From a virus, in the IMG/VR virus record IMGVR_UViG_3300027509_000029: a DNA stretch of 34,013 nt. The stretch is one strand, 5' to 3'. The position numbers were made by a program, and so were the translations under genes. The notes under the pieces were generated by a model, which was given only the letters and a program-made list of their open reading frames with translations, made no database searches and was not told where the DNA came from. How positions within the stretch are numbered: the first letter of the stretch is position 1; each line of letters opens with the position of its first letter. Shown here piece after piece: positions 1 to 34,013 of this stretch.

Positions 1-127
1 ACTACCTACTACCAACTACCTACTACCTACTACCAACTACCAACTACCTACTACCTACTACCTACTACCTACTACCAAACCATCACGCCGATTTTTTCCG
101 CTTAGCTATCAATTGCTCTATCGCATC
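1..127. repeat. Terminal overlap, copy 1 (identical to 33887-34013)
   Basis: Compared base by base. The heptamer array and then CCAAACCATCACGCCGATTTTTTCCGCTTAGCTATCAATTGCTCTATCGCATC are identical at both ends. Confidence 0.95.
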
Positions 128-1243
128 AATATCATCAGACAGCTTTTTGATCTTTAAATTACTCTTGTAACCTTTGGTCCTAAAATCTGGATTTCCAAAT
201 TTCCGAACCCAGGTAACCAGCTTTCCAATCGCCATATCACTATAACCACGGGCAGCAAACCTAACCCAATGCGTTCTACATCTGATCGCATCCGGCGTAC
301 CGCTAGTAGTCGTTGCATGGTTGATATTATTAAGAGTAACTTCGTTCATATCGAATTCAGAGAAACCACCAGTAGCCATTGCTTCAACCATTTGAAACCA
401 GTCGTTATAACTTGGAAAACTACAGTTATAAAGCTCATCTTTAATCTCTTGCATCTCCTCAACACTCATACCATTAGCACCTAAACCACTCATACCAAAA
501 CCCTGTGAATTGTATTTAGTATTTTTGTCTCCACTAACCGCCTTATTTGCAATTTTGTTTTCAGATAGCTCTATTACGTCTACTGACCCGCTGTAATCAT
601 CAAAGTAATGCATGAAAAATTCAGAATCGTTTTCCTTGTTCTTACATGGCCAATAGAATCCACGACCGCGAGTGAAAGTAGACAAATCACAGTTGCCGCC
701 AGCCAGCTCAATCAACGACTCTTCACGATTGTAATAGTCATCAATACTAATCGGCTCTGCAATCCTGACAACGATCCTAAAACGATCTACCAAGCCCTCA
801 CCATTGTCTTTGTCTATCATGTGATTAAAGGATGTGTACACAAAAAACTCAACCTCTAGCCCTAACCAATGCTCTATCGCATCCTCAATAGTCACACCAC
901 CATCGTAGTCGATGACCAGGAACGCTACCGTTGCAATATTGGTATAAGCTCTCTGCACATGTATACGCCCATCCTCGCGCATCTTTGCAGTCATCTCGCC
1001 AGTGTCGTAATTAATCTTATAGGCACCATCATATGACTCCACATCATCAGGATCTACAAAGTCGCACGGAATAAAAAATATCCCATTATCTTTGTCTTTC
1101 AGCGTCTCAACATTGGCAGCCATATAGTCGTACAACTCCCGAAAGCCCATCTCAACTCTGTACTCATCATGTACAACATTTTGATTTCGTAGTACATGAG
1201 TATCCCAATTCGGCACCTCTCTATGCAATATTGTAAAATTCAT
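83..1243 (-). CDS. Putative archaeo-eukaryotic-type (AEP) primase/primase-polymerase with PriCT-like C-terminal domain
   Basis: 386-aa ORF. AEP-like motifs read by eye: hhhDxD (FLVIDYDGG) and SxH-like (VYTSFNH). The C-terminal helical W-rich segment (NDWFQMVEAMATGGF...THWVRF) resembles PriCT-2. The gene lies next to the SF3 helicase gene across the circular junction. ATGA overlap with the upstream ORF. Confidence 0.6.
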   Translation of the reverse strand: MNFTILHREVPNWDTHVLRNQNVVHDEYRVEMGFRELYDYMAANVETLKDKDNGIFFIPCDFVDPDDVESYDGAYKINYDTGEMTAKMREDGRIHVQRAYTNIATVAFLVIDYDGGVTIEDAIEHWLGLEVEFFVYTSFNHMIDKDNGEGLVDRFRIVVRIAEPISIDDYYNREESLIELAGGNCDLSTFTRGRGFYWPCKNKENDSEFFMHYFDDYSGSVDVIELSENKIANKAVSGDKNTKYNSQGFGMSGLGANGMSVEEMQEIKDELYNCSFPSYNDWFQMVEAMATGGFSEFDMNEVTLNNINHATTTSGTPDAIRCRTHWVRFAARGYSDMAIGKLVTWVRKFGNPDFRTKGYKSNLKIKKLSDDIDAIEQLIAKRKKSA

Positions 1244-1428
1244 GAAACCTCTCCCTCCTGCTGTCTCTCCACATCAAACTCCTTGATCACACCTGCACGA
1301 ATCCGCTTGTATAGACCGCTATGCTCTTCGCGCAACTGCTTGAGTACTCTCATCTCAATCTTTGAGCGTTGCAGACGCTTTGCATAACTCGGCATCTTAG
1401 TTTGATCTTGATATTTGTAATTGCTCAT
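1240..1428 (-). CDS. Small basic protein, unknown function (paralog family with 1531-1734 and 3169-3399)
   Basis: 62-aa ORF. Its stop overlaps the start of the primase gene (ATGA). AGGAG precedes the ATG on the minus strand (ctataggagttaattaaaaATG). Confidence 0.6.
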   Translation of the reverse strand: MSNYKYQDQTKMPSYAKRLQRSKIEMRVLKQLREEHSGLYKRIRAGVIKEFDVERQQEGEVS

Positions 1429-1462
1429 TTTTAATTAACTCCTATAGTTGTGTAATAAGCTG

Positions 1463-1478
1463 TGAGGAAATTTCCTCA
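1463..1478. repeat. Perfect 16-bp palindrome TGAGGAAATTTCCTCA (intercistronic)
   Basis: Read directly. The same half-sites occur in permuted order at 31596-31610 (TTTCCTC-A-GAGGAAA). Confidence 0.9.
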
Positions 1479-1530
1479 GTAAACTTATTTATAAGAGAAA
1501 ATCAACCACGTTTAGATATGAATTAAATCG

Positions 1531-1734
1531 TTATAACAACCCATCCTTTGACACTTTCTCATCATCAACACCGATCTCAGCATTAAAATCATCTATAATA
1601 CTTTTGAATAAATCGGGATGCTGCTCCTTCATCACCCGCCACAGATATCCACTCGCCCGCTGCTTGCGTTGTGCATAATTGCGTTTGTATTTCGTTGTCT
1701 TATCGCTCTGTATATACTGAATAATTTTTGGCAT
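1531..1734 (-). CDS. Small basic protein, unknown function (paralog family)
   Basis: 67-aa ORF. AGGAGA sits 8 nt upstream of the ATG on the minus strand. The YAQRKQR...RVMKEQHPDLFKSIIDDFNAE pattern parallels YAKRLQR...LREEHSGLYKRIRAGVIKEFDVE of the 62-aa ORF. Confidence 0.65.
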   Translation of the reverse strand: MPKIIQYIQSDKTTKYKRNYAQRKQRASGYLWRVMKEQHPDLFKSIIDDFNAEIGVDDEKVSKDGLL

Positions 1735-1823
1735 TTAATTATCTCCTATTATTTTGTAAATGCTCCCTACCACCAACCACCGCCACCGCCGCCGTCCTGG
1801 ACGGCGACGATGGCAACATCACC

Positions 1824-2069
1824 TCATCTCATCCCCGCCAACTCATCAACACCATCAGCGAGCGATCTCGCAGCCGCAGCATCCTCATCAGCATATCGAG
1901 CTAGCTCAGCATCAATGACAGCCAGCTCACGCTCTATCTCAGCATCCGTCATATCATCACTGTTATTGCAAAGATAATCCTGCAAATTAATCAACGATTT
2001 AACCGCAGCTTTCCGCTCTTCACTATCTACTACTATTTTATTCACTACTTTTTTCACTACTTTTTTCAT
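1824..2069 (-). CDS. Hypothetical acidic protein
   Basis: 81-aa ORF. Its start overlaps the stop of the upstream ATPase/GNAT gene by 4 nt (translational coupling). Confidence 0.6.
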   Translation of the reverse strand: MKKVVKKVVNKIVVDSEERKAAVKSLINLQDYLCNNSDDMTDAEIERELAVIDAELARYADEDAAAARSLADGVDELAGMR

Positions 2070-3172
2070 GTCTTATCTACTCCTATGGTTAACATGTACT
2101 CCTCAAACTCCTCATCACTCGGTATTACAAACTCATGCGATGTGCATACCCTCTCTGCATGCTTGAGCATATGCGCAGTAGTCTCTTTCGATTCGGCACC
2201 ACGCTCGCTCTTATAGTCCGTTCGTAGTTTGCGATTCTTAGATGTTGGCCTCCAAAAAATCGAATTTTCATGGTGCATACTCACAGCAACATTAGCTGCC
2301 TTAGAAAAATATCGACAACCACTCTCTACGATCAATCCCGCTACGGCATCATGAAAAGCATTGCCGATGCCCATGCCTTGATACTCAGGCAATACAACCA
2401 AACGATGCCCCCGCCAACCATTTTTAATATTGCGATGGGGCATTGCGATCACTGCTAAAAAAGCAACCGCTTTACCATCCATCAGCGCAGTCCAGGCATT
2501 TGCCGATTTATTAATAGCGCTATCTAGATAATGATGTCGGCTGAAACTCGGCCAAACCGCTTGCGCATCACACGGTCGGATCTTGAGAGACAACGGTTCA
2601 TGCCATCGCCGAAGGCACCTCCTTGCCGAAGCATCCAACCACTCACCCGCATCAACATCATAGATATGATCAGCTCGTAGGTACTCGCACACATCCACAT
2701 GACATGTCGCTACTACTAGATTACTCAGACCAGCTCTATTAATAGAGTGACACAATGCTCGCGCCGTTTGACGATCTACCAAACTCGTAAACTCATCTAT
2801 AAACTCAGAGCCGCGACTCAGAGCAACAGCAACCTCGGCACGATGACACTCACCGTTAGAAACTGTATTAAGAGTTCGACGCCATGTCGGTATAGAGCGC
2901 AATCCTGCTACTGTCAGCCAGTGCTCAGCATCCAACCCCGACTCAAACAATGTCCATATGGGCACATCACGATCCAAAACCGTCTCAACCATCCCCCACG
3001 ATCTCAGAATCGTCGATTTGCCACTGCCTGAGGCTCCCACTACGATTACTACGCCCTCAGGTGGTCTTGTCGGTATCTCTATCGCAGACTCAACATGATC
3101 AGCACTGAGATCATATTTTGCGAAAATCTCAGCACCATCACCACCATCACGCCCAGGCATCTCAGTACTCAA
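2066..3172 (-). CDS. ABC-type ATPase domain fused to GNAT acetyltransferase domain
   Basis: 368-aa ORF. N-terminal half: Walker A GASGSGKST, signature-like VSNGECHRAEV, Walker B EFIDEF followed by SLVD, and an H-loop-like ATCH. C-terminal half: GNAT motif A-like LVVLPEYQGMGIGNAF. Confidence 0.7.
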   Translation of the reverse strand: MSTEMPGRDGGDGAEIFAKYDLSADHVESAIEIPTRPPEGVVIVVGASGSGKSTILRSWGMVETVLDRDVPIWTLFESGLDAEHWLTVAGLRSIPTWRRTLNTVSNGECHRAEVAVALSRGSEFIDEFTSLVDRQTARALCHSINRAGLSNLVVATCHVDVCEYLRADHIYDVDAGEWLDASARRCLRRWHEPLSLKIRPCDAQAVWPSFSRHHYLDSAINKSANAWTALMDGKAVAFLAVIAMPHRNIKNGWRGHRLVVLPEYQGMGIGNAFHDAVAGLIVESGCRYFSKAANVAVSMHHENSIFWRPTSKNRKLRTDYKSERGAESKETTAHMLKHAERVCTSHEFVIPSDEEFEEYMLTIGVDKT

Positions 3173-3399
3173 GAGCGATCACCATCAGCAGCATCTAAAC
3201 TACCCAGCTCACGCTCATACTCATCCTCGAACGCTTGCACATGCTCAGCACGTATCGACTCATAGAGAGTGTTGTATTGCGCCTCATCAGCCCGCTTGTA
3301 ATGCTCAAGCATCTCCTTGTGTACTAACCGCCGCAGCTTGCTAGTCACGTTATTACGTAGATTGCCTTGCGCACTGCGAGTTGTATTATTCGTTGTCAT
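3169..3399 (-). CDS. Small protein, first gene of the leftward early operon (distant member of the small paralog family)
   Basis: 76-aa ORF. GAGGAGAA sits upstream of the ATG on the minus strand. 4-nt overlap with the downstream gene. Confidence 0.6.
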   Translation of the reverse strand: MTTNNTTRSAQGNLRNNVTSKLRRLVHKEMLEHYKRADEAQYNTLYESIRAEHVQAFEDEYERELGSLDAADGDRS

Positions 3400-3534
3400 A
3401 TGATTCTCCTCTGATTGACAATAATACTTATGATGAGATTTGCAGCGCGTACTCGCATTATTACCCGCTCTCAGAACTATCTCCTATGAATAATTATCAC
3501 TAATAGATACTTGACAGATTTTGTAAATATCTGT

Positions 3535-4479
3535 ATGGGATTAATAAAAGAGCAATCAAAGACGAAGTCAGACACAGAACACACTAATAAGAGTGTCCAA
3601 CAGTCAGACAGCAGCAGCAGCGACGGTCTGCATCACGTCTATTGTCTACATTTCGATCAAACAACTGTCCCAAGCGAAATCAGAGACGAGCTATTCCAGC
3701 AAATCAACGAAATTCGGGAGTACGGCACTGAGCTGCCAGGCGACACTGATCAGATAATTTTCTACATCGGAGAGACGTACCGAAAATCTGAGCGCATGCG
3801 AGAACATCGCACAGAGCCACACAACAAAAATCATAAATCTTGGGCATACAGCAGTCGCGAAATGATCCGCTGTCTCGACAGTCATAAAATAAAATGGGAT
3901 TACAAAATCCTCAAATCATTTCCGAAGGGCAGCCATGTCGATGATTTCGAGCATCATTTTTTCTGTCAGTTTGCCGATCTCAATCACCCCCTAACCAATA
4001 TGTCGACGACACTCGATTCACCCTCAGTACCACGCCTTGCTAAAGCCGAATCAATAGAAGAGTATCGTCAGATCAAAGACAACATCATTGAAGAGAAAAA
4101 AGCAGCAAAGAAAAGAAAGAGAACACAAAAGAGGAAACAAAAGAGAAAAATAAAAAATCGACGTGATCAAAAATTACATTGGCACGAAATACCAAATCCG
4201 AATCAAAGAGCAGAACTCAACGAAATCATCTCAGATCATATCCTTGAACTTGCATCATTAGAGACCAATCCAGTCAAGCAGCGAGACCTCATCGCAATTA
4301 GTGATCACATAGACGACCACCTATGGCTACGCCGTTGTCTGCCAGCTAATAGCATCACCGCAACTCAATTAAAAAAGTTTGTAATGGATGCTCTCAATGA
4401 CGATTTAACGATAGAAAAATCATCCGACCCGACCGCTGGCATGCGCGCACATGAGCTACGAAAACATCACGGCTGTTAA
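3535..4479 (+). CDS. Hypothetical protein with weak GIY-YIG-like motifs and a Lys/Arg-rich linker
   Basis: The track ORF starts at TTG 3511, which coincides with a TTGACA hexamer, so I prefer the in-frame ATG at 3535. Motifs: VYCLHF ... IFYIGETYRKSERMREH (GIY...YIG...R..H-like, but with non-canonical spacing) and KKAAKKRKRTQKRKQKRKIKNRR. Confidence 0.5.
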   Translation: MGLIKEQSKTKSDTEHTNKSVQQSDSSSSDGLHHVYCLHFDQTTVPSEIRDELFQQINEIREYGTELPGDTDQIIFYIGETYRKSERMREHRTEPHNKNHKSWAYSSREMIRCLDSHKIKWDYKILKSFPKGSHVDDFEHHFFCQFADLNHPLTNMSTTLDSPSVPRLAKAESIEEYRQIKDNIIEEKKAAKKRKRTQKRKQKRKIKNRRDQKLHWHEIPNPNQRAELNEIISDHILELASLETNPVKQRDLIAISDHIDDHLWLRRCLPANSITATQLKKFVMDALNDDLTIEKSSDPTAGMRAHELRKHHGC

Positions 4480-4500
4480 TAGCACTAAATATTTTCCGAT

Positions 4501-5157
4501 ATGAAAATAGCCTATAGAACATTAACCGATGTGCCGTATATTTTTACTCGATTATCACAACCATATTTTAAACCACTGATACCGTTGGTTGAGCATAGAT
4601 TACGACGCAATGGCTATCCTGATATCGAATTTGTTGTATTCAACCGTAAAAACCACGCAAAAATGCAACGAATCTATATAACGGGTTGGGATGCACCACA
4701 ACTAGAATACGACGCAACTAAAACTAAACCATTAAAACGCCTACATAACGGCATGAATCCTTTTCAATTGTGCAGATATTTACAACACACATATATACCG
4801 TTTATTGCACATCCCGAAATGGTTTTAGACTTTCAATCTCATGTTGAAACAGTCAGTGGCCCAAATGAAATTACAAAATATAACAACGTAGTTCTTTACA
4901 AGAAATCTATTGCGGATAGATTCATCTATCCCCCTTTAAATGCCATCACTGAATACTTAAAACACAACATTGGCACTCCACAACAGTTCCAATTGCTAAA
5001 TATGCTCAGGGAAAACGCGCGGGTTGTGGAGTCAACTAGAAATGGACAAGAAATCGAAAGACGAGCTAAAACAGATACTAACGACACCCCCCCAAGCTGG
5101 AGACCAGCTACCCGCAGGGCGAAACATAGGAAAAAGAGAAGGGCTGCTACTCGATAA
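4501..5157 (+). CDS. Hypothetical protein; its 3' end overlaps the next ORF around a C7 tract
   Basis: 218-aa ORF. The last ~20 codons after the C7 run (5087-5093) are an Arg/Lys-rich tail. Confidence 0.5.
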   Translation: MKIAYRTLTDVPYIFTRLSQPYFKPLIPLVEHRLRRNGYPDIEFVVFNRKNHAKMQRIYITGWDAPQLEYDATKTKPLKRLHNGMNPFQLCRYLQHTYIPFIAHPEMVLDFQSHVETVSGPNEITKYNNVVLYKKSIADRFIYPPLNAITEYLKHNIGTPQQFQLLNMLRENARVVESTRNGQEIERRAKTDTNDTPPSWRPATRRAKHRKKRRAATR

Positions 5158-5497
5158 GATCGAGAACGACAATATCCAAATCATTGCGAAACAACTCGGA
5201 TTACAGATGCCGGATCTTGTCATGTTGCAGATGGCAAACGGTGTAGATAAAAATCTTGAGCCAATAAAGGTCAGTAATCGCGAAATTCTGACCGCAGCTA
5301 TAGGCTTGCAAAACTCTATTGACAAACGGTATGTCAACGATCTACAGATTGATAACACACCTCCACCGCCAGCAGTCAATATTAATTTTAAAGGGACTGA
5401 TAACGACGATACCATCATCATTGAGCATGATGATGGTGATGATGATGAACCTATTGATCCTGATGATGACAGTGATTATATTGACGGTGATCAGTGA
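5024..5497 (+). CDS. Putative terminase small subunit (or C-terminal part of a frameshifted fusion with 4501-5157)
   Basis: 157-aa ORF immediately upstream of TerL, with a TGATG overlap. HTH-like segment NIQIIAKQLGLQMPDLV and an acidic C-terminal tail. Position-based call. Confidence 0.5.
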   Translation: MWSQLEMDKKSKDELKQILTTPPQAGDQLPAGRNIGKREGLLLDKIENDNIQIIAKQLGLQMPDLVMLQMANGVDKNLEPIKVSNREILTAAIGLQNSIDKRYVNDLQIDNTPPPPAVNINFKGTDNDDTIIIEHDDGDDDEPIDPDDDSDYIDGDQ

Positions 5498-6747
5498 TGC
5501 CTGATTTAAACGAATTAAATTTACAGTTCCCTGATAAAGCAAAATGCTTATTCGGTGATAGCCGTTACGTATGCCTATATGGAGGCCGGGCCAGCGGGAA
5601 ATCTTGGGCCATAGTCAGATACCTTATTATTAAAGCGATTACTGAAAAGCATAATATTTTATGCGCTCGACAATTCCAAAACTCAATATCAGCCTCTGTA
5701 TATAAGCTCATATGTGATCAAATATCTGCGATGGGTTTAAGTGCATATTTCCATATTACAAATAAAGAAATACTTTGTAAGACAACCGGCTCGGTTTTTA
5801 CTTTCATTGGCATTAAGAGAGATCCTGAAAAAATAAAATCATTAGAAAACGCAACACTATGTTTTGTAGAGGAGGGTGAATCCGTCAGTTCCGAGTCTTG
5901 GCGAGTCTTAATACCGACGCTGAGAGCGGAAGGCAGTCGTATACTCATTGCTTTTAACCCTAATCAGCCAGATGATCCGACGTATAAAAAATTCGTCGTA
6001 AACCCACCAAAAAGCTGTGTAAGTGTGCTCATGACGTATCTCGATAATCCGTGGTGCAGTCAGATTATGATCGACGAAGCGGAAGAGATGCGCATTAGTG
6101 ATCCTGAGATGTACTCACATGTATGGCTAGGTACATGCTTGCAGAAGAGTGACCAACAGGTTTTATGGGATCGTTGTGTAGTTGACGAATTCACTCCAAA
6201 AAACAATTGGAACGCCTCACCTTTGCATGGATTAGACTATGGATTTTCAGGCGATCCGATGGCATTTGTGCGATGTTGGATCTATGATAAAACGCTATGG
6301 ATAGAAGCAGAATCCACAGGTGTACGTATTGAAAACGACGATATAGTAGATCATATACTCAACGATGTACCATCAGCAGCACAATATGAAATTCGCTGCG
6401 ATAATTCCAGGCCTGAGACGACGAGTCACATTAGAAAAAATGGTTTGCCTAATGCTGTAAGCTGCACCAAAGGCGCGGATAGTATTAAAGAGGGGATAGC
6501 TTACTTAAGATCATTTAATCGCATCGTGATACATCCTCGCTGCAAATTCACGATACGCGAAGCACAGCTATATCGACACAAATTAGATCCACTCAGCGGC
6601 CAAGTCCTGCCCGCGATTATCGACAAACACAACAATTCTTGGGATGCCGTGAGGTACGCCATACAGACCACCATGCCCACGAAATCCAACCATAGCACTA
6701 TCACTACTACTAACAGCAATCGACAGCCACCACGGCTGCCTCGCTGA
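5494..6747 (+). CDS. terL: Terminase large subunit
   Basis: 417-aa ORF. N-terminal Walker A (YGGRASGKSWA) and Walker B-like CFVEEGE. Its size and its position ahead of the head genes fit PBSX/Terminase_3-like large terminases. Confidence 0.85.
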   Translation: MMPDLNELNLQFPDKAKCLFGDSRYVCLYGGRASGKSWAIVRYLIIKAITEKHNILCARQFQNSISASVYKLICDQISAMGLSAYFHITNKEILCKTTGSVFTFIGIKRDPEKIKSLENATLCFVEEGESVSSESWRVLIPTLRAEGSRILIAFNPNQPDDPTYKKFVVNPPKSCVSVLMTYLDNPWCSQIMIDEAEEMRISDPEMYSHVWLGTCLQKSDQQVLWDRCVVDEFTPKNNWNASPLHGLDYGFSGDPMAFVRCWIYDKTLWIEAESTGVRIENDDIVDHILNDVPSAAQYEIRCDNSRPETTSHIRKNGLPNAVSCTKGADSIKEGIAYLRSFNRIVIHPRCKFTIREAQLYRHKLDPLSGQVLPAIIDKHNNSWDAVRYAIQTTMPTKSNHSTITTTNSNRQPPRLPR

Positions 6748-7080
6748 TTATTTGCCCAAATCCATGCGCATCTGTAGCACTCTGATGTGTGCATCGGGAT
6801 CACTATTATACTCATCGAATATTCGAGTTATCACAGTATCATCTAATACGTGCCGCCGTTTTATCTCCGTTCTGTATTTGATGAGAGCATTGGTTTCGCT
6901 CGGATCGCCATCACTATTATCTTGTACATTAGCTGCAAGATCATCATACATCACTGCTAGTAACAGATCCGGAATAGTGCGTACATCAATCTTCTCATCA
7001 TCATCATGATCAAGATTTGCAAATATCTCATAATCATCTAATATCTTTTGCTTTTCAGCCGCCGTCATTGGGGTGCTCAT
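6748..7080 (-). CDS. Highly acidic small protein, unknown function (antisense cassette gene 2)
   Basis: 110-aa ORF with about 25 D+E versus about 13 K+R by my count. Its stop codon abuts the TerL stop codon with zero spacer. 4-nt overlap with the upstream ORF. Confidence 0.6.
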   Translation of the reverse strand: MSTPMTAAEKQKILDDYEIFANLDHDDDEKIDVRTIPDLLLAVMYDDLAANVQDNSDGDPSETNALIKYRTEIKRRHVLDDTVITRIFDEYNSDPDAHIRVLQMRMDLGK

Positions 7081-7370
7081 AGCTTTACCATCTCATTAAC
7101 ATTACGTTCTATTTGGTAGAACGAGTATCGTCGAATCAACGTCATATCATTGTATGTCCAAACACCATCCGATAACTCAATATGACCGCCGCTGATTGAT
7201 TTGGGACAAATAATTAGTGCAGTCTCATATTGCTGTATGCAGTCTCTTAGCTGATCTTGAGACAAGTGTGGGACTTGTGTTAATTTTATTTTGTTGCCAT
7301 CAACCCAAATAGTGTTGCGGTTGAATACCAGGTTATAACAGCATTTTAATTTATAGATAATGTTGTTCAT
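7077..7370 (-). CDS. Hypothetical protein (antisense cassette gene 1)
   Basis: 97-aa ORF. GGAGA sits 6 nt upstream of the ATG on the minus strand (gtggagataaaacATG). Confidence 0.6.
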   Translation of the reverse strand: MNNIIYKLKCCYNLVFNRNTIWVDGNKIKLTQVPHLSQDQLRDCIQQYETALIICPKSISGGHIELSDGVWTYNDMTLIRRYSFYQIERNVNEMVKL

Positions 7371-7449
7371 GTTTTATCTCCACACCCAGGCCATAAAATT
7401 ATCTGTCATCATTTTTTACTCCCTTTGTTAGAGAGTATTTAGTGGCCAC

Positions 7450-7485
7450 AAAAAAAGGGATCATCGGCGAGTATCCGATGATCCC
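7450..7485 (-). terminator. Rho-independent terminator oriented for leftward transcription
   Basis: 11-bp stem GGGATCATCGG / CCGATGATCCC (7457-7467 / 7475-7485) with a 7-nt loop. It is followed on the minus strand by T7 (A-run 7450-7456 on plus). Confidence 0.7.
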
Positions 7486-7521
7486 TAAACACTGCACTGC
7501 ACTCGATACTACGTTGCTACT

Positions 7522-7600
7522 GTTGAGTGTCATCTTTATACCCGATTACTGATAAATATCAGTTAACGCAATTGAGACGGGTATACAGATGACACTAAAC
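7522..7600. repeat. 23-bp inverted repeat (21/23) whose right arm contains the portal start codon
   Basis: GTTGAGTGTCATCTTTATACCCG (7522-7544) is the reverse complement of CGGGTATACAGATGACACTAAAC (7578-7600) with two mismatches. The 33-bp spacer holds the palindrome ACTGATA-AA-TATCAGT (7548-7563). Confidence 0.9.
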
Positions 7601-9130
7601 AGCAAAAACTTTCAGACCAAAGATGCAACACAAGCAAACATCCTTCTAGATTATTACTTGGGCTGTCAGAAAACTCATCTCGTTAAAATGCTGGACGGTC
7701 TGTGGGAAAACCAATCGGGCAAGCGTGAGGAGTGGCGAGAGAAGGGCATTGTCCCCCGCACACGCAACATTACTAAATCAATCATAGACAAATCAGGATT
7801 GCTCTTTAATGATCGTCCGACGTTAATGGTGCGCACTGGTGAGACTACTGTGCAAGTCGATCCTACTCTTAATCAATTGCTAGAGTCATCATCATGGCTT
7901 GAATTTTTTCAAACCGTTGACGCCTTTACACGACTATTAAAATCAACTGTAGTGCTCACACAACGATACATACCTAACGAAACTACTACGGTGGGTGGAG
8001 AGTATCGCTATAACGCGTTCAATGGTGAAGGCCTTAGGCTGTTATGCATGCACCCAGGTAATTGTGTCATTGAGACAGATCCGCTTGATAACGTCATCGA
8101 ATTTGCATATCTCATAGACGTACCCGATGAGTTGAAAGATCCACACAATAAAGATGCGTGGGCATATCGGCATATGACAGCATCTACTATCACAGATGTT
8201 TTAGTGCAGCAGACTCATACAAAAGAGAACAAAGAAACCATTATATCGACGGTTGAGAATCCTGATGCTATTTGTCCTGTCACTGTATTTTACGATACTG
8301 CAAAATCATATCAAAGGATGTTCCCCCACATACCTGAGGATCTCGCAGAGCTACAGGCGATGTACAATATCTCGCTAAGTGACACCGAATTTTCAATAGC
8401 GTGGGCGAAAAATTCTACACTTTTCACCGACAGAAAAATCGAATCAACGGACGGCAAACCAGTTAGTAATATTACGCCTGACGACACTGCATACAGCGAT
8501 GCAAATTATCTTAAAACATCACAAGCCAACTCAAAGGGCGAGAAATCACTCGGTGGCCTTGGATCAATTGTGCAGATGGAACCCGATCCCGATGGCAAAG
8601 CACCCTACATTGATTTTAAAGCACCCAACGTACAACTCCAACCATTGAATAGCATCATCGAGGAGATTGTAAAAGCCGTTGCAAGCGATTTCAGTGTCAA
8701 CCTACGTAATGCAAGCACGGCACAGGCATCAAGTGGATTCGCTTTAATTGTTGAAAGTATGGATAACCTAAATCTACGTGAGCAACGAGCACACTTTTTT
8801 TGCGCTGGATTGAAACACATGCACAAGATTTTAAAGGTGCTATATCCAGAACTTATTCAAGGCGAGCTAGAGGTGACATTTGCAAAACCTGCATTGCCGA
8901 TCAACAAAACCGAGCAGCAACAGTTGTGGCAACAAAAGATATCGAGCGGGCTTGCAAGCAGAAAAGATTATTTCATCCAAGTCGAGAACATGACAGAAGC
9001 ACAAGCGATGGCAAAAATCACTGAGATAGACTCACTCGCATCATCACCTCAAGTCAGTCTATCAACCGTTGAAAAGACTGATGATAGTGCGGATGATGAA
9101 AACGCAAACGCTAAGGATGAAAACGAATAA
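7589..9130 (+). CDS. Portal protein
   Basis: 513-aa ORF, the first plus-strand gene after TerL and ahead of scaffold and capsid. Acidic C-terminal tail. Call based on position and size. Confidence 0.7.
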   Translation: MTLNSKNFQTKDATQANILLDYYLGCQKTHLVKMLDGLWENQSGKREEWREKGIVPRTRNITKSIIDKSGLLFNDRPTLMVRTGETTVQVDPTLNQLLESSSWLEFFQTVDAFTRLLKSTVVLTQRYIPNETTTVGGEYRYNAFNGEGLRLLCMHPGNCVIETDPLDNVIEFAYLIDVPDELKDPHNKDAWAYRHMTASTITDVLVQQTHTKENKETIISTVENPDAICPVTVFYDTAKSYQRMFPHIPEDLAELQAMYNISLSDTEFSIAWAKNSTLFTDRKIESTDGKPVSNITPDDTAYSDANYLKTSQANSKGEKSLGGLGSIVQMEPDPDGKAPYIDFKAPNVQLQPLNSIIEEIVKAVASDFSVNLRNASTAQASSGFALIVESMDNLNLREQRAHFFCAGLKHMHKILKVLYPELIQGELEVTFAKPALPINKTEQQQLWQQKISSGLASRKDYFIQVENMTEAQAMAKITEIDSLASSPQVSLSTVEKTDDSADDENANAKDENE

Positions 9131-9208
9131 ATAAACATATCTGAGTATTGTAGATGGTGGATTCTATTTGCAAATAAACTCAACGCATAATACTGGAGAG
9201 TATGAGTA

Positions 9209-9832
9209 ATGGAAGTAAACACAAATGAAGTAACAGCCGACGAATCTGTAACAAGTGACGTTGAATCGGTAGAGACCGAAGTAGTAGAGAATAATGATGT
9301 TGATGTTGAACAATTGATACGTGAAAGAGATGCAGCTATTGCAGAGGCAACTAAACAGCGTTCGATCAAGCAACGGGTAACTAAAGAACGTGACGACCTC
9401 AAGCAATCATCAAAATCAAACGACGACACTACGAATGATGACAAATACAAATTGCTATGGCAGGAAACCAATAAAGAATTGGAGACTATTCGTAAGAGCA
9501 GCAGAGACACACAAATCAATGCAGCATTGACCGAGCAGTTATCTAAAAGTGGAATCATGTCGGATGCGATGGAAGCAGGACGAAGGTTAGTAGATCGCGA
9601 AATGATCGAATTTGATGAAAGTGGAAAGCTAGACGATATGTCAGTGCTCGGAGCAATCCAAGCGCTTAAAGCACAATCCTCATTTTTATTCGAGCGAAAG
9701 ATTGCACCTACTGATGTTAAAAATCCTACATCTAAAAATTTGGCATCAACAGAAATGACAAGAGCGGATTTCGACAAGCTATCACCTGAGGAAAAAAGTA
9801 AAAAAATGCTCAGTGGTACGACACTCGTTTAA
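9209..9832 (+). CDS. Scaffolding protein
   Basis: 207-aa acidic, charged and helical ORF between the portal and major capsid genes. Confidence 0.7.
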   Translation: MEVNTNEVTADESVTSDVESVETEVVENNDVDVEQLIRERDAAIAEATKQRSIKQRVTKERDDLKQSSKSNDDTTNDDKYKLLWQETNKELETIRKSSRDTQINAALTEQLSKSGIMSDAMEAGRRLVDREMIEFDESGKLDDMSVLGAIQALKAQSSFLFERKIAPTDVKNPTSKNLASTEMTRADFDKLSPEEKSKKMLSGTTLV

Positions 9833-9865
9833 CGCTAAAAATAACTAAATAGTAGTAAACAAATT

Positions 9866-9892
9866 TAACTCATATAACTCATATAACTCATA
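9866..9892 (+). repeat. 3 x 9-bp tandem repeat TAACTCATA directly upstream of the capsid gene
   Basis: Read directly: units at 9866, 9875 and 9884. Confidence 0.9.
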
Positions 9893-9902
9893 GGAAAATA
9901 TT

Positions 9903-10784
9903 ATGTCAAACACACTCACAGGATTGGTCCCAACAATTTACCAAGGCCTTCAAGTCGTATCCCGCGAAAATGTCGGTGCAATCCAAGCAGTCAATCGCAA
10001 CACTAGTGCCGAAGCCGCAGCGCTCGGTCAAACAATCAGCACTCCAATCGTGCCGTCAACTACCACATCAGATATCGTTCCTTCAATGGCCCCAACTGAC
10101 AGCGGTGGTCAGATTATCACTCACAAAGATTTTACTATCTCTAAATCCAAAAAAGCCGAAGTGCTTTGGACAGGTGAGGAAGTGGTCGGTACTAGTCAAT
10201 ACGCTAAGATTTTGCAAGACCAGTTTGCAGCCGCGTTCAGAGCGATTTCGAATGAAGTTGCTGATGATATCGTAGCAAAAGCCATTGCCGAAGGTACAGG
10301 TTCTGCGACTGTTGCAGCTTTACCCGTATTCAGCGATGGTAATACAATGTCTGATGTTGCCGCAGTCGGAAAAGCGATGCGGGATGCGGGCTTGGATGGT
10401 CAGAAGCGCAACTTTGTACTCGATAGTGCAGCTCAAGCAAATCTACAATCAACGCCAAACCTCTTTAAGGTTAATGAATCTGGCTCTGTTGGTGTTGTAC
10501 AAGACGGCACTATCGGTCGTCTCGGTGGTCTTGATTTTTATTCGCAAGCAACTACCGCAGACTCGTTTGCTTGCGTACCAAGCGCAATTCAATTAGTTGC
10601 CAGAACTCCAGCAGGTGGTATGAACGACGGTGCTAGTGATAGCATGGTTGTCCAAGATGCCAAATCCGGTCTGAATTTTTTGGTTCAACTTTGGAAAGGC
10701 TATCATCAACAGAAAATCGAAATTAGCCTAGCCTGGGGTGTTGGTATAGTAGCTCCAGAAAATATAATTTTGCTAAGCGTTTAA
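9903..10784 (+). CDS. Major capsid protein
   Basis: 293-aa ORF after the scaffold gene, followed by a strong terminator. Ala/Gly/Val-rich composition. Position-based call; the N-terminus is reminiscent of the P22-coat-like family. Confidence 0.75.
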   Translation: MSNTLTGLVPTIYQGLQVVSRENVGAIQAVNRNTSAEAAALGQTISTPIVPSTTTSDIVPSMAPTDSGGQIITHKDFTISKSKKAEVLWTGEEVVGTSQYAKILQDQFAAAFRAISNEVADDIVAKAIAEGTGSATVAALPVFSDGNTMSDVAAVGKAMRDAGLDGQKRNFVLDSAAQANLQSTPNLFKVNESGSVGVVQDGTIGRLGGLDFYSQATTADSFACVPSAIQLVARTPAGGMNDGASDSMVVQDAKSGLNFLVQLWKGYHQQKIEISLAWGVGIVAPENIILLSV

Positions 10785-10821
10785 TCTCTCTAACTACTAT
10801 CAAGTAGTTTTCGCCTCGATC

Positions 10822-10847
10822 AAGGCTCCTCAAAAGGGAGCCTTTTT
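10822..10847 (+). terminator. Rho-independent terminator after the capsid gene
   Basis: Stem AAGGCTCC / GGAGCCTT with a 7-nt loop, then TTTTT. Confidence 0.8.
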
Positions 10848-10907
10848 CATTTGCGCAATACTGATACAGATAAATACTAATGTCATCAATCGGAGCATAG
10901 AGAGCAC

Positions 10908-11528
10908 ATGAGATTCAGAGTCAAACAACAATCAGAACACAGCCAACCATTTGCAGCTCCACGACCATCTAACAGCACTCGCATTGTAGAAGCAGCACAA
11001 GAGTATCCAATCAATTATTTGACAGTGATTGATTTTCTAAAGGTCGATCTCGATCAATCAGAGAGTGAGGTGCAGACACTCATTGAAGCCGCCACCACAC
11101 GATTCGAGCGATACACAAATAGATCTTTAATCAATCGTAAAATCGCTATAGATTTTCAAGGATTCCATGTGCCATTACAATTGCCATACGCTCCTGTAAG
11201 CGCTGTAGAGAGCATTGTCTATAGAGACAGCAACGACGTAGAAGCAACAATAGATCCGTCGATGTACCAACTCACAGAGACAAATACATACGGTATGGTT
11301 CGTCTTAAATCAAATTTTAGTTATCCATCGACACAACTTGCTCAATACAACCCGATAACACTGACATACACAGCGGGTTATGGTGCTAATGAGAGTGCAA
11401 TACCTGCCGACTTAAAACACTGCTTATTGATGATGGTTGCCAATAGTTTCGAGTATCGAGAGTTATCTGATATTCAAACACCTTTTGAAGCTATGGAGAT
11501 CATGCAGACATATCGAGTAGATATCTAA
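10908..11528 (+). CDS. Head-tail connector (gp6-like, DNA-packaging/adaptor) protein
   Basis: 206-aa ORF. The C-terminal pattern ITLTYTAGYG...IPADLKHCLLMMVANSFEYRE is typical of gp6-like connectors. The start may lie downstream of 10908. Confidence 0.7.
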   Translation: MRFRVKQQSEHSQPFAAPRPSNSTRIVEAAQEYPINYLTVIDFLKVDLDQSESEVQTLIEAATTRFERYTNRSLINRKIAIDFQGFHVPLQLPYAPVSAVESIVYRDSNDVEATIDPSMYQLTETNTYGMVRLKSNFSYPSTQLAQYNPITLTYTAGYGANESAIPADLKHCLLMMVANSFEYRELSDIQTPFEAMEIMQTYRVDI

Positions 11529-11863
11529 TGAGTATTCGCATAGCAGAGCTACGCAATGTCGTTACATTTCTAACGCATACAAAGATCCCCAATGATTCAT
11601 ACGGCTATGATTATGATTGGTCAGAAGATATAAAAACATGGGGGAAATTAGAAACACTCTCAGGCACAACATTTCAAAACGGCGAGCAAGAAAATCTTGC
11701 GGGTAGTCATCGCCTAACAATTCGATATCGCGAAAATATAAACAAAGATCATCGTATACATTGTGCAGACAAATATTTCAACATCGTGCAAATGGATCGT
11801 CTAGTAGATGGTCGTGCAATGTATTTGGAAATACTCATAGATGAGGACAAGATCCATGTCTAA
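11528..11863 (+). CDS. Head closure / head-tail joining protein (SPP1 gp16-like)
   Basis: 111-aa ORF with a TAATG overlap. The pattern ...WGKLETLSGTTF...HRLTIRYRENI...IHCADKYFNIV fits the head-closure family. Confidence 0.7.
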   Translation: MSIRIAELRNVVTFLTHTKIPNDSYGYDYDWSEDIKTWGKLETLSGTTFQNGEQENLAGSHRLTIRYRENINKDHRIHCADKYFNIVQMDRLVDGRAMYLEILIDEDKIHV

Positions 11864-12158
11864 ATCATTACACAAAGCACTCATGGAAATGTATGACGAT
11901 CTTGATGGCCTTAGAGATGATATCGGTGAGGGTATCGTAAAGGGCGTTAAACAAAAATCATTTGTCGATACTGGAGAATTACGTGACTCATGGTTTTGGG
12001 AGGAGGAAGGATTGTACTCAAGCGATGAAAATGTCCCAAAAATATTGGCCAACGAGTTTGGCACTGAATCCATGCAAGGCAGCGCCGCAGTGAGGAGAAC
12101 AATGAAAGAACTACCCAAAATAATAAAGCAAGTTAAACGTAAAAAGAGAGGTAGATAA
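11856..12158 (+). CDS. HK97 gp10-like neck/tail-completion protein
   Basis: VDTGELRDSW and ANEFGTE motifs. The ATG at 11856 has AGGA 9 nt upstream. The track start at 11841 is also possible. Confidence 0.7.
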   Translation: MSKSLHKALMEMYDDLDGLRDDIGEGIVKGVKQKSFVDTGELRDSWFWEEEGLYSSDENVPKILANEFGTESMQGSAAVRRTMKELPKIIKQVKRKKRGR

Positions 12159-12586
12159 TGTCAAATAGACTATTGCAAAATGACCTTGATGAGCTATTGC
12201 AGAGCATCGCAGAGATGCCAACTATTCATTTAGAAAATACTCGTCTGACATTAAAATCCGATCAAGCAAACTCTACTCGCGCAACTCGATATTGTCGTAC
12301 AAAATTATATCCAACATCAACGATATCTGAGACAACAGCAGGTGGTTTTGATTTGCTGACAGGATTCTATGAAGTGTCGTTATTTCTGCCGTTCGGTGAT
12401 GGTATTGATGAAGCGAATTATTTTGCGGATAAAATAATATCCACTTTTAAAATTGGAACAATACAAACCAGCAATCTAACAATACGCATAGAGAGTCATG
12501 ATCGTGGCGTCGGACAAGAGTTTGATAATTATTACATGCTACCTGTAAGCGTAGATTATCTATGCCATGTGCAACGGCACGATTGA
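12158..12586 (+). CDS. Putative tail terminator protein
   Basis: 142-aa ORF with a TAATG overlap. It lies directly before the tail tube gene. Positional call. Confidence 0.5.
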   Translation: MSNRLLQNDLDELLQSIAEMPTIHLENTRLTLKSDQANSTRATRYCRTKLYPTSTISETTAGGFDLLTGFYEVSLFLPFGDGIDEANYFADKIISTFKIGTIQTSNLTIRIESHDRGVGQEFDNYYMLPVSVDYLCHVQRHD

Positions 12587-12628
12587 ATAAATATAAACAT
12601 AATTAATTAATTAAATTAGGAGTCTCAT

Positions 12629-13537
12629 ATGAGCAACATTTATAGTTCAGGTAGTACAACAGCGACGACTTTTGTTCGTGAGGCATCGTTTGGCGTCACG
12701 CCAGCAACACCAACAATGCAGACAATACCTGTAAAAAATAACACGATCACCCTAACTCAGGATAATCTTTCCTCGGACGCTGTGAGTGGAGATAGGATGC
12801 GACGATTTACTCGCAGAGGTAATACAAGTGTGGCGGGAAATCTCGACATAGAGTTGGCGCATGAGACATTTGATGAGCTGTTAGAGGGCTTGCTGATGGA
12901 CCGTTGGACAGGTGATGTCATCAAAGTATCGAACACAGCATCAAGCTTTTCTATCGAGCGTGGAGATAAGACAAAAAACATTTATGAACTTTTCACCGGT
13001 TGCGTAATTGATAGTGCAACATTTTCAGTATCGCTCGGCTCACTTGTCGAAACTGGATTTACATTTATCGGAAAAGGTGGAGTCGATAGTGCTACTAGTG
13101 TTGATTCAGATCCAACGCCAGCGCCTGATAAACAACCGATGTACCAGGCTGATTGTGCAGTAAAAATCGACGGCCAAAAAGTAGATTATGTACAAGACAT
13201 CTCATTGACTATTTCCAATAATGCCGTTGCAAATAATTCCATAGGTTTTGATAGCGCCAGTGCAATCAGCACGAATATGGTAACTGTGACAGGTACTGCT
13301 ACATTTTATCTCAAGGATTTAGTAGCCAAAAACTGGTTCACTAATGAGACTAGTACAAGCATGGAATTAGTGCTTGATGATGGCAAAGGGAACACTCTCA
13401 CTATACTGATGCCCGAGATTGATTGGCAGACAGCTAACATGGCTCAGAGTGGATCTGATACTCGAACACTGACGATGGATTTTGAAGCTGTATACGACAG
13501 CGGCATCAACTCTGTATTGCAACTAACACGCTCATAA
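12629..13537 (+). CDS. Major tail (tube) protein
   Basis: 302-aa ORF with AGGAG 7 nt upstream. It is followed by a terminator and then the chaperone and tape-measure genes. Confidence 0.7.
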   Translation: MSNIYSSGSTTATTFVREASFGVTPATPTMQTIPVKNNTITLTQDNLSSDAVSGDRMRRFTRRGNTSVAGNLDIELAHETFDELLEGLLMDRWTGDVIKVSNTASSFSIERGDKTKNIYELFTGCVIDSATFSVSLGSLVETGFTFIGKGGVDSATSVDSDPTPAPDKQPMYQADCAVKIDGQKVDYVQDISLTISNNAVANNSIGFDSASAISTNMVTVTGTATFYLKDLVAKNWFTNETSTSMELVLDDGKGNTLTILMPEIDWQTANMAQSGSDTRTLTMDFEAVYDSGINSVLQLTRS

Positions 13538-13565
13538 TCGAGCAGTTTTAAAAGATATAAATATA

Positions 13566-13587
13566 AGGGAGCTACGGCTCCCTTTTT
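13566..13587 (+). terminator. Rho-independent terminator after the tail tube gene
   Basis: Stem AGGGAGC / GCTCCCT with a 4-nt loop, then TTTTT. Confidence 0.8.
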
Positions 13588-13604
13588 ATTGGAGAATAAA
13601 AAAG

Positions 13605-14006
13605 ATGACTACAAAAACAAAACCAAAAACCAAGCAAGAATCTAAACAGCAGAAAAAAGTAACGCTTGCTGATATGCGGATGAAACCGTACAAGTGCCCT
13701 ATAACCATCCCAGGCGAATCAGACCCCTGCACATGGATATTGATCAAGAGCGCTCGCAGTGATGAGTTTATGAAGCAAGCTCAAAAAGTCGCAGAAGCTG
13801 AGGATTCAATGACAGATATTGAGGCAATCAGAAAGATGACTGCTGATTTAATCATAACGATCTGCTGTGGTTGGGAAGAGGAGGTTTTTGGAAAATACTC
13901 TGAAACAGCTATGTACGATATTTTGATGGATAGCGATTATTACTATGTCCCCGAACAGCTAGGAGGTGCTGCTAAAAAGCAGCACACGTTTTTTAGAAGA
14001 GACTGA
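13605..14006 (+). CDS. Tail assembly chaperone (gpG-like)
   Basis: 133-aa ORF between the tail tube and tape-measure genes. Its 3' end overlaps the next ORF. Confidence 0.7.
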   Translation: MTTKTKPKTKQESKQQKKVTLADMRMKPYKCPITIPGESDPCTWILIKSARSDEFMKQAQKVAEAEDSMTDIEAIRKMTADLIITICCGWEEEVFGKYSETAMYDILMDSDYYYVPEQLGGAAKKQHTFFRRD

Positions 14007-14397
14007 GAATAAGAAATTATCAGAGATTGAAGAGTATTTTAATCTCACTACACAGTTAAAATCACTGCCTGATAAAAATGGAAAAACAGCGTTTGATGTT
14101 GCAGAATTCATCTTAAAGCAATCAGGCGGTGAGGATATTGATGAGAGATTGCATAGACTGTTAGAGTTGGATATAGATGATGAATTCCATCCAACTATAT
14201 TGATATTCACAGAGCTGAGCAAACGTCGTGCGGAGCCTGATAGATTGATACCATTTTCTGAGATAGATGCTTGGTGCAGATTGACTGATACCACGCTCAC
14301 GCCATTGCAGCTTAAAACAATAAATAGTATTGACAGCGGATTTACACAAGGTGTAATTGCACGACGTGCAGAACTAAACGCTCTCAATAATCAATAA
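13966..14397 (+). CDS. Tail assembly chaperone extension (gpT-like part, probably made as a G-T frameshift fusion)
   Basis: 143-codon ORF in the +1 frame relative to G. Its only start is a GTG abutting AGGAG with no spacer. The 41-nt overlap contains a T6 run (13989-13994). Confidence 0.55.
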   Translation: MLLKSSTRFLEETENKKLSEIEEYFNLTTQLKSLPDKNGKTAFDVAEFILKQSGGEDIDERLHRLLELDIDDEFHPTILIFTELSKRRAEPDRLIPFSEIDAWCRLTDTTLTPLQLKTINSIDSGFTQGVIARRAELNALNNQ

Positions 14398-14424
14398 AAT
14401 AAAACACTCTAACAAGGAATTTTT

Positions 14425-16470
14425 ATGGCTGCTGCAATCGTAGGCAATCTCATTGCAAAACTCGACGACAAGGATATAACCGACGCTCGCAAACAGCTTT
14501 TACGAACTGCCGACGCTGCAAATGATGCCCAAAAAGATCTTGATAATCTTGGTGATAAGGGTAAAAAATCAATGCGAAAGCTCGGCTCGGGTGTTGATAG
14601 GCTCAAAGAAAAATTAATCGCATTAAGTAAAACGCCGGTGCTAGCATTAGCGGCGCTTGCAGTTGCTGTGGGTGGTGCAGGTACGGCGGTCGCGTTGTAC
14701 GGCAGTCAAATCAAAGATGCATCTGAGGCAAGTGGATTTTCAACAGATCGCATACAAACATTACAAGCAGCATTTGGTGAAATGGGTGTCGAATCTGAGC
14801 TTGCAAGAGACTCACTCGTTGACTTTGGTGAGCGGGTGGGCGAGGCAATGCAAACGGGTGGAGGTGCTGCATATTTAGCACTTGATTCGCTGGGTCTATC
14901 AGCCAAATTGATGGGTGGAGAATTTGCAGATGTCGGTGAAGTATTCGATGCGGCGATGCATCAAATAACAAAAATTGAAGATCCGTTAAAGCGTCAATTT
15001 TTACTTACTGAATTAGGTGCTGATGGATTCCGACAACTCGCTGGCGGTTTGGGTGATAGCACAGATGCATTATTTGCATATGAGCAGCAGGCGCGCAATG
15101 CAGGCATCATATCTCAAGAAAATATCGAAAAATCAGAAGCTCTTAAGGAAGGTGTAATTCGCACAGCTAAGGAAGGATTCCAAGTTCTGTCCCAGGCATT
15201 TTTGAATATGCTCCCGCCAGCTGAGGCCATCGGTGGATTTTTTGTAGGGATGACTAATTTTATTCCGATATGGATACAAGCATTGCAAAACGGGTGGAGA
15301 GCGTTAAAAGATGTTGGTGGAGTTCTAGCTGATGTATTTCTGCCTGCCGATGCACTATCAGGGATGATGAAGGGCTTGGGTAAAATGATGGATTGGGTTC
15401 GAGGTATCTTTGTTGGATTTGCCACAGATACAAGAGTAAAAGTAATCGGCACACTAGGAGCATTGCTTGAGACGTTTCGAAATTTTGTAAATGCCGTTGA
15501 AGGTACGCCACTCGCTAATAAACTAATGCCCGATGGGGTGCTTACAAAATTAGATACCGCTGTGGCGAAAATAAACAATTTAAAGCAGGCAGCAATTGAC
15601 GCATCGTCAGCAACAAGTGCAGCAGCGCCAGATATCAATGTTCAAGGTGGCTCGTCGCTTAGCGCTAGTATGCTCACACAATTAGACAATACTGATGTGC
15701 AGACAGAGGTAGAGATTGCTGCTGCACAACTAAGAGAGACTGAGAAAGTAGCAGCGCTCAAGGCAACAGCAGATCAAAAGGAGGCTATAGCGAAAGCTGA
15801 GGCCGATGTGCGCAAGCGTTTATTGAACGAAGCAACACAGCTAGAAATCTCAAATATGGATGATGAGATTGCACGATTGCAAGAAGCTGCTGAGGAAAAA
15901 ATCAGAATCAAGCGAGAAGAGATCGGTGAGGCGATGGCGTTAACATCAGAATATAAAGCGTGGGAGGAGGGTGTTATTTTGGAGACAGATAAAGCAATCG
16001 CTGCTGAACGAAAAACTATTGACGACAAAAAGCGCGAGCGCCTTGATGATTTCATGGGTGGCTTTGTTCAATCAGCGATGGAGGGCAGCCAAGCAATGAA
16101 AAATTTCACTATCAACATGCTCACGAATCTTGCACGTATACAGACACAAAAATTGATCATGGGATTATTTACAGCCTCTGATGGTAGTTTAAATTCTGGC
16201 GGTAATGGATTTGCATCGGCTCTGAGCACATTATTTACCGCAGGTAGTAGTGGTGGTGCGGGTGGCAATACATCGTCAAGTATCGTCAATACAGACGCAT
16301 CTAGTCAACGTGTTGTTAATCTTGGTGGGATCACTGTCAATGCGGGTAGTGATAGCAATCCTGGTGAGGTCTCTCAGGCAGTAATAAATGGAGTTCAAGC
16401 TGTTGTAAGAGCTGAAACTAGATCGACGATAATTTCAGAGACTAGGACTGGCGGTTTACTCAACCGATAA
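14425..16470 (+). CDS. Tape measure protein
   Basis: 681-aa Ala/Gly-rich, coiled-coil ORF in the canonical position after the G/T chaperones. Confidence 0.85.
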   Translation: MAAAIVGNLIAKLDDKDITDARKQLLRTADAANDAQKDLDNLGDKGKKSMRKLGSGVDRLKEKLIALSKTPVLALAALAVAVGGAGTAVALYGSQIKDASEASGFSTDRIQTLQAAFGEMGVESELARDSLVDFGERVGEAMQTGGGAAYLALDSLGLSAKLMGGEFADVGEVFDAAMHQITKIEDPLKRQFLLTELGADGFRQLAGGLGDSTDALFAYEQQARNAGIISQENIEKSEALKEGVIRTAKEGFQVLSQAFLNMLPPAEAIGGFFVGMTNFIPIWIQALQNGWRALKDVGGVLADVFLPADALSGMMKGLGKMMDWVRGIFVGFATDTRVKVIGTLGALLETFRNFVNAVEGTPLANKLMPDGVLTKLDTAVAKINNLKQAAIDASSATSAAAPDINVQGGSSLSASMLTQLDNTDVQTEVEIAAAQLRETEKVAALKATADQKEAIAKAEADVRKRLLNEATQLEISNMDDEIARLQEAAEEKIRIKREEIGEAMALTSEYKAWEEGVILETDKAIAAERKTIDDKKRERLDDFMGGFVQSAMEGSQAMKNFTINMLTNLARIQTQKLIMGLFTASDGSLNSGGNGFASALSTLFTAGSSGGAGGNTSSSIVNTDASSQRVVNLGGITVNAGSDSNPGEVSQAVINGVQAVVRAETRSTIISETRTGGLLNR

Positions 16471-16493
16471 ATATAGATAAAGGAAATATACCA

Positions 16494-16844
16494 ATGCCTA
16501 TTGCTCTCCCCCTCACTGATTACATCAGTCAACAATCATCGAAATCAGCATCGTATCGTATAAAAAAATCCGAGCTTGGCGGCGGTATCGTCCATCGCCT
16601 AAATGATGGCATTAACGTAAAGATGGAGCGATGGAATATCATTTGGAGCAATGTAACGCAATTGCAGCGTGATCAATTGATAAGTGATTTTGATGCGCTG
16701 GCTGGATGGGACCATTTTCTGTGGGCGCAATTCGGAGAGACTCAAATTAAAAAATGGGTTATGGCTGAGGATGGTTACAGCTACACGACACAAGGCGGCA
16801 ATGTCTACACAGTTAGTACTACGATAGAAAGAGAATATACCTAA
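16494..16844 (+). CDS. Minor tail protein (lambda gpM-like)
   Basis: 116-aa ORF, the first gene after the tape measure. Size and order match lambda M. Confidence 0.7.
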   Translation: MPIALPLTDYISQQSSKSASYRIKKSELGGGIVHRLNDGINVKMERWNIIWSNVTQLQRDQLISDFDALAGWDHFLWAQFGETQIKKWVMAEDGYSYTTQGGNVYTVSTTIEREYT

Positions 16845-17341
16845 TGGCAATACCTGCTAATGACCTAAACACAAATTTCCCAGGCGGCCGAGTCACTTTG
16901 CTTGAGATGTCAAACGGTACTACGACACTCAGATATACGCCTCATGATGATGATGGTCAGAATATATTATTCGGTGGAAACACCTATATCCCTCTGCCAA
17001 TGCAGATATCAAATTTGCAGATAACGACTAATGGAAGTCTGCCATCGCCGGTTTTATCACTCTCAAATGTGCATCGCACGTTGATGAGTGAGGTTATCAA
17101 TTCCAAAAATATGCACGGATGGGTTGTGTCATTTTTTCAGACGCTTGATAAGTATATCGGCTCGTCTGCACATGGAGATAAAATATTCAATGTGCAGCGA
17201 TACGTGATCACTCAGAAATTGAATCATACGAAAACAACATTAGAATTTGCGCTCGGTCATCCGTTGTCAATAGATGCTGCTATACCGCGAAGAATAATTC
17301 TTAGAGAGAATTTTCCATCAGTCGGAAAATTCAGAATCTAA
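16844..17341 (+). CDS. Minor tail protein (lambda gpL-like)
   Basis: 165-aa ORF. The VTLLEM...LRYTP...ILFGGNTYIPLPMQISNL pattern is typical of gpL-family proteins. Confidence 0.75.
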   Translation: MAIPANDLNTNFPGGRVTLLEMSNGTTTLRYTPHDDDGQNILFGGNTYIPLPMQISNLQITTNGSLPSPVLSLSNVHRTLMSEVINSKNMHGWVVSFFQTLDKYIGSSAHGDKIFNVQRYVITQKLNHTKTTLEFALGHPLSIDAAIPRRIILRENFPSVGKFRI

Positions 17342-18123
17342 TGAAAGTAAATGCTAAAAATATCCAACGTATAAAGGACCATGCGATTTCTCAGTGGCCC
17401 AATGAGTGTGTGGGTGTGGTTGTAAATCGCACGTATAAAAAATTAAAAAACATTTCTGATGATCCAAAAAATACATTTAGAGTTGACCCTCAGCAATTTG
17501 AAAAAATGATCAAGGGTGCCACACAATATATGGTCATCCATAGTCATCCATATGACACCTCAGGCAATGCGGTACAAGATCGTTATCATCGCTATCTTAA
17601 GATAGATTACAGAACACCATCGGCTAGTGATATGCGTTTATCTCAATCGCTCGGTGATGATGTGCCATTTGGAATCGTTGCATGTACATCAGAATATTGC
17701 TCTGATGTTTTAGTTATAAATGAATCCGATGATGATAAAAAACTCATCGGAAATCCCTTTATACATGGAGTTTTCGATTGTTGGACAGCAGTAAAATTGT
17801 ATTATAAAAAAACGCTTGATGTGGATCTACCCAACCCACCACGTAATTTTAATTGGTGGTATGAAGATGATGCACAAGAGATCAATCATTATCATCTATT
17901 GGATGATCTAGGGTTTTTTGAAGTTGAGGCAGAAGATGCGCAAGAGCACGACATTATCTTGTATGCAATAGATACTGATGCTGCGTTGATCAACCATGCA
18001 GCGGTCGTGCTACAAAACAACATGATATATCATCATCTCTATGGTCAACTATCGTGCCGTGAATATAAGGATAAGTATCAGGAATATCAAATAAAAATAA
18101 TGAGGCACATGGATTGTGAGTGA
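17341..18123 (+). CDS. Tail tip protein (lambda gpK-like: JAB/MPN + NlpC/P60)
   Basis: JAMM motif HSHP...PSASD. The downstream segment has a Cys (FDCWTAVKLYY) and a His (NHAAVV) typical of NlpC/P60. Confidence 0.85.
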   Translation: MKVNAKNIQRIKDHAISQWPNECVGVVVNRTYKKLKNISDDPKNTFRVDPQQFEKMIKGATQYMVIHSHPYDTSGNAVQDRYHRYLKIDYRTPSASDMRLSQSLGDDVPFGIVACTSEYCSDVLVINESDDDKKLIGNPFIHGVFDCWTAVKLYYKKTLDVDLPNPPRNFNWWYEDDAQEINHYHLLDDLGFFEVEAEDAQEHDIILYAIDTDAALINHAAVVLQNNMIYHHLYGQLSCREYKDKYQEYQIKIMRHMDCE

Positions 18124-21100
18124 TAATTTAATAGTAAGAGACGTACATTTTTACGGTCAATTAAAATCAAAATATGGTGCGAAAAAATCTTTTCCCGCTA
18201 GTCGTATAGATCTATTGTTAACAGGCATTGCCATAGATGAGCCATCGCTGCTCGATGATATTGCAGCTGGTGAATATCTTGTTTATGTCGGTGATTTGAA
18301 AGATGAGAATATTGTAGATCTTGATGATCTGATGATCCCTTTTTCGGATAACGAAACACAGATACATTTGTATGAATCATTGACAGCAGATAAGAGCAAA
18401 GTAGGAAAATTAGTATTTGGTACTGCTCTTATTGCGTTATCGTTTTATGTGCCAGGCGGAGGCATGCTTGGTCTGTCGCAGGCGACAGTACAAACGGCAC
18501 TGCTCTCAACGGGTGCGAATTTGGCTTTAGCGGGAGCAACCGCTCTGCTTGCTGATCAACCACAAAATACCGATGAAAACGATCAATCAATATTCTCAAG
18601 TGGTCTCAATAATGCAAATGCTGGGTCTCGAATTCCATTGATTTATGGCGGTCCAACTCGCGCGCAATCAACTATTGTAGATCTTGAGGTATCGAGTGAT
18701 GAGGTGCTGCAAAATGACAATGGTGATGATATTCTAGACTCTAAGATTGAGCATATTTCGCGTTCAGTGCATATCATCGGAGAGGGTACTATTGCAGGAC
18801 CAACGCTTAACGGTGTGCTCACAGATGAGCTATTAGAAAACAGTGTGTACGTTAATGATATTAGTGTGTCGAATTTTCAGGATAGTCAAACCGAAGTACA
18901 TTTTAGAGATGGTTCAACAGCATCTAATAATAATTCTATAGCTGGATTTACTGAATCATCGCAGCTTATAAATGCAAATATAGAGCTAGATGCTGGCACA
19001 TGGAAAGTGCTCAATATTCCTGCTGCTAATAATGCAGTAAAACTCAATCTTGCATGGGAAGGGCTTTATAGTGTCGGAGAGAAATACTATACCAGCCAAA
19101 CCGCGTTTGAAGTGCAGGTATCTGTTAATAACGGAGCATGGCAGACAAGCCCGAAATGGTTAAGGCGGCAAGAGAGTATGGTGTTAAAACCAATGGCTCA
19201 AACTTACAGAATTGATAGGCCCACAGCAGCGGATCAATCATGGCGTATACGAATAAAACGCTTAGTACAAGTTACCGAAACACGCAATGTTAAAAAGCAG
19301 GACATGGGTGCAAGCGGCGGCGGTGCGGGTGCCGTATACGTTTCAGTTGCACAAAATTTCGTAGAGAATCCTGCTGACGATAGTACTCATAGAAATAAAA
19401 AACACACTAATAAATTTTCTCTTGCATCTTATAATCTGATCGTTGGAAAGACTGCTAACAAATATACCGATTGTGCTTACTATGGTTTGACTATTCCCGC
19501 ATCCGATGTTGGTGGGAATCTGCGAGATATATGGTTCAAAGTTTGGGGTTTAGAGATCCCGTTGCCGAATAATTATTTTATTAATAGTTCGGCAGATAGT
19601 CGATTTAGTACAGCTGCCTTTACAGGGATGACAAAAAAGGGGGTGTCAAAAAATCCAGCTCTCATACTGCTTGATCTTATACGTAATCAACGGTACGCGC
19701 ATGGCAAACTAGTTGAGGATTATCAGATCGACTACGGCGCGTTCATGAACGCCGCTCGGTGGTGCGATAATTTGGTTGATAATATAGATGGTACTGGTCA
19801 AGAGAGACGATTTGAATTCAGTGGACAACTATCCACTGCTCTTAATAGTTATAAAATGATGGCAGCGGTAGCGTCGTCTTTCTACGGGAAAATTTTAATA
19901 CAAAACGGGGTCATATCGGTTGTATGGGACGATGATAATACTGACAGCATTGCAATCATTGACAACAACGATGTGTTAAATTCAAATTTTAGTTACAGCT
20001 CAGTACCCGACACATCAAGACATACACAGGTAGTTGGTAAGTGGCGTGACCCTGCCGAAAATTTCGAGCTATCATCTGTCGTTGCGAATCATGCAGATAT
20101 CGCTACTCGCGGATTATTGACTAATTCTGTGGAGTTAATCGGGTGCCAACGGTTAAGCCAGGCACAGCGGCACGTACAGTGGATCATGGAGAGCAATAAC
20201 CGTAATACTGAGTTAGTTGAGTGGCAAATGCCGATCACTGGAGCGCTATACAAAGTCGGGCAGATCGTGACTATCAGAGATGAGAATAATCGTTTTGATG
20301 CAACTGTTTATGACGTAAAATTTAAGATCACTGGCGTTGATATATCGAGTGATGGCGTCAATTATAAATTCCAAGGGCTATCGGTTGATGAGCAAAAAGT
20401 TGCGGCGTATAAAGTTCTAAACATAGATCCGGTTTCGGGACTGGTGGCAGGTGATATCAAAGTAGGTGGTGCAAATGTATCGGCTGTCCAAAATTTACAG
20501 ATCACCGAATCAACTATAGATCGTGTTAATTCGCGTGTGCTTATATGTGAGTGGGATGCACCAAGCAGTAACCCTCAGTTTCTACAGCACTACGTTGTAT
20601 TACACAATAGCCCAACAGGCCATCAAGAGCGATTTACAGTGACGCAAGAGCGCATCCAATTGAACGCACAGGATGAGGGATTGCACAGCGTGACAGTGTT
20701 CCCTGTGAGTGTGACTAGTGCTAATGGACCAAAAGAGACAACATCATTGTTTATAGAGGATGTGGCAACGTCGGGTAGCGCTCTCAATAATCCGCTTAAC
20801 TTGAGACTAGTAACAGGTAGTAGCTCTAATACAATATTCACATCTAAGGATTTACATGTTCGTTTTGATGATCCTGATAATATTGATAATGAAGCTGCTA
20901 ATCTTTCGCACTATCTAGTAGAGTTTAAAAAACAAAACGGTGATCTTTTGCACTCAACAAATGCCGTTGGGAATCGTGCTAGTTTTTTATATGAACAGAA
21001 TAGAGCTAGTAATGATGGTATTGCCGAACGTGTAATCGTTGTGGATGTAACTGCAATTGATGTGCTTGGACGATCTAGTACTAGTACATCGCGAACGTTT

Positions 21101-22480
21101 AGCAATCCTGCGCCAGCTGGATTAAGCGGCTTTTCTGTCACTAGCGTACATCTCAATAGTGTTGAGTGGATAGTTAATGCAAGCACTGAGACAGATGTGG
21201 AAGGCAATCGCGTAAGACAGGCAGATAATTCTAGTATGTCGAATAGTAAGATTGTATATGACGGCAAAAATACAAGCGGCTCGATTACAGTTTCTCAAGG
21301 AGAGGATCTATATTTTCAATGTGGTGCATATGATAGTTACAGTGATTCGGTGAATTGGAGTAGTGTAAAAAATGTTACAACTATAAACAACATTTTGAAT
21401 TCCTCGTATATTTTCCAGGGTTTTAGAGTATTTGTAGAAAACGGTAAATTCGTTGTTACGGGTAAGACCATTACATATAAAGCACCCGATGGTACTATCA
21501 GTGATGTTCTATTCGACAACACACAAGCTACTCCAAACAATCGTTGGATAGATGCTAATTATAATGAATTCACACGCAGATACTATTATTTTGACCAAAA
21601 TGTAGGCTCCAACGGGGGCATGCAGGTTTCGTTTAATGCTACGGATGTGTTTGCGAGTGATGGCAGTCGTATCAATGTAGCAGTGACCGAAGGCGGCGAG
21701 ATCAGTACGGGGGAACGGATCGGGATGCCGATCCAACATAGAGATAGTTTGGGTGCCAGGGTGGTCTATGCGGAGCATATAGTTGCTGATGAAAGCGTAA
21801 TCGAGAATAGCCTCCAAGTCGGCGGCCAGGCTGTGATCAATACAATCAATATAAAATCCGGCGACGTGAGTAAGCAGGAGGTTTTAAAATGGCACGGTGA
21901 CACATTAAATAATTCTGGCAACGTTGATAAGCTGGATATGATTTTGTATACGTCTGGCCATCCGTCATACTCAAATCTGACGTGGAGATACTCAGCGGGA
22001 TCGAGCAACGTAATACACTCTAATGCTGCGCAACACTACAATAAATTCCCCTACGCTCTCTTTTATATCCCACCTACGGGCGATAGTGAGCCAGTGACGG
22101 TGATGATGGAGTGGCAAATGCATGTAGAAGCAGAAAGAGCGTCATCTGCGGCAAATATCAGATACAAGCCGTCGATGTCGTTTCAGTATAATCGACGCTT
22201 TGCGATTGATAACAACGATGGTACGTATACAGTGCCGAGCCAGGATACTACGTGGGATAGCTTAACCGAATCATTATTCAATTTTAATTTATCGAGAGAA
22301 AATTATTACTCATCAAACTATATTTCCGGAAAATTCCTGATTCAGTCACAAGGTGAGGAGTTGATTAGAATCAGGATGGAGGCTGCACCATATGATATGC
22401 AAAATTTAGTCATGCAGTCCAATTTCAAACAATTGAATTTTTCAGGGATGCGATTCACTGCAACAGCAATACTACGCTAA
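18116..22480 (+). CDS. Fused tail assembly protein I-like domain + host-specificity protein J-like central fibre
   Basis: 1454-aa ORF with a GTG start overlapping the K stop. Residues 1 to about 160 are gpI-like, ending in the hydrophobic stretch KLVFGTALIALSFYVPGGGMLGL...ALAGATALLA. The J-like start follows (NAGSRIPLIYGGPTRAQSTIV). A region resembling lambda J follows (ALILLDLIRNQRYAHGK...CDNLV). FN3-like repeats lie in the C-terminal half. Confidence 0.85.
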   Translation: MSDNLIVRDVHFYGQLKSKYGAKKSFPASRIDLLLTGIAIDEPSLLDDIAAGEYLVYVGDLKDENIVDLDDLMIPFSDNETQIHLYESLTADKSKVGKLVFGTALIALSFYVPGGGMLGLSQATVQTALLSTGANLALAGATALLADQPQNTDENDQSIFSSGLNNANAGSRIPLIYGGPTRAQSTIVDLEVSSDEVLQNDNGDDILDSKIEHISRSVHIIGEGTIAGPTLNGVLTDELLENSVYVNDISVSNFQDSQTEVHFRDGSTASNNNSIAGFTESSQLINANIELDAGTWKVLNIPAANNAVKLNLAWEGLYSVGEKYYTSQTAFEVQVSVNNGAWQTSPKWLRRQESMVLKPMAQTYRIDRPTAADQSWRIRIKRLVQVTETRNVKKQDMGASGGGAGAVYVSVAQNFVENPADDSTHRNKKHTNKFSLASYNLIVGKTANKYTDCAYYGLTIPASDVGGNLRDIWFKVWGLEIPLPNNYFINSSADSRFSTAAFTGMTKKGVSKNPALILLDLIRNQRYAHGKLVEDYQIDYGAFMNAARWCDNLVDNIDGTGQERRFEFSGQLSTALNSYKMMAAVASSFYGKILIQNGVISVVWDDDNTDSIAIIDNNDVLNSNFSYSSVPDTSRHTQVVGKWRDPAENFELSSVVANHADIATRGLLTNSVELIGCQRLSQAQRHVQWIMESNNRNTELVEWQMPITGALYKVGQIVTIRDENNRFDATVYDVKFKITGVDISSDGVNYKFQGLSVDEQKVAAYKVLNIDPVSGLVAGDIKVGGANVSAVQNLQITESTIDRVNSRVLICEWDAPSSNPQFLQHYVVLHNSPTGHQERFTVTQERIQLNAQDEGLHSVTVFPVSVTSANGPKETTSLFIEDVATSGSALNNPLNLRLVTGSSSNTIFTSKDLHVRFDDPDNIDNEAANLSHYLVEFKKQNGDLLHSTNAVGNRASFLYEQNRASNDGIAERVIVVDVTAIDVLGRSSTSTSRTFSNPAPAGLSGFSVTSVHLNSVEWIVNASTETDVEGNRVRQADNSSMSNSKIVYDGKNTSGSITVSQGEDLYFQCGAYDSYSDSVNWSSVKNVTTINNILNSSYIFQGFRVFVENGKFVVTGKTITYKAPDGTISDVLFDNTQATPNNRWIDANYNEFTRRYYYFDQNVGSNGGMQVSFNATDVFASDGSRINVAVTEGGEISTGERIGMPIQHRDSLGARVVYAEHIVADESVIENSLQVGGQAVINTINIKSGDVSKQEVLKWHGDTLNNSGNVDKLDMILYTSGHPSYSNLTWRYSAGSSNVIHSNAAQHYNKFPYALFYIPPTGDSEPVTVMMEWQMHVEAERASSAANIRYKPSMSFQYNRRFAIDNNDGTYTVPSQDTTWDSLTESLFNFNLSRENYYSSNYISGKFLIQSQGEELIRIRMEAAPYDMQNLVMQSNFKQLNFSGMRFTATAILR

Positions 22481-22524
22481 CAGCATGTTGGATAAATACT
22501 AGTTCTAACTAGGATAATCCAGCT

Positions 22525-25314
22525 ATGTCTACTACAAAATTGCGTGTGCCTCAGGGCGAAACATTTTCAACCACATTTCCAACACAATACGATTTTTCAG
22601 CGGCGACTTATTCAGCACGGTGTAAATTTCGGTTAACATCAGCTGCTGAAAAATCACTGTTTAGTTTAACAACTGATGTGGGTGGTGGCATTGAGCTACT
22701 AGCTAACGGTGACGTTAAGATAACAATATCAAGCAGCGCTAGTGATTATGTGCAATTCACATCGGGCAGAAATGTCATGCAAGGATTATTCGATATTGAA
22801 ATAATCAACGATGTGTCAGGCGAAGTTGATAGGATTGTAGAAGGTAGATTTACGTTGCTTCGTAATATAACAAGGGACAATTCCCTTGTCCCATCTCCCG
22901 ATCAGATCAACATATCCGATGACCCAATAGCGCGGGGCTTGGTCGCCAAAACATCCCAAAATGGCTACGATGTTCGAGCAATATCAACACCTTTAAATTC
23001 TGGTTTATTGGTGCTTAATGGAGATGGCGCGACTGCCAATCCGTTGATATCGTTTGACGTTGAAAATCTCCCAACATTAACGCCGTCTCTTGACGATTAT
23101 CTTATCGTGCATGACAATGCTACCGATGGTGTTCATAAAGTTTCGCTGGCTGGAATAAATGCAATCGAGAAAAGCGCAAGGATAGTTGCGGATAATAGTT
23201 TGCAGGCATCTATAGATAGTCTAACATCGTCTACAAGCGCCTTTGAGACAGCACAATATATTTTCAATGCGGGTATAGATGATCGTGTTGATGATGAAGT
23301 TGTAGATCGCGCGGCTGAGGATGCTATATTGTTGCAAACGATTACCGCGAACGAGGCAAATAGACAGCAGGAATTAGCGTTTTACAATGTCTATAAATCA
23401 GATCGCTATGCAGAGCGACAGACAGATGAAAGCAATCGTTTAGCAGATCAAGCAACGTTGCAGAGCAATATAGATTCGGTGCAGAGTGATGTGGATAGTA
23501 ACGAGAACACAGCGGCCAGTGCAACAGCAGCGGTTAACAGCACTCTGAGTGCATATGTGACGAGTAATGATGCGGCGGTGGTAGCAGAGCAGAATAGTAG
23601 AGCAGCAGCTGACAGCACCCTACAAAATAATATAGATGCGGTGCAGACTGATGTTGATAGCAATGAGTCAGCTGCTGCAACACAACGAACAAATGATTTA
23701 AGTAATCAAAGTAGTGTCGATAGTGCTCAAGACGCTGCGATAGTTGCTGAGCAGAGCGCAAGACAATCAGCGGTTACGACACTACAAAATAATATAGATG
23801 CGGTGCAGACTGATGTTGATAGCAATGAGTCAGCTGCTGCAACACAACGAACAAATGATATAGCACAATTTAATAGTGACTATATGCGCAAGGCTGGTAA
23901 TCATGACGAAACAATAACAGGTATGAAAACGTACAGCGATGTTGTAGTTTTTAATGATAATGTTATTTTCAGCGGAAATACTGTCACTGTGAATTCGACT
24001 GAAACGGAAATCGCAGATCGTATCATTACGTTAAACAGTGATGAGCAAAATACACCAACGCAATCGGCTGGCATCGAGGTTCATAGAGGGCCTGATACGC
24101 GGGCCACACTGCTATTTGATGAAACTGCTGATGTGTGGACGGCGGGCCTGGTCGGCAGTACAGATACAATCGTGCTTCAGGGTAATCTTGATGGTGAGGT
24201 GAGTACTTTAAACAGTAGTATCAATAGTGAGGTTACGAATCGCACAACAGCAGTTAGTAATCTGCAAAGTGACGTTGATGCCAAAGAACCGATTATCACC
24301 AAAAACACTGCATTTAATAAAGATTTTGGTGTAGTTGCTGGTAGTGTTTCGGAAGGCAATCATACTCACACAGAAGCTGATATTACCGATCTAGACAAAT
24401 ATACGCAAAGTGAGGTTGATACTGGATTTGCAAGTCTCACAACCAGTAATTCTCTGAGTGGAAATCTGATTCTGGACAAGGCCAGTCCAGTGCTCACACT
24501 GCAACACACAGGCTCAAAAATAACAAACTCATTGGGCAATCTCACTTACGCTCTGCGGTTTTTTGATAGTAATAATGTGCAACAAAATCAAATGAGCATG
24601 TCGGCCAATAACTTTGTTTTCGATAGTAATATGCTTATAGATGGTGATTTGACTATTGATACTAACGGAAATTCGACTTTAGAATTAGATCGTAACGGCA
24701 ATAATAGTGCGGCGCTCGTAGCTGCTGACAACTTTACACAGCTGAAACGACACGATGCGGCTGGTGTTTTTAAAAATCAACTTTTGATTAGAGATACCTA
24801 CAGCGCTTTCGAACTACCATGTCATGGTGTAGATAGCACTAACGCAAATAGTTTTCCAACTCGCGGTTATATAAACACGCTTGATGATGAAAATGTCAAG
24901 AAGACAGGTTCAACAATGACAGCTCCACTAACCGCAACAAAATTAATTGTGAACAATGGAACCAGTGTTGCAGTGCTGGATACAATGAGAAACGGCGTTC
25001 TGAGTGGTAGGATTCTGGATTATGGATCGCGTATTGACATGGGACGTATAAAGGCTGATGGTTCGAATGGTGGCGTAATTCGATTTAATGATAGCTCTAT
25101 CGCATTGAGTCAGAAAACTACTTGTGAGATACATACGGTTGTCGGGGACGGCAGTGCGGTCTTAACGACAAAAAGTTACGTGGATGACAATGCAAATGTA
25201 GTCCAAGCGCCAGCGGCATACAGTTTCGTGATGCCCTCAAATATCCCAGGCCCGAATGATACTCTAGCCGTCGATAATGTTACGGGTACAGTGGTGACAA
25301 TGAAGTGGGTGTAA
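22525..25314 (+). CDS. Tail fibre protein with internal repeats
   Basis: 929-aa ORF after the J-like gene. It has repeated LQ(S/N)NID(S/A)VQ(S/T)DVDSNE modules and a GNHTHTEADITDL motif seen in fibre proteins. Confidence 0.8.
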   Translation: MSTTKLRVPQGETFSTTFPTQYDFSAATYSARCKFRLTSAAEKSLFSLTTDVGGGIELLANGDVKITISSSASDYVQFTSGRNVMQGLFDIEIINDVSGEVDRIVEGRFTLLRNITRDNSLVPSPDQINISDDPIARGLVAKTSQNGYDVRAISTPLNSGLLVLNGDGATANPLISFDVENLPTLTPSLDDYLIVHDNATDGVHKVSLAGINAIEKSARIVADNSLQASIDSLTSSTSAFETAQYIFNAGIDDRVDDEVVDRAAEDAILLQTITANEANRQQELAFYNVYKSDRYAERQTDESNRLADQATLQSNIDSVQSDVDSNENTAASATAAVNSTLSAYVTSNDAAVVAEQNSRAAADSTLQNNIDAVQTDVDSNESAAATQRTNDLSNQSSVDSAQDAAIVAEQSARQSAVTTLQNNIDAVQTDVDSNESAAATQRTNDIAQFNSDYMRKAGNHDETITGMKTYSDVVVFNDNVIFSGNTVTVNSTETEIADRIITLNSDEQNTPTQSAGIEVHRGPDTRATLLFDETADVWTAGLVGSTDTIVLQGNLDGEVSTLNSSINSEVTNRTTAVSNLQSDVDAKEPIITKNTAFNKDFGVVAGSVSEGNHTHTEADITDLDKYTQSEVDTGFASLTTSNSLSGNLILDKASPVLTLQHTGSKITNSLGNLTYALRFFDSNNVQQNQMSMSANNFVFDSNMLIDGDLTIDTNGNSTLELDRNGNNSAALVAADNFTQLKRHDAAGVFKNQLLIRDTYSAFELPCHGVDSTNANSFPTRGYINTLDDENVKKTGSTMTAPLTATKLIVNNGTSVAVLDTMRNGVLSGRILDYGSRIDMGRIKADGSNGGVIRFNDSSIALSQKTTCEIHTVVGDGSAVLTTKSYVDDNANVVQAPAAYSFVMPSNIPGPNDTLAVDNVTGTVVTMKWV
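23620..23859 (+). repeat. Intragenic duplication in the tail fibre gene: exact 78-bp copies 162 bp apart
   Basis: 23620-23697 is identical to 23782-23859. A diverged third module lies upstream at about 23455-23545. Confidence 0.9.
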
Positions 25315-25730
25315 GATTGCAGCGGGATACTGATTTAAAGCGTATCAATCGCGTGTGCGTAAAGCGACTATCGCGCAAGCAGATAGCTAAAAAAAACGGT
25401 GATATATTTTTTACATCATATGAGCGTTGCACTAAGTGTGATCATACTGTGTTTATAGTAAGCATGAGGTTGTGCTGCTACGGTTGTGTAATGCGGGGAG
25501 TGCATGATTTCAATGAGCAGAAATTGGCATACTATGCAGACGAATATGAAAAATTCATTGCAAGAGAATTACCGCCGTATGAGTTTCCACCAAAAATAAC
25601 ACAGCCAAAAAAATCTCCAGAATTTTTACAGTATGAGCGTGAGTACTTTGCTGCTTATGAGAAAGATTGTCAACGTCTAGTTGAGTTGCATCAAGATAAG
25701 TTGCGAAAAAATCGAGAAAAAAAGATATGA
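25305..25730 (+). CDS. Cys-rich (zinc-ribbon-like) hypothetical protein
   Basis: 141-aa ORF with a GTG start overlapping the fibre gene stop. CTKCDH...CCYGC motif. The start is uncertain. Confidence 0.5.
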   Translation: MGVRLQRDTDLKRINRVCVKRLSRKQIAKKNGDIFFTSYERCTKCDHTVFIVSMRLCCYGCVMRGVHDFNEQKLAYYADEYEKFIARELPPYEFPPKITQPKKSPEFLQYEREYFAAYEKDCQRLVELHQDKLRKNREKKI

Positions 25731-26290
25731 AAGTAATCTGGCGTCATACAATCAGCTTGATTTTATTAGTGTCGTTGGCGGTGAGTGTTGCTGTATACAT
25801 TGAATATTCGAGGCCCGTTGAGGATTATTTTGTTCACTATGGAGACGTTAGTACGTTGTTGATTTTTGAATATCCATCTGAAATAACAATGTACGCGTTT
25901 GGCCGTAATGCTGATACTGATCATCCTCCTGACATCGTTTTTTTGAATAGTCTTTATTGTCGTGATATAGATAGTCCATCAGATAGATTTGATTTTATTG
26001 TTAGCGATGGGGGTGGTATGTACTCGTTTGATTATTGGAACACGATTGAGCCAAGCTTGGTGTCTCGTCGAACTGAGGATGGTGAGTTGATTTATCAGAT
26101 CGGGCAATTGATGCGCAATAAAATAAGAGAGTCTGGTGATGAGTCTTATGGTAGTTATAGTCTCAATGATGCACGACCGATGGTCTCGTCAACGTGTTAC
26201 ACAACAACGCTATCCACCACGTATAGTTATTTTTTTAATTTTTCAAAATCGCAGTTATCTTATAGTAATGAATTCGAATATCGTTATTAA
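25727..26290 (+). CDS. Membrane-anchored hypothetical protein (N-terminal TM helix)
   Basis: 187-aa ORF with an ATGA overlap. N-terminal hydrophobic helix ISLILLVSLAVSVAVYI. No enzyme motif recognised. Confidence 0.6.
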   Translation: MKVIWRHTISLILLVSLAVSVAVYIEYSRPVEDYFVHYGDVSTLLIFEYPSEITMYAFGRNADTDHPPDIVFLNSLYCRDIDSPSDRFDFIVSDGGGMYSFDYWNTIEPSLVSRRTEDGELIYQIGQLMRNKIRESGDESYGSYSLNDARPMVSSTCYTTTLSTTYSYFFNFSKSQLSYSNEFEYRY

Positions 26291-26370
26291 TCATTGTTGA
26301 TTGTTTGTTTGTTTGTTTGTGCTCTTTTTAAATTGCTAAATATTTAGTAACTAAAAAGAGGATTTTATCT

Positions 26371-26925
26371 ATGAGTATATTTACGATAGACGAATTATTG
26401 GCAATGCCGAAAGATGCTATAGCCGCTGATTTAGCGGGCGAGAAATTTTATTTTGATCCAAAACGATTGTGTCCGCAGCAACATGTGTGTGAGCGATATA
26501 CGAACAGTTGGAAATGTGTTATTTGCTCAAAATTGCAATCATCGGAGTGGCACAAAAATAATCCGCGTCGTGTGCGTGAGAGTAAAAATCGGTGGAACGC
26601 ACGAAATGCCGCGAGTCGTGCTGCGTATAACCTGATGTGGCGACGAGAAAATAAAGGATTGGTTAATGGTTATTGTGCTGATTACAGAGCGCGAAAAATT
26701 GCCGCAACGTTGCCTGATGTTGATATGGATGCAATTGTGGCGGTGTATGAGAGAGCGGCGTATCTGAATCAATGCTACCCAGGCCTGCTGATGGAAGTGG
26801 ATCATATTGTGCCTTTGTCGGAGGGTGGCAAACACTGTGTGAGCAATCTGCAATTGTTGCCACGTGCGCTAAATCGCTCAAAAGGTAATCAATTGGATTG
26901 GGTGCATCCTTTTGTTATTGACTGA
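26371..26925 (+). CDS. HNH endonuclease
   Basis: 184-aa ORF with GAGGA upstream. HNH core: VDHIVPLSEGGKHCVSNLQLLPRALNRSKGN. N-terminal Cys/His cluster: CPQQHVCERY...CVIC. Confidence 0.85.
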   Translation: MSIFTIDELLAMPKDAIAADLAGEKFYFDPKRLCPQQHVCERYTNSWKCVICSKLQSSEWHKNNPRRVRESKNRWNARNAASRAAYNLMWRRENKGLVNGYCADYRARKIAATLPDVDMDAIVAVYERAAYLNQCYPGLLMEVDHIVPLSEGGKHCVSNLQLLPRALNRSKGNQLDWVHPFVID

Positions 26926-27106
26926 GAGCATTGAGAGAGTCACTATCAGACGATCTGACGGTGAATATGTGACAGTGCATGTGAGCCATAAAGAGTTGAT
27001 AGACGGCTCTTATCTGATGGAGGGGGACAGGTTTATCGGTGTTAATGTAATGGATGCTGATGACAGACGGTTTTTTAGGCAGGTGGATGAGTTATTGGTG
27101 CTTTAA
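26912..27106 (+). CDS. Hypothetical small protein
   Basis: 64-codon ORF with a TTG start. It overlaps the end of the HNH gene and is followed by a strong terminator. Confidence 0.35.
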   Translation: MLLTESIERVTIRRSDGEYVTVHVSHKELIDGSYLMEGDRFIGVNVMDADDRRFFRQVDELLVL

Positions 27107-27131
27107 ATTGCCTAGCCGCAATGATGAAAAC

Positions 27132-27160
27132 AAAAATGCCCTCTCTTGAGGGCATTTTTT
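27132..27160. terminator. Bidirectional rho-independent terminator between the late operon and int
   Basis: Stem ATGCCCTC / GAGGGCAT with a 4-nt loop, flanked by A5 upstream and T6 downstream. Confidence 0.85.
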
Positions 27161-27187
27161 ATGGTTGGATGATGGTTTGGATTGTAG

Positions 27188-28342
27188 CTAGAATAGATCA
27201 GTAAATACCGACTCTGCTTTTTTACCGATCACGATATTTCGATCATATGGTTTAGAGTATCTGCGACTCGACTTTGGGTCGTTATGGCCCATCATGGTCT
27301 GTATTTCCTCTTGTGTGAATCCCGCACGGTGCAGACGATTGGCGAACGTATGTCTGAGATGATGCGGCACGGCTGGTTCTGCATGGTTCTGCGGGTTTAA
27401 TGCAGTGTCTAATTTTTCATCGGAATTTACATCAGTCTTACTGCATGCGCTGCGCCACCAGTACAAGCAGTGGTGGAGGTGGTTGTCATTTTTTTGATTT
27501 TGAAATACCCATTTTGAGTGTGCATTGGGTGCTGCCTTGCGGCGTTTGAGGATAGCCGCCACTTCGGGGAACATGTGTATTTCGATTGCTCTCTTTGTCT
27601 TGTAGTGCTTGAGCGTGATGATGTCTTCTGCCTCGTCGATATTAGCCCACGTCATTTTGCAGATATCCATATATCTTGCGCCTGTGTAATTCAGCATGTC
27701 AAAAAGATCGACATGGAGTGTCGTTGTAATAGCTGCTCGGATATCTCTGATTTCGCCATCGGTTAGAACACGCTGCCGTCCAGGGCCGATTTTTATTGTC
27801 GGGAAACCCGTCATCTTAGAGTGTGGTGAATTTTTGCCATCGCCAGCAGCGTAATTCATGAGTCTCTTGATGATCTGAAATTCGTCGTGGATCGTGGAGG
27901 CTTTATATCCCTCTCGTACTCGTTGTCTGTAGTGTGCTGTGAGCGTTGCGGCATTGATCTCACTCATATTAGTGATTTGCAGCGGCTGCACAGTGACAGC
28001 GGTGGGTTGGTTTGGGTTGCTTGGATCGTGTAGATAACGTGTAGCATTTGACGGTGAGAGAGTGCCTTGAATTCGATCACACACGCCGCTCATCTGTTGG
28101 TGATAGATGGCGCTTAGTACAGGTGGCGTGTGATCTTCAAGATACGCTGTGATCGTGTCTTTGAGAGTGATTTCCGATGCTGTGGGATTGTGACGCTCAT
28201 CCCTCAGTTTTGTTCTGAGCTGCCGCTCTATAGCCTCGGCTTCCGCTTTGATTCGAGTGCCTGAGCTACGCTCGTATGGGACACCATTTTCGGTAAATTT
28301 GATGTACCAATTCTTTGAGTTGGCTTTTTTGATGACGCTCAT
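27188..28342 (-). CDS. int: Tyrosine recombinase (phage integrase)
   Basis: 384-aa ORF. Box I: TGARYMDICKMTW. Box II: HHLRHTFANRL...MGHNDPKSSRRYSK (R..HxxR..Y). GGGAGG sits 6 nt upstream of the ATG. Confidence 0.9.
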   Translation of the reverse strand: MSVIKKANSKNWYIKFTENGVPYERSSGTRIKAEAEAIERQLRTKLRDERHNPTASEITLKDTITAYLEDHTPPVLSAIYHQQMSGVCDRIQGTLSPSNATRYLHDPSNPNQPTAVTVQPLQITNMSEINAATLTAHYRQRVREGYKASTIHDEFQIIKRLMNYAAGDGKNSPHSKMTGFPTIKIGPGRQRVLTDGEIRDIRAAITTTLHVDLFDMLNYTGARYMDICKMTWANIDEAEDIITLKHYKTKRAIEIHMFPEVAAILKRRKAAPNAHSKWVFQNQKNDNHLHHCLYWWRSACSKTDVNSDEKLDTALNPQNHAEPAVPHHLRHTFANRLHRAGFTQEEIQTMMGHNDPKSSRRYSKPYDRNIVIGKKAESVFTDLF

Positions 28343-28412
28343 GATGCACCTCCCGCTGCTGCCAGGTGGACAGCGGCGAGATGTGGCGTAACTGTAATAT
28401 TATTTGGCGGGA

Positions 28413-28813
28413 GTGTAGATAGATTTGTGGTAGCGGATGCAATGGTATAGATAGTGCACAGCGCGCTGTGGGTGGCGTTATTGTGCCTGTGCTGTGGCTG
28501 CTGTGGCTGTTGGTCTGTTGGGAGGTGTAGAGAAAATCGTAGATAGGTCGGGGTGGTGGAAATTGTAGATAGTGCTGAGGACCGCGCTACATATGGCTTT
28601 CGATGAGTTGGTGTAGGTGATTTTGACATGTTATTAAACGTTCTCTAAGTTTAGGAAAGATTCTATTGTGGCAGATTGTGCAGAGGAGTGCAGAAAGGGT
28701 GATGTTATTTGGGTCTGTGATCACATTTTAGGGCTGTGGTCCTTGTCACATATATTTGGGTTGGTAGGGGAGTGTAGAGAGTTTTTGGGATAGGTACGGG
28801 AGAGTGTAGATAG
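28413..28813 (+). promoter_or_regulatory. Field of direct (G)TGTAGA(T/G)AG repeats: candidate integrase arm-type sites / attP region
   Basis: GTGTAGATAG at 28413 and 28804. GTATAGATAG at 28445. GTGTAGAGA at 28525 and 28772. GTAGATAG at 28539. TTGTAGATAG at 28563. All are in one orientation, with a repeat-free gap at 28573-28771. Confidence 0.5.
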
Positions 28814-28972
28814 TTTGAGGGTGTTTTTGGGTGTTTTTGGGTGTGTGGCTGGGGTGTGCTGTGGTGTGCTGTGGTGGTTTTGGCAGCCGCCGCCCAGGCG
28901 CTGCGGGATGCTGCGGGAGGGTGCGCTGAGAGCGCCTGAGCGGCGCTAGCGGGGATGATGGTTAGAGGGTGG

Positions 28973-29185
28973 TTAGATGGTGGTTAGATCGTCAATGTTG
29001 GATTGTAGAGTTTGCTTTCGCTCATGTATCAACTCGTGCAAGATGCCGCGTGTGCGACATGCTGCGGGATATGATGGATCGGTGGTGGGTACGCCTTGCC
29101 ACTGCTTGTTTAATCGCTCCAGCTCTGCGACGAGTCGTTGCAGTGGCACCCTTTCGTAGAGATTGCGTGTAGTGTCGTAGTCCAT
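28973..29185 (-). CDS. Hypothetical small protein
   Basis: The track ORF (to 29242) begins with TTG. The ATG at 29185 has AAGGA 7 nt upstream and gives a 70-aa product (MDYDTTRNLYERV...). Confidence 0.5.
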   Translation of the reverse strand: MDYDTTRNLYERVPLQRLVAELERLNKQWQGVPTTDPSYPAACRTRGILHELIHERKQTLQSNIDDLTTI

Positions 29186-29266
29186 GTGAGTGTCCTTGTG
29201 TGTGGGTGTGGGTGCCATTTCCCCCGCTGCCGTCCAGGCCAAGCGGGGGTGATGGTTTGGTGGTGA

Positions 29267-29752
29267 TTAGAGGGTAGCTAGATCGTTAGTCGCGATGATC
29301 TGTTCGATGATCACTACAGCTATTTTTTTAATCTGAACGAGCATGATCTGATCAGCGAATAATGTTGACTCTAAAAATTTGCTAGTCGCAACGTCACTGG
29401 CGATGTACGGCATCGCTGTTCTATCGTCATCTATCAACATCGGATAGTTGAGTTCGAATTCGCTATGATGATCGAATTCAATTTCGATTTCTTGGTTATT
29501 CGGGTCGATTGATGATGTCACTTTGACCATGAAATCAATTTCGATTTCGTTCTCGCCGAACGGATCTGCGGTGGCAGTCAGTTCGATGTAATGTATCTGA
29601 TCGCCAGGCGGCTCATCTTTTGGATAGCGATGGATTCTGCCATTGTCGGATCGGTCTATAGTGAATTGCGATGCATGCAATTCATCAGACATAAATGATG
29701 ATAAGAGCACACGTGTGTTCGCGATGTTTACACGTATAAAAGTAGTAGACAT
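29267..29752 (-). CDS. Hypothetical acidic protein
   Basis: The track ORF begins at TTG 29788. The first ATG at 29752 gives 161 aa (MSTTFIRVNIANT...). No motif recognised. Confidence 0.6.
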   Translation of the reverse strand: MSTTFIRVNIANTRVLLSSFMSDELHASQFTIDRSDNGRIHRYPKDEPPGDQIHYIELTATADPFGENEIEIDFMVKVTSSIDPNNQEIEIEFDHHSEFELNYPMLIDDDRTAMPYIASDVATSKFLESTLFADQIMLVQIKKIAVVIIEQIIATNDLATL

Positions 29753-29918
29753 ATTGATATTTTTAATTTGCAGTGCCGAATCTGGCAACGGCCAAACTAT
29801 AATCAGGATGCCATTTTGATTATGAGGTATAGTTCAGGTTTTCTGCAAAAAACGGCAAAATAATGCATAATTTCAGGGTACTGAAAATGTTTGATGGTGT
29901 CTGTGATTCAATGCGGGT

Positions 29919-30215
29919 TTATTGTGATTTGTGGTGGTCCTGAGAGTCTGGTGGGGCTGGTGGTGTTGTTTTTGCTTGCTGTGGTAGCGAGGTGAGATGG
30001 TAATGCTCGCAGTGGACGCACAGGTACGGGTTCTGATATGCACGGTTAATGGCTTCTGCAAAGCGTGTGGCCGCTTTAGCACTCACGAACAGTCTCTTAC
30101 CGCTTCGTGGGCAGGTCTGATCTGCTGGCGGTTTTCTGAACTGTTTAGGCAATGATTTAAAAATCCTGTCTTTTTTGCTGTATTTCGAGCGTTTGGGCAT
30201 CGGTATAATCTCCAT
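29919..30215 (-). CDS. Small basic Cys/His (zinc-ribbon-like) protein, possible DNA-binding regulator
   Basis: 98-aa ORF. The second ATG (30200) has GGAGA 10 nt upstream. Basic N-terminus (PKRSKYSKKDRIFKSLPKQFRK), CP...YLCVHCEHYHLTS motif, Pro/Gln-rich tail. It is the first leftward gene next to the regulatory block. Confidence 0.6.
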   Translation of the reverse strand: MEIIPMPKRSKYSKKDRIFKSLPKQFRKPPADQTCPRSGKRLFVSAKAATRFAEAINRAYQNPYLCVHCEHYHLTSLPQQAKTTPPAPPDSQDHHKSQ

Positions 30216-30305
30216 GTATAGAGATTATTTAGGGACTGAGAGGAGGGGAGAGGAGAGGAGGATACCTGGCAGCAGAGCGTGGCAAAAGAGCGTGTTATTT
30301 TGATT

Positions 30306-30412
30306 ATGCTGAGAGCACGCTTGTATTATGGTGGGGGACTATGCTCAGATCATGGTTGTATTATGTTATTGACCATGGTTGTATTATGTTATTTTGATTA
30401 TGCTCAGAGCAT
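30306..30412. promoter_or_regulatory. Left cluster of 13-bp palindromic operator-like sites ATGCTC(W)GAGCAT
   Basis: ATGCTGAGAGCAC at 30306-30318 and ATGCTCAGATCAT at 30341-30353 are imperfect. ATGCTCAGAGCAT at 30400-30412 is perfect. Confidence 0.5.
30369..30395 (+). promoter_or_regulatory. Candidate rightward promoter: TTGACC-N15-(TGT)TATTTT
   Basis: -35-like TTGACC at 30369-30374. Extended -10-like TGTTATTTT ends at 30395. The perfect palindromic operator at 30400 would cover the predicted start. The 15-bp spacer is short. Confidence 0.35.
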
Positions 30413-30415
30413 GCT

Positions 30416-30442
30416 TTGACCATGCTTGTACTATGTTATTTT
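30416..30442 (+). promoter_or_regulatory. Candidate rightward promoter: TTGACC-N15-(TGT)TATTTT
   Basis: TTGACC at 30416-30421 and TGTTATTTT ending at 30442. Same architecture as 30369-30395. Confidence 0.35.
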
Positions 30443-30470
30443 GGGTTGTGCAGCGCTGCGGGGGCTGAAT

Positions 30471-30608
30471 ATGGCCAGGTGTCTCAGCGGCATTGTGCAA
30501 GATTTTTTCTGTGGGGTGGGTCTCGGTTGGGGGGTGTCCCACGTCTCACTATGCAATCTTGTAGTCCTTGTCACACTTTGGCAAAATGTAAACCACTTAT
30601 CAAAATAA
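30471..30608 (+). CDS. Possible 45-aa hydrophobic peptide (very tentative)
   Basis: ATG at 30471 with GGGGG 6 nt upstream, about 20 nt downstream of the candidate promoter at 30416-30442. Product: MARCLSGIVQDFFCGVGLGWGVSHVSLCNLVVLVTLWQNVNHLSK. It contains a copy of the GTCCTTGTCACA box that is non-coding elsewhere, which argues against a real gene. Confidence 0.2.
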   Translation: MARCLSGIVQDFFCGVGLGWGVSHVSLCNLVVLVTLWQNVNHLSK

Positions 30609-30683
30609 AATAGTAAAATAAAATAGTCATAACATGATCTAAATCACATCCCCATCAATTATCTAAAAGTGTGACGTAATCAT

Positions 30684-30710
30684 TTGACATTATTGAGATC
30701 ATGTTATTTT
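30684..30710 (+). promoter_or_regulatory. Candidate rightward promoter: TTGACA-N15-(TGT)TATTTT
   Basis: TTGACA at 30684-30689 and ATGTTATTTT at 30701-30710. Confidence 0.3.
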
Positions 30711-31139
30711 GGATAGGTTTCTGTTCTTGCTCTATGTTTAGAGAGAACGGGATTTTTCTATATAAATCAAGGGTTTAGCAGCGCTGCGAGGGTAGGTATC
30801 TATAAAACTATCTATAGTCTATCTCGAAAAGGTGCAGAATATTTCTGGCGAGTTTGTGAGGTGATCGAAATAATGTGGATGATCTGTAATGGTTAAGATA
30901 ATGTTATTTTTGATTGGTTGATCACAGTGTGTAGACTCTCTCTGATATTTGCGGTCCTTGTCACATAGTTGGGAGATAGTTGGTATGATTCTTGCTAGTA
31001 AAAATAAAATGGTCATAAAATGGTGGGGATGGTCGGATGATTGACTATGTGAGACAGTTCAGAGAATAATCTGAAAAATGCTGTATAATTATAGGCGGTG
31101 GGAGGGCTGGATTAAAAAAAATAACATAGCCAGTAATAG

Positions 31140-31159
31140 TACTGTATGGATTTACAGTA
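31140..31159. promoter_or_regulatory. LexA (SOS) box 1: TACTGTATGGATTTACAGTA
   Basis: 17/20 match to the E. coli-type consensus TACTGTATATATATACAGTA. Both CTGT and ACAG arms and the N8 spacing are intact. Confidence 0.75.
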
Positions 31160-31188
31160 CGACCTGATTTTGCCCATGACAAAATACA

Positions 31189-31204
31189 TGCAAGAATCGT
31201 GCCA
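31189..31204 (-). promoter_or_regulatory. Sigma-54 (RpoN) promoter, proximal copy: TGGCACGATTCTTGCA on the minus strand
   Basis: Exact match to TGGCACG-N4-TTGCW. GG and GC are separated by the canonical spacing. Confidence 0.7.
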
Positions 31205-31234
31205 AGATTGTAAAATTGCCCATGACAAAATACA

Positions 31235-31250
31235 TGCAAGAATCGTGCCA
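31235..31250 (-). promoter_or_regulatory. Sigma-54 (RpoN) promoter, middle copy
   Basis: Identical TGGCACGATTCTTGCA on the minus strand, 46 bp from the proximal copy. Confidence 0.7.
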
Positions 31251-31281
31251 AGATTGTAAAATTGCCCATGACAAAAATACA

Positions 31282-31297
31282 TGCAAGAATCGTGCCA
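31282..31297 (-). promoter_or_regulatory. Sigma-54 (RpoN) promoter, distal copy
   Basis: Identical TGGCACGATTCTTGCA on the minus strand, 47 bp from the middle copy. Confidence 0.7.
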
Positions 31298-31334
31298 ACA
31301 TTATAAAATTGCCCATGTTATTTTTACAAGAGAA

Positions 31335-31354
31335 TACTGTATGGATTTACAGTA
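31335..31354. promoter_or_regulatory. LexA (SOS) box 2: TACTGTATGGATTTACAGTA
   Basis: The same 20-mer as box 1. Confidence 0.75.
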
Positions 31355-31355
31355 G

Positions 31356-31384
31356 TTGATTGCTGTATGGATTTACAGTAGTAT
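31356..31384 (+). promoter_or_regulatory. Candidate LexA-repressed rightward sigma-70 promoter TTGATT-N17-TAGTAT
   Basis: -35-like element at 31356-31361 and -10-like at 31379-31384. LexA box 3 occupies the whole spacer and overlaps both hexamers. Confidence 0.4.
31361..31380. promoter_or_regulatory. LexA (SOS) box 3: TGCTGTATGGATTTACAGTA
   Basis: Same 16-bp core CTGTATGGATTTACAG. Its centre is 26 bp from box 2. Confidence 0.7.
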
Positions 31385-31707
31385 CCGAAATTGCCGATGA
31401 CAATTAGTCGTAGCACAGAACGATATAAGAGTGTTGGAAATAATGTTATTTTTGTGAGATTGTTGGCATTATAGGGGGTTTGTGACAAGGACCGCAGCGC
31501 TGTAAGGTATTATTTTATTTTGAGAAGTGGTCCGCAAATACGCGGGATTTGAATTGACAATATTGAAAAATTTTGTTTCAAGGCGTGAAATAATGTTTCC
31601 TCAGAGGAAAGTATGTCATTTAGGATGCAATTATGTCATTTAGGATGACATTTTAAAATAACACAGTCAAAGATAGTCAAAGATAGTCCCTGCCATTGCG
31701 CTGCTGC

Positions 31708-31753
31708 CATGCTCTGAGCATAGTCCCTGCCATGCTCTGAGCATAGTCCCTGC
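31708..31753. promoter_or_regulatory. Right cluster: 2 x 23-bp tandem repeat, each with the perfect palindrome ATGCTCTGAGCAT
   Basis: The unit CATGCTCTGAGCATAGTCCCTGC occurs at 31708-31730 and 31731-31753. The palindromes are at 31709-31721 and 31732-31744. Confidence 0.5.
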
Positions 31754-31780
31754 CAGGCGCGCTCTTGTGGTGATGGATGG

Positions 31781-31830
31781 CTCAGGATAGCTTAGGATAG
31801 CTTAGGATAGCTTAGGATAGCTTAGGATGG
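31781..31830. repeat. 5 x 10-bp tandem repeat CT(T/C)AGGAT(A/G)G (iteron-like)
   Basis: CTCAGGATAG, CTTAGGATAG x3, CTTAGGATGG. The 10-bp period places all copies on one helix face. Confidence 0.9.
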
Positions 31831-31940
31831 CTTTTGTTGAAATTTTCGGTGGTGGTGGGTTCAATCCACTGCACATGCACAACAGCTAAATCATCTTAAT
31901 AATGAGGAAATAGACCGTTTTCTGGCATATAACCCTACAG

Positions 31941-32040
31941 TACAAATATATATATATTAAAAAAATAAAATATCTCTACATATATACTATTAAATAACGT
32001 CTATTTTATCTATTTTATCTATTTTTTTTATATATTATAT
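31941..32040. other. AT-rich tract with (TA)n and 3 x CTATTTTAT: candidate DNA-unwinding element of an origin
   Basis: Almost pure A/T over about 100 bp. CTATTTTAT occurs at 32001, 32010 and 32019. The tract lies between the iteron-like repeats and the helicase gene terminator. Confidence 0.4.
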
Positions 32041-32082
32041 AGACGAAATAGAGCTATCTCAAATCAACATCTCAGATAACGA

Positions 32083-32103
32083 CAAAAAGCCCAAAAAAGG
32101 GCT
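32083..32103 (-). terminator. Rho-independent terminator after the helicase gene
   Basis: Minus strand reads AGCCC-TTTTTT-GGGCT followed by TTTTT, 34 nt after the stop codon. Confidence 0.65.
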
Positions 32104-32136
32104 CTTGTCTTACCATCAAATTTAACACAATATCCA

Positions 32137-33837
32137 TCAAAATTGCAGGATATTATCCTCATCTGCACCATTACCGCCGTCCAGGCGGCGACTACCACCA
32201 TCCTCATCAATATCATTGTAGATCTCACCAATGTGGCCCTTACGAAACTTCCATCCTCGTATACGATTAAGATTGCCACTGTACGCATTGGACACATCTA
32301 TACCACGCTGCACCAATTGCTTTTTTAATTCCTTGTCACCACTTGAATACAACCGTCGCTCTACACACCACTCAGTATATTGACTCAAAAAGTCGGTTAA
32401 CTTGATTGTAGCTCTACCATCCTCAACGATTGCAGAGTCAATGAACGTTCCTAACTTATCCTCACCACTTCGCCACATTGCAGTATCTACCTTCACAACT
32501 TTAGGAATATCAAACTGTTGACCATTAGCCATGTATGCAATCGCACCTGCAATGCACCAATTTAGAATCCCTGATTGCTCAAACGTTAATTTCTTACTGA
32601 TCAACTCACGATCTTTCTCAGCATCACTGAAAACTCGATTGAAATTCAGCAATACCAAACGCCGCCATATACCACCATCAGTACAAGCAACCGACGGCAC
32701 GTAATTAGTATTAAGAATCATCGTTGCCACGCACGTCAATTCAAACGGCTCACCACGAATTGGCCTGGCAGCCATCCCCTCATCCGAATCAACCATCCGC
32801 TTCACGATTGTATCGTCCAACGCATTGCTAGACTTTCGACCATCAGAACTACCCAACTCGTTCATGATGATCATGCGAACACCTTTCAACATTGCTAGAG
32901 CATATTGCTTTTCTGATGTAGAGGCACCTGTGATCACCTCAGGACTTACCGACGCTTTATAACCACCATCGCCAGCTTTACCTAAAATCGGCTCTAAAAC
33001 TTTCGCAAATGTCGATTTACCATTGCTACCATCACCACAAAAAAAGAACATTTTCTCTTTTGAATTACCGACCAGGCAACTGCCTGCAATCTGTTGCAAC
33101 AGATCAACTTTCGTCTCATCACCTTCCATGATCTCAAGCAATGTCTGTTGCCATATTGGACACTCAGCACCATCCTCATACTCCACCTCAGATGATTTTA
33201 ACAACATGTATTCCGGCTTATCTTTAATAAATTTGCCATCTCGCAAATCAATCACACCATTTGCCACACCAAAAAATTGTCCCTTACGATCAAACTCATT
33301 GTAATGAATCGGTATACCACTCAATGTCGCCGCCACATCAATAGAGCGCTCCTTAGTCCCTTTATTAGATGATGCTGTAATCCATGCTCTGACACGCTTG
33401 AGCATCTTTTGTAGCATCGCCTTAGCAACCCTAGTACGCTCTGCTAACGGCGAGTCATCGCCCTTAGCGACAGCAGGGAGTGATACGTTCATACCTTCCA
33501 ATTCGTACCGATATTTTTTAATCGAATCAATAACCGATTTATATTTTCTCTCTATCTCAGAGTCTGTATTGAGGTTCCATTTCTGATTAGCCCAATATGC
33601 CCATTGTTTTAACTCAATGACGTATCGCACCTCATCATCAAACGATTTTACAAAAACCTCAGCATTGCCCGTTTCAGTCAATATCTCATCAAACTCAATA
33701 TCAAGCTCATTAAGCTTTTCCAATATCTCAATAACACCCGACCCCACTAACGCCTCTTCATTAGCTTTCTCTTGCCGACGCTCTTCTATTAAATCCTGCA
33801 ACTCCTCAGTCGTCATTTCCTCTCTGTTTTTAGTCAT
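32137..33837 (-). CDS. SF3 replicative helicase (P4-alpha / poxvirus D5 family C-terminal domain)
   Basis: 566-aa ORF with GGGAGG upstream. D5_N-like TGNAEVFVKSF...WAYWANQKW. Walker A: FFCGDGSNGKSTF. Walker B-like: VRMIIMNELG. The downstream NTNYVP...GGIWRRL pattern is typical of the P4 primase C-terminal domain. Confidence 0.8.
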   Translation of the reverse strand: MTKNREEMTTEELQDLIEERRQEKANEEALVGSGVIEILEKLNELDIEFDEILTETGNAEVFVKSFDDEVRYVIELKQWAYWANQKWNLNTDSEIERKYKSVIDSIKKYRYELEGMNVSLPAVAKGDDSPLAERTRVAKAMLQKMLKRVRAWITASSNKGTKERSIDVAATLSGIPIHYNEFDRKGQFFGVANGVIDLRDGKFIKDKPEYMLLKSSEVEYEDGAECPIWQQTLLEIMEGDETKVDLLQQIAGSCLVGNSKEKMFFFCGDGSNGKSTFAKVLEPILGKAGDGGYKASVSPEVITGASTSEKQYALAMLKGVRMIIMNELGSSDGRKSSNALDDTIVKRMVDSDEGMAARPIRGEPFELTCVATMILNTNYVPSVACTDGGIWRRLVLLNFNRVFSDAEKDRELISKKLTFEQSGILNWCIAGAIAYMANGQQFDIPKVVKVDTAMWRSGEDKLGTFIDSAIVEDGRATIKLTDFLSQYTEWCVERRLYSSGDKELKKQLVQRGIDVSNAYSGNLNRIRGWKFRKGHIGEIYNDIDEDGGSRRLDGGNGADEDNILQF

Positions 33838-33869
33838 CTTCTATTACCTCCCTGGCATTTGTTATTCTG

Positions 33870-33963
33870 ACTACTACCTACTACCAACTACCTACTACCA
33901 ACTACCTACTACCTACTACCAACTACCAACTACCTACTACCTACTACCTACTACCTACTACCA
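33870..33963. repeat. Tandem heptamer array, 13 x ACTACC(T/A), read as (A/T)GGTAGT on the coding strand
   Basis: Units start at 33873, 33880 and so on to 33957. The seventh-base pattern is T A T A T T A A T T T T A. Units 3-13 recur at 1-77 because of the terminal overlap. The array fills the gap between the AEP primase stop (83 = 33969) and the helicase start (33837). Confidence 0.95.
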
Positions 33964-34013
33964 AACCATCACGCCGATTTTTTCCGCTTAGCTATCAATT
34001 GCTCTATCGCATC
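33887..34013. repeat. Terminal overlap, copy 2 (identical to 1-127)
   Basis: See copy 1. Confidence 0.95.

Follow-up and report, generated by a model that had tools for sequence, protein, structure and literature searches.

The window, by which is meant the whole stretch of 34,013 nucleotides analysed, was found to represent a circular genome with a terminal overlap of 127 bp, which gives a true length of ~33,886 bp. Between the stop of a primase-helicase gene (32137) and the start of the small gene orf98 (30215) lies a gap of 1,921 bp (30216–32136), or 5.7% of the contig. An independent JGI contig (L076) was 100% identical across 28895–33378, and in an ENA assembly a 46-bp repeat and a 10-bp repeat of the block are each short by one unit. 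No close phage relatives were found, the species genome collection giving one weak, unrelated match, and no homologous regions of the block were found in other phages. The gap holds exactly four ORFs of 60–74 codons, and orf98 forms its left border:

29919–30215, minus strand: orf98, small basic protein with the conserved motif CP-x2-GK...Y-x-C-x2-C-x3-H
30222–30262, plus strand: GAGAG tract rich in purines, immediately before the orf98 start; the coding strand is pyrimidine-rich here and has no Shine-Dalgarno sequence
30416–30613, plus strand: ORF
30426–30608, plus strand: ORF
30819–31016, minus strand: ORF
31045–31269, minus strand: ORF that traverses the 46-bp repeats

Coding content and repeat density

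None of the four ORFs is preceded by a Shine-Dalgarno-like sequence, in contrast to the helicase gene with its GGGAGG. The original prediction of the size of the gap and of its few, poorly equipped ORFs was accurate throughout. Their codon usage scores range from -0.26 to +0.16, compared with +0.08 to +0.39 for the training genes and up to +0.48 for other small phage genes. Profile searches for ordinary protein genes, which had been put forward as a means of disproving the prediction, gave no matches, either for the four ORFs (Pfam and PHROG) or in a six-frame Pfam scan of 30150–32200. Judged by its profile matches and codon usage, the block is non-coding.

It is very unlikely that the block consists of ordinary but unrecognisable protein genes, or of functionless decayed pseudogene DNA. 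Novelty alone is no argument against small genes, since the neighbours orf98 (distant homologs at E about 2e-4, codon score -0.06) and orf173 are themselves orphans whose codon scores are poor or average, and four ORFs do exist. However, their scores lie near zero or below it, ribosome-binding sites are absent, the Pfam and PHROG searches are blank, each unit of the 46-bp repeat shifts the frame, and remnants of relatives' genes were not found in the block. The precise palindromes, and the islands conserved between the module copies described below, argue for selection on DNA sites.

As had been noted earlier, the block is dense in motifs, and every family listed is present and concentrated here. 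Bases lying in 10-mers repeated inside the block make up 42.7% of it, against a mean of 8.4% (sd 3.3, maximum 15.6) in other stretches of 1.9 kb. Seven copies of ATGTTATTTT lie in the block and one in the rest of the genome; GTCCTTGTCACA occurs three times (with one further copy at 28739), GCAGCGCTGC as two full copies and a partial one, and ATGCTCNGAGCAT as three perfect and two degenerate copies. Tandem repeats with units of 20, 10, 23 and 10 bp are also present.

The putative replication origin and the helicase gene

The helicase-proximal part of the block contains the following features:

32137–33837, minus strand: primase-helicase gene (Pfam D5_N 5e-23, DUF5906 7e-10), presumed initiator of the adjacent origin
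32053–32109, minus strand: helicase-operon terminator, hairpin GACAAGAGCCC-UUUUUU-GGGCUUUUUGUC with a second hairpin after it (terminator scan; RNA fold z = -4.4)
32034–32062, minus strand: strong sigma-70-type promoter match, TTGAGA-17-TATAAT (11/12), reading left into the AT tract and the iterons
31944–32043, no strand: candidate DNA-unwinding element, 90% AT, carrying TCTATTTTA x2.9; genome maximum of AT and least stable duplex
31775–31833, plus strand: iteron array GGATAGCTTA x5.9 with 10-bp phasing and core TTAGGAT(A/G); copy number in the ENA assembly differs by one unit
31612–31647, plus strand: two 20-bp-spaced repeats TATGTCATTTAGGATG bearing the iteron core TTAGGATG (motif and iteron scans)

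The segment 31600–32136 is very probably a replication origin. The AT tract begins 94 bp past the helicase stop, and its predicted duplex stability of -75.9 kcal (genome mean -106.2, sd 6.4) is the genome-wide extreme for 100 bp. To the left of the tract there are eight TTAGGAT(A/G) cores at 10- and 20-bp phasing, and to its right one inverted core, GATAGCT (32052–32058), inside the second terminator hairpin; as the right side holds a single copy, the iteron symmetry is weak. The architecture is conserved in three relatives (L001, L004 and L006; 45–61% helicase identity), which carry other iterons and an AT tract at the matching position, within an origin-like segment of only about 300–800 bp. 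The best solved homolog of the helicase is PriRep5 of SaPI5 (7OLA, E 5e-11). In SaPIs the origin follows rep directly and has iterons on either side of an AT-rich centre (PMC9371898), and this location beside the initiator gene, the short iterons with an AT-rich region and the opposite orientation of iterons on its two sides were all observed here.

The likeness to SaPI/PICI (and P4-type) origins thus extends to the homologous helicase and to at least one iteron of opposite orientation across the AT tract. The present segment differs in that its 10-bp-phased arrays lie almost wholly on one side of that tract, in its unrelated sequences, in the strong promoter inside the tract, and in belonging to a full tailed temperate phage rather than a satellite; it is also a putative origin. 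DnaA boxes (TTWTNCACA) number zero in the block and one genome-wide, and no enrichment of IHF sites was found at the putative origin. The GC skew changes sign at 32 kb; its polarity there is that of a terminus and not of an origin, unless composition alone is the cause, and this counts against the assignment. Overall, a replication function of the helicase-proximal third of the block is well supported. The leftward early operon would terminate just beyond the helicase stop, ahead of the AT tract. A self-loading primase-helicase of the SaPI PriRep kind would bind the iterons, which share one helical face, and then melt the AT tract, a step which the strong promoter within the tract may aid.

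LexA boxes, sigma-54 promoters and their recurrence

Within 240 bp in the middle of the block, three perfect sigma-54 promoters in tandem are preceded by two LexA boxes and followed by one more, the whole pointing left to orf98, the first gene downstream, and the integrase gene:

31335–31380, no strand: two LexA (SOS) boxes, TACTGTATGGATTTACAGTA and TGCTGTATGGATTTACAGTA, which precede the first sigma-54 box by 37 and 63 nt
31300–31329, minus strand: sigma-70-like promoter match TTGTAA-18-TATAAT (10/12), its -10 arising from the variant third repeat unit
31170–31317, minus strand: 46-bp x3.2 tandem repeat with three sigma-54 promoters TGGCACGATTCTTGCA (boxes 31189–31204, 31235–31250 and 31282–31297)
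31140–31159, no strand: third LexA box, downstream of the promoter-proximal sigma-54 box by 32 nt (about +21 to +36)
31000–31180, minus strand: moderately structured 5' region of the transcript predicted from the sigma-54 promoters (fold z = -3.8)

All three sigma-54 boxes match TGGCAC-N5-TTGCW on the minus strand with 0 mismatches, with GG and GC (-24/-12) exactly 10 bp apart; since they arose by a single tandem duplication they count as one event within this genome. Leftward transcription starts, expected some 12 nt past the GC of such promoters, would fall near 31178, 31224 and 31271. The LexA operator of beta- and gamma-proteobacteria is a CTGT-N8-ACAG palindrome with an AT-rich centre and the ideal form TACTGTAT...ATACAGTA. 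The box CTGTATGGATTTACAG is present in three identical copies (31142, 31337 and 31363), agreeing at 17 of 20 positions with the beta/gamma consensus TACTGTATATATATACAGTA. Genome-wide, four CTGT-N8-ACAG sites were counted against 0.5 expected, a number that none of 100 shuffles reached. As consensus matches the LexA and sigma-54 sites are excellent and their identities solid. That the host possesses rpoN and a LexA of the gamma type is presumed solely from these motifs, which counts against the reading of the cassette.

Relative to the distal sigma-54 start the LexA boxes are placed at about -66 to -107, and relative to the proximal start at +21 to +36. This is farther from the starts than in classical operators, which counts against such a role; the boxes are also 5 bp upstream of the sigma-70-like -35 element. 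Sigma-70-like promoters, which are called as consensus matches, show no excess in the genome (15 compared with 10.9 +/- 3.4 in shuffles). A terminator scan detected no minus-strand terminator between the cassette and orf98. No Sigma54_activat domain was found in the ORFs scanned, no GAFTGA motif in the six frames of the window or any fetched locus, and no enhancer site for a sigma-54 activator was recognised.

The cassette is missing from the nearest relatives and is thus lineage-specific, yet the coupling itself recurs in phages. The exact 18-mer of the sigma-54 promoter was found in 69 IMG/VR contigs (by our estimate roughly 1–2 are expected by chance), and LexA boxes adjoin sigma-54 promoters in about 50. 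In 24 contigs a LexA box precedes a sigma-54 box by 30–60 nt (one contig in the scrambled-palindrome control for this upstream spacing), and in 29 IMG/VR contigs it follows at 4–34 nt, with gap peaks at 13 and 24–26 nt; several lineages match this phage in having LexA boxes on both sides of the promoter. A logo of 187 neighbouring boxes from other phage contigs has its information confined to the sigma-54 core. Same-orientation arrays in other contigs are usually aimed at a co-oriented operon downstream, and leaders of 250–800 nt follow the cassettes there. Because the pairing recurs across many unrelated phage contigs, chance look-alikes are a very unlikely explanation of these sites.

RNA polymerase with sigma-54 does not start transcription without an ATPase activator. 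LexA would occupy its boxes in the undamaged cell while this polymerase would sit silent at the promoters; DNA damage would remove LexA, and a host activator would then fire them. The transcript would cross a ~960-nt leader into orf98, orf173, orf89 and the integrase gene, colliding on its way with rightward promoter-like elements. Binding by LexA and sigma-54, transcription from the cassette and a part in induction or excision are predicted from these site matches.

It is improbable that the tandem sites serve mainly as DNA decoys or roadblocks, titrating scarce sigma-54 holoenzyme or LexA as the phage genome replicates, or insulating the origin from transcription. Only two to three sites are present in this phage, same-orientation arrays in most other contigs head operons and point inward, and the LexA boxes keep fixed helical offsets from the promoter, which suggest operator logic. 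These observations have to be set against a 147-kb viral contig (L010) whose ORF-poor DNA carries 43 diverse sigma-54 boxes, oriented both ways, inverted box pairs in several contigs that are incapable of productive promoter function, and the lack of an activator among the phage ORFs scanned. Closed complexes of sigma-54 holoenzyme, which one report describes as stable without activator (PMC4591121), would also suit such a role.

The proposed LexA gating has a close parallel in lysogeny of the GIL01 type, where phage promoters are silenced by host LexA and not by a CI repressor (PMC4551915, PMC6182141), as also seen with CTXphi and coliphage 186 tum. Several high-affinity SOS boxes at a phage promoter and the absence of a recognisable CI are common to both. 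In this phage, by contrast, the boxes flank sigma-54 and not sigma-70 promoters, the target operon is on the orf98-integrase side instead of comprising replication genes, no gp7-like co-repressor was identified, and the host is presumably a proteobacterium. Transcription of phage DNA from a host RpoN-type -24/-12 promoter is known from Pseudomonas phage YuA (PMC10914365), whose genome is of the virulent type and has one such promoter, compared with the LexA-flanked tandem triple found here. The closely spaced, co-oriented promoters heading a transcription unit beside an AT-rich origin region also resemble T7, although here the sigma factor is another, the promoters fire away from the AT tract and a LexA-gated arrangement is proposed. 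T7 has tandem early promoters A1–A3, and its primary origin consists of tandem promoters and an AT-rich tract.

Repeated modules and the reading of the whole block

A ~300-bp module is present in three diverged copies, two of them direct and one inverted, at 30335–31130 and 31480–31750; its motif islands are conserved:

30335–30636, plus strand: module M1, left operator-like cluster with palindromes at 30306, 30342 and 30400
30369 and 30416, plus strand: M1 elements TTGACC-N15-TGTTATTTT x2 (motif scan)
30450, 30564 and 30602, plus strand: M1 motifs GCAGCGCTGC, GTCCTTGTCACA and AAAATAAAATAGT x2 (motif scan)
30683–31022, plus strand: module M2, with TTGACA-N15-TGTTATTTT at 30684–30710
30778, 30901, 30953 and 31001, plus strand: M2 motifs GCAGCGCTGC, ATGTTATTTT, GGTCCTTGTCACA and AAAATAAAATGGTCATAAAATG (motif scan)
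30981, plus strand: M2 TGGTATGATTCTTGCT, degenerate sigma-54 box or extended -10 element
31481–31531, minus strand: inverted partial module M3, islands GGTCCTTGTCACA, CAGCGCTGC and ACCACTTCTCAAAATAAAAT (inverted repeats I1, 24 nt, 92%, and I17, 16 nt, 100%)
31665–31755, plus strand: AGTCAAAGAT x2.4 followed by a 23-bp x2.3 repeat, right operator-like cluster and part of M3 (inverted repeats I4, I5, I11 and I12)

Alignments of M1 with M2, and of M1 with the reverse complement of M3, gave conserved islands well above shuffles (for M3, a score of 166 compared with 123 +/- 8). The islands in common are TTGACx-N15-TGTTATTTT, GCAGCGCTGC, GGTCCTTGTCACA, AAAATAAAATrGT and ATGCTCnGAGCAT, and they are probably protein-binding sites or promoters. 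The 23-bp repeat holds two perfect palindromes ATGCTCTGAGCAT (31709 and 31732). Two copies of a 21-bp inverted repeat, GGGACTATGCTCAGAnCATGG (30335 and 31707/31730; 95% identity), flank the promoter cassette, and a tyrosine recombinase gene lies 2 kb away, so that the central ~1.37 kb might be pictured as an invertible or mobile segment whose flipping switches promoter orientation. This is highly improbable: the orientation is identical in three assemblies, the repeats are largely tandem self-palindromes typical of operators, and the arms are part of the larger diverged module copies.

The sites found fit the convergent layout that had been predicted, with promoter-like TTGAC(C/A)-N15-TGTTATTTT elements facing right at 30369, 30416 and 30684 and the sigma-54 cassette facing left. 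The scan of small ORFs and of ORFs in regulatory positions brought up no classical cI/cro pair, as had been expected, and no match to a helix-turn-helix or S24 peptidase profile. The description of the block as lying where immunity genes should be holds in so far as it is placed between the integrase and replication modules, but the leftward early operon has its 3' end here, and the block is not sited at a divergent promoter; its immunity-region position is a positional analogy only. With the lambda immunity region (OL/PL - cI - OR/PR - cro) it shares this placement, facing promoter-like elements and two palindromic operator-like clusters, here about 1.35 kb apart, and it differs in that cI/cro and ORFs with coding signal are both lacking between the clusters, that the ORFs scanned gave no helix-turn-helix protein, and that it is not placed at a divergent promoter.

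RNA-based immunity is known from the CI RNA of P4 and the c4 antisense RNA of P1/P7, with which the block shares an ORF-free leader with internal complementary repeats and a P4-family primase, without a sequence or structure match in Rfam. That the block encodes regulatory RNAs of this type, with inverted repeats in a long leader or an antisense pair controlling orf98-int or replication, is unlikely, in spite of long inverted repeats (24, 21 and 16 nt) that would be co-transcribed, converging promoter-like elements, the structured 5' region of the sigma-54 transcript (z = -3.8), the absent protein-coding signal and the 250–800 nt leaders in other contigs. Rfam gave no matches genome-wide at gathering thresholds and one spurious match (E = 3.7) in 28300–32300 at E up to 5, a fold-energy signal is absent over most of the block, and GCAGCGCTGC and ATGCTCnGAGCAT, being palindromes without a loop, resemble protein sites.

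Little more probable than decoys, and likewise doubtful, is the view that all 1.9 kb serve as one extended region for replication and copy control, its repeats acting as iterons or handcuffing sites and its likeness to LexA and sigma-54 sites being incidental. The block does adjoin an initiator-type helicase and is dense in several direct-repeat families, its palindrome clusters, about 1.35 kb apart and in inverted orientation, could pair, and P4, with the same primase type, has two separated iteron clusters (ori and crr). Against it, the motif families are unlike the TTAGGAT iterons in sequence, the origin-like segment of relatives takes only about 300–800 bp, and the sigma-54 core and LexA box co-recur in unrelated phages with unrelated flanks, as an initiator-specific iteron would not.

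We favour, with moderate confidence, a composite non-coding control region in which three elements are juxtaposed, namely the origin, the LexA-gated sigma-54 cassette and the repeated modules. This is a better reading than the single control hub dependent on host factors that the original prediction had described, from which the LexA and sigma-54 site identities and the origin stand firm, while the lysis-lysogeny role is conjectural and the ORFs scanned include no recognised sigma-54 activator. No description of tandem sigma-54 arrays or of LexA coupling in phages was found in the literature. The cassette thus represents an apparently undescribed design which recurs in dozens of unrelated phage contigs and which, in this new temperate phage, is joined to a probable replication origin of ordinary type.

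Genome Layout and Relatives

The window was found to be a complete, circularly closed phage-like contig, in which bases 1-127 are repeated at 33887-34013. Its genes are arranged as follows:

3.5 to 26.9 kb, plus strand: genes including the large terminase and an HNH endonuclease
28342 to 27188, minus strand: tyrosine integrase
Left of the helicase, minus strand: orf98, orf173, orf89 and the doubtful orf96
33837 to 32137, minus strand: D5_N/DUF5906 primase-helicase, the end of the wrapped early operon
3399 to 83, minus strand: early operon, wrapping into the helicase

By database comparison the phage is remote from anything cultured. The block between orf98 and the helicase had zero megablast/blastn matches, whether to 50,697 phage records or to 72,556 plasmids, and the portal and primase-like protein had no tblastn match in isolate phages (50,697 phage records). 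A search of 5.8 billion proteins returned only three relatives of the helicase (45-61% identity) and left orf98 and orf173 as orphans; full HMMER added only distant, zinc-ribbon-like relatives of orf98, whose small basic product has a conserved Cys/His motif. Scanning a genome collection with the helicase gave only one weak, unrelated match and identified no host.

The early operon also encodes a 368-aa P-loop NTPase/GNAT acetyltransferase fusion (2066-3172, minus strand). A further three small basic proteins, paralog-like and of 62, 67, and 76 aa, lack a family assignment. The 131-nt intercistronic gap from the 386-aa primase-like gene to the helicase start codon is filled by 13 tandem copies of a 7-bp repeat, CTACTAC/CAACTAC, at 33871-33962 (= 1-76), which the mRNA strand carries as GTAGTAG/GTAGTTG. 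GC skew is positive over 27000-32000 although every gene there is on the minus strand, with the minus-strand helicase and early genes showing the usual negative skew; the sign change falls exactly at the AT tract at ~32.0 kb and is not explained by transcription direction. A 45-nt repeat of the GGTGGTTAGATCGT type (82% identical) occurs at 28948-28992 and 29242-29286, the stop-codon regions of orf89 and orf173, which suggests a duplicated gene-end module.

Composition of the Block between orf98 and the Helicase

The block extends over 30216-32136, from the orf98 start (30215) to the helicase stop (32137). Hidden genes are one rival explanation for it. The 1,921-bp gap holds four ORFs of 60-74 codons, exactly as the original prediction had it; ribosome-binding sites, of which it had seen no convincing example, are absent in all four, codon scores are around zero (compared with +0.08 to +0.48 in real genes) and no Pfam or PHROG match was obtained. 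A six-frame Pfam scan of 30150-32200 was empty, and in a tblastn of all ORFs from the relatives' loci, no remnant of their genes turned up in 28343-32136. RNA-based immunity is another rival, on which Rfam returned nothing at gathering or relaxed thresholds; no tRNAs were found.

The motif families that had been described for the block are each present where they were placed and are concentrated in it, with repeated 10-mers covering 42.7% of its bases vs. 8.4 +/- 3.3% elsewhere. Its motif-pair and operator patterns had 0 matches in IMG/VR and only four in the metagenome collection, all unrelated and at chance level. Readings of the block as attP or pac/cos were ruled out by position and size, and as CRISPR by the lack of spacers.

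We lean slightly toward a composite block, made up of a replication origin, a LexA-gated sigma-54 promoter cassette and binding-site modules. The key sites were correctly named in the original prediction and the features are real; its interpretation of them as a lysis-lysogeny and replication control hub is supported only in part. What makes the block interesting is the cassette of tandem, LexA-flanked sigma-54 promoters, which recurs in phage metagenomes.

Outside the origin and the cassette, the block is built from a ~300-bp module present in three diverged copies (M1-M3), with these elements:

30335-30636: M1, direct copy
30683-31022: M2, direct copy
About 31480-31750: M3, inverted copy (alignment score 166 vs. 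123 +/- 8 for shuffles)
Three copies, plus strand: island TTGAC(C/A)-N15-TGTTATTTT, a -35 element and an extended -10-like element with a palindrome at about +1
Island conserved between module copies: GGGTTnnGCAGCGCTGCGnGGG
Island conserved between module copies: GGTCCTTGTCACA
Island conserved between module copies: AAAATAAAATrGTCATAA
Two mutually inverted clusters (three and two sites) separated by about 1.35 kb: operator-like palindrome ATGCTCnGAGCAT

An invertible segment is the rival reading on which these inverted elements bear. Over this region an independent JGI contig from another sample equals the window sequence exactly, and the ENA assembly of the same phage (L003) differs only by one 46-bp and one 10-bp unit, having 2.2 copies of the 46-bp sigma-54 unit vs. 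3.2 in the window (31170-31317) and 4.9 iterons vs. 5.9 (31775-31833). The difference reflects either varying copy number in the population or a collapse during assembly.

The palindromes look like protein sites and not RNA hairpins, as no loop is left; orf98 is a candidate binding partner, by proximity only. A role of GTCCTTGTCACA as a sigma-70 -35 element was ruled out on either strand, since the distance to any -10 element varies from copy to copy. In reverse complement it reads TGTGACAAGGAC plus four further bases and is CRP-site-like at 8-9/10 positions; the identical spacer in every copy suggests duplication and not independent sites. The reverse complement of the GGTCCTTGTCACA box with three further bases reads TGTGA-CAAGGA-C(C/T)(A/G)CA and likewise scores 8-9/10 against the CRP consensus TGTGA-N6-TCACA; such boxes stand at 28739, 30564, 30954, and 31481 (reverse complement). 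They may represent a third host-factor site.

Repeats are dense in a second region as well, between the integrase and orf89 (28343-28990), where the plus strand is rich in G+T and GC skew reaches +0.55. It contains at least six GTGTAGATAG-like repeats, GGGTGTTTTT x2.6, TGGGGTGTGC x3.7 and an extra GGTCCTTGTCACA/ATGTTATTT pair at 28703-28750, and the 96-codon ORF overlapping it (28339-28629) has a negative codon score. Instead of a gene, the region may represent regulatory DNA or attP.

The Probable Helicase-Proximal Replication Origin

The right third of the block (~31600-32136) very probably serves as the replication origin. From the helicase leftward it contains:

First left of the helicase stop: terminator hairpin and a second hairpin (z = -4.4)
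Leftward after the hairpins: near-consensus sigma-70 promoter TTGAGA-17-TATAAT
AT tract, 100 bp: the most AT-rich (90%) and least stable of the genome, 4.7 sd below the mean
~110 bp beyond the AT tract: six GGATAGCTTA units with 10-bp phasing
Next after the six-unit array: two 20-bp-phased units sharing a TTAGGAT core with the GGATAGCTTA units
Far side of the AT tract: one inverted copy of GATAGCT

The best solved homolog of the helicase is SaPI5 PriRep5 (7OLA, E 5e-11), a self-loading initiator-helicase whose origin, with iterons around an AT-rich center, follows directly downstream of the gene that encodes it (PMC9371898). All three helicase relatives (L001, L004, and L006) carry an AT tract and iterons at the same position, with unrelated iteron sequences. 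The architecture is conserved and its specificity co-varies, the pattern to be expected of an initiator with its origin. DnaA boxes were absent, and IHF sites were not enriched. An origin extended over more of the block is a further rival. The origin is ordinary in kind, a member of an already known type, and its assignment is useful for annotating phages and satellites with D5/P4-type helicases.

The Putative LexA/Sigma-54 Cassette and its Recurrence

Between the modules lies the cassette (31140-31380), in minus-strand order:

First: two SOS (LexA) boxes
Second: sigma-70-like -35/-10 pair
Third: three sigma-54 promoters TGGCACGATTCTTGCA, all perfect, spaced 46 bp apart
Fourth: third SOS box, 32 nt beyond the final sigma-54 promoter

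By motif, the SOS boxes TACTGTAAATCCATACAGTA come close to the ideal gamma-type LexA site, and all three fall inside 240 bp (whole-genome expectation 0.5). Because a single tandem duplication gave rise to the three sigma-54 boxes, within-genome statistics are weak, and evidence was therefore sought outside the genome.

The exact sigma-54 18-mer was found in 69 IMG/VR contigs with unrelated flanks, compared with roughly 1-2 expected by chance on our own rough estimate. Further sigma-54-type boxes usually accompany it there, arrayed in tandem or inverted, and an alignment of 187 neighboring boxes holds information at the sigma-54 core alone. Same-orientation arrays lie mostly in divergent intergenic regions and are aimed into a downstream operon, examples being an ArdC-like gene, primase-helicase/DNA polymerase and terminase-portal-capsid. 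Phage non-coding DNA commonly holds arrays of sigma-54-type boxes, TGGCAYG-N4-TTGCW (loci L007-L075; among them L010:5660-6445, L025:650-941, L037:12675-12835, and L075:2647-2807), either tandem at 26-56-nt spacing or as alternating inverted pairs forming ~37-bp palindromes. One 147-kb contig has 43 diverse boxes in 6.5 kb, and many arrays lie <200 nt from contig ends.

In 24 contigs (~13 distinct lineages) a LexA box, CTGTA-N6-TACAG, precedes TGGCAYG-N4-TTGC by 30-60 nt, vs. one contig for the scrambled-palindrome control; at 61-91 nt upstream the count was four. Downstream, at 4-34 nt, the box occurs in 29 contigs (~14 lineages), and the gap lengths peak at 13 and 24-26 nt. In several lineages the promoter is flanked on both sides, boxes follow one another in tandem, or promoters and boxes alternate as repeats; the window cassette fits both spacing classes. 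Judged by these motifs (loci L077-L126, L019, L032, and L037), LexA boxes are physically coupled to sigma-54 promoters in phage contigs. DnaA boxes (TTATCCACA) are often near the pairs (L019, L032, L083, L084, L096, and L115).

Leaders of 250-800 nt commonly follow the cassettes of other contigs. The genes downstream are mostly unknown (GP88 twice) and include no family in common with orf98 or its neighbors. In the window, no minus-strand terminator was detected between cassette and orf98, and the first ~180 nt of the predicted sigma-54 transcript are moderately structured (z = -3.8). No sigma-54 activator gene was found in the scanned ORFs of the window or any fetched fragment, nor a GAFTGA activator motif in the window or any fetched locus. 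A decoy or roadblock role is a rival reading of the cassette; that it is a functional LexA/sigma-54 element is somewhat more likely than not. That it governs induction or excision is doubtful.

Precedents were found for the parts only, namely a sigma-54 promoter in phage YuA (PMC10914365), lysogeny run by LexA in GIL01 (PMC4551915, PMC6182141) and an SOS-to-RtcR-to-sigma-54 link involving a prophage (PMC9879122), and none was found for the combination. The LexA-flanked tandem sigma-54 cassette, recurring in phage metagenomes, is a new variation on the regulation of phages by LexA.

It is conceivable, if rather unlikely, that LexA-gated sigma-54 promoters, often tandem and with long leaders, form a widespread undescribed phage switch, by which this CI-less temperate phage would decide induction or excision entirely on two host proteins. 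LexA would be the lock and the sigma-54 holoenzyme a zero-leak promoter needing a stress-activated host ATPase, possibly an RtcR- or PspF-like activator responding to damage or infection, with the gene-free 1.9-kb hub fused to the replication origin as the readout. Sigma-54 promoters are completely silent without an ATP-driven activator. Temperate phages with no recognizable repressor are common in metagenomes, and to our knowledge the maintenance of their lysogeny is largely not understood. The pairing was found in about 25 or more distinct viral lineages, and the idea is therefore testable well beyond one uncultured phage. If true, a sigma-54 promoter with a DNA-damage repressor would be an AND gate built from host parts only, a compact alternative to cI/cro, and sigma-54 and whichever activator serves it would join the host factors exploited by phages.

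Follow-up and report, generated by a model that had tools for sequence, protein, structure and literature searches.

The window analysed here, a stretch of 34,013 nucleotides, is the genome of an uncultured phage recovered by metagenome assembly. The genome is complete and circularly permuted, with bases 1–127 repeating 33887–34013 (~33.9 kb), and the same phage has been assembled from two further public samples; its source metagenomes include ERZ27241782 and SRR5754787. It encodes a large terminase subunit, a head-tail module and a D5-type primase/helicase, and it is temperate, with an integrase. Integrase and primase are separated by a stretch of ~3.8 kb that contains more than 20 repeat families and a single called gene. 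Three 20-bp elements that resemble operators of the SOS repressor LexA sit in the right half of this stretch, inside a 1.9-kb gene-free region. They are non-coding and lie amid sigma-54 and weak sigma-70-like promoters, and none clearly overlaps a strong sigma-70 promoter. Downstream of them is an origin-like segment with an AT-rich stretch and iterons of three kinds (10-bp units, 2.4 copies; 23-bp units, 2.3 copies; GGATAGCTTA, 5.9 copies). The early leftward operon stops at a good intrinsic terminator just 3' of the primase (about 32088–32103), and the region of the boxes must therefore have promoters of its own; the usual divergent early region is located elsewhere in the window, at 3399–3511. 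Scans of the window against Rfam and for tRNAs returned no match. The features of the locus are the following.

27188–28342, minus strand: tyrosine integrase (genome annotation)
30953–30996, plus strand: sigma-54-like promoter with upstream motif, GGTCCTTGTCAC-N16-TGGTATGATTCTTGCT; promoter part 30981–30996
31140–31159, unstranded: box 1, LexA-type SOS box, TACTGTATGGATTTACAGTA; 20.7 bits, heterology index about 5.3
31154–31182, minus strand: candidate promoter TTGTCA-N17-TACTGT, putative and read by eye; its -10 is an arm of box 1
31170–31182, unstranded: imperfect 13-bp dyad TTGCCCATGACAA, 10 bp from box 1
31170–31317, unstranded: 46-bp tandem repeat, 3.2 copies, with the sigma-54 promoters inside (TRF score 273)
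31189–31204, minus strand: proximal sigma-54 promoter P1, TGGCACGATTCTTGCA, exact match to TGGCAC-N5-TTGCW; predicted start about 31178
31235–31250, minus strand: sigma-54 promoter P2, TGGCACGATTCTTGCA, exact match
31282–31297, minus strand: distal sigma-54 promoter P3, TGGCACGATTCTTGCA, exact match
31300–31329, minus strand: sigma-70-like promoter TTGTAA-N18-TATAAT (10/12, promoter scan); starts 5 bp from box 2 and abuts P3
31335–31354, unstranded: box 2, LexA-type SOS box, TACTGTATGGATTTACAGTA; 20.7 bits
31356–31384, plus strand: weak promoter TTGATT-N17-TAGTAT (8/12), TTGATT at 31356–31361 and TAGTAT at 31379–31384; box 3 forms the spacer
31361–31380, unstranded: box 3, LexA-type SOS box, TGCTGTATGGATTTACAGTA; 19.9 bits
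31375–31403, minus strand: candidate promoter TTGTCA-N17-TACTGT, putative and read by eye; its -10 is an arm of box 3
31391–31403, unstranded: TTGCCGATGACAA, partner dyad of box 3, 10 bp from it
31665–32040, unstranded: origin-like segment, iterons and AT-rich stretch
about 32088–32137: primase terminator and stop, end of the origin-like segment
32137–33837, minus strand: D5-type primase/helicase (genome annotation)

The core of the boxes, CTGTATGGATTTACAG, occurs exactly three times in the window (31142, 31337 and 31363) and no further copy was found anywhere in it with up to three mismatches (0.3 expected by chance). A first-pass annotation of this DNA had placed 20-mers around these cores, and reading of the sequence and pattern search bear its coordinates out. 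Its count of 17 matches out of 20 to the consensus TACTGTATATATATACAGTA holds for boxes 1 and 2, but not for box 3, which matches at 16 positions; the consensus is that of the gamma/beta-proteobacterial type. Boxes 2 and 3 are 26 bp apart, centre to centre. The simpler pattern CTGT-N8-ACAG is found four times in the window against 0.5 expected, the fourth occurrence (18473) being within a coding region, with a GC-rich centre and a heterology index of about 24, and hence not LexA-like.

We scored the boxes with a symmetrised LexA weight matrix derived from an uncurated list of 29 E. coli sites. On this scale the three boxes reach 20.7, 20.7 and 19.9 bits, compared with a training-set median of 19.3 (lowest training site, 12.4). 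Across the whole genome they are the only LexA-type sites, as the first-pass annotation had anticipated, the runner-up being a 20-mer of 9.3 bits. Heterology indices from the same matrix are about 5.3–5.7 for the boxes, 5.1 for recA and 4.2 for sulA; in E. coli, the LexA-binding population lies at ~7 and the non-binding population at ~22 (PMC12527982). Outside the centre, 15 of the 16 outer positions of the 20-mer agree with the LexA consensus. Judged by these scores, the boxes would act as strong operators in an E. coli-like cell. The site types of TyrR, CRP, NifA and LuxO were ruled out by spacing (TGT-N8-ACA here) or by mismatches.

The space between box 1 and boxes 2 and 3 is occupied by the 46-bp array, each unit of which contains one perfect minus-strand sigma-54 element. 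In a second assembly of the same phage (L031) the array has two units and not three. Box 1 had been described as lying at roughly +20 to +40 of the proximal sigma-54 start, and boxes 2 and 3 as lying upstream of the distal sigma-54 promoter. Both placements agree with our measurements: with position -12 assigned to the C of the GC element, box 1 covers +20 to +39 of the P1 start, and boxes 2 and 3 lie 38–83 bp upstream of the TGGCAC of P3, at about -64 to -109 relative to the P3 start. The roles attached to these correct positions, a roadblock for box 1 and an enhancer for boxes 2 and 3, are readings of the geometry only. Each 46-bp unit begins with the TTGCCCATGACAA dyad, which recurs at 31216–31228 and 31262–31274 and as a partial copy at 31309–31316. 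Because it recurs every 46 bp and upstream of the P1 start (copies at about 46, 93 and 140 bp), this dyad is at least as good a candidate for a sigma-54 enhancer as boxes 2 and 3, and would more plausibly be the one. No sigma-54 activator domain was found encoded in the window.

The rightward TTGATT-N17-TAGTAT promoter that had been proposed at box 3 does have both elements and the 17-bp spacer, but with 8 of 12 matches it stays below the threshold of the promoter scan. The two leftward TTGTCA-N17-TACTGT arrangements are likewise weak and are not conserved in L154, the relative described below. The plus-strand composite GGTCCTTGTCAC-N16-TGGTATGATTCTTGCT, which points towards the boxes and the origin, is kept there with the same spacing.

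L154, the fuller version of contig L011, is a distant relative of the window phage and the only one with a comparable non-coding region. Its head-tail module is wholly syntenic with that of the window at 17–44% protein identity, and downstream of its replication genes it has a 1.8-kb gene-free, repeat-rich region. Window ORFs that recur in L154 include those at 83–1243 and 4501–5157. The non-coding regions of the two phages have in common the motif families ATGTTATTTT and AAAATAAAATAGT and a plus-strand composite with a sigma-54-like promoter, GRTCCTTRTCAC-N16-TGGYAT-N5-TTGC. An exact copy of the 20-mer, at 20.5 bits, is also present in L154, with TTGCCCAT 10 bp beyond it. The same module, box-N10-TTGCCCAT, is present at boxes 1 and 3 of the window, and box 2 with its flank (…GTT) is identical over 23 nt to L011 6759–6781. 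Fifty bases on, L154 has a second box, TACTGGTTTTATATACAGTG (reverse complement CACTGTATATAAAACCAGTA), whose score is 22.1 bits and whose centre is wholly unlike that of the first. Both L154 boxes fall within 90 bp, and the next best site in L154 has 10.7 bits. That these two differing boxes share their fit to the LexA matrix is, of the evidence at hand, the strongest reason to think that conservation between the two phages concerns LexA-type recognition.

The order of promoter, boxes and iterons is also the same in both, the plus-strand sigma-54-like promoter of L154 lying 700 bp upstream of its boxes. No leftward sigma-54 promoter or array was found near the L154 boxes, so whatever function the boxes retain in both phages cannot be tied to the array. 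Since the array is missing from L154 and differs between assemblies of the window phage (two versus three units), it looks like a lineage-specific, copy-number-variable, recent and unstable expansion, within an older cluster of LexA-type boxes, of the stretch next to box 1. The closest primases, those of L001 (61% identity) and L035 (59%), are likewise followed by an AT-rich, iteron-bearing origin; when checked, these two contigs had no LexA-type box, no sigma-54 element and no motifs in common with the window. Among further candidates from a search with the composite pattern and from contigs with portal or primase homologues, only L011/L154 shares motifs with the region.

Boxes of this sequence are found well beyond the two phages. 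The exact 18-mer is present in 29 IMG/VR contigs, L011 among them, in about ten unrelated contexts. In a family of prophage contigs of 56–66% GC, the 20-mer separates divergent genes and immediately precedes one with a clear Pfam domain of the SRAP family (SOS response associated peptidase; E = 1.4e-22), which is a classic SOS setting in prophages unrelated to this one. A BLAST search of the segment from box 2 to box 3 against 50,697 cultured-phage records matched only phages of Vibrio, Burkholderia, Escherichia, Citrobacter, Klebsiella, Aeromonas and Morganella. The 292 Vibrio records amount to little more than a single phage family, and the numerous actinobacterial and firmicute phages in the collection gave no match. 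In RefSeq, canonical SOS boxes hardly occur outside Gammaproteobacteria, whose prophages carry low-heterology LexA boxes in about two thirds of cases (PMC12527982).

For the host itself, the hints are the use of Shine-Dalgarno sites, the presence of sigma-54 promoters and the confinement of similar boxes, among cultured phages, to those with gamma/beta-proteobacterial hosts. A Bacteroidetes host was ruled out because most genes have AGGAG-type ribosome-binding sites. Comparison of the window DNA with phages and plasmids gave no match, and a prophage copy or close relative was not found in genome, viral and metagenome collections. The integrase had no homologue at E<=1e-20 apart from itself. 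Searches of the viral, genome and metagenome collections with the primase and portal proteins led to two to three distant lineages only, and tblastn with the terminase, primase, tail and GNAT/ATPase proteins gave matches in many phyla at <=40% identity.

No gene combining an HTH with an S24 autocleavable repressor domain was detected among the non-structural ORFs with Pfam and PHROGs. The earlier statement that the phage has no recognisable CI-like repressor thus stands as far as these families go, yet it carries little weight, since nearly all small ORFs of this phage, and most of its regulatory ones, are orphans. A 76-aa ORF at 3169–3399 gave a faint winged-helix match (E = 0.06). Neither a Tum/Ant-type antirepressor nor a gp7-like protein is recognisable in the window phage. 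Leftward transcripts from the box region would run for about 0.9–1.4 kb to the first plausible ORFs, with the integrase further on. These ORFs are a 98-aa Zn-ribbon-like one that lacks a ribosome-binding site and then an acidic one of 161/173 aa, neither with a family match in Pfam or PHROGs. An exhaustive HMMER search of 1.8 billion representatives yielded four weak homologues of the 98-aa ORF, and the AlphaFold model of the 161-aa ORF was unusable (pLDDT 39).

One property of the boxes goes beyond what LexA would require. All four perfect copies, three in the window and one in L154, have the same asymmetric centre, ATGGATTT, in which G9, G10 and T13 are bases disfavoured in LexA sites (frequencies 0.19, 0.07 and 0.09). 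Under a LexA-only model, two independent sites would agree at all eight central bases in roughly 0.3–1% of cases. The 10 bp between box and TTGCCCAT, by comparison, have fallen to 4–5 identities out of 10 between window and L154. L154 additionally contains a degenerate inverted copy, TACTGATAATCCATATAGTA, which scores 8.5 bits and in which the centre is kept and the arms are damaged. As judged from these comparisons, the invariant ATGGATTT is unexplained by LexA alone. What remains to account for it is either an added constraint, imposed by another protein, by a co-factor of LexA like that of GIL01 or by an RNA loop, or a recent exchange of a module of ~40 bp.

Taken together, we consider it probable, with some reserve, that the three 20-mers are operators for host LexA of the gamma/beta-proteobacterial CTGT-N8-ACAG type, placed in the control and origin region of a temperate phage. 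The first-pass annotation had suggested that the phage reads the SOS signal directly through host LexA. This is consistent with boxes that are LexA-like and unique in the window and with the LexA-type sites of L154, but the host LexA of CTGT-N8-ACAG specificity is one that we infer only from the motif itself. In a lysogen, host LexA dimers would occupy all three boxes. At box 1, LexA would sit just downstream of the P1 start and over a possible TTGTCA-N17-TACTGT promoter; at boxes 2 and 3, it would lie immediately upstream of both the sigma-54 array and the leftward sigma-70-like promoter, where transcription running rightward to the iterons would also meet it. DNA damage would lead to RecA-stimulated self-cleavage of LexA, clear the boxes and permit transcription from or through the region. 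Candidate targets would be the leftward sigma-54 promoters, the leftward sigma-70-like TTGTAA-N18-TATAAT near box 2, the two weak leftward TTGTCA-N17-TACTGT arrangements, or rightward transcription to the iterons and origin, starting from the promoter at 30981–30996 or from the weak TTGATT-N17-TAGTAT.

The further suggestion of a combination with RpoN control is correct as to the geometry of the sigma-54 elements but is weakened by L154, which keeps the boxes without the leftward sigma-54 array. We can envisage, as a tentative and rather unlikely elaboration, a two-input switch that replaces CI, in which induction or origin firing would need LexA cleavage plus a further host signal that an enhancer-binding protein conveys. 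LexA at the boxes, beside the sigma-54 array and between the plus-strand sigma-54 promoter and the origin, would then gate activator-dependent transcription, and a phage co-factor reading the invariant box centre might be included.

The invariant centre also raises the question of whether LexA is the protein that the boxes serve. They could be operators of a dedicated protein, encoded by the phage family or acting as a LexA co-factor like gp7 of GIL01, that reads the whole pseudo-palindrome including ATGGATTT. Such a protein would account for 20–23 nt being exact between distant phages (20–45% protein identity), three LexA-disfavoured centre bases included, for a degenerate L154 copy that retains the centre and not the CTGT/ACAG arms, and for the fixed 10-bp spacing to TTGCCCAT across diverging bases; the region is, moreover, full of other family-specific repeats, and GIL01 offers a precedent for a phage protein that modifies LexA–DNA binding (PMC4551915). 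We nevertheless regard this as unlikely. Agreement with the LexA consensus at 15 of 16 outer positions would be very improbable for an unrelated operator, the second strong box of L154 is equally LexA-like with another centre, and the same 20-mer precedes an SOS gene in unrelated prophages. Among the few non-structural proteins common to both phages, moreover, no DNA-binding domain was detected. A role for boxes 2 and 3 (and 1) as an enhancer (UAS) for a protein that activates the tandem sigma-54 promoters would draw on similar geometry: two dyads at about -64 to -109 from the distal start are in the usual enhancer range, and sigma-54 promoters need such sites, of which none is otherwise annotated. 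This is quite improbable, however, as the sequence fits LexA and no activator site known to us, box 1 is downstream of all three sigma-54 starts, and the L154 boxes have no leftward sigma-54 promoter nearby, the plus-strand one being 700 bp upstream. The TTGCCCATGACAA dyad in every 46-bp unit is in addition the better candidate, and the window encodes no recognised sigma-54 activator domain.

Function at the level of RNA would offer yet another explanation of the centre, namely as the conserved 6-nt loop of a 7-bp hairpin through which a leader would signal processing or stability or act in a nut-like way. Folding energies predicted for this hairpin are -5.6 to -6.5 kcal/mol whichever strand is taken, and the P1 leader is predicted to contain two adjacent hairpins, dyad and box (-15.6 kcal/mol, z = -3.8). 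Any LexA box is a palindrome that folds likewise, however, and these hairpins are only modestly stable; the sigma-54 starts lie downstream of boxes 2 and 3, the identity of all copies leaves no covariation, and Rfam gave no match, which makes an RNA element very improbable. Least credible of all is that the boxes are repeat copies with no function and only a chance resemblance to a LexA site. The three copies are indeed mutual repeats and not independent, and a 20.5-bit site arose once in one of 50 shuffled genomes. Against this, the box is conserved exactly in L154 where neutral sites are saturated, its flanks diverged while it did not, and a second, differing LexA-type site adjoins it there.

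Binding by host LexA, which we favour, can be set against known SOS operators. The window boxes are, like those of E. coli recA, sulA, lexA and recN, 20-bp palindromes of the form TACTGTAT-N4-(A/T)TACAGTA, and in score and heterology index they are in the same range as the recA and sulA boxes. Several clustered boxes are known from the lexA and recN operators. The window boxes differ from chromosomal SOS boxes in being phage-borne, in a 1.9-kb gene-free region and with one unusual centre throughout, and in flanking sigma-54 promoters while overlapping no clear sigma-70 promoter.

That temperate phages make direct use of host LexA is established, and the strategy seems to be common. CTXphi reads the SOS signal through host LexA at PrstA. 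Coliphage 186 does so through tum and the Gifsy phages through their antirepressors (PMC3121763), GIL01 employs LexA together with gp7 at its own P1 (PMC4551915), and LexA boxes in prophages can be predicted with PSOSP (PMC12527982). The window phage appears to resemble these phages in being temperate, in having strong putative LexA boxes in a regulatory region and in lacking a recognisable autocleavable CI. It differs from GIL01, 186 and Gifsy in having no recognisable Tum/Ant-type antirepressor or gp7-like protein, and from all four in that its boxes are accompanied by sigma-54 promoters and an origin-like region and are known from sequence alone. Two features are unusual here: perfect tandem sigma-54 promoters stand beside LexA-type boxes on a phage, and the non-coding control and origin region around them is very large and dense in repeats.

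A full-text literature search returned no description of LexA boxes flanking sigma-54 promoters. The nearest case is in Salmonella, where activation of RtcR needs LexA cleavage and Gifsy-1 genes (PMC9879122). Like that system, the window locus would tie together DNA damage, LexA, a prophage and RpoN-dependent transcription. The Salmonella link is indirect, in that the RtcR signal arises from prophage induction and the sigma-54 promoter lies on the chromosome (PMC9879122), whereas in the window phage the sigma-54 promoters are phage-borne and have LexA-type boxes on both sides. LexA repression of sigma-54 promoters and sigma-54-driven phage control regions are both essentially undescribed. If true, the arrangement would show, in compact natural form, how a prophage integrates DNA damage with a second, activator-borne signal, and it would provide a tractable 250-bp fragment for studying repressor action on sigma-54 promoters. 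Should the boxes merely be ordinary SOS operators on weak sigma-70 promoters, the phage would be one more SOS-dependent prophage.

The centre of such boxes varies in the wider collection. Among the 120 IMG/VR matches to TACTGTATNNNNTTACAGTA listed, ATAA and AAAT centres dominate, while GGAT centres make up about 4% and belong mostly to one family, and GGAT was accordingly rejected as a specially favoured variant.

Between window positions 28340 and 32137, a segment of about 3.8 kb that accounts for 11% of the genome is nearly without genes, a 161-aa ORF being the sole gene-caller prediction there. More than 20 repeat families occupy this segment, including the following.

Repeats in the gene-poor segment
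28408-28821: GAGTGTAGATAG-like repeat, five to six copies
28954-28989, again at 29242-29286: GATGGTGGTTA repeat, three copies
28741, 30563 and 30953, with an inverted copy at 31481: GGTCCTTGTCACA repeat
Within 28340-32137: GCAGCGCTGCG repeat, three copies
Within 28340-32137: ATGTTATTTT repeat, seven copies
Within 28340-32137: AAAATAAAATAGT repeat, five copies

The plus strand of the segment is strongly G-rich, yet the ORFs located there lie on the minus strand.

On the plus strand, the motif GRTCCTTRTCAC lies upstream of a sigma-54-like promoter, with exactly 16 bp between the two. This GRTCCTTRTCAC-N16-promoter composite is kept in both the window phage and its distant relative L154, which have protein identities of 20-45%, and in a pattern search of IMG/VR it was found beyond the window phage only in L154.

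Plus-strand composites
Window 30953-30996, plus strand: upstream motif and sigma-54-like promoter TGGTATGATTCTTGCT
L154, about 12363-12406, plus strand: counterpart with promoter TGGCATAGATATTGCA

The two phages also share an oriented 10-13-bp motif, (C)ATGTTATTTT, together with its near reverse complement AAAATAA(A/C)ATAGT: 13 copies are dispersed over window 30290-31660 and about 20 over L154 11820-13360, some of the copies in L154 being contained in a 49-bp tandem repeat. Because the motif resembles an extended -10 element (TGnTATTTT), these copies could represent multiple promoters or iterons.

Each sigma-54 start region of the 46-bp tandem repeat is overlapped by an imperfect dyad, TTGCCCATGACAA, whose spacing to boxes 1 and 3 (LexA-type 20-mers at 31140-31159 and 31361-31380) is exactly 10 bp.

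Copies of the imperfect dyad
31170-31182
31216-31228
31262-31274
31309-31316
31391-31403

The arrangement recurs in L154 as a box-N10-TTGCCCAT module. As RNA, the dyad is predicted to form a hairpin adjoining the box hairpin. It may be the sigma-54 enhancer or a second operator. The 46-bp repeat itself is present in 3.2 copies in the window (31170-31317) versus two units in L031 (12500-12620), an ENA assembly of the same phage that is otherwise at least 99.6% identical, and the difference reflects either a true change in copy number or a collapse of the repeat during assembly.

Window 31665-32103, just downstream of the primase gene, displays an origin-like architecture, at which the GC skew switches sign.

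Parts of the origin-like segment, 31665-32103
Three iteron families
31930-32040: AT-rich block
Primase terminator

In L001 and L035, the phages with the most similar primases, AT-rich blocks with iterons are likewise located after the primase. Directly upstream of the primase, and in one leftward operon with it, lies a 386-aa ORF (83-1243). The early operon also includes a fusion gene whose homologues are scattered among phages of many phyla.

2066-3172, minus strand: 368-aa protein (PHROG 11143) in which a P-loop/ABC-like ATPase is fused to a GNAT acetyltransferase

The window ends (1-127 and 33887-34013) form a 127-bp direct duplication; the assembly is therefore circular, with about 33,886 bp.

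In L154, the portal gene (7900-9456) lies on the strand opposite to all flanking head and packaging genes, unlike that of the window phage, which shares their orientation; the reversal stems either from an inversion or from an artefact of assembly. In five IMG/VR contigs of about 60% GC (L013, L017, L019, L021 and L026), the exact LexA-type 20-mer immediately precedes an HK97-type major capsid gene, which is followed by a prohead protease gene. This placement of the 20-mer suggests capsid genes fronted by an SOS box, possibly in satellite-like elements.

Follow-up and report, generated by a model that had tools for sequence, protein, structure and literature searches.

The phage genome analysed here carries a tandem array of 46-bp units, and the motif that these units share is, judged by its sequence, a sigma-54-type site of the highest quality. 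The array is real as a sigma-54-type array and, from the comparisons made, is a member of a recurrent, apparently undescribed class found in phage contigs. On a judgement a little better than even, the 46-bp units are high-affinity docking sites for the RpoN polymerase of the host. The window (the whole stretch of DNA analysed, 34,013 nucleotides, IMG/VR record IMGVR_UViG_3300027509_000029) is a circular contig whose ends overlap by 127 bp, so that the genome measures 33,886 bp.

The tandem repeat (31170..31317, minus strand) consists of 3.2 units of 46/47 bp with 97% matches, and its minus-strand unit is TTTTACAATCTTGGCACGATTCTTGCATGTATTTTGTCATGGGCAA. The original prediction had placed the motif TGGCACG-N4-TTGCW three times on the minus strand, and exact matches (TGGCACGATTCTTGCA) were recovered there at 31189-31204, 31235-31250 and 31282-31297. 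All 12 consensus positions are matched and the GG-N10-GC spacing is correct. Taken as 17-mers on the minus strand, these are site A (TTGGCACGATTCTTGCA, 31189..31205, 21.0 bits, predicted +1 at 31178), site B (31235..31251, predicted +1 at 31224) and site C (31282..31298, predicted +1 at 31271), B and C being identical to A. The predicted +1 of site A is the C of CATGGG and lies within the -35 hexamer of a predicted sigma-70 promoter, P_SOS-L, described below. The features that had been described at this start were all present in the sequence, namely CATGGGCAA, a 21-codon frame and an A8/T8 tract at 31114-31121. The leftward direction of all copies was likewise borne out, and the three sites are co-oriented with the downstream minus-strand genes.

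Repeat unit 1 is identical to unit 2, and a second, independent assembly (L002, ENA) contains 2.2 repeat units against 3.2 in the window. The triplication is therefore ascribed to one duplication event, and its occurrence three times does not count as independent evidence. The motif predicted as triplicated is thus present in three exact copies, which are not independent of each other (L002 has two). The copy number of the array is either variable or unresolved by assembly. A degenerate fifth unit (31391..31440, minus strand) lies beside LexA box 3, upstream of a second predicted promoter, P_SOS-R. In this diverged paralogue the TTGCCGATGACAA part is kept, and the sigma-54 GG of the -24 element is lost by replacement (CTTATATCGTTCTGTGC).

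Sites were scored, as had been proposed with the prediction, using a sigma-54 matrix built from the 135 E. coli ChIP-seq sites of PMC4591121. On this matrix the array site reaches 21.0 bits and outscores all 135 ChIP-mapped training sites (maximum 20.4, median 14.5). About 4e-4 sites of at least 21.0 bits are expected per window, and about 5e-3 exact consensus matches (mononucleotide model). The chance of about 1e-5 estimated earlier holds as a figure per 46-bp unit and does not hold per window.

A diverged inverted copy, site D (TTGGTATGATTCTTGCT, 30980..30996, plus strand), scores 17.6 bits and points right, toward the array. It lies about 190 bp from the array, where about 6e-4 such sites are expected within 300 bp. 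Site D differs from the array motif at three positions (C5->T, C7->T and A17->T). Each change is to the second-preferred base, tolerated in the E. coli matrix, and only 5% of three-substitution variants score as high. Site D doubles as an extended -10 sigma-70 element (TGGTATGAT). The low-information GATTC spacer is kept in site D and is also the commonest variant in the phage array class; this conservation may point to constraints in addition to the known ones of sigma-54. Of the nine matrix matches of at least 11.7 bits in the window, eight fall within 28442-31756, a 3.3-kb ORF-poor region. Two of the weak ones (31717..31756, minus strand, 12.3 and 13.6 bits) span junctions of a 23-bp repeat with palindrome ATGCTCTGAGCAT and are probably operator sites rather than sigma-54 sites.

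The array is flanked by three LexA boxes, with identical CTGTATGGATTTACAG cores at 31142, 31337 and 31363. LexA box 1 (TACTGTATGGATTTACAGTA, 31140..31159) has one mismatch in 20 positions to the sulA box of E. coli and occupies +19 to +38 relative to the proximal predicted sigma-54 start. LexA box 2 (31335..31354) is a 20-mer identical to box 1 and covers about +14 to +33 of P_SOS-R. LexA box 3 is TGCTGTATGGATTTACAGTA (31361..31380). The three boxes score 21.4-22.5 bits with a matrix made from 18 E. coli SOS boxes (themselves 12.9-25.8 bits) and fit a CTGT-N8-ACAG palindrome close to TACTGTATATATATACAGTA. By their sequence these flanking boxes are genuine, and the claim that SOS boxes bracket the array was upheld.

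Two boxes coincide with predicted sigma-70 promoters on the minus strand, which are absent from the original prediction. P_SOS-L (31154..31182) consists of TTGTCA (31182-31177), 17 nt and TACTGT (31159-31154), with its -10 inside LexA box 1. Its paralogue P_SOS-R (31375..31403) consists of TTGTCA (31403-31398), 17 nt and TACTGT (31380-31375), with its -10 inside LexA box 3. An operator over the -10, as in P_SOS-L and LexA box 1, is the architecture of sulA, and we infer that both are sulA-like, LexA-overlapped sigma-70 promoters. Since TACTGT matches only 3/6 positions of TATAAT, neither was listed by a simple promoter scan, so that calling them promoters relies on the analogy with sulA. With these two putative promoters the SOS boxes are explained without sigma-54. 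A further sigma-70-like promoter, TTGTAA-18-TATAAT (31300..31329, minus strand, 10/12 matches), owes its TATAAT to a G->A change in unit 3, and its start region overlaps the -24 element of site C. The array lies directly upstream of P_SOS-L and co-directional with it, and downstream of both P_SOS-R and the TTGTAA-18-TATAAT promoter, which looks constitutive.

Arrays of the same kind recur in other phages. The class was defined as clusters, in ORF-poor phage DNA, of at least two sites of at least 15 bits that are separated by 20-60 bp and whose flanks are not conserved; the window, with three (or two) sites at 46-47 bp, falls within it. Pairs of perfect sites 20-45 nt apart were found at no fewer than 120 IMG/VR loci (at least), against two loci for a composition-matched permuted motif, one for an N5 spacer and none for an N3 spacer. 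Triplets of perfect sites occur at 44 IMG/VR loci. In the 120 loci listed (1.05 Mb), 740 sites of at least 15 bits were counted where fewer than 10 are expected by our own estimate, and the flanks of these sites are not conserved. At least three distinct sites are present in some locus of 32 of the 41 groups that have no tblastx link to one another. The exact 19-mer of the window was found in at least nine other loci, and the commonest same-strand spacing in the class, 45-49 bp, is the bin that includes the 46-47 bp of the window. Among the 222 imperfect class sites, position 7 is changed C->T 107 times, position 8 G->A 82 times and T14 only four times. To judge from these counts, substitutions fall where sigma-54 tolerates them; the class sites were chosen via the sigma-54 consensus, so this test is not fully independent.

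The geometry of the class, as read from the sequences, fits binding arrays better than conventional promoters. The class includes 102 face-to-face pairs whose -12 ends are 1-5 bp apart, as well as some arrays at 25-29-bp spacing. The orientation bias is weak (59% of intergenic sites point to the next gene), and sites are depleted from long ORFs, which span 76% of the sequence and contain 38% of the sites. A co-oriented ORF of at least 60 aa starts within 800 bp for 159 of 182 clusters. Among the 79 loci of the largest lineage, arrays occur between an endolysin-like gene and terS-terL, 200-800 bp upstream of terS and for the most part antisense to this gene; phi29-like genomes have them in their terminal inverted repeats. 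There is no protein family that all array loci share, and neither a GAFTGA motif nor a Sigma54_activat domain was found in the 1.05 Mb of the 120 loci listed. Strong LexA boxes were found in the window, in the L066/L089/L105 family and in L074, and all 13 of them lie 47-197 bp from a sigma-54 site.

Four other readings of the class were set aside. Against promoters of T7-like RNA polymerases stand the absence of RNA polymerase motifs from 1.24 Mb, the variable N4 spacers and the use of both strands. The face-to-face pairs are not RNA hairpins, the N4 spacers of the two arms being just 30% identical. Apparent peaks suggesting a fixed sigma-70/sigma-54 composite geometry were neighbouring sigma-54 sites. 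A single conserved downstream gene was not found either: 89 of the 159 downstream ORFs are singletons, and PHROGs gave no function.

In the window, the array belongs to a module (30950..31496) bounded by a perfect 16-bp inverted repeat (TGCGGTCCTTGTCACA, at 30950-30965 and 31481-31496) that encloses site D, the array and all three LexA boxes. The surrounding repeat-rich region (30216..32136) separates orf98 (29919-30215) from the helicase gene (32137-33837), both on the minus strand, and has no credible ORF, only repeat-derived frames. This agrees with the roughly 960 nt of ORF-poor sequence described to the left, orf98 being the nearest credible gene downstream of the array. Rfam and tRNA scans were empty. 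RNA folding of the array region gave z = -2.2, driven by the LexA palindromes (-0.5 for the other strand). The array region is also rich in other repeats that resemble protein sites. A separate array of six copies of GGATAGCTTA with 10-bp spacing (31775-31833) fits origin iterons; an AT-rich stretch (31930-32040) immediately follows the helicase gene. The 46-bp array was a poor fit to replication-origin iterons and was rejected as such in favour of a better origin candidate 450 bp further right.

No relatives of the 3.8-kb and 1.9-kb regions were found in GenBank phages by near and distant DNA searches, and the array as query gave noise alone there at E values up to 10. Exact and degenerate patterns of the unit and of the LexA-promoter module had no match in viral/JGI metagenome contigs, from which the contig of the window is evidently absent. 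Helicase relatives reach at most 61% identity; the nearest (59-61%) have downstream regions that cannot be aligned, with no sigma-54 or LexA sites downstream of their genes. The integrase has no relatives at E <=1e-40. A scan of genome contigs returned one relative, at 31%, from a Verrucomicrobiaceae MAG. For TerL, the best matches have about 40% identity and are scattered over unrelated hosts, the portal protein has no match, and no antirepressor homologue was identified in the phage. The type of LexA box suggests a gamma- or betaproteobacterial host. Such bacteria almost always carry rpoN. The phage itself has no GAFTGA motif and no Sigma54_activat domain, as the original prediction had it, and no upstream activator site is recognisable near the array. 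An activator of the host may nevertheless serve it.

We infer the following mode of action for an array placed inside an SOS-controlled leftward promoter region. The sigma-54 holoenzyme would bind each unit as a stable closed complex, unable to fire alone. The bound complex would occupy the start region of the TATAAT promoter and stand in the way of transcription coming from P_SOS-R. An enhancer-binding ATPase of the host, whether in solution or at an unrecognised site, would turn the complexes into leftward transcripts, which must still cross LexA box 1. LexA cleavage would separately open both sigma-70 promoters. For leftward transcription to orf98, orf173, xis and int, DNA damage would thus be the gate, with sigma-54 occupancy or activation as a modulating influence. 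Given sigma-54 binding, productive enhancer-dependent promoters and non-productive occupancy (roadblock, occlusion or titration) share the probability roughly in halves. Several observations weigh against docking sites: the lack of an activator gene or site, the distance of about 960 nt to a gene, the differing copy number, the loss of the GG in the paralogue at LexA box 3, the sigma-70-like character of site D, the helicase relatives without sites, a class geometry unlike that of ordinary promoters, the mostly antisense arrays near terS in the largest lineage and the conserved GATTC spacer.

A possible though doubtful alternative is a lysis-lysogeny or excision switch with the units, as productive sigma-54 promoters in tandem, at its core; a host enhancer-binding protein would fire these promoters, and transcription would run leftward across LexA box 1 to orf98, orf173, xis and int. 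The perfect consensus with its matrix score at the top of the range, the co-orientation of the three sites with the downstream genes and the place of LexA box 1 just behind the proximal start would suit it. So would the co-oriented ORFs near most class clusters, and overlap of sigma-54 and sigma-70 elements has a precedent in glmY/glmZ (PMC3045617). However, the search for an activator gene or site found none, and the first credible gene is about 960 nt away. In the class, the orientation bias is weak and many overlapping pairs are convergent. SOS control is already explained by the two LexA-overlapped sigma-70 promoters, and a divergent intergenic region at 3400-3510 is a likelier place for the main switch.

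It is unlikely that the motif is instead the site of a phage DNA-binding protein (a repressor, a replication or partition protein, or the small terminase), the arrays being operator-, iteron- or pac-like and the likeness to sigma-54 sites incidental or mimetic. A modest-sized protein would suit the 25-29-bp spacing and the abutting inverted pairs better than a whole polymerase, and the GATTC spacer kept in site D, the many protein-site-like repeats of the window region and the arrays in phi29-like terminal inverted repeats point the same way. The arrays of the largest lineage also lie near terS, where packaging sites usually sit, but in the window terS and terL are at 5024-6747 and no terS is near the array. 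Moreover, at least 32 groups without any detectable protein in common have the motif with its strict N4 spacing, no protein family is shared by all loci, and the tolerated substitutions mirror the E. coli sigma-54 ChIP profile. An unrelated motif would match the 12 specified positions by chance with a probability of about 1e-7 per motif.

Very improbable is a reading of the sigma-54 match as a chance by-product of a slippage duplication of the -35/upstream part of P_SOS-L, with only the LexA boxes and sigma-70 promoters functional: every unit does begin with TTGTCATGGGCAA, source of the -35 of P_SOS-L (and, as TTGTCATCGGCAA, of that of P_SOS-R), the first two units do not differ from each other, the two assemblies disagree in copy number, no sigma-54 site is present in the diverged fifth unit, and an event of 4e-4 to 5e-3 may surface by selection as many windows were scanned at the first stage. 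Against this reading stand a second high-scoring site nearby, an enrichment of weaker sites in the ORF-poor region, clean spacing controls and the LexA boxes that accompany such clusters in two further families; many unrelated phage contigs also have the identical 19-mer and the tandem spacing of 45-49 bp.

Although it binds DNA tightly, sigma-54 polymerase does not start transcription until it is triggered by an ATPase activator. It is seen as serving hosts in the tight switching of stress and nutrient responses rather than as something found in phage genomes, and sigma-54 specificity is conserved. If the arrays of the window and of at least 120 viral contigs bind sigma-54, they would be a common and overlooked way for phages to sense host signalling, or alternatively to park, block or soak up part of the host polymerase. 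The array may act as promoter or by occupancy. We propose tentatively, somewhat below even confidence, that many unrelated phages use such arrays to capture the enhancer-dependent polymerase or free sigma-54, as signal-gated promoters or as roadblocks, occluders or sponges; wiring to LexA operators here and in at least two other families would couple DNA-damage sensing to sigma-54 occupancy. As LexA operators stand beside arrays in three unrelated families of phages, the arrays may be connected with prophage induction. The arrays would then form a new layer of phage-host transcriptional interplay, of which no description was found in the searchable literature; nor did the literature searched describe a tandem-RpoN switch with SOS boxes, as had been supposed. 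It would also be a caution against annotating such sites as ordinary promoters. The sigma-54 reading predicts that phages of hosts without rpoN have no arrays; actinobacteria and cyanobacteria, which are not known to carry rpoN, are such hosts.

The array shares with the -24/-12 promoters of E. coli (pspG TTGGCATGATTCTTGTA, pspA, glnAp2 and hypA) the pattern TGGCAC-N5-TTGCW, with GG and GC 10 nt apart, and pspG differs from the 17-mer of the window at two positions. Unlike these promoters, the array has no activator gene, recognisable upstream activator site or nearby downstream gene, and its sites belong to a phage, repeat in tandem every 46 bp and are interspersed with LexA operators and sigma-70 elements. 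In E. coli, the sigma-54 holoenzyme occupies many motif-matching sites with or without transcription, for which reason the authors prefer 'binding site' to 'promoter', and motif score correlates with occupancy (Spearman 0.67 for intergenic gene-oriented sites, 0.38 for the rest) (PMC4591121). Non-promoter sites in E. coli are single, scattered, intragenic and mostly of moderate score (PMC4591121), whereas the phage sites are near-consensus, clustered and depleted from long ORFs.

With sulA-type SOS promoters, the window shares a high-affinity CTGT-N8-ACAG box over the -10 of TTGTCA-17-TACTGT. Direct LexA control of prophage induction and excision modules is established. As in such modules (186 tum, Gifsy antirepressors, CTXphi rstA and integron intI), the putative promoter of the window aims at small ORFs and xis-int. 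It differs from both in that three boxes bracket a sigma-54 array and about 930 nt of non-coding DNA separate the promoter from the first gene. At glmY, both promoters reportedly start at the same nucleotide and the activator GlrR is said to have defined sites, whereas in the window the starts predicted for the two kinds of promoter are different, with no sign of an activator site or an sRNA. The window resembles glmY/glmZ in having sigma-54 and sigma-70 elements in one short stretch, where the holoenzymes compete or alternate (PMC3045617). DNA damage, a prophage and sigma-54 transcription are also connected in Salmonella, in which Gifsy-1 genes are needed for RtcR/sigma-54 expression of rtcBA during SOS (PMC9879122). 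In that case the sigma-54 promoter is the host's and the prophage is the trigger, whereas here the sigma-54-type sites are in the phage itself.

As a metagenomic phage contig, the window is complete and circular. The same 127 bases at both ends (1-127 and 33887-34013) are a circular-assembly overlap, and the genome measures 33,886 bp. Independent assemblies of this phage are an ENA contig (L002) and a Logan contig. An early block (3399 down to 83), the D5_N/SF3 helicase gene (33837-32137) and the tyrosine integrase gene (28342-27188) are all on the minus strand. The repeat array sits in a 1.9-kb stretch without credible ORF (32136-30216), separated from the integrase gene by orf98, orf173, a small ORF and a xis-like ORF, also on the minus strand. 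As originally predicted, no enhancer-binding protein was found encoded by the phage.

Several other elements were recorded around the array. The product of orf98 (29919-30215, minus strand) is small and basic, shows a CxxxxxC...CxxC pattern and has no match in Pfam or PHROG; the second ATG of orf98 is preceded by a GGAG ribosome-binding site, and the gene calls of the ENA assembly omit orf98. The 131 nt that separate orf386 from the helicase gene are largely filled by about 13 tandem heptamers ACTACCT/ACTACCA (33871-33962, also 1-76). The 13-bp palindrome ATGCTC(A/T)GAGCAT occurs five times, some copies being imperfect, in two clusters about 1.3 kb apart (30305-30411 and 31709-31744). This layout resembles the paired operator clusters of a dimeric repressor; no repressor gene was recognised. 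The motif ATGTTATTTT, recorded over 28700-31970, has 31 matches with at most one mismatch for 6.5 expected, and 16 of the 31 lie within the ORF-poor region, mostly on the plus strand. Next to xis/int, sequence rich in G and with strong GC skew (28400-29260) has TGTAGA(T/G)AG about seven times and a number of short tandem repeats; these may be integrase arm-type sites. Six GGATAGCTTA copies at 10-bp spacing (31775-31833; five in L002), an AT-rich stretch to the right of the LexA/sigma-54 module (31930-32040) and a hairpin-plus-T-run terminator directly after the helicase stop codon (32088-32103) are likely a replication origin and an operon terminator. The 31775-32040 region, just right of the module and right after the helicase gene, is a better origin candidate than the 46-bp array.

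Tandem Repeats Finder gave 3.2 copies of a 46-bp unit at 31170-31317. The window has only three exact matches to TGGCACG-N4-TTGCW, at 31189, 31235 and 31282, each of them on the minus strand. Unit 2 repeats unit 1 without change, and unit 3 departs at three positions, all outside the 16-mer. The observation of a triplicated perfect consensus was correct, since the exact matches, the 46-bp repeat and the LexA cores are all present; the three copies, however, are one event, and the ENA assembly has only two units. A degenerate fifth unit, in which GG is lost, adjoins LexA box 3. A 16-bp inverted repeat without mismatch (30950-30965 and 31481-31496) encloses the module. This repeat is one pair of the four GGTCCTTGTCACA copies (28738, 30563 and 30953 on the plus strand, 31481 on the minus strand), it surrounds the 515-bp LexA/sigma-54 module, and GGTCCTTGTCACA could be a recombinase or regulator site.

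The sites were scored, as had been proposed, with a position weight matrix whose training set was the 135 E. coli sigma-54 sites known from ChIP-seq (PMC4591121). The 17-mer TTGGCACGATTCTTGCA reached 21.0 bits on this E. coli matrix; the 135 bound sites have a median of 14.5 bits and a maximum of 20.4. From the exact score distribution, sites as good as TTGGCACGATTCTTGCA are expected about 4e-4 times per window and 2e-5 times in the ORF-free region. Eight of the nine matches of at least 11.7 bits in the window lie inside 28442-31756. A second sigma-54-type site, site D (TTGGTATGATTCTTGCT, 30980-30996, plus strand), scored 17.6 bits, a quality expected about 6e-4 times within 300 bp; it can also be read as an extended -10 sigma-70 element. 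Relative to the array motif, site D has just three changes (C5 to T, C7 to T, A17 to T), all of them to the second-preferred base of the E. coli matrix. Of all variants with three substitutions, just 5% reach such a score; this is weak evidence (p about 0.05). Judged by sequence, the 46-bp units are genuine sigma-54-type sites of the highest quality.

The LexA boxes reported beside the array were confirmed as three identical CTGTATGGATTTACAG cores (31142, 31337 and 31363); a matrix trained on 18 E. coli SOS boxes gave the boxes 21.4-22.5 bits. From this type of box, the host is presumably a gamma- or betaproteobacterium. Two paralogous sigma-70 promoters were predicted on the minus strand: a proximal SOS promoter, TTGTCA-17 nt-TACTGTAAATCCATACAGTA (31182-31140), and an upstream one, TTGTCA-17 nt-TACTGTAAATCCATACAGCA (31403-31361). 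In both, the left half of the LexA box is the -10 hexamer. Relative to the upstream promoter, LexA box 2 spans about +14 to +33. There is also a third sigma-70-like promoter (TTGTAA-18-TATAAT, 31329-31300, minus strand), whose predicted start falls in the -24 element of unit 3. Every repeat unit opens with TTGTCATGGGCAA, from which the proximal SOS promoter also takes its -35; this -35 hexamer contains the sigma-54 start predicted for unit 1 (31178). The array is between and upstream of conventional SOS promoters. The SOS boxes of the proposed SOS/RpoN arrangement are real, but the predicted sigma-70 promoters, overlooked in the original prediction, would account for SOS control: with two LexA-overlapped sigma-70 promoters, sigma-54 is not needed for SOS control of leftward transcription.

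IMG/VR was scanned for pairs of perfect TGGCACG-N4-TTGCW sites separated by 20-45 nt. Such pairs were found in at least 120 stretches, and three consecutive sites in 44. A composition-matched permuted motif gave 2 stretches, and half-sites with N5 and N3 spacers gave 1 and 0. The class-level signal is spacing-specific and at least 60-fold above controls. In the first 120 loci (1.05 Mb), 740 sites reach 15 bits or more, against fewer than 10 expected by our own estimate; the GC content of the loci ranges from 35 to 64%, and long open frames are depleted of sites. Site flanks carry no information, and RTTC is favoured in the spacer. Among 222 imperfect sites, selected only on GG/GC and at least 6 of the 8 other positions, substitutions were mainly C to T at position 7 (107) and G to A at position 8 (82), T14 being hardly ever substituted (4); this pattern mirrors the E. 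coli sigma-54 profile. The 146 loci form 41 groups without tblastx link between them, 32 of which have a locus with at least three distinct sites. The same-strand spacing mode is 45-49 bp, as in the window array, and the window 19-mer TTGGCACGATTCTTGCATG occurs exactly in at least nine other loci, with flanks dissimilar to those of the window. The 46-bp units belong to this recurrent phage class. Motif recurrence and substitution profile are most economically explained by a host factor of conserved specificity, sigma-54.

LexA boxes of at least 18.1 bits on the E. coli-derived matrix number 13 in the window and the 146 loci together, and every one of them lies 47-197 bp from a sigma-54 site. 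They are carried by the window, the L066/L089/L105 family and locus L074. Beyond the window, at least two phage families thus have a sigma-54 cluster beside LexA operators. One is the L066 family, where LexA boxes stand on both sides of a sigma-54 pair cluster; in L066, one box overlaps the -35 of a TTTACA-17-TATACT promoter. These strong boxes bracket or adjoin the clusters at 1840-2310 in L066 (also in L089 and L105) and at 4070-4460 in L074. For the window's own array, GenBank phages, helicase relatives and the integrase search provided no comparative evidence: no DNA relatives were found among GenBank phages, helicase relatives (61% identity at most) have neither sigma-54 nor LexA sites downstream, and no close integrase relative was found among 5.8 billion proteins.

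It is likely that sigma-54 holoenzyme would bind the 46-bp units. If bound, the units might fire as enhancer-dependent promoters, as originally proposed, or the holoenzyme might sit next to the LexA-controlled sigma-70 promoters and act by occupancy; we consider the two about equally probable. The class is unlike ordinary promoters. Only 59% of its intergenic sites are directed at the next gene; the split for intergenic sigma-54 sites in E. coli is 42 to 8 (PMC4591121). Enhancer-binding protein motifs are absent from the first 120 loci (1.05 Mb), and T7-type polymerase motifs from the full set of 146 (1.24 Mb). Face-to-face pairs with -12 ends 1-5 bp apart number 102, and a second spacing peak, at 25-29 bp, seems too tight for simultaneous binding by neighbouring holoenzymes. 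These and the following features of the class leave room for non-productive occupancy, by roadblock, occlusion or titration of sigma-54. Multi-kb ORF-poor regions in three loci (L025 200-6450, L027 6500-9400, L023 1400-4450) carry 30-55 sigma-54-like sites on both strands, in part arrayed at 27-29-bp spacing.

The same features of the class also leave room for a phage protein of sigma-54-like specificity binding the sites. In the largest lineage (79 loci), arrays lie 200-800 bp upstream of a small-terminase-like gene and mostly antisense to it, where packaging sites or genome ends are usually located. The terS-like gene is present in 32 of these loci (e.g. L021, L066, L123); its product, a 130-aa AT-hook protein, is probably the small terminase, since the gene precedes that of the large terminase. 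In 23 phi29-like genomes of about 11-12 kb, arrays lie in the terminal inverted repeats and adjoin parS-like sites. These genomes encode protein-primed DNA polymerase B, Gp16 ATPase, connector and Phi29-type capsid protein. One of them, L091, has 5-6 tandem TTTGGCACGGTTTTTGCTATGG units per terminal inverted repeat (1-420 and 11620-11897), followed by parS-like TGTTTCACGTGGAACA sites; its 22 siblings mostly have 2-3 units per end. RNA hairpins formed from the face-to-face pairs were ruled out because their N4 spacers are just 30% identical.

The literature search gave no account of sigma-54 site arrays in phages; such arrays are apparently undescribed. The closest items found concern E. coli sigma-54 sites that are non-productive (PMC4591121), the glmY sigma-54/sigma-70 overlap (PMC3045617) and the link of Gifsy-1, RtcR and SOS (PMC9879122). 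The class-level result is open to direct testing. The sulA gene of E. coli has a sigma-70 promoter with its -10 hexamer in the LexA box. The predicted TTGTCA promoters of the window resemble it in this respect. The sulA box, TACTGTACATCCATACAGTA (PMC3009722), has a single mismatch to the LexA boxes of the window.
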